A DNA stretch of 64,000 bases, from contig OX597819.1 in the NCBI GenBank assembly GCA_951406725.2, positions 6,138,001 to 6,202,000 on the forward strand. The letters run 5' to 3'. The notes below the pieces were generated by a model. The model was not told the DNA's origin. It saw only the letters and a program-made list of their open reading frames with translations, and did not search any database. Each line of letters opens with the position of its first letter. The stretch's first letter is position 1. A program made the position numbers and the translations under genes. This DNA is from Octopus vulgaris. Lineage: Eukaryota. Below are positions 1 through 64,000 of the stretch, one piece after another.

Positions 1-430
1 CACCGGTGTCAATATTAGTTCCAAGCTCAGGGAGGTGAGAGCGTCATGATATCTAGCACAAGCCAAAGACTCCGAAATGTTCAATGCCATTCTCAGCCTA
101 TCTGGTTTTATATCAGAGTGACCTTCTCCTCGAGACATGTTTCAACAGAAGCTTAGGGATGCCTCACTCCCAGGGGTCTTCTAGCACGCCGGACACCATC
201 ACGGAATTTTTGCGTGCCCGTGCTATTGCTAGATATCCGTTGAGCCTGCACTAGGTTCATCCGACCTTTCAACAGGTCTTGTTTTTAATCCTGTTGGGTT
301 TCTAGCCAGCTTCCTCAGTAGGGTAGCCTAGTGGGGTTGCTGGTTAAGTCGCCGACAACCCGACCATGCAACAGGTTGTACTAGATTCTGTTACCAGTAG
401 CACTTATGAGAGCCTCAGAAGTGACCCGGC
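1..430 (-). mobile_element. possible 5' region of a non-LTR retrotransposon (RTE-like), cut by window edge
   Basis: GC-richer block ending abruptly at an (AT)n tract; no recognisable protein motif; assignment is from general resemblance only. Confidence 0.25.
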
Positions 431-457
431 ATACATATATACATGCATACATCATAA

Positions 458-464
<7 letters not shown>

Positions 465-518
<54 letters not shown>
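465..518. repeat. (AT)n microsatellite
   Basis: direct reading. Confidence 0.95.
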
Positions 519-520
<2 letters not shown>

Positions 521-804
521 GGAATTGCCTCGGTTAACAAGGGAAAATGTAGTTTCTTCTTTAATGAGAAAGAAGTCAAAGATTTTGGAGATTGTGTTGG
601 TTGAGGATATGATTACGGAAGGACATTAACTATTATAGTTACTGTGTGAAGGAATTTATTCTCCGCTTACAGTGTTACTGCAACAGAAATGTAAATGCCG
701 AAGGAAATAGAATCCAACGTTAATAAAGATTTTAGGGAAACGAATTGAAATAGTGACAGTGCAGGGGAAAAGATATTTGAATAATTGTTGGTTTTAAGAC
801 TTCT

Positions 805-806
<2 letters not shown>

Positions 807-890
<84 letters not shown>

Positions 891-905
891 AGAGAGAGAG
901 AGAGG
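807..905. repeat. (GA)n microsatellite
   Basis: direct reading; source of the ERERER/LSLSLS ORFs. Confidence 0.95.
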
Positions 906-2091
906 GCGAGAGAAAGATATCATATATAATTAATGCAATGGAAAAGAGAAATTTCGAACAAGAGTAACTGAAAGCCGTTGTTCCTGACATAAAGTTGACA
1001 CATGGAAGTTGCATAAAGCATATATTCTAAGTATAAAAATCAGAATGTAGAGAAGTACAATATTGGCACAAACCATTCGCTAGATGTATGACATGAGTAA
1101 TTTGTTCGAAGCAAGATGTATGTCGTTTTCGTATTATTCCTCTGATCTCGCAAACTGTGTATCAAACCTGCCCAAACATATTTGATATATATACATTCTA
1201 GTCGGCCACCGTAATATAGCTTATCCTTAAACTTTACATTAGACAATGATTTAATCAAGACCTTACTCATATCACAGTAATACTCTGGAACTTCTTTCCT
1301 ACATTTTCCCTACAAGATTTAGCAAGCTGCAGAACTCAGACTAAAAGCCAACCGCATTAATTTTACTATTCGGCTAATATTATGGGTACAGCTTGTACTT
1401 TCTGGACTAAAATACAAAACAAGACACACACCCCCACACACACACGCATACACGCACACACACAGACGCACACACATCACTGTACACGCATATAGTCTGA
1501 ATTTATTAAAAAATCCATATAAGAATATAATTGAAGCTTGCAGCTATATATTCATTCACGTTGAATTTGTTATTATAAAGATAGTTATTTTAATTCAGTG
1601 ATAATTCATATTTGATATTATTTTATACTTTTTAGTGCTATTTTCTGTTGCAATTTTTCACTAATAATCAGAATTTATTTGGGAAACGTGCCAACATTAT
1701 AGATAGCTTGGAAAAAACTATTGAATTTAGAATGCTAATCACTTCATTGCTGATTTCAGGCTTACGCCCAAGAAACAGGGCACTTGTGATAGTTGGAACA
1801 TACTTTCTGCATAAAAGTTTACTATTTTAATGACCAATTTATATTTGATACTTTCTAAAGCATTACCTTAGATATGATGGTGGGAATATTTTCTTAAAGT
1901 GGTCGACAAAGAATTCCCTTTAGATAGAATCAGTTACTTAAGCATATAACTGAACCCCTAAAATTACGCACACACATAAGGGCAAAATCAATCAATGCTT
2001 TAACATTGTATAACACAATCGGTAGCTTGACTTTTATAAATAATTAACATCCATTCTCGATACCTTTGATCCCTTGAGTTCACTAACATAT

Positions 2092-2480
2092 TAGTGGAGG
2101 CGCAATGGCCCAGTGGTTAGGGCAGCAGACTCGCGGTCATAGGATCGCGGTTTCGATTCCCAGACCAGGCGTCGTGAGTGTTTATTGAGCGAAAACACCT
2201 TAAGCTCCACGAGGCTCCGGCAGGGGATGGTGGTGATCGCTGCTGTACTCTTTCACCACAACTTTCTCTCACTCTTACTTCCTGTTTCTGTTGTACCTGT
2301 ATTTCAAAGGGCCGACCTTGTCACTCTCTGTGTCACGCTGAATATCCCCGAGAACTACGTTAAGGGTACACGTGTCTGTGGAGTACTCAGCCACTTACAC
2401 GTTAATTTCACGAGCATGCTGTTCCGTTGATTCGGATCAACCGGAACCCTCGTCGTCGTAACCGACGGAGTGCTTCCATC
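2092..2480 (+). mobile_element. SINE family A (tRNA-Arg(TCG)-like head, ~390 bp, OR1-like)
   Basis: A box TGGCCCAGTGG, B box GGTTTCGATTCCC, TCG anticodon-like loop; TSD CACTAACATAT at 2081-2091 and 2481-2491; near-identical copies elsewhere in window. Confidence 0.92.
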
Positions 2481-3256
2481 CACTAACATATCTCAGCAAT
2501 TGATAATTTCGTTAACAATTAAACTCTGTATTACTAATGAATGAGGTCTACACATTGGTTTGTGAACTAAGATGGTATGCAACTCAATTTCTCCGGAAAG
2601 ACTGAGAAGGAAGGGCAAGACTTAAATTTGCAATGATACGGTTCAGTTAATTGAGGCCTCTCCGCAGACAAAAGCGCAAATACATAACCTCAGAACAAAA
2701 ATAAGCAAGAAATCATTCCAAGTAATAACATCTGAAATTAAATATTTATATCCTAAAGAAAATCGTATTCTGTGTATAAAACCAATTCTTCAATATGTAG
2801 GACAGAACAATACCCCGAAACACATTAAGCGATATGTTTGAAATAAGGCAATATGTTATTTACATAGATGTTAGTCAAGCACACACTCGTACACAGCTAA
2901 TATTACATATACATAATTCGAATATCAAACATATACACAGCACCAAGGATACATAACATAGTAACACACACACACATACCACAGTAAGCTACATACACAA
3001 ACACACATATACTCGTATACACTTACCACATATATATACGTAAACATGTACCACACTTCTTCCTAGAAATAGTCGCGCGCAGATATATATAAACAACTTC
3101 TAGATAAACTTAAACACACAAAATTCACATATCTCTTATTACATGTATGATTTTATTCGACACATACGTACACACATATCGATGTATATTTCTTTGGCTG
3201 TACATTAAATAATTATTTCATTCAAATATGAAATACTCACACATATACATATGCGC

Positions 3257-3392
3257 GTATGTATGTATGTATGTATGTATGTATGTATGTATGTATGTAT
3301 GTATGTATGTATGTATGTATGCATGTATGTATATATGTATGTATGTATTTATGCATGTATGTATGTCTGTATGTATGCATGTATGAATGTAT
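3257..3392. repeat. (GTAT)n microsatellite
   Basis: direct reading. Confidence 0.9.
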
Positions 3393-4309
3393 ACACATTG
3401 AAGTCTAGATTATTATATGTTTTTCACTAAATATTTTCCGTGAGAGTAATTTTCTAATATTTACCCAATTATCTTGGCAATATTTTATTGGTAGCAGATA
3501 AATCAATTTTCTCAACTGTTTTATTTTTACTGAGTAACTTATGAGACTTACTACATACTAATCCTAATAAACAAAACGCTGGAGTAAATACTTAGAATCA
3601 CTCAACAATAATTTAGAAAAAAATTAATTCCAAATATTTTAGATTAACTAAGTAAACACACTCATTGACGCACGCATGCACACACACTCAAACTCACTTT
3701 CTCAAATACACGCACAGATTGTTCCGCTTTCAGACATTCATAAACGGACATAATACAATGTACAAATATAGACACACACACGCACACACATACTCGTATA
3801 GTCAAATATGCATACCAGTGTTTTTATATAATTTGTTGTGAAATGAGATACACAGTGTAGTTCTCTTCATAAAACACACACTTAATCTCGCTGCATAAAC
3901 AAACTGATTACATCACAAGGTTGTTTCTGTTTATTTCTCCACGCTCAGTGAAGCGGGAATCAATCTGGCTTGTTAATAGTATTACCAAAGAAGGATTACT
4001 CTCTTTGGTCCACTTTGCTTCAATTTATTTGTATAGCATGCTAACTTGAACAGCTGAACTGAATTGTCACACTGGCATAAATGTACAAGCACTGACGATG
4101 TAGCTAATTAATTGATTGATTGATTGATTAATTAATGAATTAATCTCTGATAAATGTCTAAGAAGACTAAAAATTAGTCGCATCCTTGAACCATTTTCAT
4201 ATTCATGGAGATATAAATGAGTCTTGTCTAATAACCATTTTGTTGACTTTTCGCAGGGGGACTTATTTTTGTATGTTTATCAATAATGACATACATTTAT
4301 ATTTATATA

Positions 4310-5960
4310 CGTGTGTCATCTGCTAGACTCTCGAGATCATTGAATCTCTCAGGTAAATCTTGCTTTAGCTGTAAATGTCCATGCAGTAGTGATAGTTCCA
4401 GCTACAGAGAAGGCGTTGGAAGGTCGCGTCTGCCAAGATTGCCCTACAGCAGCAAATCTCTACTTTTATCTTCTAAACTCCTTGCCGAGGTATCAGTCTA
4501 CATGTGGCTCTACTATTAAGAAATGTGCTGAGTTTCAGTAACTTACAACCCTGGTGTTCATCGTTAGCTCGCTATTATCAAGAAATCATTATGCTCTTTC
4601 TGTCAGCCTGATAAGTACTGAGGCTACTCTGTTAACCCGTTTCTTCTTTTCTCATACTATAGGCAGAGTTTACCATTGGGGAAAGAGCTAAGATCTGTGA
4701 ATCCAGCGATTACGTTTAGGTTGTAATTATCGACAATACTGGCTAAATGGAAGGAGGGTTAATATGCTCAATGCAGTAATCAAATAATTTTCTTTTCTTC
4801 AGTCTAATGTTCATAAAACGATTCATTTGCTCCTCAGTGTGTGTTACGAGTGTCATACTGTTTGCAAACAATATGTATTGGATGTGTAACAAATGTACTT
4901 TTTTCTCCTCCAGCTTAGCAACTGCAGATTGCCTTCACAGCAGTCTCCTTGTCATATGGGGTGTGAAGATAGATATCATCACTTGGTGTTCTAAAGTCCG
5001 CTTGAGTGTGACCACGAAGACGCCTACATGAGTAGGGGCAACGATACAACCATATTTGAAAACTGTAGGCACATGAAGAAGAGCTATCAAATTGCACGGC
5101 ACCTTTGTGCCTCGGAGAACAACCATTTCTTGCGAGGATTTTGAATAAATCTTCTCACCTCACAAGATTGAATGCCTTTGTGAAAACAACGAAAGCGACG
5201 TAGGATGGTTGTATTTATTTTCTGCCTTTCTTATAGTTATTGAGAAACAATATCAGTGATAGACCTTTCTGATCTGAAACCACACTGAAGCACGAGATAT
5301 AGCTTTCTGGCAATTGTTTGTTCAGAACTATACACTTAAGATTTTCTCAACTATGTTCCGCAAAATGATACTGCTGTAGACATATATTTCTTCTTTGGAC
5401 TTGTTATAGAGTGACAATGTTCAGTTTTAGCTCTGTTATTGTACCGGTTCTTCTTTCTTGTACTGATGCAGTACTTTTTACAAGTGACTTAACAGGAAAT
5501 TCTTAGTATAAATGATAACTTTTGGTGGAATGCCATTGCATCCTAGGATTTTGCCAGTGGAAAAAACTATCCATAACTTTTCTGAGCTCTTCGACAATCG
5601 GCAATGGATCATATTTTTCCATGGCAGGAAAGCGTTCCACTGAATCTAGCGCGTTGAGGGGAATAGCATCTTCCCTGAAAAAGAGCAGCAGTAGTACGTC
5701 ACTCAACTTTTCATATGTTTGCCTTTGTCGGGGATGATCTCGCCTGCTTTGATTTTCGGTGATGCTGTGTCACACGACTTGAGCTGGTGACCGTATTAAT
5801 CGCCTCTTATACCTGGCGGATGTGGCCTGTTTGAAATAAAACCTTACTCTCCTTAGCGCTTGCTGGTTGATTGAGCCCTTGTATTGTAGTTGTGCAGCAC
5901 ACTTTACATTCAGGATTGCGGTCAAATTTTAAATTTCTTGCGCCCACATGCCAATTCCGT
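4310..5960 (-). mobile_element. decayed RTE-clade LINE, RT region
   Basis: minus-strand remnants QCGFRSERSITDIV, YVAFVVFTKAF, KYGCIVAPTH (QGCVLAPT-like), ILFANSMTLVTHTEEQM (FADD-like); many stops and frameshifts. Confidence 0.8.
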
Positions 5961-7309
5961 ATCTTGCTCCATTTCTTCTTAAAGAAATTAAGATAAATCA
6001 GCATTAAATTTAGTGGTTTTGTAAATAAAGCTTCGTACGATTGTTTTCTGCCAGTGAGGTGTTTGTTTGTGTAGAAACAATTCAAAGAATTTATTATCTA
6101 TTAATTAATTATGTTCTAGCACTGTTATGCAAAATAAGCAGACCAGTTTTGGCGAGTCCGAAATTATACAAACTAGAAATAAATTTGAGCTACTTAACTA
6201 TAGATGGATAGAAGATCATGGAAGGTTGGCATTAATTAGTTAATTGTCAACGTTGCCAAGAAAAGTTCTATTGCACAAATGAAACTGATTTAGCAAATTC
6301 TTAATACACTTCAGCAGTAGATATTAACGTTGTTAAAGCGGTCGATAGAATAACTTTCAGTATTTGTTCCAGCTCTCTGGAAATGTTTTGCCTATGTTGA
6401 AATAAAATGTTTATGGTGTAATCACTTTGCTTACTTTAAAACAAATTTTATATCTTGCAGCATATTTCAAATTATCTGAAGCATGTTCTGTAGTACATAA
6501 TTAGTTAACTAAATACGTTTTCAGTTTATAGTCATATGATACAAATTTTTCCATGGATAAAAACGGGTATTTTTCTCTGATGAAAGTTTCTGAAGACTAG
6601 AAACAAGTAATTTTCCTTCTCAGAAGGAGATAAAACCACTCTCGAGTGCATCCTCTAATTTTGAATTTTGAAGTGAGGCTAAAATTGCGTTTTCAAAATT
6701 AAATTGCCAATTGATTCTTTTATTACAAGTTGTAAAGTATTTTATATTTATTCAATCGAAGTATTTTGCCAATACTCTCAGTTTTCCTATAATTCAATCA
6801 CATAAACTAACATATGGTGCTATACAAAACGTTTCTTTATACTAAACAGTAACATTATCTCACCTGTAGTTTTGGCTAACCTATACGACATTAGTGACGG
6901 TTAAGGAACAGCAACACACGGGAGAAAAAGCATTTTTTTGTTTCAGAGATGTATCGTTGACTTTGAAGATAACATTATAGGAGCAAAAATTAATTCTGCG
7001 CGATCTCATTGTGAAAGTGAATGTAATTAGATTAATTTTAACTTGATTTTATATGCCCGATCTTTTGTTGCTTAATTATCCACCAATGAGTAGGTTGTGG
7101 GTTCATCTCTCTGGGATTGATTTCTTTCTCTCATCCGTCTTTCAAAACTTTTAGTCATATATTTCGGAAGGAACGTTTTCTTACACTTATTCGGAACATA
7201 AAGGAATGCATGACTGATGTAAATCTAGCCTCAAGGTATTTTCAGCCAACCCGGTAGACTATTTACTCTTCTGTCTCCCTATTCTACATCTACACTATAT
7301 AACATAATA

Positions 7310-7730
7310 AGCGCAGGAGTGGATGCGTGGTAAGTAGTTTGCTAACCAACCACAAGGTTCCGAGTTCAGTCCCACTGCGTGGCATCTTGGGCAAGTGTCT
7401 TCTGCTATAGCCCCGGGCCGACCAATGCCTTGTGAGTGGATTTGGTAGACGGAAACTGAAAGAAGCCTGTCGTATATATGTATGAGTGTGTGTGTGTTTG
7501 TGTGTCTGTGTTTGTCCCCTCCCCCAACATCGCTTGACAACCGATGCTGGTGTGTTTACGTCCCCGTCACTTAGCGGTTCGGCAAAAGAGACCGATAGAA
7601 TAAGTACTGAGCTTACAAAAGAATAAGTCCTGGGGTCGATTTGCTAGACTAAAGGTGGTGCTCCAGCATGGCCGCAGTCAAATGACTGAAACAAGTAAAA
7701 GAGTAAAGGAGTAAAAGAGTAAAGAGAGTA
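7310..7730 (+). mobile_element. SINE family B (tRNA-like head, internal AT/GT microsatellite, (GAGTAAAA)n tail)
   Basis: GCGCAGGAGTGG head, B box GTTCAGTCCC, tail repeats; 11 copies in window. Confidence 0.9.
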
Positions 7731-7998
7731 ACATTTCCATTTATAGGCATTTTCAATTGAATATATCTACTAAATTAAAGTCAGTTAGGGATGTTTGTTG
7801 CGTTTATGTTTAAATATGTTTAATCCTTTGATCCCTATGCAATCATAACTGGCATCAAAACAGGTTTTATGGAGATCTTGTAATATTTGCACGAAGCGGA
7901 GAAATGCTCATTAATTAGCAGAAAAACAGAGCTAATTTAAATGAGACTTCTTGAATATTTCCCTGTTCAATGGTTTAGGTATACGCTTCCTGTTGTCA

Positions 7999-8385
7999 GT
8001 TGTGGAGGCGCAATGGCCCAGTGGTTAGGGCAGCGGACTCGCGGTCATAGGATCGCGGTTTCGATTCCCAGACCGGGCGTTGTGAGTGTTTATTGAGCGA
8101 AAACACCTAAAGCTTCACGAGGCTCCGGCAGGGGATGGTGGTGATCCCTGCTGTACTCTTTCACCACAACTTTCTCTCACTCTTACTTCCTGTTTCTGTT
8201 GTACCTGTATTTCAAGGGGCCGGCCTTGTCACTCTCTGTGTCACGCTGAATATCCCCGAGAACTACGTTAAGGGTACACGTGTCTGTGGAGTGCTCAGCC
8301 ACTTACACGTTAATTTCACGAGCAGGCTGTTCCGTTGATTCGGATCAACCGGAACCCTCGTCGTCGTAACCGACGGAGTGCTTCC
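7999..8385 (+). mobile_element. SINE family A
   Basis: full length; TSD ATACGCTTCC(T/A)GTTGTCA at 7981-7998 and 8386-8403. Confidence 0.92.
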
Positions 8386-8624
8386 ATACGCTTCCAGTTG
8401 TCAATAATACGCTGTAGTGGGCGGGTAATTTAGAGCTCTTGTACACTCATGAACGCACACGCACGTAATACATAAATACAAACATATATACATATACACA
8501 TATATCTGAATGTATGTAAATGTATAATTTCATAGTTGGATTAACGTAATGATGTTGTTCATTAGTTTTTGGCGAATTGTTGTATTTATCGCATCTTTTT
8601 AATTAAATTAGTTAAAAGTTTAAA

Positions 8625-8834
8625 TACTCTCTTTTACTCTTTTACTTGTTTCAGTCATTTGACTGCGGCCATGCTGGAGCACCGCCTTTAGTCGAGCAAA
8701 TCGACCCCGGGACTTATTCTTTGTAAGACCAGTACTTATTCTATCGGTCTCTTTTGCCGAACCGCTAGGTGACGGGGACGTAAACACATCAGCATCGGTT
8801 GTCAAGCGATGCTAGGGGGACAAACACAGGCACA

Positions 8835-8874
<40 letters not shown>

Positions 8875-9060
8875 TATATACATATATACATGTATACGAC
8901 AGGCTCCTTTGAGTTTCCGTCTACCAAATCCACTCACAAGGCATTGGTCGGCCCGGGGCTATACCAGAAGACACTTGCCCAAGATGCCACGCAGTGGGAC
9001 TGAACCCGGAACCATGTGGTTGGTTAGCAAGCTACTTACCACACAACCACTCCTGCGCCT
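8625..9060 (-). mobile_element. SINE family B
   Basis: reverse complement of the 7310-7730 family sequence. Confidence 0.9.
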
Positions 9061-9842
9061 CTAAGAAAAATGTTTATTTTTCTTAGATTTGCATGACATG
9101 CTAAACCGTATTATGCAATGTTTCTGTCCAACCTGTGTATAAAGTCCTTGCCTAGTGAATTTGTTCAGTCTTTTTAGTGAGATTAGTATATAAGCCGAAT
9201 AACTGTTCCATCATAATTACCTATGGTTCACCTTAAATTAATTTTTGTCTTACTCAAATGAGAAGAAACTACTATAAAGTACAGATTTTCTTATCTTTAT
9301 TATAGATATAAATGTGGGTTATGTCAGTCTTATGCTTTTCAAAATTGTAGAATATCGAATTGGGTAAATCTAAGAGTTGCATTTAATTTCGATGATAGAT
9401 TACTTAGTGACCCTCTCGAGTTCCATTCTGTTACACGTCTTATCGATCGTAGTTTTGTATTTAAAGAACCTAAAATGTGCTTTACAGCCATCCACATTCA
9501 ATATTCTGTAAATTGCATTAGCTGCTAATTTTCCGTACGGTCATTTACAGTTATGTAAGGTCAACGTGAATTAGGGCAACTCCCTCGGTAATTATGTTCT
9601 ATACAACATGACTCGCTTTCTAGTACATTTCCGTCTCATTATTTGAAAATAATCTATTGCAAGCACTGCTATTTGGTGAATAATTGTTTTTCTGATTTTT
9701 GTCGGCTTTCGCGTATATATTGATTACTTTAAGCGGAGTAATAAATTCTTGTTTTGTTCTGTTTTGGATGGTTCGGATATAATTAGTAAATCTTACGGTT
9801 TAGTACCTTAATGAAAACCGTTTCAAAATTTCCCACATCCAA

Positions 9843-9977
9843 TGTGTGCGTGTGTGTGTGTGTGTGCGTGTGTGTGTGTGTGTGCGTGTGTGTGTGTGTG
9901 TGCGTGTGTGTGCTCGCATGTGTATGTTTGCGTATGTGCGCGTGCGCGTGCGTGCGTGCGTGCGTGTGTGTGTGTGC
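9843..9977. repeat. (GT)n/(GCGT)n compound microsatellite
   Basis: direct reading. Confidence 0.9.
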
Positions 9978-10244
9978 ATGTTTGTCCCCGTTCTGAAGCC
10001 AAATTTACCACCTGAAGTGATATTGTTAGTATGTTTGTTGCAGAAGTAATCCATTTATTCAATTCATCTCAGTACGTCTTCATCATCCCCTATTAAGCAT
10101 TTAAAATGCAGCTTGTATGAAATCGTGAGCGGACTATACGAGATTATTCTATAACTTACCTTGCTTTATGATCTCAATTCAATCAACTGGGGTAAAATGA
10201 AATGGCACTACTTATGCGTGACACGCGTGTTGTGAATATATATA

Positions 10245-10470
10245 TATTTCTTTACTGCCCACAAGGGGCTAAACACAGAGGGGACAAACAAGGACAGACA
10301 AAGGGATTAAGTCGATTACATCGACTCCAGTGCGTAACTGGTACTTAATTTATTGACCCTGAAAGGATGAAAGGTAAAGTCGACCTCGGTGGAATTTGAA
10401 CTCAGAACGTAACGACAGACGAAATACGGCTACGCATTTCGCCCGGCGCGCTAACGTTTCTGCCAGCTCG
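10245..10470 (-). mobile_element. SINE family C (central GCCTTTCATCCTTTCGGGGTCGATAAA..GTACCAG domain, Nin/Deu-like)
   Basis: reverse complement of the 22463-22694 copy; domain naming is from recall. Confidence 0.85.
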
Positions 10471-10779
10471 TGTGTATGTGTGTGCATGTATGCGGGCGTG
10501 TGAGTGTGTGTGTATGCATCCCGTAGTCTGTGACTTAGAAAAAAATATCAGCCTAAACTCTTCTTTAATATTCTAAAGTCAAATTTCCCGTCCTATCATG
10601 TACCACTCTATATTGAACACTTCCCTTATAGGTTCTGTTACTCTCCTACCCCTAATCACGGTTTCTAACTGACAAAAACTAAGCTTCATCCTTACATGCT
10701 TTGGAGTATCTTATAACAGTAATTCTACGAACACTGAATATAGTAATTGTAACAATGATATTAATGTTGTTCTTCGTTT

Positions 10780-11510
10780 TAAACATTGGCACAAGAACAG
10801 CAATTTAGGGAAAGGGGCTAAGTTTATTAGATCGGCCCAATTACTCAAGTGGTACTTATTTTATTGGCCCCGAAATGATGAAAAGCAAAGTTCACCTCGG
10901 CCGATTTTGAATTCAGGAAGTAAAGATGGACGAAATGCCACGAAGCATTTCGCCCGTCGTGCTAACGGTTTGCCAGCTCACCGCCTTAGCTCACCGCCTT
11001 AGCTCACTTTCTAATATTGATATCAAATTTCGGCACAAAACCAGCAGGTTCGAGGAAGAAAGCAAGACGTTTGCATCGATCCCTGGACTTAACTGGTACT
11101 CATTTTATCGACTCCGAAAGGATGAAAGGTAAAGTCGGCCTCGGCGGAATTTGAGCTCAGAACGATGAGACGGCGAAATGCCGCTAAGCATTTCGTTCGT
11201 TGTGCTAACGATTCTGCCATCTCGTCGCCTTCTCCTACTTTCTAATATTACATGCAAATTTCAAATTCCGCCGAGGTCGAGTTTGCTTTCCACCCTCTCG
11301 GGGTCGATAAAATAAATATCAGTTGACCAATGAAGTTAATATAATCGTCTACTCGCAACCCGAAAGTTGCTGACCTTGTGCCAAAAAATTGAAACGAAAA
11401 GTACAACAAATTTAAAGCGATAAAATACGTACCAGTTGAGCATTGCGTTCGATGAATTTGACTTAATGCCTCCCTTGAAATTGCTGTGCCAAAATTTGAA
11501 ACTAATGATA
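10780..11510. mobile_element. cluster of older SINE C remnants in both orientations
   Basis: minus copies at ~10785-10990 and ~11030-11231; plus fragments at ~11258-11400 and ~11420-11510; alternative tail. Confidence 0.75.
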
Positions 11511-12229
11511 TACGTAAATCTCATGCATTATTTCTAAAATATCATCTATAACAGCAAGGTTTAAAAAAATTACCTATAATATTGGAACTGAAAGACCTGG
11601 TCGCGGTGTCTTGATATCCGTGCAACAGTAAATCTCTGGAAACATGATTTTCAACCTAACGCGTAGCTAGATGTGATTACAATCTTTACCCCTTATTTTT
11701 TCGAGTGATTAATACGCTCCAAAACTCCTTAGAAACAATTCATCTATATTTCAACCGAACATCCGCATCCAAGCTATTTATATCTGTTTTATGTATATAA
11801 TTTAGGCTTAATTAGAATTTCGATATACTTTTATTCGTAGGACAGTTCAAAGTATTTTAAATTCTCTTTATATTTGTGTAATATTCATGCTTGTCCCTCT
11901 TCCTATTTTCGCACTTTTACTTTTTATTTTGCTTATTCTCCTTCATTTTCTCTCTATTTTATTATTTTCTTGTTTCTCACTGATTAATATTCTAGCTTCC
12001 TTCCTATCGCGTCTCCTGCCACTATTAAAACAAAAGCGACTTGCCACCCACTTTGAAAGGGATGCCTGGATTGCTTATTTATTTCTTTTATGAATTCTAT
12101 AAACATTTTCTCCTGAGACTTTGACTTAATGCCTTGGTTAGTCTGAATTTAATCTTTTCTCTACTTTTCGTTCTCGTTCCCCACCCCCTTCCCTATTCTT
12201 CATCACAAACAGTGAGCATAAAATCAGTC

Positions 12230-12920
12230 GGCTGATATTTGCAGATGACATGGTGCTTCTCGGCACACGAGAAGCTGATGTTCAGAAAATGGGTTAGCTG
12301 TCGAGTGCCGTGCACTCTCTTTGTCTGTAGAATTACTAAGACAAATAGAGACATTGAAGTATCTCAGGGCTATATTTACGGATGACATTGCATTCGATGA
12401 ATTTGATTAGAGGGGGATTAGAGGCTGGAACTGGCTGCTAGGATTGCAGTTGCTAGCACAATAATGCACCACCTCCAGCATTCGATCATCAGAAGTGTAG
12501 ATGTTGGTAAAAACGCAAAACTCGCTATCCTCCCCTCTGGTCATAACTGTTGGGTAATGATCGACAGAGTACGATCGCAAAAACAAGTAGCCAAAATGGG
12601 ATCCCTCCGAAGAATCCTTTGGAGTACCGCTACTCAACAGGATGCGTAGCTTGGGTATGAGAGTGTCTCTCGCGGTTGAGTTGCTACGTCTCCATATTGA
12701 GAGGTTACAGCTTCGGTACTACAGTCATAGAAATTGGAATGTGTTGGAAACACTCGTAAGACATATTTTCGAAGCTGAACCAATCCGAAGAGCTCAGGAC
12801 AGACAAAGAACGACGTGACTGGATAATATCCATTGCAACAGTTGATAACGCTTGGGAATTCAGCCAGAAAGTTTAAAGACGGTTGCTTGTGATAGGGCAC
12901 AATGGAGGGAATGTCATGGA
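12230..12920 (+). mobile_element. decayed RTE-group (Rex3/Expander-like) LINE, RT and C-terminal part
   Basis: LIFADDMVLL, KYLRAIFTDD, GHNCWVMIDRVRSQKQVAKMGSLRRIL remnants. Confidence 0.75.
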
Positions 12921-13382
12921 TGGCGGAGAAGATAGTTGGATGGATCTTTCTTCTTTTCTCTCCTTTCCTAACTTGCCTTATATATTATCGCTATATATCT
13001 TACAACCTTTATTCTTATCCGTTTTCCTACCTCACCAGTTTAAGTTCTTTTCCGGTTCCTTTATTATCTCGTCACTCTTAAATGCCAATGTGTGACGAGA
13101 TGAATCGAAGATTTCCCGCGCTTTCTGAAGAAAAAAATTCAGAAATTTTGCACTTCTGCTTTATGTTCATGTGTTCATACTGAGTTCTATTTGCTTCATG
13201 TTTATTATTACATCAGCAAGCACACCCTTTTGTGTAAAACATATGATTGCATTACCCAGTTACTGAATCTTCGAAACATATCTAATGAATATAGCTGTGT
13301 GTGAATATAGTTATACCTCGCTTATAAAGTATGTATATATCACATCTACTATAAATGCGTAGGTATACAACTATATGTATAA

Positions 13383-13384
<2 letters not shown>

Positions 13385-13456
<72 letters not shown>
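13385..13456. repeat. (AT)n microsatellite
   Basis: direct reading. Confidence 0.95.
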
Positions 13457-13458
<2 letters not shown>

Positions 13459-13549
13459 CGATTCGATTCGTTGTTTTCGTTTCGTTTCCTCTTCTTCTCT
13501 AAGCTGGTTTATATATATATATATTATATATATATATATATATACGTTT

Positions 13550-13816
13550 AAATATTTGTTGTGCAAGAATTTTTATGTGAAGTCGTGTGTTGAAACAGAT
13601 ATTGTTATATTTCGGAATGGTCATATTGCCAGTTTAGCCAATAAAGAAGAAAACAAAGGACCACTGATGCGGTCACAGGAGTGTGACGAAAGAACTCTGT
13701 CCGAAATAAGATTAAGATTAATGTAAAAAATAAATAACACTGAAGCAAAGTAACACCAAATATATAGTGCGTGTGTTTTTATTGGCTAAACTGGCAATAT
13801 GACCATTCCGAAATAT

Positions 13817-13824
<8 letters not shown>
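13550..13824. mobile_element. Penelope-like terminal-repeat remnant with 47-bp inverted repeat and hammerhead-like core
   Basis: perfect inverted repeat 13599-13645/13778-13824; CTGATG..stem..GAAA motif at 13658-13702; flanked by (AT)n. Confidence 0.55.
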
Positions 13825-13867
<43 letters not shown>

Positions 13868-14215
13868 ATATATGCAGTCGAGTACTTAACAATGAAGTAG
13901 CTGTTTCAGGGTAATTACCTAAGTTTCCCGTTGACTGTTATTTTGAGGTAGCAGTTCGGCTAGCCATTGCATAGCGTAAACAAATAGTTGAAAGCAGAAA
14001 ACTCTATACATAAAAAAACTGCGCGTTGCATAAGTTGCATACGAGTTGCTAAAATGTCTTTCTTGACGATTACTGATAAGCAAATATATTGGGCTTTGTT
14101 AAACGGAATAAAAGCAGTTTATATTTGTGCTAGCGAACAACTGATGGCAAATATCCCAATGCTTTTCTATTTCAGATTTTTAAGGAAAACATTCCTACAT
14201 ATTGTACATTCTGCT

Positions 14216-14264
<49 letters not shown>

Positions 14265-16419
14265 GGCATACACAATCTTGCGCTACATGCACACGAACTA
14301 TTATTAAAGATACGCAGATTCATAAAAATAAATTTATGAATGTTTGATGAAAATTGCGTGAGAATTTCACAGATTATGACATAAAGTGTACCAAGTTTAT
14401 GTTCCCATTTCGATTTTAGATTGTAAAATTTAAATTATCTTACATTGTAAATCAGTGGGCCCATGCATCGTAAGTAGCTGGTTAGGGACTGTCATCTGCT
14501 GTCTAAATTATATTGGATATAATGAAGTAAGTAATTAGGTACTTAATATGGTAAGTATAATAATTCAATCTGTCGAGATTATATCTGTATCGAAGAGATG
14601 TAAACATTGATGAATAATGCTTAATCTAATGGGAAAAAGGGTGGGGCACAACTGAAATAAAATGTGGTCGAACACGCCGAAGTCCTGATTCAATAACCTG
14701 GAATCAAGCAAGGAGGTAGGTGTAAGAACAGACTGATGTTTGGCAAACACTGACAAACACGGATATAATTCGTTTCTCAGCGACGAATAATGGAATATAA
14801 TGCATAGAACTAAAATCGTAGCTATTTTTCTATCTACTTAATTTGTGCTGCTTTTTTTGTGACGATTGGGTTGGTAAATATGTACTTCTTTAGAAATGTT
14901 TTTAAAGTTTATTACTATAAACGTTTATGTTGACGATTCAGCGCAAACTATAAATATTGTTCGATTGTCTCAGCATGTTGTAGTGGCTCTGGATTTTGAA
15001 ATATAGGAAATTCTACGTGTGTTGCATTGCAGTATTTTAATAACAAAATGGTTTTGTAAAATGTATGAAATACAAAATTATAAATAAACAAAGAGAAGAA
15101 TCGGATAATTGATTAATGCTATCCTGCTTAGTACAGCAACTAGAATGTAGAATCGCTACGCTTATATTATGAAAAATAATAATAAATGACTTTTGAAGAA
15201 TTTATCGAAAAAACTACGTAAAGGAATCATTGGAGTAAAACAACACGTGACTAATGCAAGAATTATTCTAACTTAATCATTATAAACTTGGATCAGTGGT
15301 TTGCTTGTTTCCATGTAAATGTTTACTTATCAGTGGGGCCAGGTAAACCATTATTCTTAATAGGTTATGCATTACTAAGAAATATATTTAACTGCACTTG
15401 GAGTAGTTCAGTATATTAACATGTTTAAGTCGATGGTTTAGGAATAATGAGACAAAATACTGTTTGGCCAAATCGGTTGTCTGAGTTACAATTCCTTTTT
15501 GAAGTTATTACACTGACTTTGTGAAGAATGTATACGAGAATAGCGTTGTCAATGACGTCTCTCAAAAGTATTTTGATATCAATGGTTTTTCTTATTGCAG
15601 CACTATGTTGCAATTACCAGGTATTTGTCAAACTCCTATAACTAAGAACTATAAGTTCACCTAGCTGTGCTTACTTGGAAGGGAACTGAATACGGTTAAT
15701 TTGTAAAACTTTCAACAGTAATAGTTTTTAACAAGTTTATTGCATGGAACATTAAACAATTAATTACAAATATGCTATAAATAATAAATTATGCTGCTCC
15801 GTGGTCAATGTTATATATTTTTTCCTGCCAAGTACGAAACCTAACTGTTTTGGTCCAATTCTGACCCAATTAGCGAAACACATCCATCGTTGTACAACTC
15901 AGCTTTATTACGTCGAATTGCAGTAGATACATTCTATGAAAGCAAGTCAGACGAATTGAGTCTCTATGATCGGTGCTTATTGTGTCCATACATAAAACAA
16001 TAATACCCCACACGGCATATTTTTAGTGGGATACTGTTTTCAAAATATTGAATGATTTGGCTAGTCAAATTGGCTAGTCAGTTTCATTCAGTTGGCTAGT
16101 CAGTTTCATTCTCGGTTAAAAATATCTAAGTGGTATTCGAGAACTTACACTTTGAGAAAGTCCAGTCTTCCATTCCTTGCTCATACGTTATACCGATCTA
16201 GCGGCATGCTCCCTAAGTTGGTTTTTGAAGCAGCGTACACGGCGGATTTGTAATTGCGATAGATGGCAAGGGCGGTGGATTGGTACAAATAGTAGTTTGA
16301 CGATGTAGTGGACTTGCAAGTGCAGTAGTTTGATAAGTGTACTTGATTGACAGAGATTATAGATTAGCAATATGAGTGGCGGGATGTGGAAAATTTCTTG
16401 AGGTATATCACTTTAGATT

Positions 16420-16560
16420 CTTAGTTTAAATCTTGCCGAGGACCACTTTGCTTTTCTTTCTTCCGGGGTTAATAAAGATTACCAGCCAAATGCTGGGTTG
16501 GCGTAATCACCTGCAACCCTACCAATCTTCACAAAGTTCTGATCTTATGCTTAAGTTATG
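16420..16560 (+). mobile_element. degraded SINE C remnant
   Basis: AAATCTTGCCGAGGACCACTTTGCTTTTCTTTCTTCCGGGG resembles the SINE C central domain. Confidence 0.55.
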
Positions 16561-17242
16561 ATAATACATTTAGATGTCATTTACATATCACCAGTGGCTT
16601 CTGAAACAGTATTCACATCATTATTCAAGATTAACTATGTGTCAATCAATGACAAATTGCTACTAATGGAGCAATCAAATTATATTAGAAATATTCTACA
16701 TAATGCATGTATTATGTTGCATAACAGACTTCTAAAGAGACCTGCCAACTTGTAACATATATGCTAAGAGAAACATTTAATAGTGTCGAGCCCTTAAGTA
16801 GCCGAAATCCAAATTATCACACACAAACATACACATACACAAACACGTATCAGTGACAATAATTTAAAAGGATAATAATTGCTGATTTGGCAGAAATGGT
16901 TCTAGATGTTCTCAGCATTCTTTCCATACAGGCAGTGCTGGTAAGTTATTTCCCGTTAATAAACTGAGCTTTCAATGTTCTTTTATGTCCAGTCTAAAGG
17001 TGTCAATAATTTATTTTGAAAAGTCAGTGCAATGGAGGTGATGTTTAATTTCTTCCACAATACTAAGGGACAGTTTAACTATAAATATCTCTGCGGTGCT
17101 TCACCGAAGTAGGGGACATATTTAAATCTATTCGTTTCCTTTATAATTGATGGTGATAATTTGATAATTTTTAAGAGCTCCATAAATTTTCCAACCCTCA
17201 GAACTGCTTCGCTTCATAGATGGTTTGGATTATCACAGAACT

Positions 17243-17328
17243 GTCTGCCTGCTTGCTTGCCTGTCTGCCAGCCTACCTACCTACCTGCCTATCTACCTAC
17301 CTACCTACCTACTTACCTACCTACCTAC

Positions 17329-17361
<33 letters not shown>

Positions 17362-17430
17362 AACCTACCTACCTGCCTGCTAGCTTGCTTGCTTGCCTGT
17401 CTGCCTGCCTGACTACCTACCTGCCGACCT
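17243..17430. repeat. compound tetranucleotide microsatellite (GCCT/CTAC/CTAT/GCTT)
   Basis: direct reading. Confidence 0.9.
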
Positions 17431-18734
17431 ACCGACTTACATATCTATGTTTTTTTAGAAATCAGCTACCACCTCAAATGTTAGTCTTAATAAATTAACA
17501 AATACGTGGTATGAACCATATTTTTCATAAATTATTTGCAACCAAGAATTCCTCCGACATCTCAACAAGTACTGAATTAGATCCTTGGGTCTGTCGGTAA
17601 GCAGCAATTGATCGCCTTGATCCGAATGAATAAACTCCATAAATTAAAAAAAAGGTGAAATAAAAATATTAGCTCTTTACACCTATTCATATAGCTATAA
17701 AACTAATAATACGTGGAAAATTAATATTAGTAAAAAGAAAACTGTAATCAGAAAGTATAGAGAAATCTCCAATGTACATAGATTCCATCCTTTAGATATA
17801 TTGAACAAAAGTCTGAAGGGCAATAACCATTACATGCTATAAAATGGCATTTCAAGACATTCAAAATATGAGGCAATAAATCGCACCATAAAATATTTTA
17901 AAAGACTAAAATAAAGATAACTTAAATGGATTATCTTCGTTTTTCTACCTTTTTTTATTTATGTTAAAAGCCTTTTAATTCCCCATATCTATTCATTTAT
18001 AAATTGATGATACATTCATGAATGCTATACACTTGAAGAGGCAAAAATGCATGTGCATTCACACATACACAAGTACAGATGTGAGTGCATGGACATGCGT
18101 GCGCGTATGTATGTACTTACGTAAGTGTAAGACGAGAAAATAATGTGAGCTTTAAAAAAACCCAAATTAGTAGTAAAATACGAGAAGGTAGGGAAATATT
18201 TACGGTTGTCTTAAAGATATTATCATAAAGAAGTAAAGGAACTTTTAAATGGAAACCGGAGAAGATAACTAATAAAAATAAAGGAGCAAAAATTTAGGTA
18301 TCGATGCAACTTCAGAATCGACAATCAAAAATATTGGTTTGATATATAGCTGTAAAGGAGCTGTGGAGAAAAATAAGCGTGTAAGCGTCGTCTAAGGCCA
18401 TTTTTCCATGTATACATACGTAGGCCTATACAACTGAAAAAAAAGTTCACTTTGACAATATTTTCAAGTATTTGTAAAACGTAATTTAACATTTATGAAT
18501 AATTACAAGCAACAAAATTAGCTATAAAAATATTTAGAATATTTATGTGGACAATGTGATGTGTAAGAGTGAAATGAACTGGAAGAAATTGCCGAATAGA
18601 TGACATCAATAGAAACATACTATTCTATTAACCAGGGTAAAAACGTAAAGGGTGCTATATTGGAACGTGTGTAAACTAAATGAGTAGAGAGATTTGGGAT
18701 TGCTCGATCGATAAGTAGTTATGGATGTGTGTAC

Positions 18735-19267
<533 letters not shown>

Positions 19268-20197
19268 GCGTGTGTGTTTTTTTTGAGAAACTTCAAAATT
19301 GTTAATTTCTTATCTACAATGAATAAATTTTAACTCCTCTATTTGTAACACGTATTTCAGTTAATGTTTAATTTGGTTTTGATATATTTCTCTATAAATT
19401 TTATAAATCTTGTAAGTCGATACATTAAAATTATATATAAATGGCGGTGTCCCAGCATCGCCACAGCTCGTGAGCTGAAACTAGATAAATTAAAAAAAGA
19501 ATATATACAAATACTTACATACGTTGATGAACGTATTCATATCTATATTGGTATATACATTTATATATCTCAATGAAGCAGATATATGTATATATACACT
19601 TCCATTTTTTCTTATGCATATACGTATTGATATATATAGATATATATGTATCCCATTATAAAGAGAGTTATTGATATATACTGATAAAATGTTAACGCAA
19701 TGTTGATAAAACAAATAATGTTGAAAGGTAAAAGAAAAATTTCTCACTGAAAGAGGAGAAGCAGAAATAAATAATAAAAGTTAAAAGTAGTAATGGAAAT
19801 ATTGGGAGATATTGGGAGAAAAACGACAGGAGTTTAAACAGTTGAGAAATAGGAATACATAAGTAATATCTATATGTGTTTAGAGAGAATGGGAGACATG
19901 ACAAAAAGGAGTTAAGATCCAAGAAAAAATATATACTTAGAGACAGTCGAACGGGAGTACAGTGTGCGCGCGTGCCCACACACACACACACGTATACATA
20001 TATACACAGCATGTGTGCGTGTGTGTGTGTTTAGAGAGGGAAGCATAGATACCATTCGTTATTATTGTTCATACATAGATGAAAGAAATGAAACTCCGTA
20101 CAAGTCTCACCAATAATATTTGGTGCTAATATTTGCATCAAGTTATCAATCTATGAAGGATACGTAGTAGTGGCTGTGTGGTAAGTAGCTTGCTAAC

Positions 20198-22311
20198 GCA
20201 CATGCGCAATTAGTCAGCTGCTTCCTGTTCAGCCAGAGTGGACGCGAGTCAATCAGCTCTGTCCAATTAAAGAAAAAAAACCAAAAACGGAAAGTTGTCG
20301 TGGTAAGTGATTTTGTTTATTGTGAGTTGGGCATAATTTATTGCGTGCCAATTATTATTTCAGTAGGTTGTGTCCAACTCTGAGGCAATTTCGCCTGCTC
20401 TCGGCGGCTGCCGTTTTTGTGCTCATTGAAAAAAAAAAGAAAAAACAGTGGAGGGGCGTATCCTCAGAATTCAATACAGTTACTGTTAAAATTACTGTTG
20501 GCGGTAGCCAGTGCTGTGTTTGGGTTTGTTGAATTTATTCCCTTGTCAGAGTACTTCGCATGAAAATTATAAAAATAAGCCACTATTGGATTACCTTTCG
20601 GACCCATTTTTGTGGAGGTTGTGTTGCAGTTGCGGCGTTCCAGGTTCAACCCAGGCCGGGAGTACCGCAAGGCCAGAATATTTTTGCTGTGGTTTTTCTG
20701 TTTATTAACTTTCTTTTGAACTTGATTTAACCCCCCCTTTTGTTTTTTTTCTTTATTGCGACTTTCCGTTAATTTCTTCCCTTCTGTTGTGCTTTCTCCT
20801 TTTTGTTTTTTCAAAAATCTATCAATTTTATTTGGACTTTTGAACTTTTTCTTCCTGCTTTTGAGTTTAATTTGAATATATTTAAAAAAAAACATGGCAA
20901 TGAAAAATAACAAAATTTTGGAATGGGAAATCATACCACCTAAAAAATGGTTAAAAGACCGTGAAGATAGGACGGTGGTGTTGAGAACCTACTCCAAGGC
21001 ACTTGACACCATCGCCCTATTCGAAAAGACGGCAATTGAAAAGGAGTTGGAAGAGTATTTGCCAAAAATTAAATTCATTTCCAGGGGTGTCAAATATGCA
21101 ACGGTGTGGTTGCTATTTGACACCCCTGAAGAGGCTTGCAAATTTGCTAGCAAACCCTTGGAGGGTAAGGAAATCTTATTCCTGCCCACGTACAAAAAAA
21201 AGAAATTGATGAAAGCTTGGATCTGCGGACTGCCACCCGACATAGAACCCGAGTGGATAGAGGAGACTATCCGCTTGGGTTGGGTCAAAAGCAATTTTGA
21301 CCCTGTGGACCCAATCAGCCAATCTGGTTCTTCCAGATTTTTTGAAAATGACCGGGTGCAGGTACCCGGTGATGCTTGAGGGTCGCCCCCCTAAGTGTCA
21401 TCGGTGCTTGGAGTCCGGCCACATAAAGAAGAACTGTCCTCGGGAACAAAATAGGATCCCGGAATAGTTAAGTAAAACCCCTCTAGAAGAGGGAACGATA
21501 ACGGCCGAGAAAGCAGAGGACTCCTCAAACAGAGGCCGAAAGAGGAAGGTGAGCAACAATGGATGCTCACCAAAGGATAATAGGGATGAGGAGAGGAAGG
21601 CGAATCTTCCAGCCACGGAGGAGACGCACCCTCCCTCAGTTGAAAAGGGAAAAAAAAGAAAAAGAGGAAGAAAAACGGGACATTACCGGCTGTCAGTGTA
21701 GCACCGGAATGTCGCGGAACTACGTCGGTTGGGGTTGTGCCACCGACAAGAGAAAGAATACCGTTGGCGGAAACTGTGCCGCCAACGAAAGAACTGAATG
21801 TATTGGTCCTCTTCTATAGAGGAGGAGAAATTGAAAAAGTGATGGAAGAGCACTACAAGGGAGCACCTTTAGCCTTCACAGAGGACCCCGAATGGCCTCC
21901 GCAGGTAGCTGTGGAGGCCGTGGCGTTCGACATGACGCTAGGGCTAAAGGAGCTCAATGAAGATTATAACTTGGTCCTGGGCGACGCGAACTCGGAACTT
22001 GACTACGTTCTGAGGGAGGCGTGGTTGATGGTGGAGGGCGCGGGCACAAGCTATTTCGAGGACGATATGTATTATTAGTAATGGACTTAAGTCCCCAAAT
22101 TGTAAAAATTGTAAGAGGTTTAATACCTCGTTTTGTGTTTATCTTTTTAAAAAGAACAATGTGTTAGAGAAGCAAAAGTCGGCGGGCGCTTTCTGTCTTC
22201 TCCCATCCTTATCATCTTTCTTTCATTATCATTCACCTCATTAATGTCCTCGTCCAGCCCGCAAAGCTAACTTAATCTGTGTACTGCCTGTATGGCAAAT
22301 GTTTTGAAATA
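20198..22311 (+). mobile_element. ORF1-only non-LTR retroelement (Tx1/L1-type gag-like, HAL1-like), non-autonomous
   Basis: 15-bp TSD AAGTAGCTTGCTAAC at 20183-20197 and 22312-22326; ends at AATAAA; single disrupted ORF; no APE or RT motifs. Confidence 0.8.
20894..22078 (+). pseudogene. disrupted ~390-aa ORF1/gag-like nucleic-acid-binding protein
   Basis: 161-aa ORF with RRM-like WICGLPPDIEPEWI; frameshift near 21365 into GRPPKCHRCLESGHIKKNCP (CX2CX4HX4C, 21396-21437); TAG at 21465; second frameshift near 21645 into KGKKKKKRKK..., continuing to the 21737-22078 ORF. Confidence 0.78.
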
Positions 22312-22462
22312 AAGTAGCTTGCTAACCAACCACATGGTTCCGGGTTCAGTCCCACTGCGTGGCATCTTGGGCAAGTGTCTTCTGCTATAGCCCCGGGCCG
22401 ACCAATGCCTTGTGAGTGGATTTGGTAGACGGAAACTGAAATAAGCTCGTCGTATATATATT

Positions 22463-22694
22463 AGGCGGCGAGCTGGCAGAAACGTTAGCACGCCGGGTGA
22501 AATGCGTAGCCGTATTTCGTCTGCCGTTACGTTCTGAGTTCAAATTCCGCCGAGGTCGACTTTGCCTTTCATCCTTTCGGGGTCGATGAAATAAGTACCA
22601 GTTACGCACTGGGGTCGATATAATCGACTTAATCCGTTTGTCTGTCCTTGTTTGTCCCCTCTGTGTTTAGCCCCTTGTGGGTAGTAAAGAAATA
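22463..22694 (+). mobile_element. SINE family C nested in the internal (AT)n of SINE B
   Basis: GGCGGCGAGCTGGCAGAA head to GTAAAGAAATA tail; SINE B continues on both sides. Confidence 0.9.
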
Positions 22695-23126
22695 TATATG
22701 TATATATATATATATGTGTGTATGTGTATGTGTTTGTGTGTCTGTGTTTGTCCCCCTAGCATTGCTTGACAACCGATGCTGGTGTGTTTACGTCCCCGTC
22801 ACTTAGCGGTTCGGCAAAAGAGACCGATAGAATAAGTACTGGGCTTACAAAGAATAAGTCCCGGGGTCGATTTGCTCGACTAAAGGCGGTGCTCCAGCAT
22901 GGCCGCAGTCAAATGACTGAAACAAGTAAAAGAGTAAAGAGAGAGTAATATGTTTTTTTCTATTTGGATTGAACCCTACTATGGGCACTGGGGATGTTAG
23001 ATCACCGCTTTCTAATAGCCATCGTGGTATACTATTTAAGTCACTGCTTTTACGCATCTCTTACGAATCCTTCTGTGAGATCAGGAATGGTTTTCTTGGA
23101 TTGTGAGGTTTCATTATGTATATATA

Positions 23127-23372
23127 TCTCTTTACTCTTTACTCTTTTACTTGTTTCAGTCATTTGACTGCGGCCATGCTGGAGCACCGCCTTTTTAGTC
23201 TAGCAAATCGACCTCAGGACTTATTCTTTTGTAAGCCTAGTACTTATTCTATCGGTCTCTTTTGCCAAACCGCTAAGTAACGGGGACGTAAACACACCAA
23301 CATCGGTTGTCAAGTGATGTTGGGGGGGGGGGACAAACACAGACACACAAACACACAAACACACACACACAC

Positions 23373-23412
<40 letters not shown>

Positions 23413-23575
23413 GACGGGCTTCTTTCAGTTTCCGTTTACCAAATCCACTCACAAAGCTTTGGTCGGCCCGAGGCTATGGTAGAAGACACTTGCCCAAGGT
23501 GCCACGCAGTGGGACTGAACCCAGAACCGTGTGATTGGTAAGCAAGCTACTTACCACACAGCCACTCCTGCGCCT
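23127..23575 (-). mobile_element. SINE family B
   Basis: full-length reverse copy. Confidence 0.9.
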
Positions 23576-23793
23576 ATATATATACAGTGCATTTCGTGGC
23601 ACCTGTTTCTCCTACCAGCCAGCAAAGGCGTCTAGTATGTAATGTGTAAAAACTTGGCTGGGCTTAAGGGTCATATAAGGGCATCATGTTGCATCAATAA
23701 TGAAGCATTCCAGTAAGTCTCCTTGGCAATGACTCTCTCGTGTAACGAGGTTGTAGTTATGATATATATAAATATATATATATATATGTTTAT

Positions 23794-23852
<59 letters not shown>

Positions 23853-23856
23853 TATA

Positions 23857-24145
23857 TCACCGTGATTGACCAGGCTATCAGATGTTGCTACACATTGCTG
23901 GTCACATTGCGCTTCGCATTGTTTTAGCCTTCAAATGACGCCACCCCGCTGGCTAAGCGAGCAGGCTAACAGAAGAAAGAGTGAGAGAAAGTTTGGGCGA
24001 AAGAGTACAGCAGGGATCGCCCCCCCCCCCTGCCGGAGCCTCGTGGAGCTTTAGGTGTTTTCGCTTAATAAACACTCACAACGCCCGGTCTAGAAATCGA
24101 AACCGCGAGTCCGCTGCCCTAACCACTGGGCCACTGCGTCTGCAC
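23857..24145 (-). mobile_element. SINE A2 (family A head and body with a different 3' tail, ~290 bp, OR2-like)
   Basis: shares the 5' half with SINE A; tail GCCTGCTCGCTTAGCCAGCGGGGTGGCGTC... also at 56891-57014. Confidence 0.85.
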
Positions 24146-24202
<57 letters not shown>

Positions 24203-24209
24203 CACGCAT

Positions 24210-24248
<39 letters not shown>

Positions 24249-24259
24249 CATAGACATAT

Positions 24260-24316
<57 letters not shown>

Positions 24317-24465
24317 GAGCACACGTTATACTTACATATACGAACGTCCAAATATACATATATATGCACGTATATACAAGGCCAGATTTAAATTGCCCGC
24401 CAACTACCTCGTAAACCCGATATGGTCAAAATAAACACCGCAGTGAATATAGTGACGAATTATAT

Positions 24466-24527
24466 AAATTTATAAATAAGGATAATATCGATATTTAAAT
24501 ATCGATATTATCCTTATTTATAAATTT
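24466..24527. repeat. 62-bp perfect spacerless palindrome
   Basis: 31-bp arms AAATTTATAAATAAGGATAATATCGATATTT | AAATATCGATATTATCCTTATTTATAAATTT. Confidence 0.95.
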
Positions 24528-24929
24528 CTATATATATATTAGCTATACTTATCTATTAGCTCGTAAATACAATTTTCATTGTATGTTCTTCGGATAGCTT
24601 TTAGATGACTGTGATGAAATTACTCTAAAATACCACTTAAATGTATTCTTTTTTGTGACTTCGTCTTCTACCCACACAAACAGGAACGGAGACGTACGGT
24701 AATTTATATCTACATGAAATTTTTTCTGAATTCGATAAATCACAATGTTTACGATATTTTTGCATATTTTTCAAGGTTTTTTTTTTTTGTAAGGCAGATG
24801 AAGTTAGAGAAAAAAAACATGTTGAAGTCGTTCTAAGAGTTCTAAGATTTTACACCAGTTATTCTTTTGTCAATTCACAACTTTTGAGCACTACCCGCAT
24901 CATGAATATACGCTCCACTTTAATATATA

Positions 24930-24956
24930 CTAGCTGGACCCGTGAAAAATTCACGG
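24930..24956 (-). mobile_element. Helitron-like 3' terminus
   Basis: minus strand CCGTGAA-TTT-TTCACGG hairpin followed by GTCCAG-CTAG|T; 5' end not located. Confidence 0.5.
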
Positions 24957-25029
24957 AAAACATGAAAAAGTGTAAGCATCTGTAAACAGTGTACTGGTAC
25001 CATAGGAAATATTTGTATATTATAACCGT

Positions 25030-25170
25030 CTGTCTTTACCTTCTGAGTTCAAATTCTGCCAAGATCGACTTTGCCTTTCGTCTTTCGGAGTCAATAAATT
25101 AAGTATCAGTTGTGAACTGGGGTCGATCTAATCAACTAACCCCAACTCCCGACAAACAAATTCAGGCCTA
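25030..25170 (+). mobile_element. degraded SINE C fragment
   Basis: TTCTGAGTTCAAATTCTGCC...GACTTTGCCTTTC...AAGTATCAG. Confidence 0.65.
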
Positions 25171-25218
25171 GAATAGTATATTGTGACAGTTATAGAATAT
25201 AGAAAGTAATGTTACACC

Positions 25219-25397
25219 AATGACGCCACCCCGCTGGCTAAGCGAGCAGGCTAACAGAAGAAAGAGTGAGAGAAAGTTTGGGCGAAAGAGTACAGCAGGG
25301 ATCGCCACCACCCCCTGCCGGAGCCTCGTGGAGCTTTAGGTGTTTTCGCTTAATAAACACTCACAACGCCCGGTCTAGAAATCGAAACCGCGAGTCC
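25219..25397 (-). mobile_element. internal fragment of SINE A2, near-identical to 23934-24112
   Basis: lacks both SINE ends; shares variants with the neighbouring copy. Confidence 0.85.
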
Positions 25398-25685
25398 AAC
25401 CAAAATATCTCAGTTACGCAAACGTAAACGGAATTACTATTTAACCTTAAAATACATCGCACATATTCAAAGAACTTTAACGTACAAATTGAAATGCAAA
25501 AGAAAGAAATAATAAATGGATTTAGAAATGAAAGATTGGTAATTACTATTATTTCCAGTACGTGACATTTATTATTGCAAACATGTTTTAACTAACCTAA
25601 ACTATACACACATACACGAATACATACATACATACATACATACATACATACATACACACACAGACACACACATATATGTCACGAG

Positions 25686-25812
25686 TTGTAGCTGTAATTC
25701 AAAAAGGGCCAGCCTTGTCATATTCTGTGTGAGGCTGAATCTCCCTGAGAACTACGTTAATGTTATGCATGTCTCTGGAGTACTCAGCCATTTGTGAGTT
25801 GATTTTATAAAC
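25686..25812 (+). mobile_element. old SINE A 3'-body fragment
   Basis: GGGCCAGCCTTGTCA...GAGAACTACGTTAA...GGAGTACTCAGCCA. Confidence 0.65.
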
Positions 25813-26170
25813 GTGTGGTAATGAAAAGTGAAATTAATATTCAATATTTGTTATGTGTATGTATCTGTGTATAAACTTTTCTTTGGATTTATGCATCTAC
25901 TGTCTCTCTCTCACCTCTCTTTCTGTTTCACTTTATGTCCCTCTTCTCTCCCGCTTTTGATTTAACAATGTGTATATGCATCTCTGTATATACTCTCTCT
26001 TTCTTCCCCACTCTCTCTCACTCTCCTTTTTTCTCTCTCTCTCTCTCATTGCCTCTCTGTCCTCTTCTCTCTCGCTTTGCCACTTCTTTGAAGTAAATGT
26101 GACGCACTCAACAAGTACGTGCAAAAACATAAAGGTAGCAAATTAATATTATTGATGATGATGATGATAT

Positions 26171-26378
26171 TCTTTTATTCATTTAGTTGTTTCAGTGATC
26201 TGACAGCGGCGATGCTGGAGCACCGCCTTTAGTCGAACAAACCGACGCCAGGACTTATACTTTGTAGACCTAGTACTTATTCTATCGATCAATTTTGCCG
26301 AACTGCTAAGATACAGGAATGTAGATTCATCAACATCGGTTGTCAAGGGATCATGAGGGGACAAATATAGGCACAAAC

Positions 26379-26456
<78 letters not shown>

Positions 26457-26543
26457 ACATCGGGCTTCTTTCAGTTTCCGTATAGAACCTGGAACCATGT
26501 GGTTAGGGAGCAAGCTTCTTACCATACAGCCACTCCTGCACCT
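26171..26543 (-). mobile_element. SINE family B with internal deletion
   Basis: TTTCAGTTTCCG joined directly to GAACCTGGAACC. Confidence 0.8.
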
Positions 26544-26579
26544 ACATATATGTGTGTATATATATATATATATATAAAA

Positions 26580-26979
26580 TATGAATTAGAGATAAAGCCC
26601 GTATTAGGCAACTCAAACAATGATAGACATAAACCAATACATAAATAAATAATATAAATATAAGTAATATAATATATAATATATATATATAAATAATATA
26701 TATATATAATTTTTTTCCAAAAAGTATAAAAAGAATGATAAATATAATTTAAGTAAAAACACTACGTACGTTTCATGGCTATAATTAAATTCGAATTACA
26801 ATTAAATTTAAATTCAATTGAAATAAATTCGAACTAAAATTATAGTCAATCTTCAGGTTAATGATAATAATTAAATAGATTTAAGGAATATTTTTAAGAA
26901 ATGAATAAAATAATAATTTTTCTTATACTCCATTATCTAAATTAGAAACTTAAAACATTAGGATTATGTCATACAACCC

Positions 26980-26985
<6 letters not shown>
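26580..26985 (-). mobile_element. Penelope-like terminal remnant with hammerhead-like core
   Basis: minus strand CTGAAGA-long hairpin-GAAACGTACGTA at 26761-26859, between (AT)n tracts. Confidence 0.5.
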
Positions 26986-27061
<76 letters not shown>

Positions 27062-27063
<2 letters not shown>

Positions 27064-30000
27064 CCCTGCCATCTTATCCGCTTGTGACTTAATTTAATTG
27101 TATTTTTTCAGCCGTATATGTGTATGCTCGGCGTCATCCGGCATTGATTTCGAATGGCATTGTATGAAGAGAACTGGACCGGTTGAGGTAAATTGTGACG
27201 TAATGTTGCTATGTGTACCGAGTTCGATTTTTGTAGTGGGCAGATATCACGGGGGCAAAGTCTTGGATGTATTTTAAGATTGATGTCAACATCATTTGTG
27301 CAATATTGATGGAATATTTTCCACATCACACAAATGATGTAACGCTCCCGGTGACGTTGGAGAGAGTAGAATATTGGGTTCTTTTAGTCGACCCCATTAG
27401 TCAAGGCCTCTTATGCCGTCTATCTTTCTTGTTATTGAGTACTTCCACTTTCATACTGAGATGCTTCGTATGGGGGCATCATAGTGGGCAACAGTATTCA
27501 AGGTGGGGTCGGGTTAATGTAGAGTAGAGGAGGATGATGGTGTAGGTATCTCTAGACAAGAAAGTTCTCAGAATCCAGGAGCACATCTTGCGGGCCAAGT
27601 CAACCTTTCTGTTTACGTGGGAATTCCATCTTAGATTGTTATCAACAATTACTACAAGGGCTCTGGTGTTGTTGGATGACACTAGGGAGTCGCCCGAAGG
27701 TGGAGCATATGGTAATTTCAGAGTTTCCTCTTTTCCAAAGTGGATCGAATCAAACATATCTTCATTTAGAAGCATATTGGGTTTTCTGCCCATTGCACAA
27801 CGGAAAACAGAGCTGACTGAAGGCATGATCGGTCTCCCATGCCGTTTATTGCTTTCTGGAGTTTGGAATCATCCTCAAAGATTTTCAATGTAGAATGTTT
27901 GATGACATCTTCTATATCATTGATGTAAATAGTGAAAACGAGTGGGCCCAACACAGTACCTTGTGGGACACCGGTACTGACTTTGGATCAAACACAACAT
28001 GTTGGGTTCTGTTCGTCAGGAAACACTTTATCCACTGCAGCAGCTTTCCACGGACTCCAATGTTGGACAGTTTCTTCAGCAGGATTTTGTGGTCCATTCT
28101 GTCAAATGCCTTGCTTAAATCAAGGTATATCACGTCTATGTTGGAACCTTCTCCTAAAGCTTTTAAGATGTCACCAAAATGGTGCAGAAGCCGGTGGGGA
28201 TTCAGCAGTTTGTTGTCTTCGAGGAAGTAAGTTATTCGTGATCTTACCTCCTTCTCAAATACTTTAATGATATGAGAAGTGAGTGAAATCGGACGGTAGT
28301 TCAATGCAAGAGATTTGTTTCCGTTTTTGAAGATTGGAAGGACGGACTGGGAAAGAAAATGATCAGGAATGGAGCCTGCATCAAGTGGGTTTCTCCAGAG
28401 CTCAGCTAGTGGGGTGCAATTTGATGTCCGACACATCTTCAGGACAGTGGCCGGGAACTTATAGCGACCTACTGCCGAGTTGTACTTGATCTTATTTATT
28501 TCTGCTGGGATATCAGGAGCACCAAAAGTTATGTCAGATATCGTTAATTGAGAGTTTAAATCACTGATACTAGCCAGATTAGCCTTACTGAAGACAGAGC
28601 AGTATTGTCTCTGCAGTATTTCGCACAAGGATTTTGCATCATCATGTAGAGTGTTGTTCTCATCAACCAGAGGACCAACAATCGAAACAACGTCTTTATG
28701 TTTCTTTTGCAAACGAAAAGAAAAGTTTGGGATTGAGTTTTAGTTTCGCAATGGCCCAGCTCTCCCCAGCCACTCTTTGTCTGTTAATGATGAACATTAT
28801 GCTTTTTTGGAGGTCGTGTTTTTCGATTCCAGTGATGCAATGGCAATCGAATGCGTGCGTTGCTGCTGGCAGTAATTAAGTTCGATCATTTTCTTATAAA
28901 TCCTTTTTATTTTTCTGATAATTGCTCTTCTATTTCTAGGGATTCTGTACTTAGATCTGTATTAATGGAGTATGTTTTGCGCATATATTTGTTACAGTAT
29001 CTACAAATGTCTGCTACGGTGTATTTATGTTGGTGGTGGTGGTGTGTGCGTTAAGGCCCAATCAATTTGTGAAAGATCGTGATTGATCGCATCCCAGTTT
29101 GCGTTATGAAGATCCATAGTGTCAAATGGATGAACTGGAGAGATGTCACTGAATTTGACCTTTGGGTAGTAGAATCTCAGATCGCAGAGAACCATGTCAT
29201 GGTCCGAGAGTAGTGGTGTTTTTTCCATAACAATATTGAGGATAGTGTCAGTGTGGTTACTGAACACTAGGTCCAATGTGTCTTTGTGACACCTTGTTGG
29301 CTCACGAATAAGTTGGGTCAAAAAAAAACTCATCCATGAAATGAAAAAGCAATGGAATTGCTTTCTTATCAGGGGTTGAGGTGGAAAATCCTGGTCTCAA
29401 GCAGTTTGTGGACCAATCAACATTGGGAAGGTTGAACTCCCCCATTATTAATATGTTGTCAGCATGACGTTGATGGACGAAACACTTATTACGGTTGAAG
29501 CATCCTTGAAGCGTAGTAAAGGAGTTAGGGGTGGCCTATGGAGACCGACTACTAATAAATTGTTGGTTTTACTAGAAGCTGCTTCACAGCAGCCATTGGT
29601 AAATTCGGCCATTGCTTCAGCCGAAAAAGAATCGGGCACGAAAATGGCGGTTCCACACTTTCTTCTGTCGACACGATCTGCACGAATGGCTGTAAAATTA
29701 TTCACTCTTACCTCAGCTTCCAAGTGGAGGTTATTGAGTTGGGTCTCTGTCAGGAGGAAAAAGAGATATGGTGTGGATGGTTATTAACCCAGTCCTCAAT
29801 AAATTGGATCTTCAATTTTTGGGAATTAGTAGAAGGGCGAATGCCTTGTGCAGTGAGCAAAAATGTTGAGGCGATGGTGATGGCTGATTTCGAATGTTTA
29901 GGTGATTCGCTTGTTAATGACAGCAATGGGAGTTTGTGCAATAGGTTGGTGGTGGGGTGGTATTGTGTGATGGCTAGAATGTTCTTTTGTAGCTCTTTTG

Positions 30001-30440
30001 CTAGATTCATTATAGCTAAAAACATATTCTGAAGAACTGCAAAAGTTTGTGGTTGTGGGTTTTGTATTTGTTATTTTTATTTGTGCGGCGAGTCTCCGGG
30101 AAATGGGAAACGGACAATTATGCTGTAGATATAATTTGTTACGCTGGGAATAGCAGCAGACTGTAGGGTTCCGTGTAACATGAGTGTTTTTTTTCAAATT
30201 TGATTTAGTATTTGGTAAGGGTAGTAGCGGTGGTGGCGTTGTTTTAGATTGTGCACTTTGCTGGTAGCGGCTGTTGTGAGTAGGAACTGAACGTCTAGTC
30301 CCTGATAAATGAGTGAATTTGCAATCAGTGTCAGTGCACAGCCTCTTGCGTAGTGAATAGCGGCATATTTTGGGGTTTCGTGTGTAGGCTGTGAGGGGCA
30401 TAGACTTTAATTTTTTACATTTGTGTTTGGCAAATTCAAA
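27062..30440 (-). mobile_element. decayed CR1-group LINE (CCCH-finger ORF1 remnant, APE, RT)
   Basis: CRYSLRKRLCTDTDCKFTH; APE remnants IRADR, LHRPP, TQLIREPTR..DTLDLVFSN, LSDHDMV; RT NYRPISLTSHIIKVFEK, VIYLDLSKAFD, LGPLVFTIYIND, IFEDDSKL, RPHLEYCCPL. Confidence 0.9.
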
Positions 30441-30536
30441 TATATATATGTATACATATATACATAGATACATATATATATTCATATACATACATACATA
30501 CACACACACACACGCACACACATTTATATATATATA

Positions 30537-30750
30537 GTTAATCCAAACATGAAAACACCAAGAGAAAACACAACAACGCGAGGACGTGGAACAAATATAG
30601 TATTATTGGACGCTCAGGATGGAAGGGAAGGAGGAGGGTTTTACGTTTGGAGCGGAGCTCTTCGTCAGAAACATAGGAAAAGGAAAGATCCAGAGAAGGG
30701 AAGACGGAGGAAAAAAAATCGCCAACGGTATACATGCGGTCACATTTTGA
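30537..30750 (-). mobile_element. Penelope-like terminal remnant with minimal type I hammerhead motif
   Basis: minus strand GTTT-CTGACGA-A-GAGC-TCC-GCTC-CAAA-CG-TA-AAAC at 30638-30672, flanked by (AT)n. Confidence 0.6.
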
Positions 30751-30798
30751 ATATATATGTATGTATGTATATATGTATACATATATACATACATAGAA

Positions 30799-30846
<48 letters not shown>

Positions 30847-30871
30847 TTATACACACATATATATATATTTC

Positions 30872-30936
<65 letters not shown>

Positions 30937-33900
30937 ATTTAAATGTGTGTTGGCGTTACTTCGTTGTTAACCATTCACTTTATAAATAGAGAATGCAATA
31001 TTTATAATAAATTAAAAAGTCTATACTTTTTTGATTTAGCCGTAGTTCAATTCTGATTAAACAGACCTACGATCAATGGCACTCTAAACATAAATACCCA
31101 CTCCTTGTATTTTAGATTAGTATTTCACCTTTTATGCTAATAGGATTTTATGAAGGAGGCTGCGGTACTAACTCTAGCAAGTTGATGAAATGAATTCTCT
31201 GCTTGGCTTAACACAATACTCTTCTCCACTACCTTCTCAACAAAGTCTTATAAACAGGTGTAATCTCATTCCTTTCCTGTATTATTGCTATTAATCACTA
31301 TTATTCCTCTATATAGAGGCACCATTTTTATACAGTATGCACTTTGCTATATGTGTATTCAGATAATCTTTACGATGTTACCACTTGTTGAAGGTTGGCA
31401 TCTGTAAGCTTCAGATAATGCCCATGTAGGTTGGATAACGGAACTATTGTAATTCAACAAGATATAAACATATATTATACTTAAATTTCTTTATTACCCA
31501 CAAGGTGCGAAATAAACATATATTTATCTAGGCTTTGTACCTGCAAAGTGTCAATTTGAGTACAAGGTTGAAATTTGAACGTGAAATCAGTATATAAAAC
31601 TTATACTTTTCTTTTTATCAGTTCTTTATTATTATTCAGTTTCTAAGTTAAATATTCACTACTCTTCATAGACCCGCTTTTGTTGTCACTAAATACATAA
31701 GTATGTAAACGTGAGGAATTCTAATTCTGTAAATACACTTAGCCTAAGAAAAAGCAAACAAAAAAACTTATTTCCATGAAATTATTATGAGAAAACACAC
31801 AACGAATCTCCAGAGATATTTTTGTGGCAATTTTTGAATGCTTTTGTTTTCACTCCTTTATTTGCCCGCACATTGCACGAATGAATCTGCATCATTTGTA
31901 TGTACGATGTACTCACGTTCAACAAAATTATTCATCTTGTCATTTTTGTTTAAGAAAAGAACCACTTGGTGGGATGTTGAACTGTTCTCTCATTCATTTA
32001 CATAATTGTTAACCACATTCAATAGTGCTTTGTAGTTCTTTACTTAATCTGCTCGACTCTTCATTTGTAAAAAATAAAAAGAAAAGTTTTCTGCATTCTT
32101 CAGCGACATTCTATCCAAACAAGAAAAAGTGCATGCTTTGCATAATAAATCATATCAGAATAAAACTATTTTAAACTACCATTTTTGATAAATTAAAAAA
32201 AAAAGAAACTTTTAAGCATATGTAAGAAAGAATTTAAATGATATAGAGACTGTTAACGTTGAACAAACTATGAAAGACTAACTCGAGACTAAGTTCGAGA
32301 TGTAATGCATTTTGTCGCTCTCAGGCAGGTTTGCACAATATTCTGTGTTAGAATTGCATATGACTTTAAAATAATATGTTCGATGTAGCTACAATATGAA
32401 CATCTCCGAAGGTTTAAATATTTTCAGATTTCCATTATCCAAATCTTAAAAAAGTATCAGAAGTGTAATAGAAATTTTAGAGTGAATTTTAGAATACTGA
32501 ACAGCATTTCCTTCAAATAAAATTTAAATAAAATTATATATATATATATGACAAAAAAATTTCGATGTACTCCCACGGACTCCACACCCCCACACCCACA
32601 AATACACATACACTACTTCACACACACACTTAGGTACAGATCGAAATAAAGATAGAGAGAGAAGAAAGACTGAAAATGAAAGCATACTTATATTTGCATT
32701 TACACATGCAAATATATGTATCAAAATATGTTATATAAAATATGTATTTATTTGCAAAAATAAAATCAAGTTCATTTGAGTTCATCTGTTTAAGTAAAAA
32801 ATAATTCATTTGTGCATACTTACGCTTATCTCAAACATGTACTGTGAACATCAGCGTAATATATTACCTAATTTTCATTTAAAAACATTCATACATATAT
32901 GTTATGATATTGTTGATAAAGAGACATAAAGAAATCAATGGAAGTGTTACAGGTCAAGCGGAGGAAGTTTACGTACACTTCAGATTGACAGGATCATGCA
33001 TTAATACTTGCGCAAATATTAATATAGCACGGCCATGCACATTGAAACTGTTTATACTGATATTTTAGGGATATTTATGAAAAAAGCTTTTTGGACAAAC
33101 ATACCGCTGCAATAATCTGTGATGCTTGTAGTTGCTTTGCACGTTTTAGCTATAGCTTGAACTGAATTGTCTGAGGTTATGGTAAATACTACTGATATGT
33201 ATTTCTCGGGAGCTGTTTAGAAAGTGCTAGCTTATATTGATTAGTATGTATTTACTTAGAAAAATATAATCAGGCGCAATAGATCATTTTATTATGGAGA
33301 AAAAGGCCTAACATATAAAGTAGAAGATGGCAGTAGTAGTAGATGTATCTGAAGTAAGACAACTTCTGACGCCAGCCGGATTATGCACCTTACAACATTC
33401 TTCTAATCTAGCACTCCAATATTACAAATATATGTTTGCTTATAGTTGAACATATCTTATTGAAGATTATGACGCTGTATATGAGGAATACCATGGCTAG
33501 CAAAAATTTTGTTTTGGCTTACTCTTTTGCTTAATTTTCACAAAAGTCACCAGTGCAGTGGACATTCGGAAAAACGTGGTTGCTTAGCCTGATAAATATG
33601 GTACCAAAATGGCTCTCAAATTATACTCTGTTGTCATAGAAAAGGATAGAGCATTAAATATACTATATCTGAAAATAAAAGGTGAGATGTCCTCGGAGTG
33701 TCTTTGAAAACAAGACTATCCATAAAAGATGACCTAGTGTTAAACAACTTCATTATACTTCAGAGAACTAATACTATTATCGTTAATTCTCAACTGCATT
33801 TACCTAATCTCGTATATCTGATCTTATAACAAGTAATATTTTCTCCATTATTTTGTTATTTATTTTCTTGGTCATTATTTGAAATATAAATAGTTATATT

Positions 33901-34254
33901 CAACGAATGGAAAATCCTGATCGTCATGGGAGCTAAAATATTATGTGTGGATATAAGAGCTAAAATGTTATATACGTTATATGATGGCAATCGACATGTG
34001 AAATAAATCTATCGGCTATAAACCAAAAGAAAATGCAGATTAACAACCAATAACCTAATAGAAATAATCAGTGGGAGATTGACGTTTCTATTTGTGCAAC
34101 TATATAGCCACTAGAATTGTATTTTAATATCATTCAATATTCCATGCGAAATCTAAAGTTTATTACTTGTCTTATGCATTTTACTGTATTTGTATCACTT
34201 TTGTGACAAGGTGGATTTTCTGTTTATCTTTTGCTCAAAATATGTTTTGTAATA

Positions 34255-34659
34255 ACTCTTTACTCTTTTACTTGTTTCAGTAATTTGACTGCGGCCATGC
34301 TGGAGCACCGCCTTTAGTCGAGCAAATCGACCCCGGGACTTATTCTTTGTAAGCCCAGTACTTATTCTATCGGTTCTTTTGCCGAACCGCTAAGTGACGG
34401 GGACGTAAACACACCAGCATCGGTGGTCAAGCAATGCTAGGGGGACAAACACAGACACACAAACACACACACATACATATATATATACATATATACGACA
34501 GGCTTCTTTCAGTTTCCGTCTACCAAATCCACTCACAAGGCATTGGTCGGCCCGGGGCTATAGCAGAAGACACTTGCCCAAGATGCCACGCAGTGGGACT
34601 GAACCCAGAACCATGTGGTTGGTTAGCAAGCTACTTACCACACAGCCACTCCTGCGCCT
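34255..34659 (-). mobile_element. SINE family B
   Basis: full-length reverse copy. Confidence 0.9.
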
Positions 34660-36394
34660 ATAAGTGTTTTATCTTTAAACATAGCTCTTAGGACGCTATG
34701 AATGACTCCTGAATTCTTCATATAAATTAACAGAAAAATGTCCATTTCCGTCAAGTGAAGTATTCAAGCAGTATAACTGTTGGGGAAATATCTAAGGGAT
34801 CCAGACATAAGTATAGCTTAAAATATTGTTAAAAATAATAAAATTATATTCTGTCAACACTAGCATAGCTAAAGAGGAGCGAGAGAACGGTCTACTCTTG
34901 ATAGTAATTTAGAAGCAATACTTTATATGCTTATTACGTTGTGTTTTCGTGAGAGGAGGAGGAAAATGAAGGACCGACCTGGTCAGCAAAATCAAGAACA
35001 GTTCCAAGCAGTAGAAACTATAATTGCACCTCTATGCCTCAGTATATACCACTAAATTTATGATGAAACACATTCAGCAATCAGGAGAATAATGTGGACA
35101 GGAGAGTCTTCAGAAAGTAATGTATATGAGTGATCGAGTAAAAAGAAATAAATAAAGGAAGAAAGAAGGAAAGGAAGGAAGGAAGACATAATAAAGGACT
35201 CGTGGAGATATATAAGAAACCGCTGCAGCTGTCATAGTCACTATTATTATACATTTTAGTAAATAAGTTATCTTCTTAATTTGTGAAAGAAATACAAGAA
35301 ATAAACAGACATTTTATGATGATAGCTGAAGTTAGCAATTATTTGCAAGGATCAAATATTTCGACAAAACGTTTTTAATAAAAGACTGAAAAGATAGCTG
35401 TAGTACAGACGCAAGATATTAAAGTTACATAATCTCGCTTCTATTTTCCTATGAGTCTAAGGTTATGCAACGCATCCATATTACCAAGAAATTATCTGAG
35501 ATATTATAGTGATGCTAAACAAGAAATCAAATTGTTTGAATATGAGGAACATCTGTTGGCAAACGTTAGATTATAGCATTTCAGAGCAATAGAGATGTAG
35601 CAATTATGTATTTATGTATTTTTGTGAACATATACTTTCGACAATGTGGTTTAAGTTAATGAACCGGCCGTTTAGGTATTCTTTGTATGAATGTATTACA
35701 GTTATCTCTACTTTATATTATTACTATTACTACTACTACTACTATTACTACTACTACTAATAATAATATCACTATAATCTTAGTGTCAGTAAGCGTTGCT
35801 TTTATGATTATGAATTAATCCTATAGTATATACAAGCATTAGCCTTTACCCAATACTGATGATACTTAAAAAAGATAACTCATTTATAGGGAAACGCTAT
35901 GTTTTGATTATCGATCTATGCCGTTTTACAAAAAGAATTGAGCTGAAAAGTAATATAAAAAGTTGTCCAAATGTCCAAATGTAGGCCGTTTGAGATGAAA
36001 ACATTCCATATCAAATTTATCTTTTTTTTACCAGATTTTCACTTATCATTGTGTAAATGTATCTGCGTAGTTATGGACATACCAAATAGTACATTAATGT
36101 TCGTTATCGATGGAAATCAAAGAGAGGAATCAGGTTATCTGGCTTCTAATAGACACTCTTCCTTTACATGTAAACGGTAGGAGATAAACACATCACAGAA
36201 AACGCTAAGTTGCGTACGTTTGTACGAAGCAAATGTCACCTGGACCATTGATGGAAGACAAAGAATAAAGAGAAGGAAGAGAAAAAGTCTCGAAGCAAAT
36301 CATTGACGTCTCACAATGTTCAAACACCAGAAAGCCTTTTAGATAACATATATCCCGATCCTATGTTATTGTAAGAACTATTATATTAAGTAAC

Positions 36395-36413
36395 ATACAT
36401 ACATACATACATG

Positions 36414-36445
<32 letters not shown>

Positions 36446-36550
36446 ACATACGTACATACATACATACACACACATATATGTGTGTGCATGTATGTATTTA
36501 TATATAGATATATGTATGAATGCATGTATATATGTATATATATGTATATA

Positions 36551-36602
<52 letters not shown>

Positions 36603-36673
36603 CAAATGTATAATGTATATAAACAAATGTAAATATATATATATATATATATATACAAATGTAAATGTATTCA

Positions 36674-36757
<84 letters not shown>

Positions 36758-36790
36758 TGTATACATTTACATTTGTGTATATATATATAT
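36395..36790. repeat. compound (AT)/(CA)/(CATA) microsatellite
   Basis: direct reading. Confidence 0.9.
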
Positions 36791-38164
36791 AAAGATATGT
36801 GAGTGTGAGTATTATAATTACATATATGCCATTTATTTAATGATAATCAAGAGAGTGTTGACTACCAAGAATTATCAACTGCGTATTTCAATCATTTTCT
36901 TTCTACGTCTTCAGACAATTTGTTGAACCAATCCAGTCATCTACAAATCCTCCTCCTTGAAATTTGTAGTCCTAAACCAAATTGGAAGAAGGTTCCTTCC
37001 CTAATTGGAAGAAGGTTTTTTTTCCCCTAGTTTACCATTCAAAATTTATTCGGGGCACTGATTTTTTAGATCCTCCATCGAAGTCTTTCAAACAGATATA
37101 TACGAAACTGCTTTTTATTTGTTCTCTATTCAAATATACTTGTATAAGCAATAATTTATGATATTCCTACAGAAGCGCATGCATACCATGTGGTTTTTAC
37201 AAATTCTTTTTATACAAAAATATTAACTTAAAAAAAATATTTCCCACTAATTTACAATGTTGATTTGATTTATTTTTGCTTCCGAGTTATTTTCTCTTCT
37301 TTCTTTGCAATCGGGGTAACAACAACAACAACAATATTAACAACACACACTGGATTAAAATGTAGACAGGTATTGCATATAAACACATATATACATTATA
37401 ACCGGTAATACATATATATTAATACACAAATTATACATTTTACATTAATAAAATTTACAATTTTTATGTACCTATATATGTTTGTCTTTTTATAAAAAAG
37501 GGAACTCATTCGTCGTAGACGACAGGTGAGTGTTTTGCAATTTCTTGCTGAAAACCTAGACAGGTCATTTGCTTATAGGGGTCAAATGTTTGAGATTTCT
37601 TATGTATTACATATATGTAATAAATATGAGATTGTAAATAATATACATATAAGTATCATGCATATAGATATATATATATAGATATACTGTACATAAATAT
37701 TTATATACTTATGCAAATGTATATATGTGTTAATAAGGTGACATTTCAGGATAAAACAAGGAAGGAGTAGGATAGGAAGAAAAAGGTTTACATGTGTACA
37801 ATATTCAAGATGAAAATAAATTTCCCACCACAAAATAAGCGTTTTCTGAAAAGTCCCAATTAGTTCCAGTTGCAGGCTGCTGATGCAAATGTGGAACATA
37901 TATATGGTGTATAAGAAACAAAGACCACTAGAAATCCCTAGAGTTCAAAAGCAGTGAGTTACTGGATGTAGGCTAGTAGCGTTTATTAATCATCCAATTG
38001 ATAATGTTGGTACCCTTCGCTGATCTATAGACAGTTGCACCTCTAACCGTTCATGTGTTTCTAAGTTTCTACGACTAGTGTTCGTGAAGAGTGCTGTATT
38101 TAATTTAGAGAAAGCGAATGGCCCATTACAGCGGCATTGTATAGTAACGAAAAATAAATAATTA

Positions 38165-38201
<37 letters not shown>

Positions 38202-38275
38202 GTAATAACAATAGTGATAAAATAAATCATAATGATGGAACAGAAGGGAGGGTACACAACAGTAAACGGACCTAC

Positions 38276-38299
38276 CTTGTGATGTCCAGAAAGACCAAT
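38276..38299 (-). other. candidate 24-nt micro-exon
   Basis: tctcttttttcatgatcag|ATTGGTCTTTCTGGACATCACAAG|gtaggt; open in all three frames. Confidence 0.3.
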
Positions 38300-39787
38300 C
38301 TGATCATGAAAAAAGAGATACTAATCATCATCATCAATATCATCAATAATTTAATTTTAAAAGAACTGCAAAAACTAAAATAATTATTGGAATAATATCG
38401 TGCTACGTATATATGAAATATAAATGTAGCATGTTAATGTTTGGTTCAAAGCATTAATCACTAAAATGACATGATTCAATGGTTAATAGTAAGATTTAAA
38501 AAATCAACCCAGATTCGTTTCACATGAGAACCTACCGCCACAATGGACATTAGACACACGGTCACAGCAATATGCAGGATACGTTACGGTAATTGTTTTC
38601 AACTGTGAATTGAAAGCATGTCACGGTCTCTATGCAATAAACAAATATCATAAGAGAGGAAAATGTTATTTAGCATTTCCACATTTCATGATGGATGAAA
38701 CATTAAGTGAACTTCAGCGGGATTTGACCTCATAAGTTTTATGTACATAGCCTGAAAAGTCAAACGTCTAATAAACTATATATTGGCGTGGGTATATACG
38801 TTAGTAATACTAACCATCAGTATAACTTGAGGTCAATTTTGTCGACAATAGTTTTTTCCTTATAAACATTGACCTCTGCTTATTCAACAAGCATTATTCT
38901 TTCGTATTATTCTTCCTTCATACAGACAGCACTGTAGAGCTGAAAAAATTCGAAACTCAAGGCGGAGCTACAATTTCGTATTCATGCATCGTTCGTATCT
39001 ATTTACTTCATTTATTTTGTTAATATCTCGAAGGAAAGCCTAAATATCGGAAATTCGCATTCTCTTCTTTCTCGGACAACGACAATGGTACTTCTCTGGG
39101 ATTTCATTTTGCAGAAAATTCCCTGTTGAGAAATACGTATGGAATCATTTTAACAAGTGTATTTTGTATTCTGTAGATGGTGCCTTACTACACACAAAGA
39201 TCTACAACAAAGGCTTTTGTCTTTACTATTAAATTCTCAGCTCTTCGGAAGATGAAAAATGATTAGCTTAAATGGTCGAAGCTAAGAGGGACCTCATGAA
39301 AATCATTTATTTACTCTTATGCAAAACATCATTACTATTTAATTTACATAATTAATATTTACCGGAGTCGTTAATGGATGACAGTTGGGGAGTAACCATC
39401 AGTTAAGTAGGTAACTTCAGAAAGGTGTCATCACTGGGTTTATGTTGGGTTTGAAAAGTTATAACTAAATATCCATAGAGTAAACTATGAGTAGGGAAGG
39501 ATTTAATAAGATAGCACTTCCGTGATGAAATGGCTGGAAGATGGAGTTTATTACTTAACATTCGGTTTTCCTTTATCATCTCTTGGTTTCTATTACCAAA
39601 CTACACTCCTATAACATTGGTATATAACATATACCATACGTATATTGAATTCTACACCAGGTAATTAGTCTCGCTATGCTTAAGCAAGATATTATATATA
39701 TATGTGTGTGTGTGTGTGTATGTGTGCGTGCATGTGTGTGTATGTGCGTGTGCATGTATATGAGTGTGCACCTTGGTGCACGTGTGT

Positions 39788-39827
<40 letters not shown>

Positions 39828-39830
<3 letters not shown>

Positions 39831-40000
39831 AGTGGGTGTGTGGTAAGTAGCTTCCTTACCAACCACATGATTCCGGGTTCTGTTCCACTGCGTGGCACCT
39901 TGGGCAAGTGTCTTCTACTATAGCTTCGGCCCGACTAAAGCCTTGTGAGTGGATTTGGTAGACGGAAACTGAAAGAAGCCCATCGTATATATGTATATAT

Positions 40001-40042
<42 letters not shown>

Positions 40043-40044
40043 TG

Positions 40045-40102
<58 letters not shown>

Positions 40103-40306
40103 CGTGTGTGTGTTTTTGTCCCCCCAACATCGGTTGACAAACGATGCTGGTGTCTTTCCGTCCTCGTAACTTAGTGGGTTGGCAAAAGAGACTGACAAAA
40201 TAAATACTAGGCCTACAAAAGAATAAGTCCTGGGGTCCATTTGCTCGCCCAAAGGCGGTGCTCCACTTTGGGCGCAGTCAAATGACTGAAACAAGTAAAA
40301 GAGAGT
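39828..40306 (+). mobile_element. SINE family B with expanded internal microsatellite
   Basis: family B body and tail. Confidence 0.88.
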
Positions 40307-40329
40307 ATATTTGTGGGACGCTACTGTGT

Positions 40330-41940
40330 CCTACAATAATTACATGTCACTGAGAAGTAAGACGGAGAAGCTGGAAGTTTTGTAGATGGCTTACTTACGG
40401 CTCTGTCACATTTAAGATGTTGGAAGTGACAGCAACAAGTAGTTAGAATATAGCTTTATACAAATCTAGTGTTTCTGGGTTTGGGGATCACTGTTTATGA
40501 TTTTCTGACTGAAATGGATAATTCCAGGATAGAATGAAATATCCAACAGTGTTGGTAAAGAGGGCAGACGACTTTGAATTGCACGGCTAAATTTAATGGA
40601 GGGAGCTGATAGACATAAATTGTATAGAGGAGATTATTGTGGAGGTAAATGCAATGCATTTATTTGTGATGAAGTGAGAACAGTTGGAAATTAATTTCAT
40701 TTCAGAGATTTGTGTTGAGTTGGAAGCGACCTTTTCATAAATGTAAAAGATTATCGTAGCTGGGTTGACTGAAGAGTGGTAGGTTGAAAGAAAACTTACA
40801 GACACACTTTTAAGAAGAAAACATAATGCGCTCCTAAAAGTTATGAAACTAGAATGCTTTCATGTAGTGCGATGCTCCATGAAATCCTTGATTTTCCTCA
40901 CAATCATCTAGCGGACGTTGAGGTGCGTCTGCAATACATCTAGGTACGTAAAGCAGATGGTTTTAGGCACATATGCTTTGGTCGTATTAGTGATATGAAA
41001 AATCATAGAGGATGATGGCAGTGGTCACATATTAACTGCGTTGTGGAAATCAGGATTAGATGTGAAGGATAGACTGGAGCTAAGGATAGTCAGAAATTTA
41101 ACCACTAATGTAAATTGAAGTACGAGAGGATTTCGCTGCTTAACTTTGGATAATGTGAGATATACTGCTTTGATTATATCGTGGTCAGATGATTTGATGG
41201 CTTCTGAGACAGTGCTGAATGTGAAGGAGAGGAAACGTTGAAGAAAGTTTAGATAAAAGAATAGGTTAGCATACTAACTGGTGTAGTCTGTGTTAGTGTG
41301 GGTACAGTGTGAGAACGATGATTAATTGTGTGCATTAAAACAAGCAGTAAATAGATTATTTAGTGCAGTATATCAACATTGTAGAACATCTCTTCAAGAA
41401 AGAGGAAAATTAAGGGACTTTTCGTGTCTGGAGAAGGATAGATATACTCGTCAGATAAAATCCCTCTGAAACATAATTGCAGCAACATTATTGACCGAAA
41501 AAGGTTCGCGTACATCAGTAGAAGATGAGTGTTTATGCAAGCAAGATAATGTTAAAATAATACAGTAGCCTTTATACAAGCGACACCATTTATAAAATTG
41601 ACATCAAATTGCTGTGACGAGAAAATATTGTCTTGCGCTTAGTCTCAAGCAGTTTATTCTCTCAAAGCATAGTCATTTAATCTTCGCATGGATAAGTTTT
41701 GTTTAATTGGTAAAGAATTAGATAGCAATCACCGACATCAAATCTGAAGCAACTTTCCTTCAAGTTAGGCCAGTGCTATTGGTAATAGTGGTACAATGAA
41801 GAACCTGTAATTTGTCATTGGCACGGAAAGTGGCAATATCTTCACTATGCAAAGCCAATCTTCCATGCACCATGTTTTAAGGACAGAAGCCAGAAAATAA
41901 GGTACCATAACAAACTCTACAACCATTCTGGTCTTAACTT
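40330..41940 (-). mobile_element. highly decayed LINE (CR1/L2-group) APE-to-RT remnant
   Basis: minus-strand remnants TVIPKPRN and LKSVSVSFLSTY; weak APE-like HGRLA/LQV segments; heavily mutated. Confidence 0.4.
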
Positions 41941-43549
41941 GGCTCTAGTAGAAGTAAAAAAAAATTATAAGTTAAAGTTTAAAGTTACGTACCACATGGT
42001 AGTTAAATTGTGTATACTGCAGTCCAATATCGCTTTGAAACTGAGACTATGTTTGTTACTCCCTAGACTCGAAATCAAAAGTCTCTCTGACTGTTGAACC
42101 AATCACTCCTCATATCTCAGGATTAACACTGAAATATGGTATAACGATAGTGATAAACATGTGATTTTATTTACATAATTAATTCAATTAATGTATAGTA
42201 TATTTTATATCTTTGTAAATAATCCTAATTAAATAGGTAGTGCTGGAAATGTAATGCAAAATATTATATTATATATTGTATTTCATATTAGAACATCAAT
42301 CAGCTCAATCGTAATCACTAAAACAGTTGTGCTATTACAAACAATTATATTGTTGATTATCTTTTATTTTCTATTAAGCAGTGGCTTTAATACTTGGGAA
42401 TTTTAAATTCCAATTTTGGTATCAATATGATGTGTATGAATATATGACGTCTAATTTAATTTTATCAATGTTTTAGTTATTTGGATATTAAATTTACAGC
42501 CTTATTGATTTGTTTTTGATAAGACTTATTAACAATTGTAGTTTTAATACGATATGTCCCAAAAGATATGCCTTACAAACAATATTTCCAATTTGTCAAT
42601 CACAACTTCAAGGATGGATCCAAAACGTTTGAAGAATGAAATACTTGCTTTAAATATTTCGATTTAAACTTCGAAGATTAGGTATCGAAGAGACAAATGA
42701 TGGATTAGAAATAATTGAAAAGGGTTTTAAGTGGAAAATAAATTTTGAAATAACTGTTAAAATGTTTTCCTAAAGATGATCTAAAGAAGATCTATGAAAT
42801 ATGTGAAGTGGATTTCGAAGAATGCATAATAGTGCAAACATGTTCCCTAGAGTAGAGACCAGTGTAATATCTTTAGTGTCAGCGAGTTCTATGTATTACA
42901 GTTCATTGTAGTATTAAAATAAGAGATGAAGAGAGAACAACTTTGTAGTAGATTAATGTTTATGTTCCTTTGTGCGTATATCTAAAATGTGTCAGCAGCA
43001 AAAAGGGTATTAACAGTGCATAAAAGATTAGAAGCCATGTAAACAGAAGCAGAAGAATTTTGTTGATCTGAAAAGAAAATCTCTTCTTTTTTCGCTAATA
43101 TGTTGGATGAAGGTACTTCACGATAAGATTTGTTGGACTTTACTATAATATAAATACTATAAGCAACAACAAAAAAATAAACAAAACAAAACTAGGCACT
43201 ACATTTTACAAATGGCTTTACACATGCTAAAACTATCTCTCTTACAAACTCTGTTTTGTGGGTATGGATTTAATTGTCTTTGTGTGTGTATTTGTGGATG
43301 TGTGTATACTTTGTGTTTGTACATAGATCAGTATATATGTATGTGTTTCAGTCTATATTTGTAAGTACAATCGGTGTTAACAGATGTTGGAAATCTCTTG
43401 CAGAGCTAAATCTCTTTCCCTATATTCAGTCTAAATTGAACCATATTCGATCACTAACGCATGTGATTAGAATCTAACAATAGTAAAGGATATGTTACTT
43501 CTATCTAAATCACTTGAAGGTAATCTAATAGAGGTTACGAGGTATTAAG

Positions 43550-43594
43550 ATAGAGAGACAGATAAATTGATAGATAGATAGAGATACAGATAGG

Positions 43595-43684
<90 letters not shown>

Positions 43685-43749
43685 TCTGGGATTACATTGC
43701 CTGCTGGCCCCGTGTACTTCAGCTGTAGTTTGTTTGTGGGCTGATAGAT

Positions 43750-43780
<31 letters not shown>

Positions 43781-43804
43781 TAGATAGGTAGAAGACAGAC
43801 AGAC

Positions 43805-43898
<94 letters not shown>

Positions 43899-43900
43899 GA
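43550..43900. repeat. (GATA)n/(GA)n compound tract containing a ~60-bp LINE-derived insert (43682-43743)
   Basis: direct reading; insert matches 47115-47172. Confidence 0.9.
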
Positions 43901-44605
43901 GAGATACAGCGGGAGAGAAAGATATGTAAATATTGAAAGAATATACGTCAGAGGAACAATAGAGAACATTGAAGGATGACCACAAAATACATACAGAGAT
44001 ACATACGCGCACATACATGCAAGATTTATAAGTATTCAAATTTTCCTTTGTGTGGCGTGTTAGACCCATTCTTCGAATTTGTTTAATTCACATAGACATA
44101 TTTATTAAATCATTGTGCACTCTCAGTGATTGAATATCTCACTTAGATGAATTAAATCTGTACTGCATAGGTTTATGTGCGTCTATCTCTTACATAGTTT
44201 CTAGCATGGATCTAAATGCTGCAAATTAAATTCACAATGGTAGTTATTATTTTCGCTCATACACAAAATGGTCGCTCACTTGTTTTTAACATTTCTGGTT
44301 GATTATATGCAAACCAGACATAATGACATCATTTGCTATATATTGTGTGATTAAACGAGTAATTGTCTTACGATTAACCACTACTGCCAAAATGAACAAT
44401 CACTGAATTATCTATATGCCCTGCAAAGTAACTTGTAGTTAATATTTTATATATATTTTTTTTTACGCGGAATATTTAAGGTTCAGAGGCTGAATATTGC
44501 GATTAGATTAACGGAAATTGCACCGCCTAAATTCATGTGCAGGTGTGTAGTGTTCTACGATGTACACACACGCACACACACACACACTGATAGGCACATA
44601 AACAC

Positions 44606-44675
<70 letters not shown>

Positions 44676-44680
<5 letters not shown>

Positions 44681-45127
44681 CGCTCAGTAGAAGTCGACTC
44701 TTGATTACTCGATGGATCAGTGTCCTCCAGCCAGTTTTATCCTGGGCCGCTTCTTTCATTCCCGTATCACTCTTGATGGTGTCAAGCCAGCGGGTTCTTG
44801 GTCGGCCTCTATCTCTCTTGCCACTGACCATTCCGAGCATGATGTCCTTCTCCAGGGATTTTCTCCGCATAAAATGACCAAAATATGTCAATCTATGCTT
44901 GGTGATCCTAGCTTCTAGCGACAATTTCGGCCTGATCTGCTCCATTAGTGAGCCTCGCTGTCCATAGAATCCGTAAAAGTCTTCTCCAACACCAAAGCTC
45001 GAATGCTTTAATTCTCTTCTGGTCAGCTTTCTTTAGTGTCTAGGTCTCGCATCCATATGTTGCTATTGGGAAGACAATTACATTCACCAACCTGCATTTG
45101 GTAGTCTCTACTCTTCCAAATCTTGGA
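44676..45127 (-). mobile_element. 3' end of a BovB-like RTE LINE followed by a (GATA)n tract (44607-44678)
   Basis: VFPIATYGCET, AFELWCWRRLLRI, LTYFGHFMRRKSLEKDIMLGMVSGKRDRGRPRTRWLD. Confidence 0.9.
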
Positions 45128-45596
45128 TATATATACCGTACATGTATATTGACATATACATACTGAGATAGAAATAAATACATACAGACGCATTGATAAG
45201 AAGAAATTGCTGCTACTTAAAATTATAAATATACAATAAGATTCCTAAACAGAAAAAACATATAGCTATTTACCTCTATCGTACTTTGTTGCTTGTCCGT
45301 TAACCTATACATTTCTGAATTCCTGGCAAGATTAAATTAGGAAACAGTTACCCGATTGACTCCTAATAATTACTTTTTGAATTTATTTATATTCAGCTTG
45401 CAATTGTTATTGACGAAAGGTATCTGCATATATGCTTTCATTTTCAGATATCAATTCCTATCAGTTTAAAAAGTTGTAGCTATTTAAGAAATCAATAAAC
45501 ATTCACTCGACATTGCTTCCTCAAGAAACAAACTGAAAATTCGATTCCTCGACGCAGTGAAGCGGTAGTCGCATGCGAGCCTGGATACACAAATCC

Positions 45597-45667
<71 letters not shown>

Positions 45668-45674
<7 letters not shown>

Positions 45675-46188
45675 GTTGTTGTGACCCCCTTTGATCATGA
45701 ATGACCATGGGATTGCACCTAGAAAGAATCTTCTGAGGCACAAGTCCGCGCAAGGTTGTTTCTGGAAGACCAGCAGTCGCCCATGCATAACACCCTCCCC
45801 TCTCCACGCCACTGATGTTATCCAAGGGAAAGACAAAGGCCGATATAGATTGCCACCAGTGACATCGCAGCTCATTTATTAACGTGCAAGTGGCTGAGAA
45901 CTCCACAGACACGTGTACTCTTAACGTAGTTCTCGAGGAAATTCAGCGTGACACAGAGTGTGACAAGGCTGAGCCTTTGAAATACAGGTACAACAGAATT
46001 AGGAAGAAAAAGGTGAGAGAAAGTTGTGGTGAAAGAGTATAGCAGGGTTCACCACCATCCCCTGCCGGTGCCTCGTAGAGCTTTAGGTGTTTTCGCTCAA
46101 TAAACCATCACAATGCCCGGTGCAGGAATCGTAACCGCGATCTAACGACCTCGAGTCCGTTGCCCGAACCATAATTGCCTGGGCCATT
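45668..46188 (-). mobile_element. chimeric SINE: family A 5' part fused to a foreign ~210-bp tail ending (ACA)n
   Basis: family A sequence 46188-45878, then an unrelated tail 45877-45668. Confidence 0.8.
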
Positions 46189-46192
46189 ATAC

Positions 46193-46291
<99 letters not shown>

Positions 46292-46302
46292 GTGTATAGA
46301 GT

Positions 46303-46381
46303 CATAGAGTCAAGCACACTCACCAACTACACCGATGATACAAAAATATCGCAGTCGGTCAAGGATCCCACTAACATCCTA
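46303..46381 (+). repeat. 79-bp inverted copy of LINE segment 47263-47341
   Basis: one mismatch; flanked by duplicated TACATGTGTATA. Confidence 0.9.
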
Positions 46382-47443
46382 CATGTGTATATATACATAT
46401 ATACATGCATATACATAAATGCACACATACGCACATACATATTTATATGGGTTTCAGCCAGATGCTGATACCATGCTGGTGCACCGCCTTTATTGCATCC
46501 GGGCATTTTCCAGAACTGCTTCTGGTGAAGTAGCGTGTTGAGCGTTGCCGCACTTCTTTATTGCAGACAAAAAACTGGCTAGACGTTTTTCAAAGACTTG
46601 TATGTCTACACCTTACAAATCCCTGATGTTCTGTGGTAGAGCATTAAAAAGTTGTGGTTTCTTGAATTCCGAGCTATTGCAATATTTTGTTCGTATCCTC
46701 TATGGAGAAGATGGGAACTTTGGTTCTGTGCAATACCGTCCAGTTCGATTCGGAAATTTGGTGCTAGACACTCCAATATTTTCCATATGTAAAGCACTAT
46801 CCAGGAGATTGAGTCCCACTTCCTTCAACCTCTCCCAGTTGCCCATGTGTTTTTCTGATTTATCTTTCTTGTGTATTGGCGCTGGATCGCCTTTAGTTCC
46901 GCAATTAATTGTATACTCTGTGGGGACCACAGTTGGGAGTAGTAGTCCAGGCGTCTGAATACAAATGTTCTCCGAAGCAGAGGCATTGTGTCTCTGTGAC
47001 TGGTCTTGAAGGATCCAACTTGCCATCCGCCTGCATTGTGTTGCCATCTGAGCAATGTGCGCATGGAAAGATGCGTCGTTGCTCATGTGGATTCCCAGGT
47101 CACGCACCGACACTAACTCTGGGATTATATTGCCTGCTGGTCCCGTGTACTTCAGCTGTATCTTGTGGGCTGTTAGCGGACTGCTTGAAATTTTGCGCCA
47201 TTGAACTATATATTATACACATCAGCTCATTTATATGTTGCGTTCAGCTCATTCCGCAGTCTTAGGATGTTAGTGGGATCCTTGACCGACTGCGATATTT
47301 TTGTATCATCGGCGTAGTTGGTGAGTGTGCTTGACTCTATGGCTGAGGGCGTGTCCGAGAGAGCAAGCACAAACAGTAGTGGTCCCAGCACTGTTCGCTG
47401 GGAGATTCCGCTGACGCTTGGTGTCACTTCAGAGAGAGAAAGT

Positions 47444-47479
<36 letters not shown>

Positions 47480-48763
47480 ACTATTTTCAGTGACAGCCTG
47501 ACTTCTATTCTTCAGGAAATCACGTAGCTACTATCCCAGTCTACCAGCGATACCAGGGTCACGTAATTTGTGACATATTCCGTGATCGACAGTGACAAAG
47601 GCCTTGGCAAAGTCGAGATATATCACATCCACATGTGAATGGTTGAGCTGCTATTTTAGTACCCAGTCGAAGTGCTATAGTAGCTGTGTTAGGCATCTCA
47701 TTACAGGGCGGAAACCACGTTGCGTGTCTGTAAGCAGTTCAGTCTTTTTATGACAATGAGTTCCATGATCTTGCTGACATGCGGAGTCTGAGCGAAAGGC
47801 CTGTAGTTTATAGCATCTGCTCTTCTTCCTCCTTTGTGAACAGGGCAGATTATTCCTTCTTTTAACATTTGAGGAAATGTACCGCATTCAAGGGAACTCT
47901 AGAAAACCGCTTGCAATGGTTTTGAAAGAGCTTTCCTGCATATTTTATACAGAATTGCTGGGAGTCCATCGGGGCCTGCTGCAAAGTTTAGGTTTATATC
48001 TTCAATGGTCGACAATACACACTCTTCTGTAATGCCAATATAATTGACGGTCACCTTTTTCTCTTGAAGATTAGAGGTGTTGAAGAACTCACCAGGTCTG
48101 CTTATTTTCATATTTTCTAGCGGGGAGAGGAAAGCACTTTTGAATTTCATGTCAGTGCCTTGCATAGACAGATTATTGTAGACAGACTTGTAGAAGTTCA
48201 GGTTGGCTAGCGCTTGGGATCCAACAGTGTTGTATGATTCTTTAATTAGTTTTGGACCACATATTGACAGTTCTATCATATTACGGTCTGAGTCGGGAGA
48301 CGGTGATATGTTTATGTTGTGGTTCCATATTGTTTGCGAAGCAAAGATCCAGGATGTTGTTATTTCTGGCTGGGGAAAGTATGGACTACTCCATGAACAT
48401 CCTTTTCGTGAGGTCTACTAGTGCTTGATTACATTCTTTTCGTGTCAGTCCTGAGGCTATGACACCTTCAGCCCATTTTAATGTTGGGAAGTAGAAGTCA
48501 CCAACCAGAAGTACATTAAGGCATTGGTCTAGGTTTGTGAGTACATCTTTTATCTTTGTGAAACATTCCTCAAACTTGCTATCGTAGTTTGAGGCATCAG
48601 GTGGTCGGTATAATGTGCATATTATCACGTCAAGTTGCTGTACATGTACTACGAGTGTCGCAAACCGCATCTTCACGGATGTACATCACAACGCCATCCT
48701 GACAGCTCTCTTTATTCTTTGTGCGGAACACAGTATACATTTGTATGTGTATCTCTTCATCAT

Positions 48764-49127
48764 ATAGGAGCACTCCGTCGGTTACGACGATGAGGGTCCC
48801 AGCTGATACGATCAACGGAACAGCTTGCTCGTGGAATTAACGTGCACGTGGCTGAGCATTCCACAGACAAGTGTACCCTTAACGTAGTTCTCGAGGAGAT
48901 TCAGCGTGACACTTTGAAATACAGGTACAACAGAAACAGGAAGAAAGAGTGAGAGAAAGTTGTGGTGAAAGAGTACAGCAGGGTTCACCACCACACCCTG
49001 CCGGAGTCTTGTGAAGCTTTAGGTGTTTTCGCTCAATAAATACCCACAATGCCCGGTCTGGGAATCGAAACCGCGATCCTACGACCGGGAGTCTGCTGCC
49101 CTAACCACTGGGCTACTGCGCCTCCAC
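48764..49127 (-). mobile_element. SINE family A nested in the LINE APE region
   Basis: TSD TATCTCT(T/C)CATCAT at 48750-48763 and 49128-49141. Confidence 0.9.
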
Positions 49128-49523
49128 TATCTCTCCATCATGTATGTCTGCAGACAGTCTCCGTGAGAGCAATGCATATAGGTTGATTGCATGCAGACAG
49201 TTCTCCCAAGTATGCAATTTTGGTCTTGCTGTTGTTTGGCAAATGGCCTTTGATGTTCATCAGTAGAATTGGTGTGACGGACAGCTCGGCGGCAGTGGTG
49301 GCCGTCCTTGGTCCATTACTTGTGGTGGTTTTGTGTATGGGAGTACATGACTTAATTTCGTTAGTAGCCATGACAACTGCTGCGTTAACGTTTGTGCAAT
49401 ACTTAAAAAAATGTTGCTGCCTGGCTGCTGCAGCTCGCACCGCATCTGCGCATGTCTTGTTGGCAGTCCTTTTTTTGATATGTACAGGGGTGAGGACTTT
49501 CCTGGACGTGATTGCCTTATTAT

Positions 49524-49904
49524 GGAAGCACTCCGTCGGTTACGACGACGAGGGTTCCGGTTGATCCGATCAACGGAACAGCCTGCTCGTGAAATTAACG
49601 TGTAAGTGGCTGAGCACTCCACAGACACGTGTACCCTTAACGTAGTTCTCGGGGATATTCAGCGTGACACAGAGAGTGACAAGGCCGGCCCTTTGAAATA
49701 CAGGTACAGCAGAAACAGGAAGTAAGAGTGAGAGAAAGTTGTGGTGAAAGAGTACAGCAGGGATCACCACCATCCCCTACCGGAGCCTCGTGGAGCTTTA
49801 GGTGTTTTCGCTCAATAAACACTCACAACGCCCGGTCTGGGAATCGAAACCGCGATCCTACGACCGCGAGTTCGCTGCTCTAACCACTGGTCCATTGCGC
49901 CTCC
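49524..49904 (-). mobile_element. SINE family A nested in the LINE ORF1 region
   Basis: perfect TSD TGCCTTATTAT at 49513-49523 and 49905-49915. Confidence 0.92.
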
Positions 49905-50107
49905 TGCCTTATTATACTGATTGCCGGGTGGAGAGTGGTAACTGCTGTGCATTCTATGTTGCCTAATCTTTGGATGTACAAAGTTGCAGTGTGTCCCCTT
50001 CTCTCCATGCCAGTAGACTCCTTTTATGTAGAATTTGCCGGTTGCGTTTATGGGTTTAGCATTAGTTTCGAACCCTGCTGCATATATATCTGTTTTTACC
50101 CTTCTAA

Positions 50108-50339
50108 TTGTTTCAGTCGAAGAAATCGACCCCAGAACTTTTACTTGTTTTAGTCGAAGGAATCGACCCCGCCTTTGTAACATTAGTACTTTGTAACCTT
50201 AGTACTTAATCTATCGGTGTCTTTTGCCGAACCGCAAAGTGAAAGGGAATAAACACACCAGTATCGGTTGTCAAGCGATGGTGGGAAGGCAAACACAGAC
50301 ACAAATATACACACAAGTAAATACTTAAATACACACACG

Positions 50340-50371
<32 letters not shown>

Positions 50372-50411
50372 CACCACACCACACATACACACCGCACCAC
50401 ACACACACACA
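50108..50411 (-). mobile_element. partial SINE family B (3' half, internal duplication)
   Basis: family B body; AGTCGAAG.AATCGACCCC appears twice. Confidence 0.75.
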
Positions 50412-50429
50412 TGTTAGGGAACAAAATAC

Positions 50430-50896
50430 AAAGGTCAGATTTATGCGATGATTTTACTTCCTAAGTAAGGCATAGATCAATTTGTATGATCAAGCCACAT
50501 ATAGACTGAGAATGCTCTATAAATAGATAGAGATGGTCCAATTTTGCTCCACGACAATGCACGTCCTCACACTCCTCAAGCTACGGTCCAAACGTTACAA
50601 AGCCTAAATTACGATATTTTGCAACGTCCTAGCTATTCACTTATTTAATCATTTTAAACTTTTCATAAGCAATAAAGCATTCTTAAATAGAAAATAGGTA
50701 ATCGAAGCTATCCGACAGTTTACCACAACAAAAGATGAATTTTCTTTTAAAGATGTAATCTATGACTTAGAGAAACGTTGGGTAAACGTCCTAAATGAAC
50801 ATGGATCATAATTTGATTAAATAAATCAGTTCTCTAACACTTCTGAATTATTTTATTGTTACCTTTCTAACACATTTCATATGAAACAACCTAATA
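50430..50896 (+). mobile_element. mariner transposon remnant (transposase C-terminus and right TIR)
   Basis: PILLHDNARPHT...LNYDILQRPSYS, LEKRWVNVLNEHGS*FD*; ends CAACCTAATA (mariner-type TIR end plus TA). Confidence 0.85.
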
Positions 50897-50910
50897 CACT
50901 CACACACACA

Positions 50911-50963
<53 letters not shown>

Positions 50964-51029
50964 ACACACACACACACTCACTCACACACACACACACATA
51001 TATATATATACATATATATACAGCTTGAT

Positions 51030-51375
51030 AGTAGGCGTGGGAATGTTGGTCGACCATAGCTCAGATATATGGACAAGCTGAGAGAGTGACCTCTCAGCAG
51101 TCAATATAGCTAACAGGGAAGCCGTCGTGTCAAAATGGTTTAAGAGATTGCGTTTTAGTCAGTATTAACTCCTCGGAGATGCAACGCACAGGGGAAAAGC
51201 GGCTGCAAAGATACCGCCTGCACTAACCTGTAATCCTCATACTTGCAACATCTGCGAGGGATTCTATGCACATCGTTGATGGGACTTATATGTCACGTGT
51301 GACTTAAGCATTATGACCGACAAAGAACATGTAGGCTGCCAGATCCACATACATCGAAACCGACGGGAGTGTCTA
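51030..51375 (+). mobile_element. decayed RTE LINE 3' end
   Basis: NVGRP*LRYMDKL, TCNICEGFYAHR (C2H2-like), terminal CATCGAAACCGACGGGAGTG followed by (GATA)n. Confidence 0.6.
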
Positions 51376-51419
51376 TGTATATATAAAGAGATAGATAAAT
51401 AGACAGACAGACAGACAGT

Positions 51420-51495
<76 letters not shown>

Positions 51496-51859
51496 GAGAT
51501 TGATAAATAGATTATCCTCCCGAGGCACGAGTTTGTGTCTTCAATAGTTGCTGCTGGTTCAGTGTACCCTACAATAATATACTCAAAGCTATTATGAGCA
51601 ATATGTTTTTCCTAACCATTTTTCCCTTTCAAATACTATAAAACCGTTTCCGTACGATAGACCTTCTACGACAGTTATACTGAAAACGTTCACCAATTTT
51701 AGAGATAACCCAACTGAAATAATCCAAAGATAACCTTGTTAGCTTTTGCCTTCTCTCTACTTTTGAAACGAATGTAATTTATGAGTCGGCGAGAGAACTT
51801 CTACGCCGTTGATCGACATGCTAAAAATAAAATACATGTGTCCCTTGAAATACACTATA

Positions 51860-52247
51860 GGAGCATTCCGTCGGTTACGACGATGAGGGTCCCAGCTGAT
51901 CCGAATCAACGGAACAGCCTGCTCGTGAAATTAACGTGTAAGTGGCTGAGCATTCCACAAACCACGTGTACTCTTATCGTAGTTCTCGGGGAGATTCAGC
52001 GTGACACAAAGTGTGACAAGGCTGGCCCATTGAAATACAGGTACAGAAATACAGAAACAGGAAGTAAGAGTGAGAGAAAGTTGTGGTGAAAGAGTACAGC
52101 AGGGTTCACCACCACCATCTGCAGGAGCCTTGTGAAGATTAAGGTGTTTTCGCTCAATAAACACTCACAATGCCCGGTCTGGGAATCGAAACCGCGATCC
52201 TACGACCGCGAGCCCGCTACCCTAACTACTGGGCCATTGCGCATCCA
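51860..52247 (-). mobile_element. SINE family A
   Basis: TSD CCCTTG(A/C)AATACACT(A/G)TA at 51842-51859 and 52248-52265. Confidence 0.9.
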
Positions 52248-52982
52248 CCCTTGCAATACACTGTACTATTATAAGAAAGGATACAGTAAACAGAATAATC
52301 TTAAAGACTGGATGAACGCCTTTAATCGTGGATCAGCCTCGAGGGACCTAAACAATAACTGCATCAATTTAAAATACAATGCTTTCTAAAGTAAAATGTT
52401 ATATTGTATCATTTTGATATACAATACAATGAATCGCGAGATGTAATGTTACGCTAGAACATTTCTATTCAAAATAAACTTCATACCAATGGAGATTGTA
52501 CTATAATTTCACTGTTTGTATTTATTTAAAAAAGAATAAATTTTAAATGAATGTTGATTAAACAATCTGAATTGTTTCACATTCGTATTCAATGAAACGA
52601 TGACAAATTAAATACTAGAGTGAAGAATTATTGTTGTATGCATAATAAGTCTTACAAAGTGAAAACGAAAAACTGTTAAAAACCCCGGCATATGTAAATA
52701 TATTCATTCCAGTTGCTGAATATGCATTCGCCTGAGAAAGCACTCAGTGGAACTGACAGGAGCACTATAATATAACCATTACGTACATAGCCTCCCCACC
52801 ACACACTGAAATATATATTTTCTATCTACCTCTTCAAATAAGAAAGAGTTTTGCAATTTACAAGATTAAAAGTCTAACTTATTCATTAGTGCAATGGTGG
52901 TCATGTTTTAACCCCGTTATTGAACATCATTGACTGGTATAAAAATTAACGGTATGCTATTACATTATTTCCTGGTATTCCA

Positions 52983-53398
52983 TTTTACTCTTTACTCTTT
53001 TACTCTTTTACTTGTTTCAGTCATTTGACTGCGGCCATGCTTGAGCACCGTCTTTAGTCGAGCAAATCGACCCCGGGACTTATTCTTTGTAAGCCCAGTA
53101 CTTATTCTATCGGTTCTTTTGCCGAACCGCTAAGTGACGGGGACGTAAACACACCAGCATCGGTTGTCAAGCAGTGCTAGGGGGACAAACACAGACACAC
53201 AAACATATACACACACACGCATATATATATACATATATACGAAAGGCTTCTTTCAGTTTCCGTCTAGCAAATCCACTCACAAGGCATTGGTCGGCCCGGG
53301 GCTATAGCAGAAGACACTTGCCCAAGATGCCACGCAGTGGGACTGAACCCGGAACCATGTGGTTGGTAAGCAAGCTACTTACCGCACAACCACTCCTG
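52983..53398 (-). mobile_element. SINE family B
   Basis: near full-length reverse copy. Confidence 0.9.
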
Positions 53399-55069
53399 TT
53401 TATTTTATACTACTCATTCCCATCTATATAACTATCTATAGTGAATTTCTTGATCTTCCATGATCGAAATTGTTAAATAGGTCATATTATACTTTTCACC
53501 AGGTATCCTGTTATCTATTCTTCTCAGCGAGCTCAAACAAGGTATTTTGAAGTAAAATTTCCAACAGAGAAATCTACCTGAAATATGTTTCATCTCGGAT
53601 AGATATGATTCTTCAGTTGCACATTTTACGTCTACGATATAATACAACTTTGAATAGAGTCAACATCATGAGCCAATGAGCGAGCCTATTTGCTGCTGCT
53701 TAATCTGCTAGAAATATGTCAAATAGATTTCCATCCAAAGGAAATGGAGTTATTAAAGCTGAAGTATATTTGAAATTAAATTTACTGTACCCTGTCTGAC
53801 AAATCATATTTATAATATGTCTATATATAAAGTTCTGCAGGATCGGTGCTTACCGGTTTCCAAGAAATTAAAAAACCTGCTTCATTCTTGAACAATATAT
53901 TTTAGTCAATTTGACATCGTATGTTCTTTACTTATATTTTTATACATATTTTCATGATTTACAGGAGTAAAAAGGCGAAACGTTTTCTTTGTTTCCAGTA
54001 TAACTTGTGTGTCTATGATTTTATTAATATTAATATTGAATTTATTGACTTGATAAAGGTAAGACAAAAAATAATACTGGTTAAAAAGCCATAGGATTGG
54101 TCGATTATACATATATTTCCTGCATGCCTTCATTAACCTAAGATGAACGAAAACTTATTCGTAGCCTATGGATTTTCATACCATACGTAATCCGGCAATG
54201 AAGTAAAGTCTACTCAGTCGAGCGAGGCAGCCATTCATTCAGCGACTCATGCTCTTCCACTATAGGTGCATTGTGTTCATTGACAAGACACTTATCTCTC
54301 AACAGACCGATCCACCTAATTGTAAGAAGAGATGGAAAGCATTGTAAATTGATAAGTCTTTCGATGAAGCTACGTTTATGAGTTTCTGCAGCCATTAACG
54401 GATATCTATAATCCTGCATTGCCAACGAATGACACAAACAATCAACAAAAGAATATAAAATATATCTAATCTCTCAATTACATTGTGTCTATTATGGACT
54501 TGTACAAACTTTAGAATGGTCTCTTACACAGGAACATTGATTTTACATGATAATGTAGCATAAGAATTTTGGCATAAAGTGCTGATGAAGCAAAGACTTA
54601 AAAAGAATGTATAGTTCAGGTTATGGCTGCAGATTTTCTAAGATATCAAAGTTTCCGTCATTAAAACCAAAGTATATTCAATGAACTTTATCTTCAGTTT
54701 AATAGCTCACTAAATTATCCTCAATTCATTTCACATTGTATTGCAGTTCAACGTGAATTATATGCTTATTTATTAATCATGGAATAAGCCAGGTACGGCG
54801 CGCGATATATAGTTAATTAAAGTCGATGTCGGCGCACTTCAAAGTTTGATTTACTGCAAGAAACACTTCATACATTTGTCGCATTTCCTCAACTAATTGA
54901 ATCATTCAATGCATTTTACCGTTTTGAATCTACAAGAAAATTTTGCTTATGAGATTGCTTTTCAGCGTCACTGAACGGTGGCGAGTAGAAGGTAAGTTCG
55001 AAGTGAAATGGTGAAATGAGACCACCATTCAATTACGTTAAATATACACGCGCTATCATATACACATAC

Positions 55070-55169
55070 NNNNNNNNNNNNNNNNNNNNNNNNNNNNNNN
55101 NNNNNNNNNNNNNNNNNNNNNNNNNNNNNNNNNNNNNNNNNNNNNNNNNNNNNNNNNNNNNNNNNNNNN
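55070..55169. other. assembly gap (100 N)
   Basis: direct reading. Confidence 1.
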
Positions 55170-55536
55170 CGGTCATACTGCCTTGGTTCTCGCGGTTAAA
55201 ATATAATGTTTGCTAGATAGACCACGTGGGTGGAATGGGGAGTGCAGAATTTTACGCCTGCGCATTTTGAATTTGTTGACACTGTTTAGTTGGAGTGGTT
55301 CATCTGAAGCGACAAGTTCGCTGATAGATAAAGTTCCTTCTTTTTAGTGTTTCCAAATCCAAATTAAGAAAGTTTGAGCTGACGAAAGAAATGCTGATTT
55401 TATTTGGCTAATCTTGAAACGTTGACGTACTCAAACGATCTATGTACTTGTGATATTTTTCTGTATTTACCCCCAAACCTTCGTGAGATGTCTGGAGTAA
55501 ACATTATCTGAGAGAAATTTTCTTTAAGTTGTAGAA

Positions 55537-55590
55537 ATGCTAAGAAAATTTTTTTGGCTGCTATTTCTACTAAGTTCAGTATGTGGCAAA
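55537..55590 (+). CDS. candidate first coding exon encoding a signal peptide (MLRKFFWLLFLLSSVCGK)
   Basis: basic n-region, hydrophobic h-region, V-C-G cleavage-like site, then AAA|GTAATT donor; no downstream exon identified. Confidence 0.3.
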
Positions 55591-55611
55591 GTAATTTATT
55601 TTACTAAGCCC

Positions 55612-55705
<94 letters not shown>

Positions 55706-56441
55706 CATATTATATATATATATATATACATACATAATATATATATATATATGTTTATATGTATATATAAAACACACACACATACACACACATGCACACA
55801 CACGCACACGCACGCACACACACACAAATAATCTGCAACGCCAAGAAGTGAGTAGATATACCAATATGAAAAAAAATGTCGTCCATTGCATTTTTCTTAA
55901 GTAGAGGTTAGTCAATATTAGATCGGAGGAAACGAAGGGATTTGATTCGCTGAAAGTCAGCAGCAAAACTAAACCATCTGAAAAGACAAACCTAAGGGGA
56001 AGCTGAATGTTTATCTGTTAAATATATGTTTGTATATATATTAGGCATTTGAAAATTTGCATGTCAGAATATTGACTTCAATATTACTTTCTTTGATTCT
56101 AACACAATTTCGGATTCTTCCGAAAGTATTGCAGAACAGCATTGTTTTACTTTCCCGTACCTTTTCAACGATCAAGGTGAAAAATTCTTTACTTCTGTTT
56201 GCGATTCAACGGAGGCTGATCCATTTATCTTTATAAATCCAATACAATCCATGCATGAATCGAGATACAAACCAACGATATTTTATCTTCACTTGAAATA
56301 CTTTACAGTCAACTTCATGCTTCACGCATTCTTTAGCAATTCCTGTCTTCCGTTGAATTCATAAAGCTTATTCTTTTATTGTTATAATGTAGAATTCTTA
56401 CTAAAATTCTTCTAACTTGTAGACATATATGTATGTATGTA

Positions 56442-56853
56442 TACTCTTTTACTTTTTTCAGTCATTTCACAGTGGCCATGCTCGAACACCGCCTTTTTAG
56501 TCGAGCAAATCGACCCCAGGACTTATTCTTTGTAAGCCTAGTACTTTTTCTATCGGTCTCTCTTGCCGAACCGCTAAGTTACGAGGACGTAAACACACCA
56601 GCATTGGTTGTTGGGGCAACAAACACAGACACACTAACATACACACACACACATACACATACACACACACATGTATATATACATATATACGACGGGCTTC
56701 TTTCAGTTTCCGTCTACCAAATCCACTCACAAGGCTTTGGTCGGGCCGAGCCTATAGTAGAAGACACTTGCCCGAGGTGCCACGCAGTGGGACTGAACCC
56801 AGAACCATGTGGTTGGTAAGCAATCTACTTACCACACAGCCACTCCTACGCCT
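56442..56853 (-). mobile_element. SINE family B
   Basis: full-length reverse copy. Confidence 0.88.
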
Positions 56854-56856
56854 ATA

Positions 56857-56890
<34 letters not shown>

Positions 56891-56892
<2 letters not shown>

Positions 56893-57007
56893 GCCTGCTC
56901 GCTTAGCCAGCGGGGTGGCGTCATTCGAAGGCTAAAACAATGCGAACGCATTGTGACCAGCGATGTGTAGCAACATCTGATGGTCTGGTTGGTCACATGA
57001 TCACGTG

Positions 57008-57014
<7 letters not shown>
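56891..57014 (+). mobile_element. 5'-truncated SINE A2 tail inside (AT)n
   Basis: matches the reverse complement of ~23860-23965. Confidence 0.8.
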
Positions 57015-57059
<45 letters not shown>

Positions 57060-57109
57060 ATTGTTATCATATGCTACCTATTTGTAGTGTCATGATTTGT
57101 AGATAGGCT

Positions 57110-57400
57110 TATAGCCTATCTAAGTTATAGACTCACCATCCCATTCCTAAAGGAATTGGTAACTGCTAGATAGCACATCTTAAATCCTACACCCAGAAAA
57201 TGAGACACCGCAAACTCAACCCGATGTAACTGCAGCAGTGCCATAATGAAATGGTTTAATAATATGGGGGAGAAATCCAAAGACATATCCATCTCGTTTA
57301 ATGTTATAGCACGCTAGTCACCCATCTCTAAATATCTTCTCTTAAACATTTGGTAAAACATACATAAGACTTATAATAAGAGCGATAGAGTCATTTTACG
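57110..57400 (+). mobile_element. decayed Penelope-like RT fragment
   Basis: AIMKWFNNMGEKSKDISISFNVIAR*SPISKYLL resembles the PLE RT pattern VI.WF..I..K....FI.FDI..FYPSI...LL (recalled pattern). Confidence 0.5.
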
Positions 57401-57884
57401 TCACTTTCATCAAGATTAAGAAATACGGAAAGAATGCTTCGATGTATCTGTGTGCTTCGTGAAAGCAGAGATATTTAATTTGGTCGAATTATATATGTTG
57501 CACACTGAGGAATAGGTCGACGTGCCACAGAACTATACATAAAGAAGTGATACCATTCGAGATGTTAAGACTAACCGGGGAGCTGAACATTTATTTCTGT
57601 GAAGCTAGAAATATATATTCTAACCACTTCCGATTGCGGATACAATTCAACTGCAATGAAATTAATCGTAATTCCTCAAAGAATTATCTCCATATCTATA
57701 AATACTTGCAAACATTATTATAATACTCTTAATTCCCTTTTCACAACCAATTCCTTTTCAATGTTGTTCAATACTAAAAGTCTTCCCGTTAATGCGACAA
57801 AATATTGTTATTCCATTATTGATAGAATTCAGGATTATAGACGATACACACACTCACACACATACATGCGCACAGAAATACGTT

Positions 57885-57893
57885 GATAGATAA

Positions 57894-57968
<75 letters not shown>
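57885..57968. repeat. (GATA)n microsatellite
   Basis: direct reading. Confidence 0.95.
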
Positions 57969-58923
57969 TAAATAAAAGTTGGACTAAAGCGTATGCAACC
58001 ATGCAGTGTGAACTCGAATATACTGTTCATATGAAAACGTGTATTACTTGACAGGGTCTACCCTTTCGTATATTCCTATTATCCAAAATACGTTGGATCG
58101 AGCGAAGATTGAAAGAGAGATATGTTTATCGACATACACCCAAAAGCACGTATGTATGTATGTATGTATGTATGTATGTATGTATGTATGTACGTATGTA
58201 TGCAGTAATTCCTGTGTATCTGTCTTTGAGTGCTTTTATATATCTAAATAACTTAGTGTTTGCTATTCAAACCTGTTGTTTCTGATTAAATTTCAAAGAA
58301 TGTCAAAAAATCAAGTTGCTAGATAAGGGTAATGAGATTTATCTACTGAACAAAAACAAAATATATCTAATGTATTTTCTGAAAGAAATCAAGTCGCAGT
58401 TAACTGTATTTGAAAAGGGATTCATATTCTTGAAACACGTTATGATCAGACAGAAGTAAAACAAAAAAAGAAATATAAAAATAAAAAAATATGCATTTCC
58501 TATTTTGAAATCTGCTTCAACATATACGTTTAGATTCTGAGCAGCTTATCGTCTTAACAGGAGATAATCTAGCATAGGATTAGTAATTTGTTTCGTTAAA
58601 AGCATTGGTGCAAAGTGGATACGAAAATACGTAGCACACACTGACATAGCTAAATATATGTATGCATATGTGTGTGGTGTTGTGTTAGTGTATATGTGTG
58701 CAGTGAGGCTATGTGGGTCCATTCATATATACATACATAAACATTTCAAAACAATGATTCTTGCAAAGCTAGTCTTGTTTCCTGCACTTTTGAATTTGTC
58801 TGAGAGAATTATGCATGTACATACACAAACACAGATACACACATAAACACACACACACACATATGCACACACATACACACACACATATATACATATGTAT
58901 ATACATACATACACACACACACA

Positions 58924-59000
<77 letters not shown>

Positions 59001-59250
59001 TGCGCTCATATGTTTTAGAGACTTTGTGATCTGCTTCGCTTTTAACTATATTGTATTGAAGCCAGTTAAACCTTTTATTTTACAAGTTAAATTCAATACT
59101 TCTTTTTCTTTAGAAAGGGAATTCTGTTTATCGTTAGCGATATTTAGATTTAAATGTGACATGTCATATCTTTGTAGATATTTAATCACCATTCTCCATT
59201 ATCGTTTTTATTCAACTTAAAGTACAATCTTCTAATGTGTTGCCCTTTGC

Positions 59251-59816
59251 AAGGCGGCGAGCTGGCAGAAACGTTAGCACGCCGGGCGAAATGCTTAGTG
59301 GTATTTCGTCTGCCGCTACGTTCTGAGTTCAAATTCCGCCTAGTTTGGCTTTGCCTTTCATCCTTTTGGGGTCGATTAAATAAGTACCAATTATGCACTG
59401 GGGTCGATATAATCGACTTAATCCGTTTGTCTGTCCTTGTTTACCCCCTCTGTGTTTAGCCTCTTCTGGATAGTAAAGAAATAGAAATAGGTATTTCGTC
59501 TGTTTTTACATTCTGTGTTCAAATTCCACCGAGGTTGAATTTGCCTTTCATCCTTTCGGGGTCGATAAATTAAGTACCAGTTACGCACTGGGGTCGATGT
59601 ATACGACTTGATCCGTTTTTTCTGTCCTTGTTTGTCCTCTCTGTGGTTAGCCCCTTCTGGGTAGTAAAGAAATAGGTATTTCATCTGTTTTTGCGTTCTG
59701 TGTTCAAATTCCGCCGGGGTCTTTAAAATAAGAACCTTTTGCGTACTGGAGTCGATCTAATCGACTGGTCCCCTTCCCAAAAATTTCGGCCCGTGTGCCT
59801 AGAGTAAAAAAGAATT
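59251..59816 (+). mobile_element. SINE C trimer within one TSD pair
   Basis: TSD TGTTGCCCTTTGC at 59238-59250 and 59817-59829; units restart at 59491 and 59676. Confidence 0.88.
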
Positions 59817-60757
59817 TGTTGCCCTTTGCTTTGGTCTCTTTTTGTTGCAGTTTGCTCTGATTGTTCCCTTCTACTACTTTGTACTGTTAGATTTAGCAGA
59901 GTAAAAATAAACTACTGACCAATTCTCCTCCTACTACCCACTTTTAGCCCTGAATTCAGATTTCATTACTTTGGTTGAGCTTTTATTCCCTTATAAAATT
60001 ACTTTTTTTGCTTAGAGAAGATAACTCTATTGGGCGCTGTTCCTGTTTATATATCAAACGGCTAAACAGTGAACAATAAGACAAGAAGATCTTTTTCAAG
60101 GATAAAATCCACCCAGGATATCCCTATAAAACCTGTGAATCATTCAGCCAGGATATCAGTAACAACTCCCCCCGTACTTATTAGTTTATTTCGATTAGTG
60201 TTTTGTTGAATATTTTCTCCATTTCGCAATGTTTTAGCCAGTCTGTATATTGTGAAATATAGAAGAATAGTTATGCGGATGAAAGAGTAACGAATCAACA
60301 GAAAAGTTTCAAACACTTTTCTAAAATATATCATGATGCTCGACTTGCACTTACGAATTTCATTGTCTTGTTCACCCACTTAATGAAGGAGACGACGATT
60401 CCTTTTTAAATTTGCGAAGTGGTCAACATAACTACTTGAAAGTTCAGATAACTCTGCTCCTAACATTGGTCTTTTATTTAACTAAGTATTTTAGCTATAG
60501 GACATTTTTATATTAACCTAAAAGCCATAAAGGTAATTCTGAAAGATTCTTTGTTTCTTTTTTACGAATTAAGTATGCTGAGCAAGGAAAATATACTTTA
60601 TACATTTTGGACCGACCAAAAATTCGAGTGATTTTAATACGACTAATACTGCAGACTGATAAAACAAACGTAATCACATACATGTTTATATAAAATATTG
60701 GCATATGCTAGGTAGGCATAGGTAGTATATATTAATGAACGTTTGGCTCCAGTTTCA

Positions 60758-61635
60758 TCTCTCTCTATATAAAAGGCAGTTTGTCTGTCTGCGTGTCTGT
60801 GTGTCTGTTAGGTTGTACCCTCACCCTGACCACGGCTTTCAACCGATTCTGATGAAACTTGACACACACATAGCCCAATGTCATAATTCAAAACTGACGC
60901 AGCGAAAATTTTGAAAAGTTCCCCCAGATCTGAAAAAAATGGATAAATTCGACATGGGGTCGAGAATTAGAAACACAAACCACAGACTGTCTAGGGGACG
61001 CAACTCGACCTTTTTAACTCTCAACTCCTTCAATAGCCAGCTACTTGAAGCTATTCCTGGTAATGCCCACGTCTACAAATCTATCCTGTTGAATTCCTGA
61101 ATTCACTTGAACCCATTATGCTCATCAGGAATTTGGTTCCACCTAAACAGTGCAACGGCATACGTCTCGTTGTGAAACATTTGCCACCACATTTAATAAC
61201 GGCCACAATACTTACCGGTTGTGGGAAGGGAGAGGACGTCTTCATTCCACGCATGCACCTTCAACCATCGGGCGCTGACCTACAAATCCACTTCAGGCGT
61301 TCTCAGTTTCCTGTTAAACTCTGCTTCGCAATGTTTATCAATAAATCCCAAGGCCAAACGCTACAAGTCGCTGGGTTACAGTTGGGCGAACAGTGCTTCG
61401 CCCACGGTCAACACTACGTGGGCTGTTCACGCGTTGGGAGGCGCAATGATGTTTTCATGTTTTCGCCCAAAGGGACAGCTAGGAACATCGTATACACAGA
61501 AGTATTCGAGTGAAGAGAAGACATTGCAACCTACACATGCGCCTTCGTTCCCTAGAGGGAAAGGACTAGATTAGGATTAGTCGTTGCCTACTAGGGGCTC
61601 TTACATACCCGGGCAACGCCGTGCTATGCTGCTAG
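60758..61635 (+). mobile_element. non-autonomous Helitron with both termini
   Basis: A|TC..TCTATATAAAA 5' end; 3' CCCGGGCAACGCCG hairpin remnant then CTAG|T; internal PIF1 helicase fragment. Confidence 0.88.
61118..61513 (+). pseudogene. C-terminal fragment of Helitron PIF1-like helicase (131 aa)
   Basis: MLIRNL..CNGIRL, VFIPR, FRRSQFPVKLCFAMFINKSQGQTL, CFAHGQHYVGCSRV, NIVYTEV. Confidence 0.9.
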
Positions 61636-63263
61636 TTTAATATAAGTCAAGGCTAGTGATACAGTTTATGTGGTCATAAGTAGTGAAAGATTCTGCTTGT
61701 CTAATTAGTATGTTCTGATTTCATGATGTCACAGGACAATTTAATCATCTAACACCAACACAGCTTCTATTCAGAACTGATCAGGTACGTTTCACAAATT
61801 CATGTCACTTCATTATAAATTATTTCCGTATGAATTTAAATACATAATAACTATATATTTTTTCTTAAACGTAATCATAAGTTTGTAACTGATTAATTAG
61901 ACTATAGTTTAAGTAAATTTCCGTTTATTTTCTGGTTTCTAAATCGCCTACTGTCGCTTAAGCCGTTGTGATAACTCAATTGCGAGCATTGAAAATTGTT
62001 ATCAAAGTTTTAATATATCACGCGTCTCATATGTTTTTGTTCGTACCTTGTCGAGTTTGCATTAATACAACAAGAAAATACTAATTGCTGAAAATAAAGT
62101 TTTAAGTGAATAGTGAATAGCTACTTGTAAATTATTGGTGTCTCAGCACTTCTGAATTTTGGGTATGGTAGTGTAAACATTCAGTCATTTAACAATTTTA
62201 CCAAAAGAATCAATAAATTATTATTTCAATGGACTGGAATTACAAAGAAGATAATTTTTTAAAACTTAGAACGGAATAAGATTAGAATACACCACTGCTA
62301 TTCCAAAACACGATCCATTATTTAGTCAATCAACCTTCTAGAAATAGCTTCCACATCTTCACCTCAACACACGCAGAAGTTTTGAAAAAAGGGAAGTGTA
62401 CAGTAAATGACGTATTTCTAAATATGCATTGACAAACAGGACAGCCCTGACTGGAACGCTGTTTCTTATTTGTCTGTTCTATTGCAACGACGTAGATCTT
62501 GAAATTGTAAAGCCTCTAATTTCATTGATTCCACTTTCGGGTAAAAGCAAACTAAAGCCAACAAAACTACGTAGAACTATATCAGAAGCACAAACAGATG
62601 GCTATCAATATCTACTCTGACGGATTTCTAGTTAGGTTCAATATATAAAAATTTTCCATTCTACCAAATCATTTATATAATATTTCGTTAAACCCGTGGA
62701 GAGCAACCATTTAAAGAGAATACTGATAATATCACCTCTTATTGAAATTTACACACTTCTCATACATGAAGTTTCTCATAACCATCAGTAACAGAAGAAA
62801 TTTGTGGGAAGCTTGAGGTCTTATGGTGCAGACATAAACGTTAGTTTTACAGATGTCCTAAACACATCAATTTGCCATTAACTTCATAGGCCTAGAAATG
62901 TATGAATTGTAGCGCTGGACAGGTGGAATGGATAGACGAGCAAGTATATATTAAGGGAAATACGTAACCATATGACATATGGTCGGTGTATAAATACGAT
63001 AAATATTGATAGGAAAAGTAATTTCATATGGTGTTTTCAACTTTTGTATTTCTTTAAACGTTAGAACCGGTCGACGATCAATACACCGAAATAATGATTG
63101 CAGACTTATTGTCGATAAAAAGTGAAAATTTATGTTTCCACCTATATTAAGCCATACATAAATAAACATCGCATATAAATATGTCTCTATGTGTGCGTAA
63201 ATACATACATATGTGCATGTGTATGTGAGTGTGTGTGTGTGAGTTTCTCTCTCTCACTCTCTT

Positions 63264-63307
<44 letters not shown>

Positions 63308-63310
<3 letters not shown>

Positions 63311-63711
63311 TTACTCTTTTACTCTTTTACTTGTTTCAGTCATTTGACTGCGGCCATGCTTGAGCACCGCCTTTAATCGAGCAACTCGAACCCGGGACTT
63401 ATTCTTTTGTAAGCCCAGTACTTATTCTATCGGTCTCTTTTGCCGAACCGCTAAGTGACGGGGACATAAACACACCAGTATCAGTTGTCAAGCAATGCTA
63501 GTGGGACAAACACAGACACACAAACAAACACACATACATATATATATACATATATACGACAGGCTTCTTTCAGTTTCCGTCTACCAAATCCACTCACAAG
63601 GCATTGGTCAGCCCGGGACTATAGCAGAAGACACTTGCCCAAGATGCCATGCAGTTGGACTGAACCCGGAACCATGTGGTTGGTTAGCAAGCTATTTACC
63701 ACTCCTGCGCC
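63308..63711 (-). mobile_element. SINE family B
   Basis: full-length reverse copy. Confidence 0.9.
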
Positions 63712-64000
63712 ATATATATATATATATATATACATATGCAAACACACATTATTCTTTTACTAGCTTTAGCCATTCAACTGGGGATAAGTGAGTACAATGC
63801 ATGTAAAAGGTTAGTCGATCAAAGGATCCTAGCACATATTTTTATGCCTGGATCTTATAATTTTTTACGATGTACACTTCAGCAACCATTACATTTTGCA
63901 TCCGAACCAGCCTAAATGTACCAAGAATAAATATGAAAATAACCGTTTTAGGCCCCGCTGTACGCGATGGAATTAACGATTTACATCGATTGTCAGATAT

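Follow-up and report, generated by a model that had tools for sequence, protein, structure and literature searches.

Within the window, the 64,000-nucleotide stretch of Octopus vulgaris DNA that was analyzed, the 15-mer AAGTAGCTTGCTAAC is found at positions 20183-20197 and again at 22312-22326, bounding an insert of 2114 nt. An earlier sequence-only reading of the window had described an insert of about 2.1 kb that splits a SINE, and alignment to uninterrupted SINE copies confirms this, with the flanks on either side rejoining as a single SINE head. The 15-mer itself occurs 8 further times in the window at ≤2 mismatches, compared with 0.18 occurrences expected by chance. No tandem repeat was found inside the insert, and the repeat search of the whole window was dominated by microsatellites. 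The features of the locus are listed in Table 1.

Table 1. Features of the SINE-embedded insert and its flanks (positions in the window)
Feature	Position	Strand	Remarks
Host SINE head, 5' part, with A-box-like TGGCTGTGTGG	20161..20182	+	Target-derived; aligns with uninterrupted SINE copies; C/T variant linked to 3' target subfamily (p=0.002)
Upstream copy of the 15-mer	20183..20197	+	True duplication possible for the initial ~9-10 nt; final ~6 nt element-carried
5' leader, 696 nt	20198..20893	+	Initial ~350 nt swapped between subfamilies
ORF1, broken in the window copy	20894..22078	+	59-nt deletion, TAG, 1-nt loss; 412 aa in the unbroken natural copy L012
Two predicted RRM-like domains	20933..21390	+	Residues ~14-102 and ~103-183 of the unbroken copy; model pLDDT 89; Foldseek and VIA-align RRM matches
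CX2CX4HX4C zinc knuckle	21393..21440	+	Pfam zf-CCHC, E 7e-4
Lys/Arg patch across an A-run	21644..21676	+	Commonest frameshift site among assembled copies
3' UTR, without poly(A) tail	22079..22311	+	
37-nt 3' terminal motif, common to the autonomous partner	22275..22311	+	78% identity over 37 nt
TGCC-N5-GGCA hairpin within the 37-nt motif	22285-22297	+	Folds in element and partner; CGCC/GGCG double change in the second autonomous family
Target core (22312-22326) and rest of host SINE head and body	22312..22460	+	SINE alignment

The leader proved to be close to the ~700 nt first read, and the single ORF carries the two frameshifts and one stop that had been described. A deletion of 59 nt near 21273-21285 causes the first frameshift and cuts the second predicted RRM-like domain, a 1-nt loss within the A-run near 21650 causes the second, and the nonsense codon is a TAG at 21465-21467. 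The protein had been reconstructed at ~390 aa; a natural unbroken copy (L012) shows it to be longer, and open frames of 416-422 codons were present in at least 21 of the 150 scored loci. The 3' UTR had been described as ending at AATAAA; the motif does stand at the end, but its last two bases belong to the target, the first two bases of which complete it (…GAAATA/AAGTAG). The leader of the window copy contains 8 T-runs of 5 or more, which disfavors Pol III read-through. GCGCATG-like motifs occur near the 5' end in the leaders of several subfamilies (window 20198-20210; L037, L044, L107, L110), and these may correspond to a Pol II promoter site of the NRF-1 type.

The host SINE is abundant, its head is of borderline tRNA likeness, and it may be akin to the tRNA-derived SINEs described from octopus (OR2 and kin; Ohshima and Okada 1994), of which OR2 has been named an octopus CORE SINE (PMC4758252). 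The split had been placed in the anticodon-arm region. Alignment to a tRNA shows that this region holds only the 5' junction, whereas the 3' junction, which is invariant, maps to the D-loop right after the A box. Compared with tRNAs from 30 loci, the SINE head reached a best score of 54, with shuffled sequences averaging 38 and reaching a maximum of 55; box-like motifs are visible by eye. Neither ARAGORN nor Rfam called a tRNA in the SINE head, and none of the 30 tRNA loci, which are few relative to all tRNA genes, contained the target core.

The predicted architecture of the ORF1 protein is two RRM-like domains followed by a CCHC knuckle. Such an arrangement fits type I ORF1 (2 RRM and CCHC), as distinguished from the mammalian coiled-coil/RRM/CTD type (PMC5203782). 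The knuckle of the sequence-only reading thus stands, although its Pfam match is marginally under the curated cut-off, whereas the single RRM-like region of that reading becomes two in the predicted fold, modeled for the first 208 residues. Pfam returned only zf-CCHC and did not detect the RRMs, and a PDB sequence search with ORF1 returned zinc knuckles only. The VIA-align Z scores of 7 to 9, middling alone, indicate that the domains are RRM-like, not which RRM family they belong to. All named relatives are octopod proteins, the best being 63-72% identical in Octopus sinensis. One O. sinensis protein (P0004), annotated as an integrase-domain protein, contains 47 residues that are 83-85% identical to the start of ORF1 and is likely a gene model running through an element copy.

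The insert belongs to a family of ~215 copies of ~2.2 kb each that encode ORF1 only. A target-free exact 3'-end pattern gave 217 matches (control pattern, 0), and an overlapping pattern that includes target bases gave 213; a DNA search returned 3182 first-look candidates, 40 of which were scored, mostly at 91-98% identity. Rows beginning with cgagaggctgagtgct were internal false matches and were left out of the counts. Forty of the 217 ends were fetched, namely, 7 that the pattern with target bases had missed and 33 further ones picked by their order in the list, and in all 40 the SINE core adjoins the element at the identical base, so the proposed targeting of SINE heads holds throughout this sample. 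Among the fetched copies, 4 had no recognizable 5' site and 1 was a 106-nt internal deletion, the others measuring ~1.9-2.6 kb. Within a set of 80 short elements, 79 were 1.9-2.6 kb long (median, 2219), and a search for ORF2 similarity gave 0 matches; both the lack of endonuclease and reverse transcriptase in the insert and the existence of a multicopy ORF1-only family, as first suggested, are therefore borne out. Exchange between subfamilies affects the 5' leaders and, beyond them, the first half of the ORF. A generic junction pattern had 1191 matches (control, 1) and exact empty target sites number 76,256, so that ~1.5% of such sites are occupied. The first 20 newly sampled generic junctions in the list comprised 9 ORF1-only elements, 7 autonomous elements, and 4 short pieces.

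The same base is occupied by autonomous elements. One of these, a 5.45-kb element present in several loci, encodes ORF1 and an ORF2 with APE, RT, and zf-RVT (Pfam Exo_endo_phos, RVT_1, and zf-RVT); a search for an ORF1-plus-ORF2 element with the same 3' end had been proposed, and the one recovered shares the target base too. In one copy (L094), the frames of ORF1 and of the 1150-aa ORF2 are both unbroken. The layout, with ORF1 and an ORF2 that has an APE endonuclease, an RT, and a C-terminal zinc finger, is that of the L1/Tx1 group, and the best solved relative of ORF2 is human L1 ORF2p (E 4e-53, versus 5e-20 for R2). The element appears Tx1-like by its type I ORF1 and its target specificity (40/40 autonomous ends), traits that are typical of Tx1 and not unique to it; homologue and atlas searches brought up no reference named as Tx1. 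This family has 104 exact 3'-end matches and a second autonomous family has 52, with the SINE site used by 20/20 sampled ends in each case; at least 3 autonomous families occupy the site, any of which might be the donor. Tandem arrays that mix autonomous and ORF1-only units were found at L018/L045, L021/L046, L022/L048, L077, and L112, and L044 is a four-unit tandem array.

Homology links the ORF1 protein of the 5.45-kb element to that of the ORF1-only family (29% identity over 195 aa, E 9e-25), and the CCHC knuckle is found in the former as well. At the DNA level, the last 37 nt are the only notable match between the two (E 0.036 alone). The 4-bp hairpin within them is fully paired in 43 of the 51 parsed ends. 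The case for the hairpin rests on this conservation, because the 3' 50-mer folds better than its shuffles in the autonomous element alone (z -2.1, compared with -0.5 for the window copy and -0.7 for the D family). The 5.45-kb element is likely the partner of the ORF1-only family.

Substitution patterns point to purifying selection on ORF1, acting on the lineages that spread, so the dN/dS comparison proposed in the sequence-only reading came out in its favor. Between distant ORF1-only subfamilies, dN/dS is 0.105-0.113, with synonymous sites near saturation (pS 0.69), and between closer ones it is 0.12-0.24. Among 67 copies of the main family, variants present in ≥3 copies give a dN/dS of 0.11, compared with 0.72 for singletons (Fisher p=3e-6); the singletons are themselves slightly below neutral (p=0.08), and nonsense codons occur in 16/67 copies. 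Such selection on spreading lineages matches what would be predicted if ORF1p were used in cis. In one short-read run, two contigs cross the three commonest frameshift runs gap-free, and 0 of the 12 indels listed are in the ORF, a hint only that many of the assembled frameshifts are perhaps long-read errors.

In a tree of 33 ORF1 rows, with a root for drawing only, 17 ORF1-only rows drawn from families 38-83% identical (L072, which had no ORF1 match, was dropped) stand together with the O. sinensis protein opposite the 5 autonomous rows. The branch dividing the two has a support of 100/99 and a length of 1.5, and the ORF1-only rows may have one origin. This division bears on the possibility that the short copies are recent internal-deletion products of an unseen autonomous element, with ORF1 conserved only through the need of that parent. 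Such a parent might be sought in the part of the genome beyond the sample, which covered 150 scored loci among 12,225 first-look ORF1 candidates. The depth of the dividing branch, the finding that no sampled element couples the ORF1-only type of ORF1 to an ORF2, and the selection on shared variants within the ORF1-only family all oppose this explanation, which we consider unlikely.

The sequence-only reading had taken the two 15-mers to be a perfect 15-bp target site duplication (TSD) and, as such, proof of movement. This argument is not supported, because the last ~6 nt of the upstream copy track the element subfamily. The two 15-mers are identical in 25 of 65 copies with SINE on both flanks. 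Positions 10-15 of the upstream 15-mer read GCTAAC in 37/39 class A copies, though 15 of the 39 targets are non-TAAC, and CTTACC in 13/17 class B copies. Similarly, full-length autonomous copies kept the upstream TAAC in 18/18 cases, though 6 of the targets are non-TAAC; these 18 are the copies matched by a TAAC-requiring pattern. Conversely, a SINE-head variant located ~18 nt upstream shows linkage with the 3' target (p=0.002) but not with the upstream core (p=0.16). Linkage and class-following together imply that the head is target DNA, that the insertions were independent, and that the end of the upstream repeat is derived from the element. The match in the window copy is perfect because element and target bear the same variant.

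How much of the 15-mer is truly duplicated is suggested by two further observations. An extra T at position 10-11 was seen in 10/83 upstream copies, 0/83 downstream copies, and 0/33 empty SINEs, and also in 6/18 full-length autonomous copies; read as a junction scar, it would imply a true duplication of ~9-10 bp. However, of the private target variants at positions 1-9, 0/7 were present in the upstream copy, a result more in keeping with a 15-mer borne wholly by the element than with a duplication of 9-10 bp, with the reservation that such changes can postdate insertion. The true duplication may be shorter than 9-10 bp or overwritten. Among 19 5'-truncated autonomous copies whose junctions were tallied by eye, 3 have target deletions, 8 have duplications of 0-4 bp, 4 of 7-9 bp, and 4 of 13-16 bp. 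Real TSDs do form, since the long duplications and the 9-bp one in L142 carry the variant of their own target. Judged by their junctions, full-length copies appear not to conform to classical target-primed reverse transcription (TPRT) with a wholly target-derived TSD, whereas some 5'-truncated autonomous copies, and only these, appear to do so. The targets, in contrast to rDNA, are numerous and polymorphic, so that every junction base can be traced straight to its source. An apparently perfect TSD can thus be partly element-encoded, which bears on TSD annotation and on models of 5' joining.

The junctions also argue against a composite SINE, in which one master copy of the SINE would have received the insert and then multiplied jointly with its cargo. 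In line with a composite, the flanks are alike in all sampled copies and the upstream 15-mer travels with the element; but the 3' flanks come from several SINE subfamilies, the head variant goes with the 3' flank and not with the upstream core, the same base holds unrelated autonomous elements and 5'-truncated pieces, and different families are mixed in tandem arrays. A composite origin is accordingly very improbable. Slightly less credible still is the idea that ORF1 is kept for host benefit or as a dominant-negative restrictor of the partner instead of for mobility in cis: purifying selection by itself does not identify the beneficiary, and mammals are described as having a domesticated LINE-1-derived gene, L1TD1, but selection is seen only on variants common to several copies, copy-private changes are near neutral, and the occurrence of nonsense codons in about a quarter of the main-family copies is the pattern of a mobile lineage. 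An origin as processed pseudogenes of a host RRM-zinc-knuckle gene, to which the frequency of RRM and CCHC domains in host proteins and the annotation of some homologues as octopus genes might point, is equally implausible given the absence of a poly(A) tail, the fixed target, the homology of ORF1 to that of the partner, the selection on spreading lineages, and the best 150 genomic matches, which are single contiguous blocks. An intron-split pattern, absent from those 150, was one of three outcomes named beforehand as speaking against the ORF1-only reading; ORF2-bearing copies (0) and random insertion sites were likewise not encountered among the sampled copies.

We are therefore confident, short of certainty, that the window insert is a broken 2.2-kb ORF1-only non-autonomous LINE-type element that inserts at a single base in the SINE head; its movement is likely by TPRT, through the ORF2 of the autonomous 5.45-kb element at the same base. 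Independent movement follows from the varied target subfamilies, the tandem arrays, and the common site; mobilization in trans would be by the ORF2 of the partner. The passenger's own ORF1p would package or coat its RNA in cis, which would account for the selection. The ORF2p of the partner would bind the 3' hairpin common to both elements and nick the bottom strand at GTGGT^AAGTAG, just past the A-box-like motif. Because target bases complete the AATAAA, transcripts likely extend into the SINE, and this read-through part could pair with the target to prime precisely; such annealing of read-through RNA at the nick has been proposed for R1 (PMC2718515). The top strand would be cut at a variable position, up to ~16 nt downstream. 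Full-length RNAs would start a few bases within the old captured copy of the target, with the 5' join falling around position 9-11. With the RNA starting inside the captured target, each insertion would rebuild a complete upstream site, and elements would stack in tandem.

Parts of this system are known separately, in the form of ORF1-only HAL1, of repeat-targeting Tx1 elements with a passenger, and of R1-type junction mechanics. HAL1 (half-L1) of mammals is non-autonomous and encodes ORF1p only (PMC5753468). The octopus family is HAL1-like: its ORF is homologous to LINE ORF1, ORF2 is absent in 80 elements, and the whole unit has multiplied while its ORF was preserved. It falls outside HAL1 proper, which is derived from mammalian L1 and has a type II ORF1 (Transposase_22), since only zf-CCHC and two RRM-like domains are present, in place of coiled-coil/RRM/CTD. 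It also differs in being strictly site-specific, in lacking a poly(A) tail, in having a 3' motif common to its partner, and in its origin within an octopus lineage. The target-specific Tx1-clade LINEs (Tx1 in Tx1D, Keno, Kibi, Koshi, and Tx1-Mar) are likewise APE-type and repeat-targeting, and the SINE head is outside the targets named for them in the available part of PMC4494074. According to the same source, Tx1-Mar targets a DNA transposon, and SINEU-3 has the same target and forms tandem copies. SINEU-3 is a snRNA-headed SINE, whereas the octopus passenger is protein-coding, and its site use is given as 90%, compared with 80/80 sampled octopus ends.

R1 of Drosophila, as described in PMC2718515, has an invariant 3' junction, a ~14-bp duplication, and tandem arrays at a rebuilt site, and in melanogaster-type R1 the target sequence in the transcript anneals at the 5' junction. 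The octopus system is alike in its invariant 3' junction and in its tandem arrays at a rebuilt site. However, R1 is autonomous and targets 28S rDNA, whereas the octopus element is non-autonomous and targets a SINE head; furthermore, melanogaster-type transcripts bear sequence from upstream of the cut, whereas the octopus element bears sequence from downstream of it, which mimics a TSD. By analogy, the octopus system may work like a HAL1 riding a Tx1-like LINE. No SINE-specific element and no cephalopod ORF1-only element was found in the literature searched (subscription journals, Repbase Reports, and supplements excepted), and within that literature what appears to be new is the combination of a SINE-head target, a protein-coding passenger lineage, and an element-borne pseudo-duplication.

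More broadly, we lean, if only somewhat, toward an old three-tier parasite system in octopods, composed of a SINE, LINEs that insert site-specifically and disrupt the SINE promoter at one base, and an ORF1-only passenger radiation of long standing that keeps its own RNP protein. All of the elements would have a captured 5' target that guides the 5' join and rebuilds the target, and ORF1p would be the passenger's cis tool in competing for borrowed ORF2p. The SINE head is added to the known targets of site-specific LINEs, and the system would offer a natural test of an open question, the role of ORF1p in cis when ORF2p is supplied in trans. Since apparently intact copies of partner and passenger exist, an assay would be feasible for an APE-type integrase that is specific to a single base and has a 37-nt cis signal.

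Several further observations concern the diversity of copies. Tiny versions of 106 nt (L059), 65 nt (L098), and 163 nt (L095) retain the 3' end together with the target-like beginning at the 5' side; they are possibly SINE-like minimal passengers and, if so, would map the cis signals. In a recombinant subfamily (L051, L070, L074, L075, L079, L084, and L086), identity to the main family is ~69% across the 5' two-thirds of ORF1 and 94-96% across the final third. A tandem duplication of ~65-70 nt is present in the 3' UTR of L003, L005, L008, and many other copies and absent from the window copy. The 5' ends of L054, L062, and L072 are unexplained. At G000:C1:223689304-223706766, seven junctions are spaced by 5454 nt and then five times by ~2000 nt, corresponding to an autonomous copy and a long tandem run of ~2-kb units, and at G000:C9:2664555-2675460 three autonomous ends lie ~5.4 kb apart. 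Within the window, a second, different SINE-like repeat (22464-22703) lies in the (TA)n of the host SINE, whose tail resumes at ~22692-22938. Finally, another dispersed repeat of at least 336 nt, with 91-98% identity, is found in the window at 2092-2431, 8002-8339, 48912-49904, and 52051-52248.
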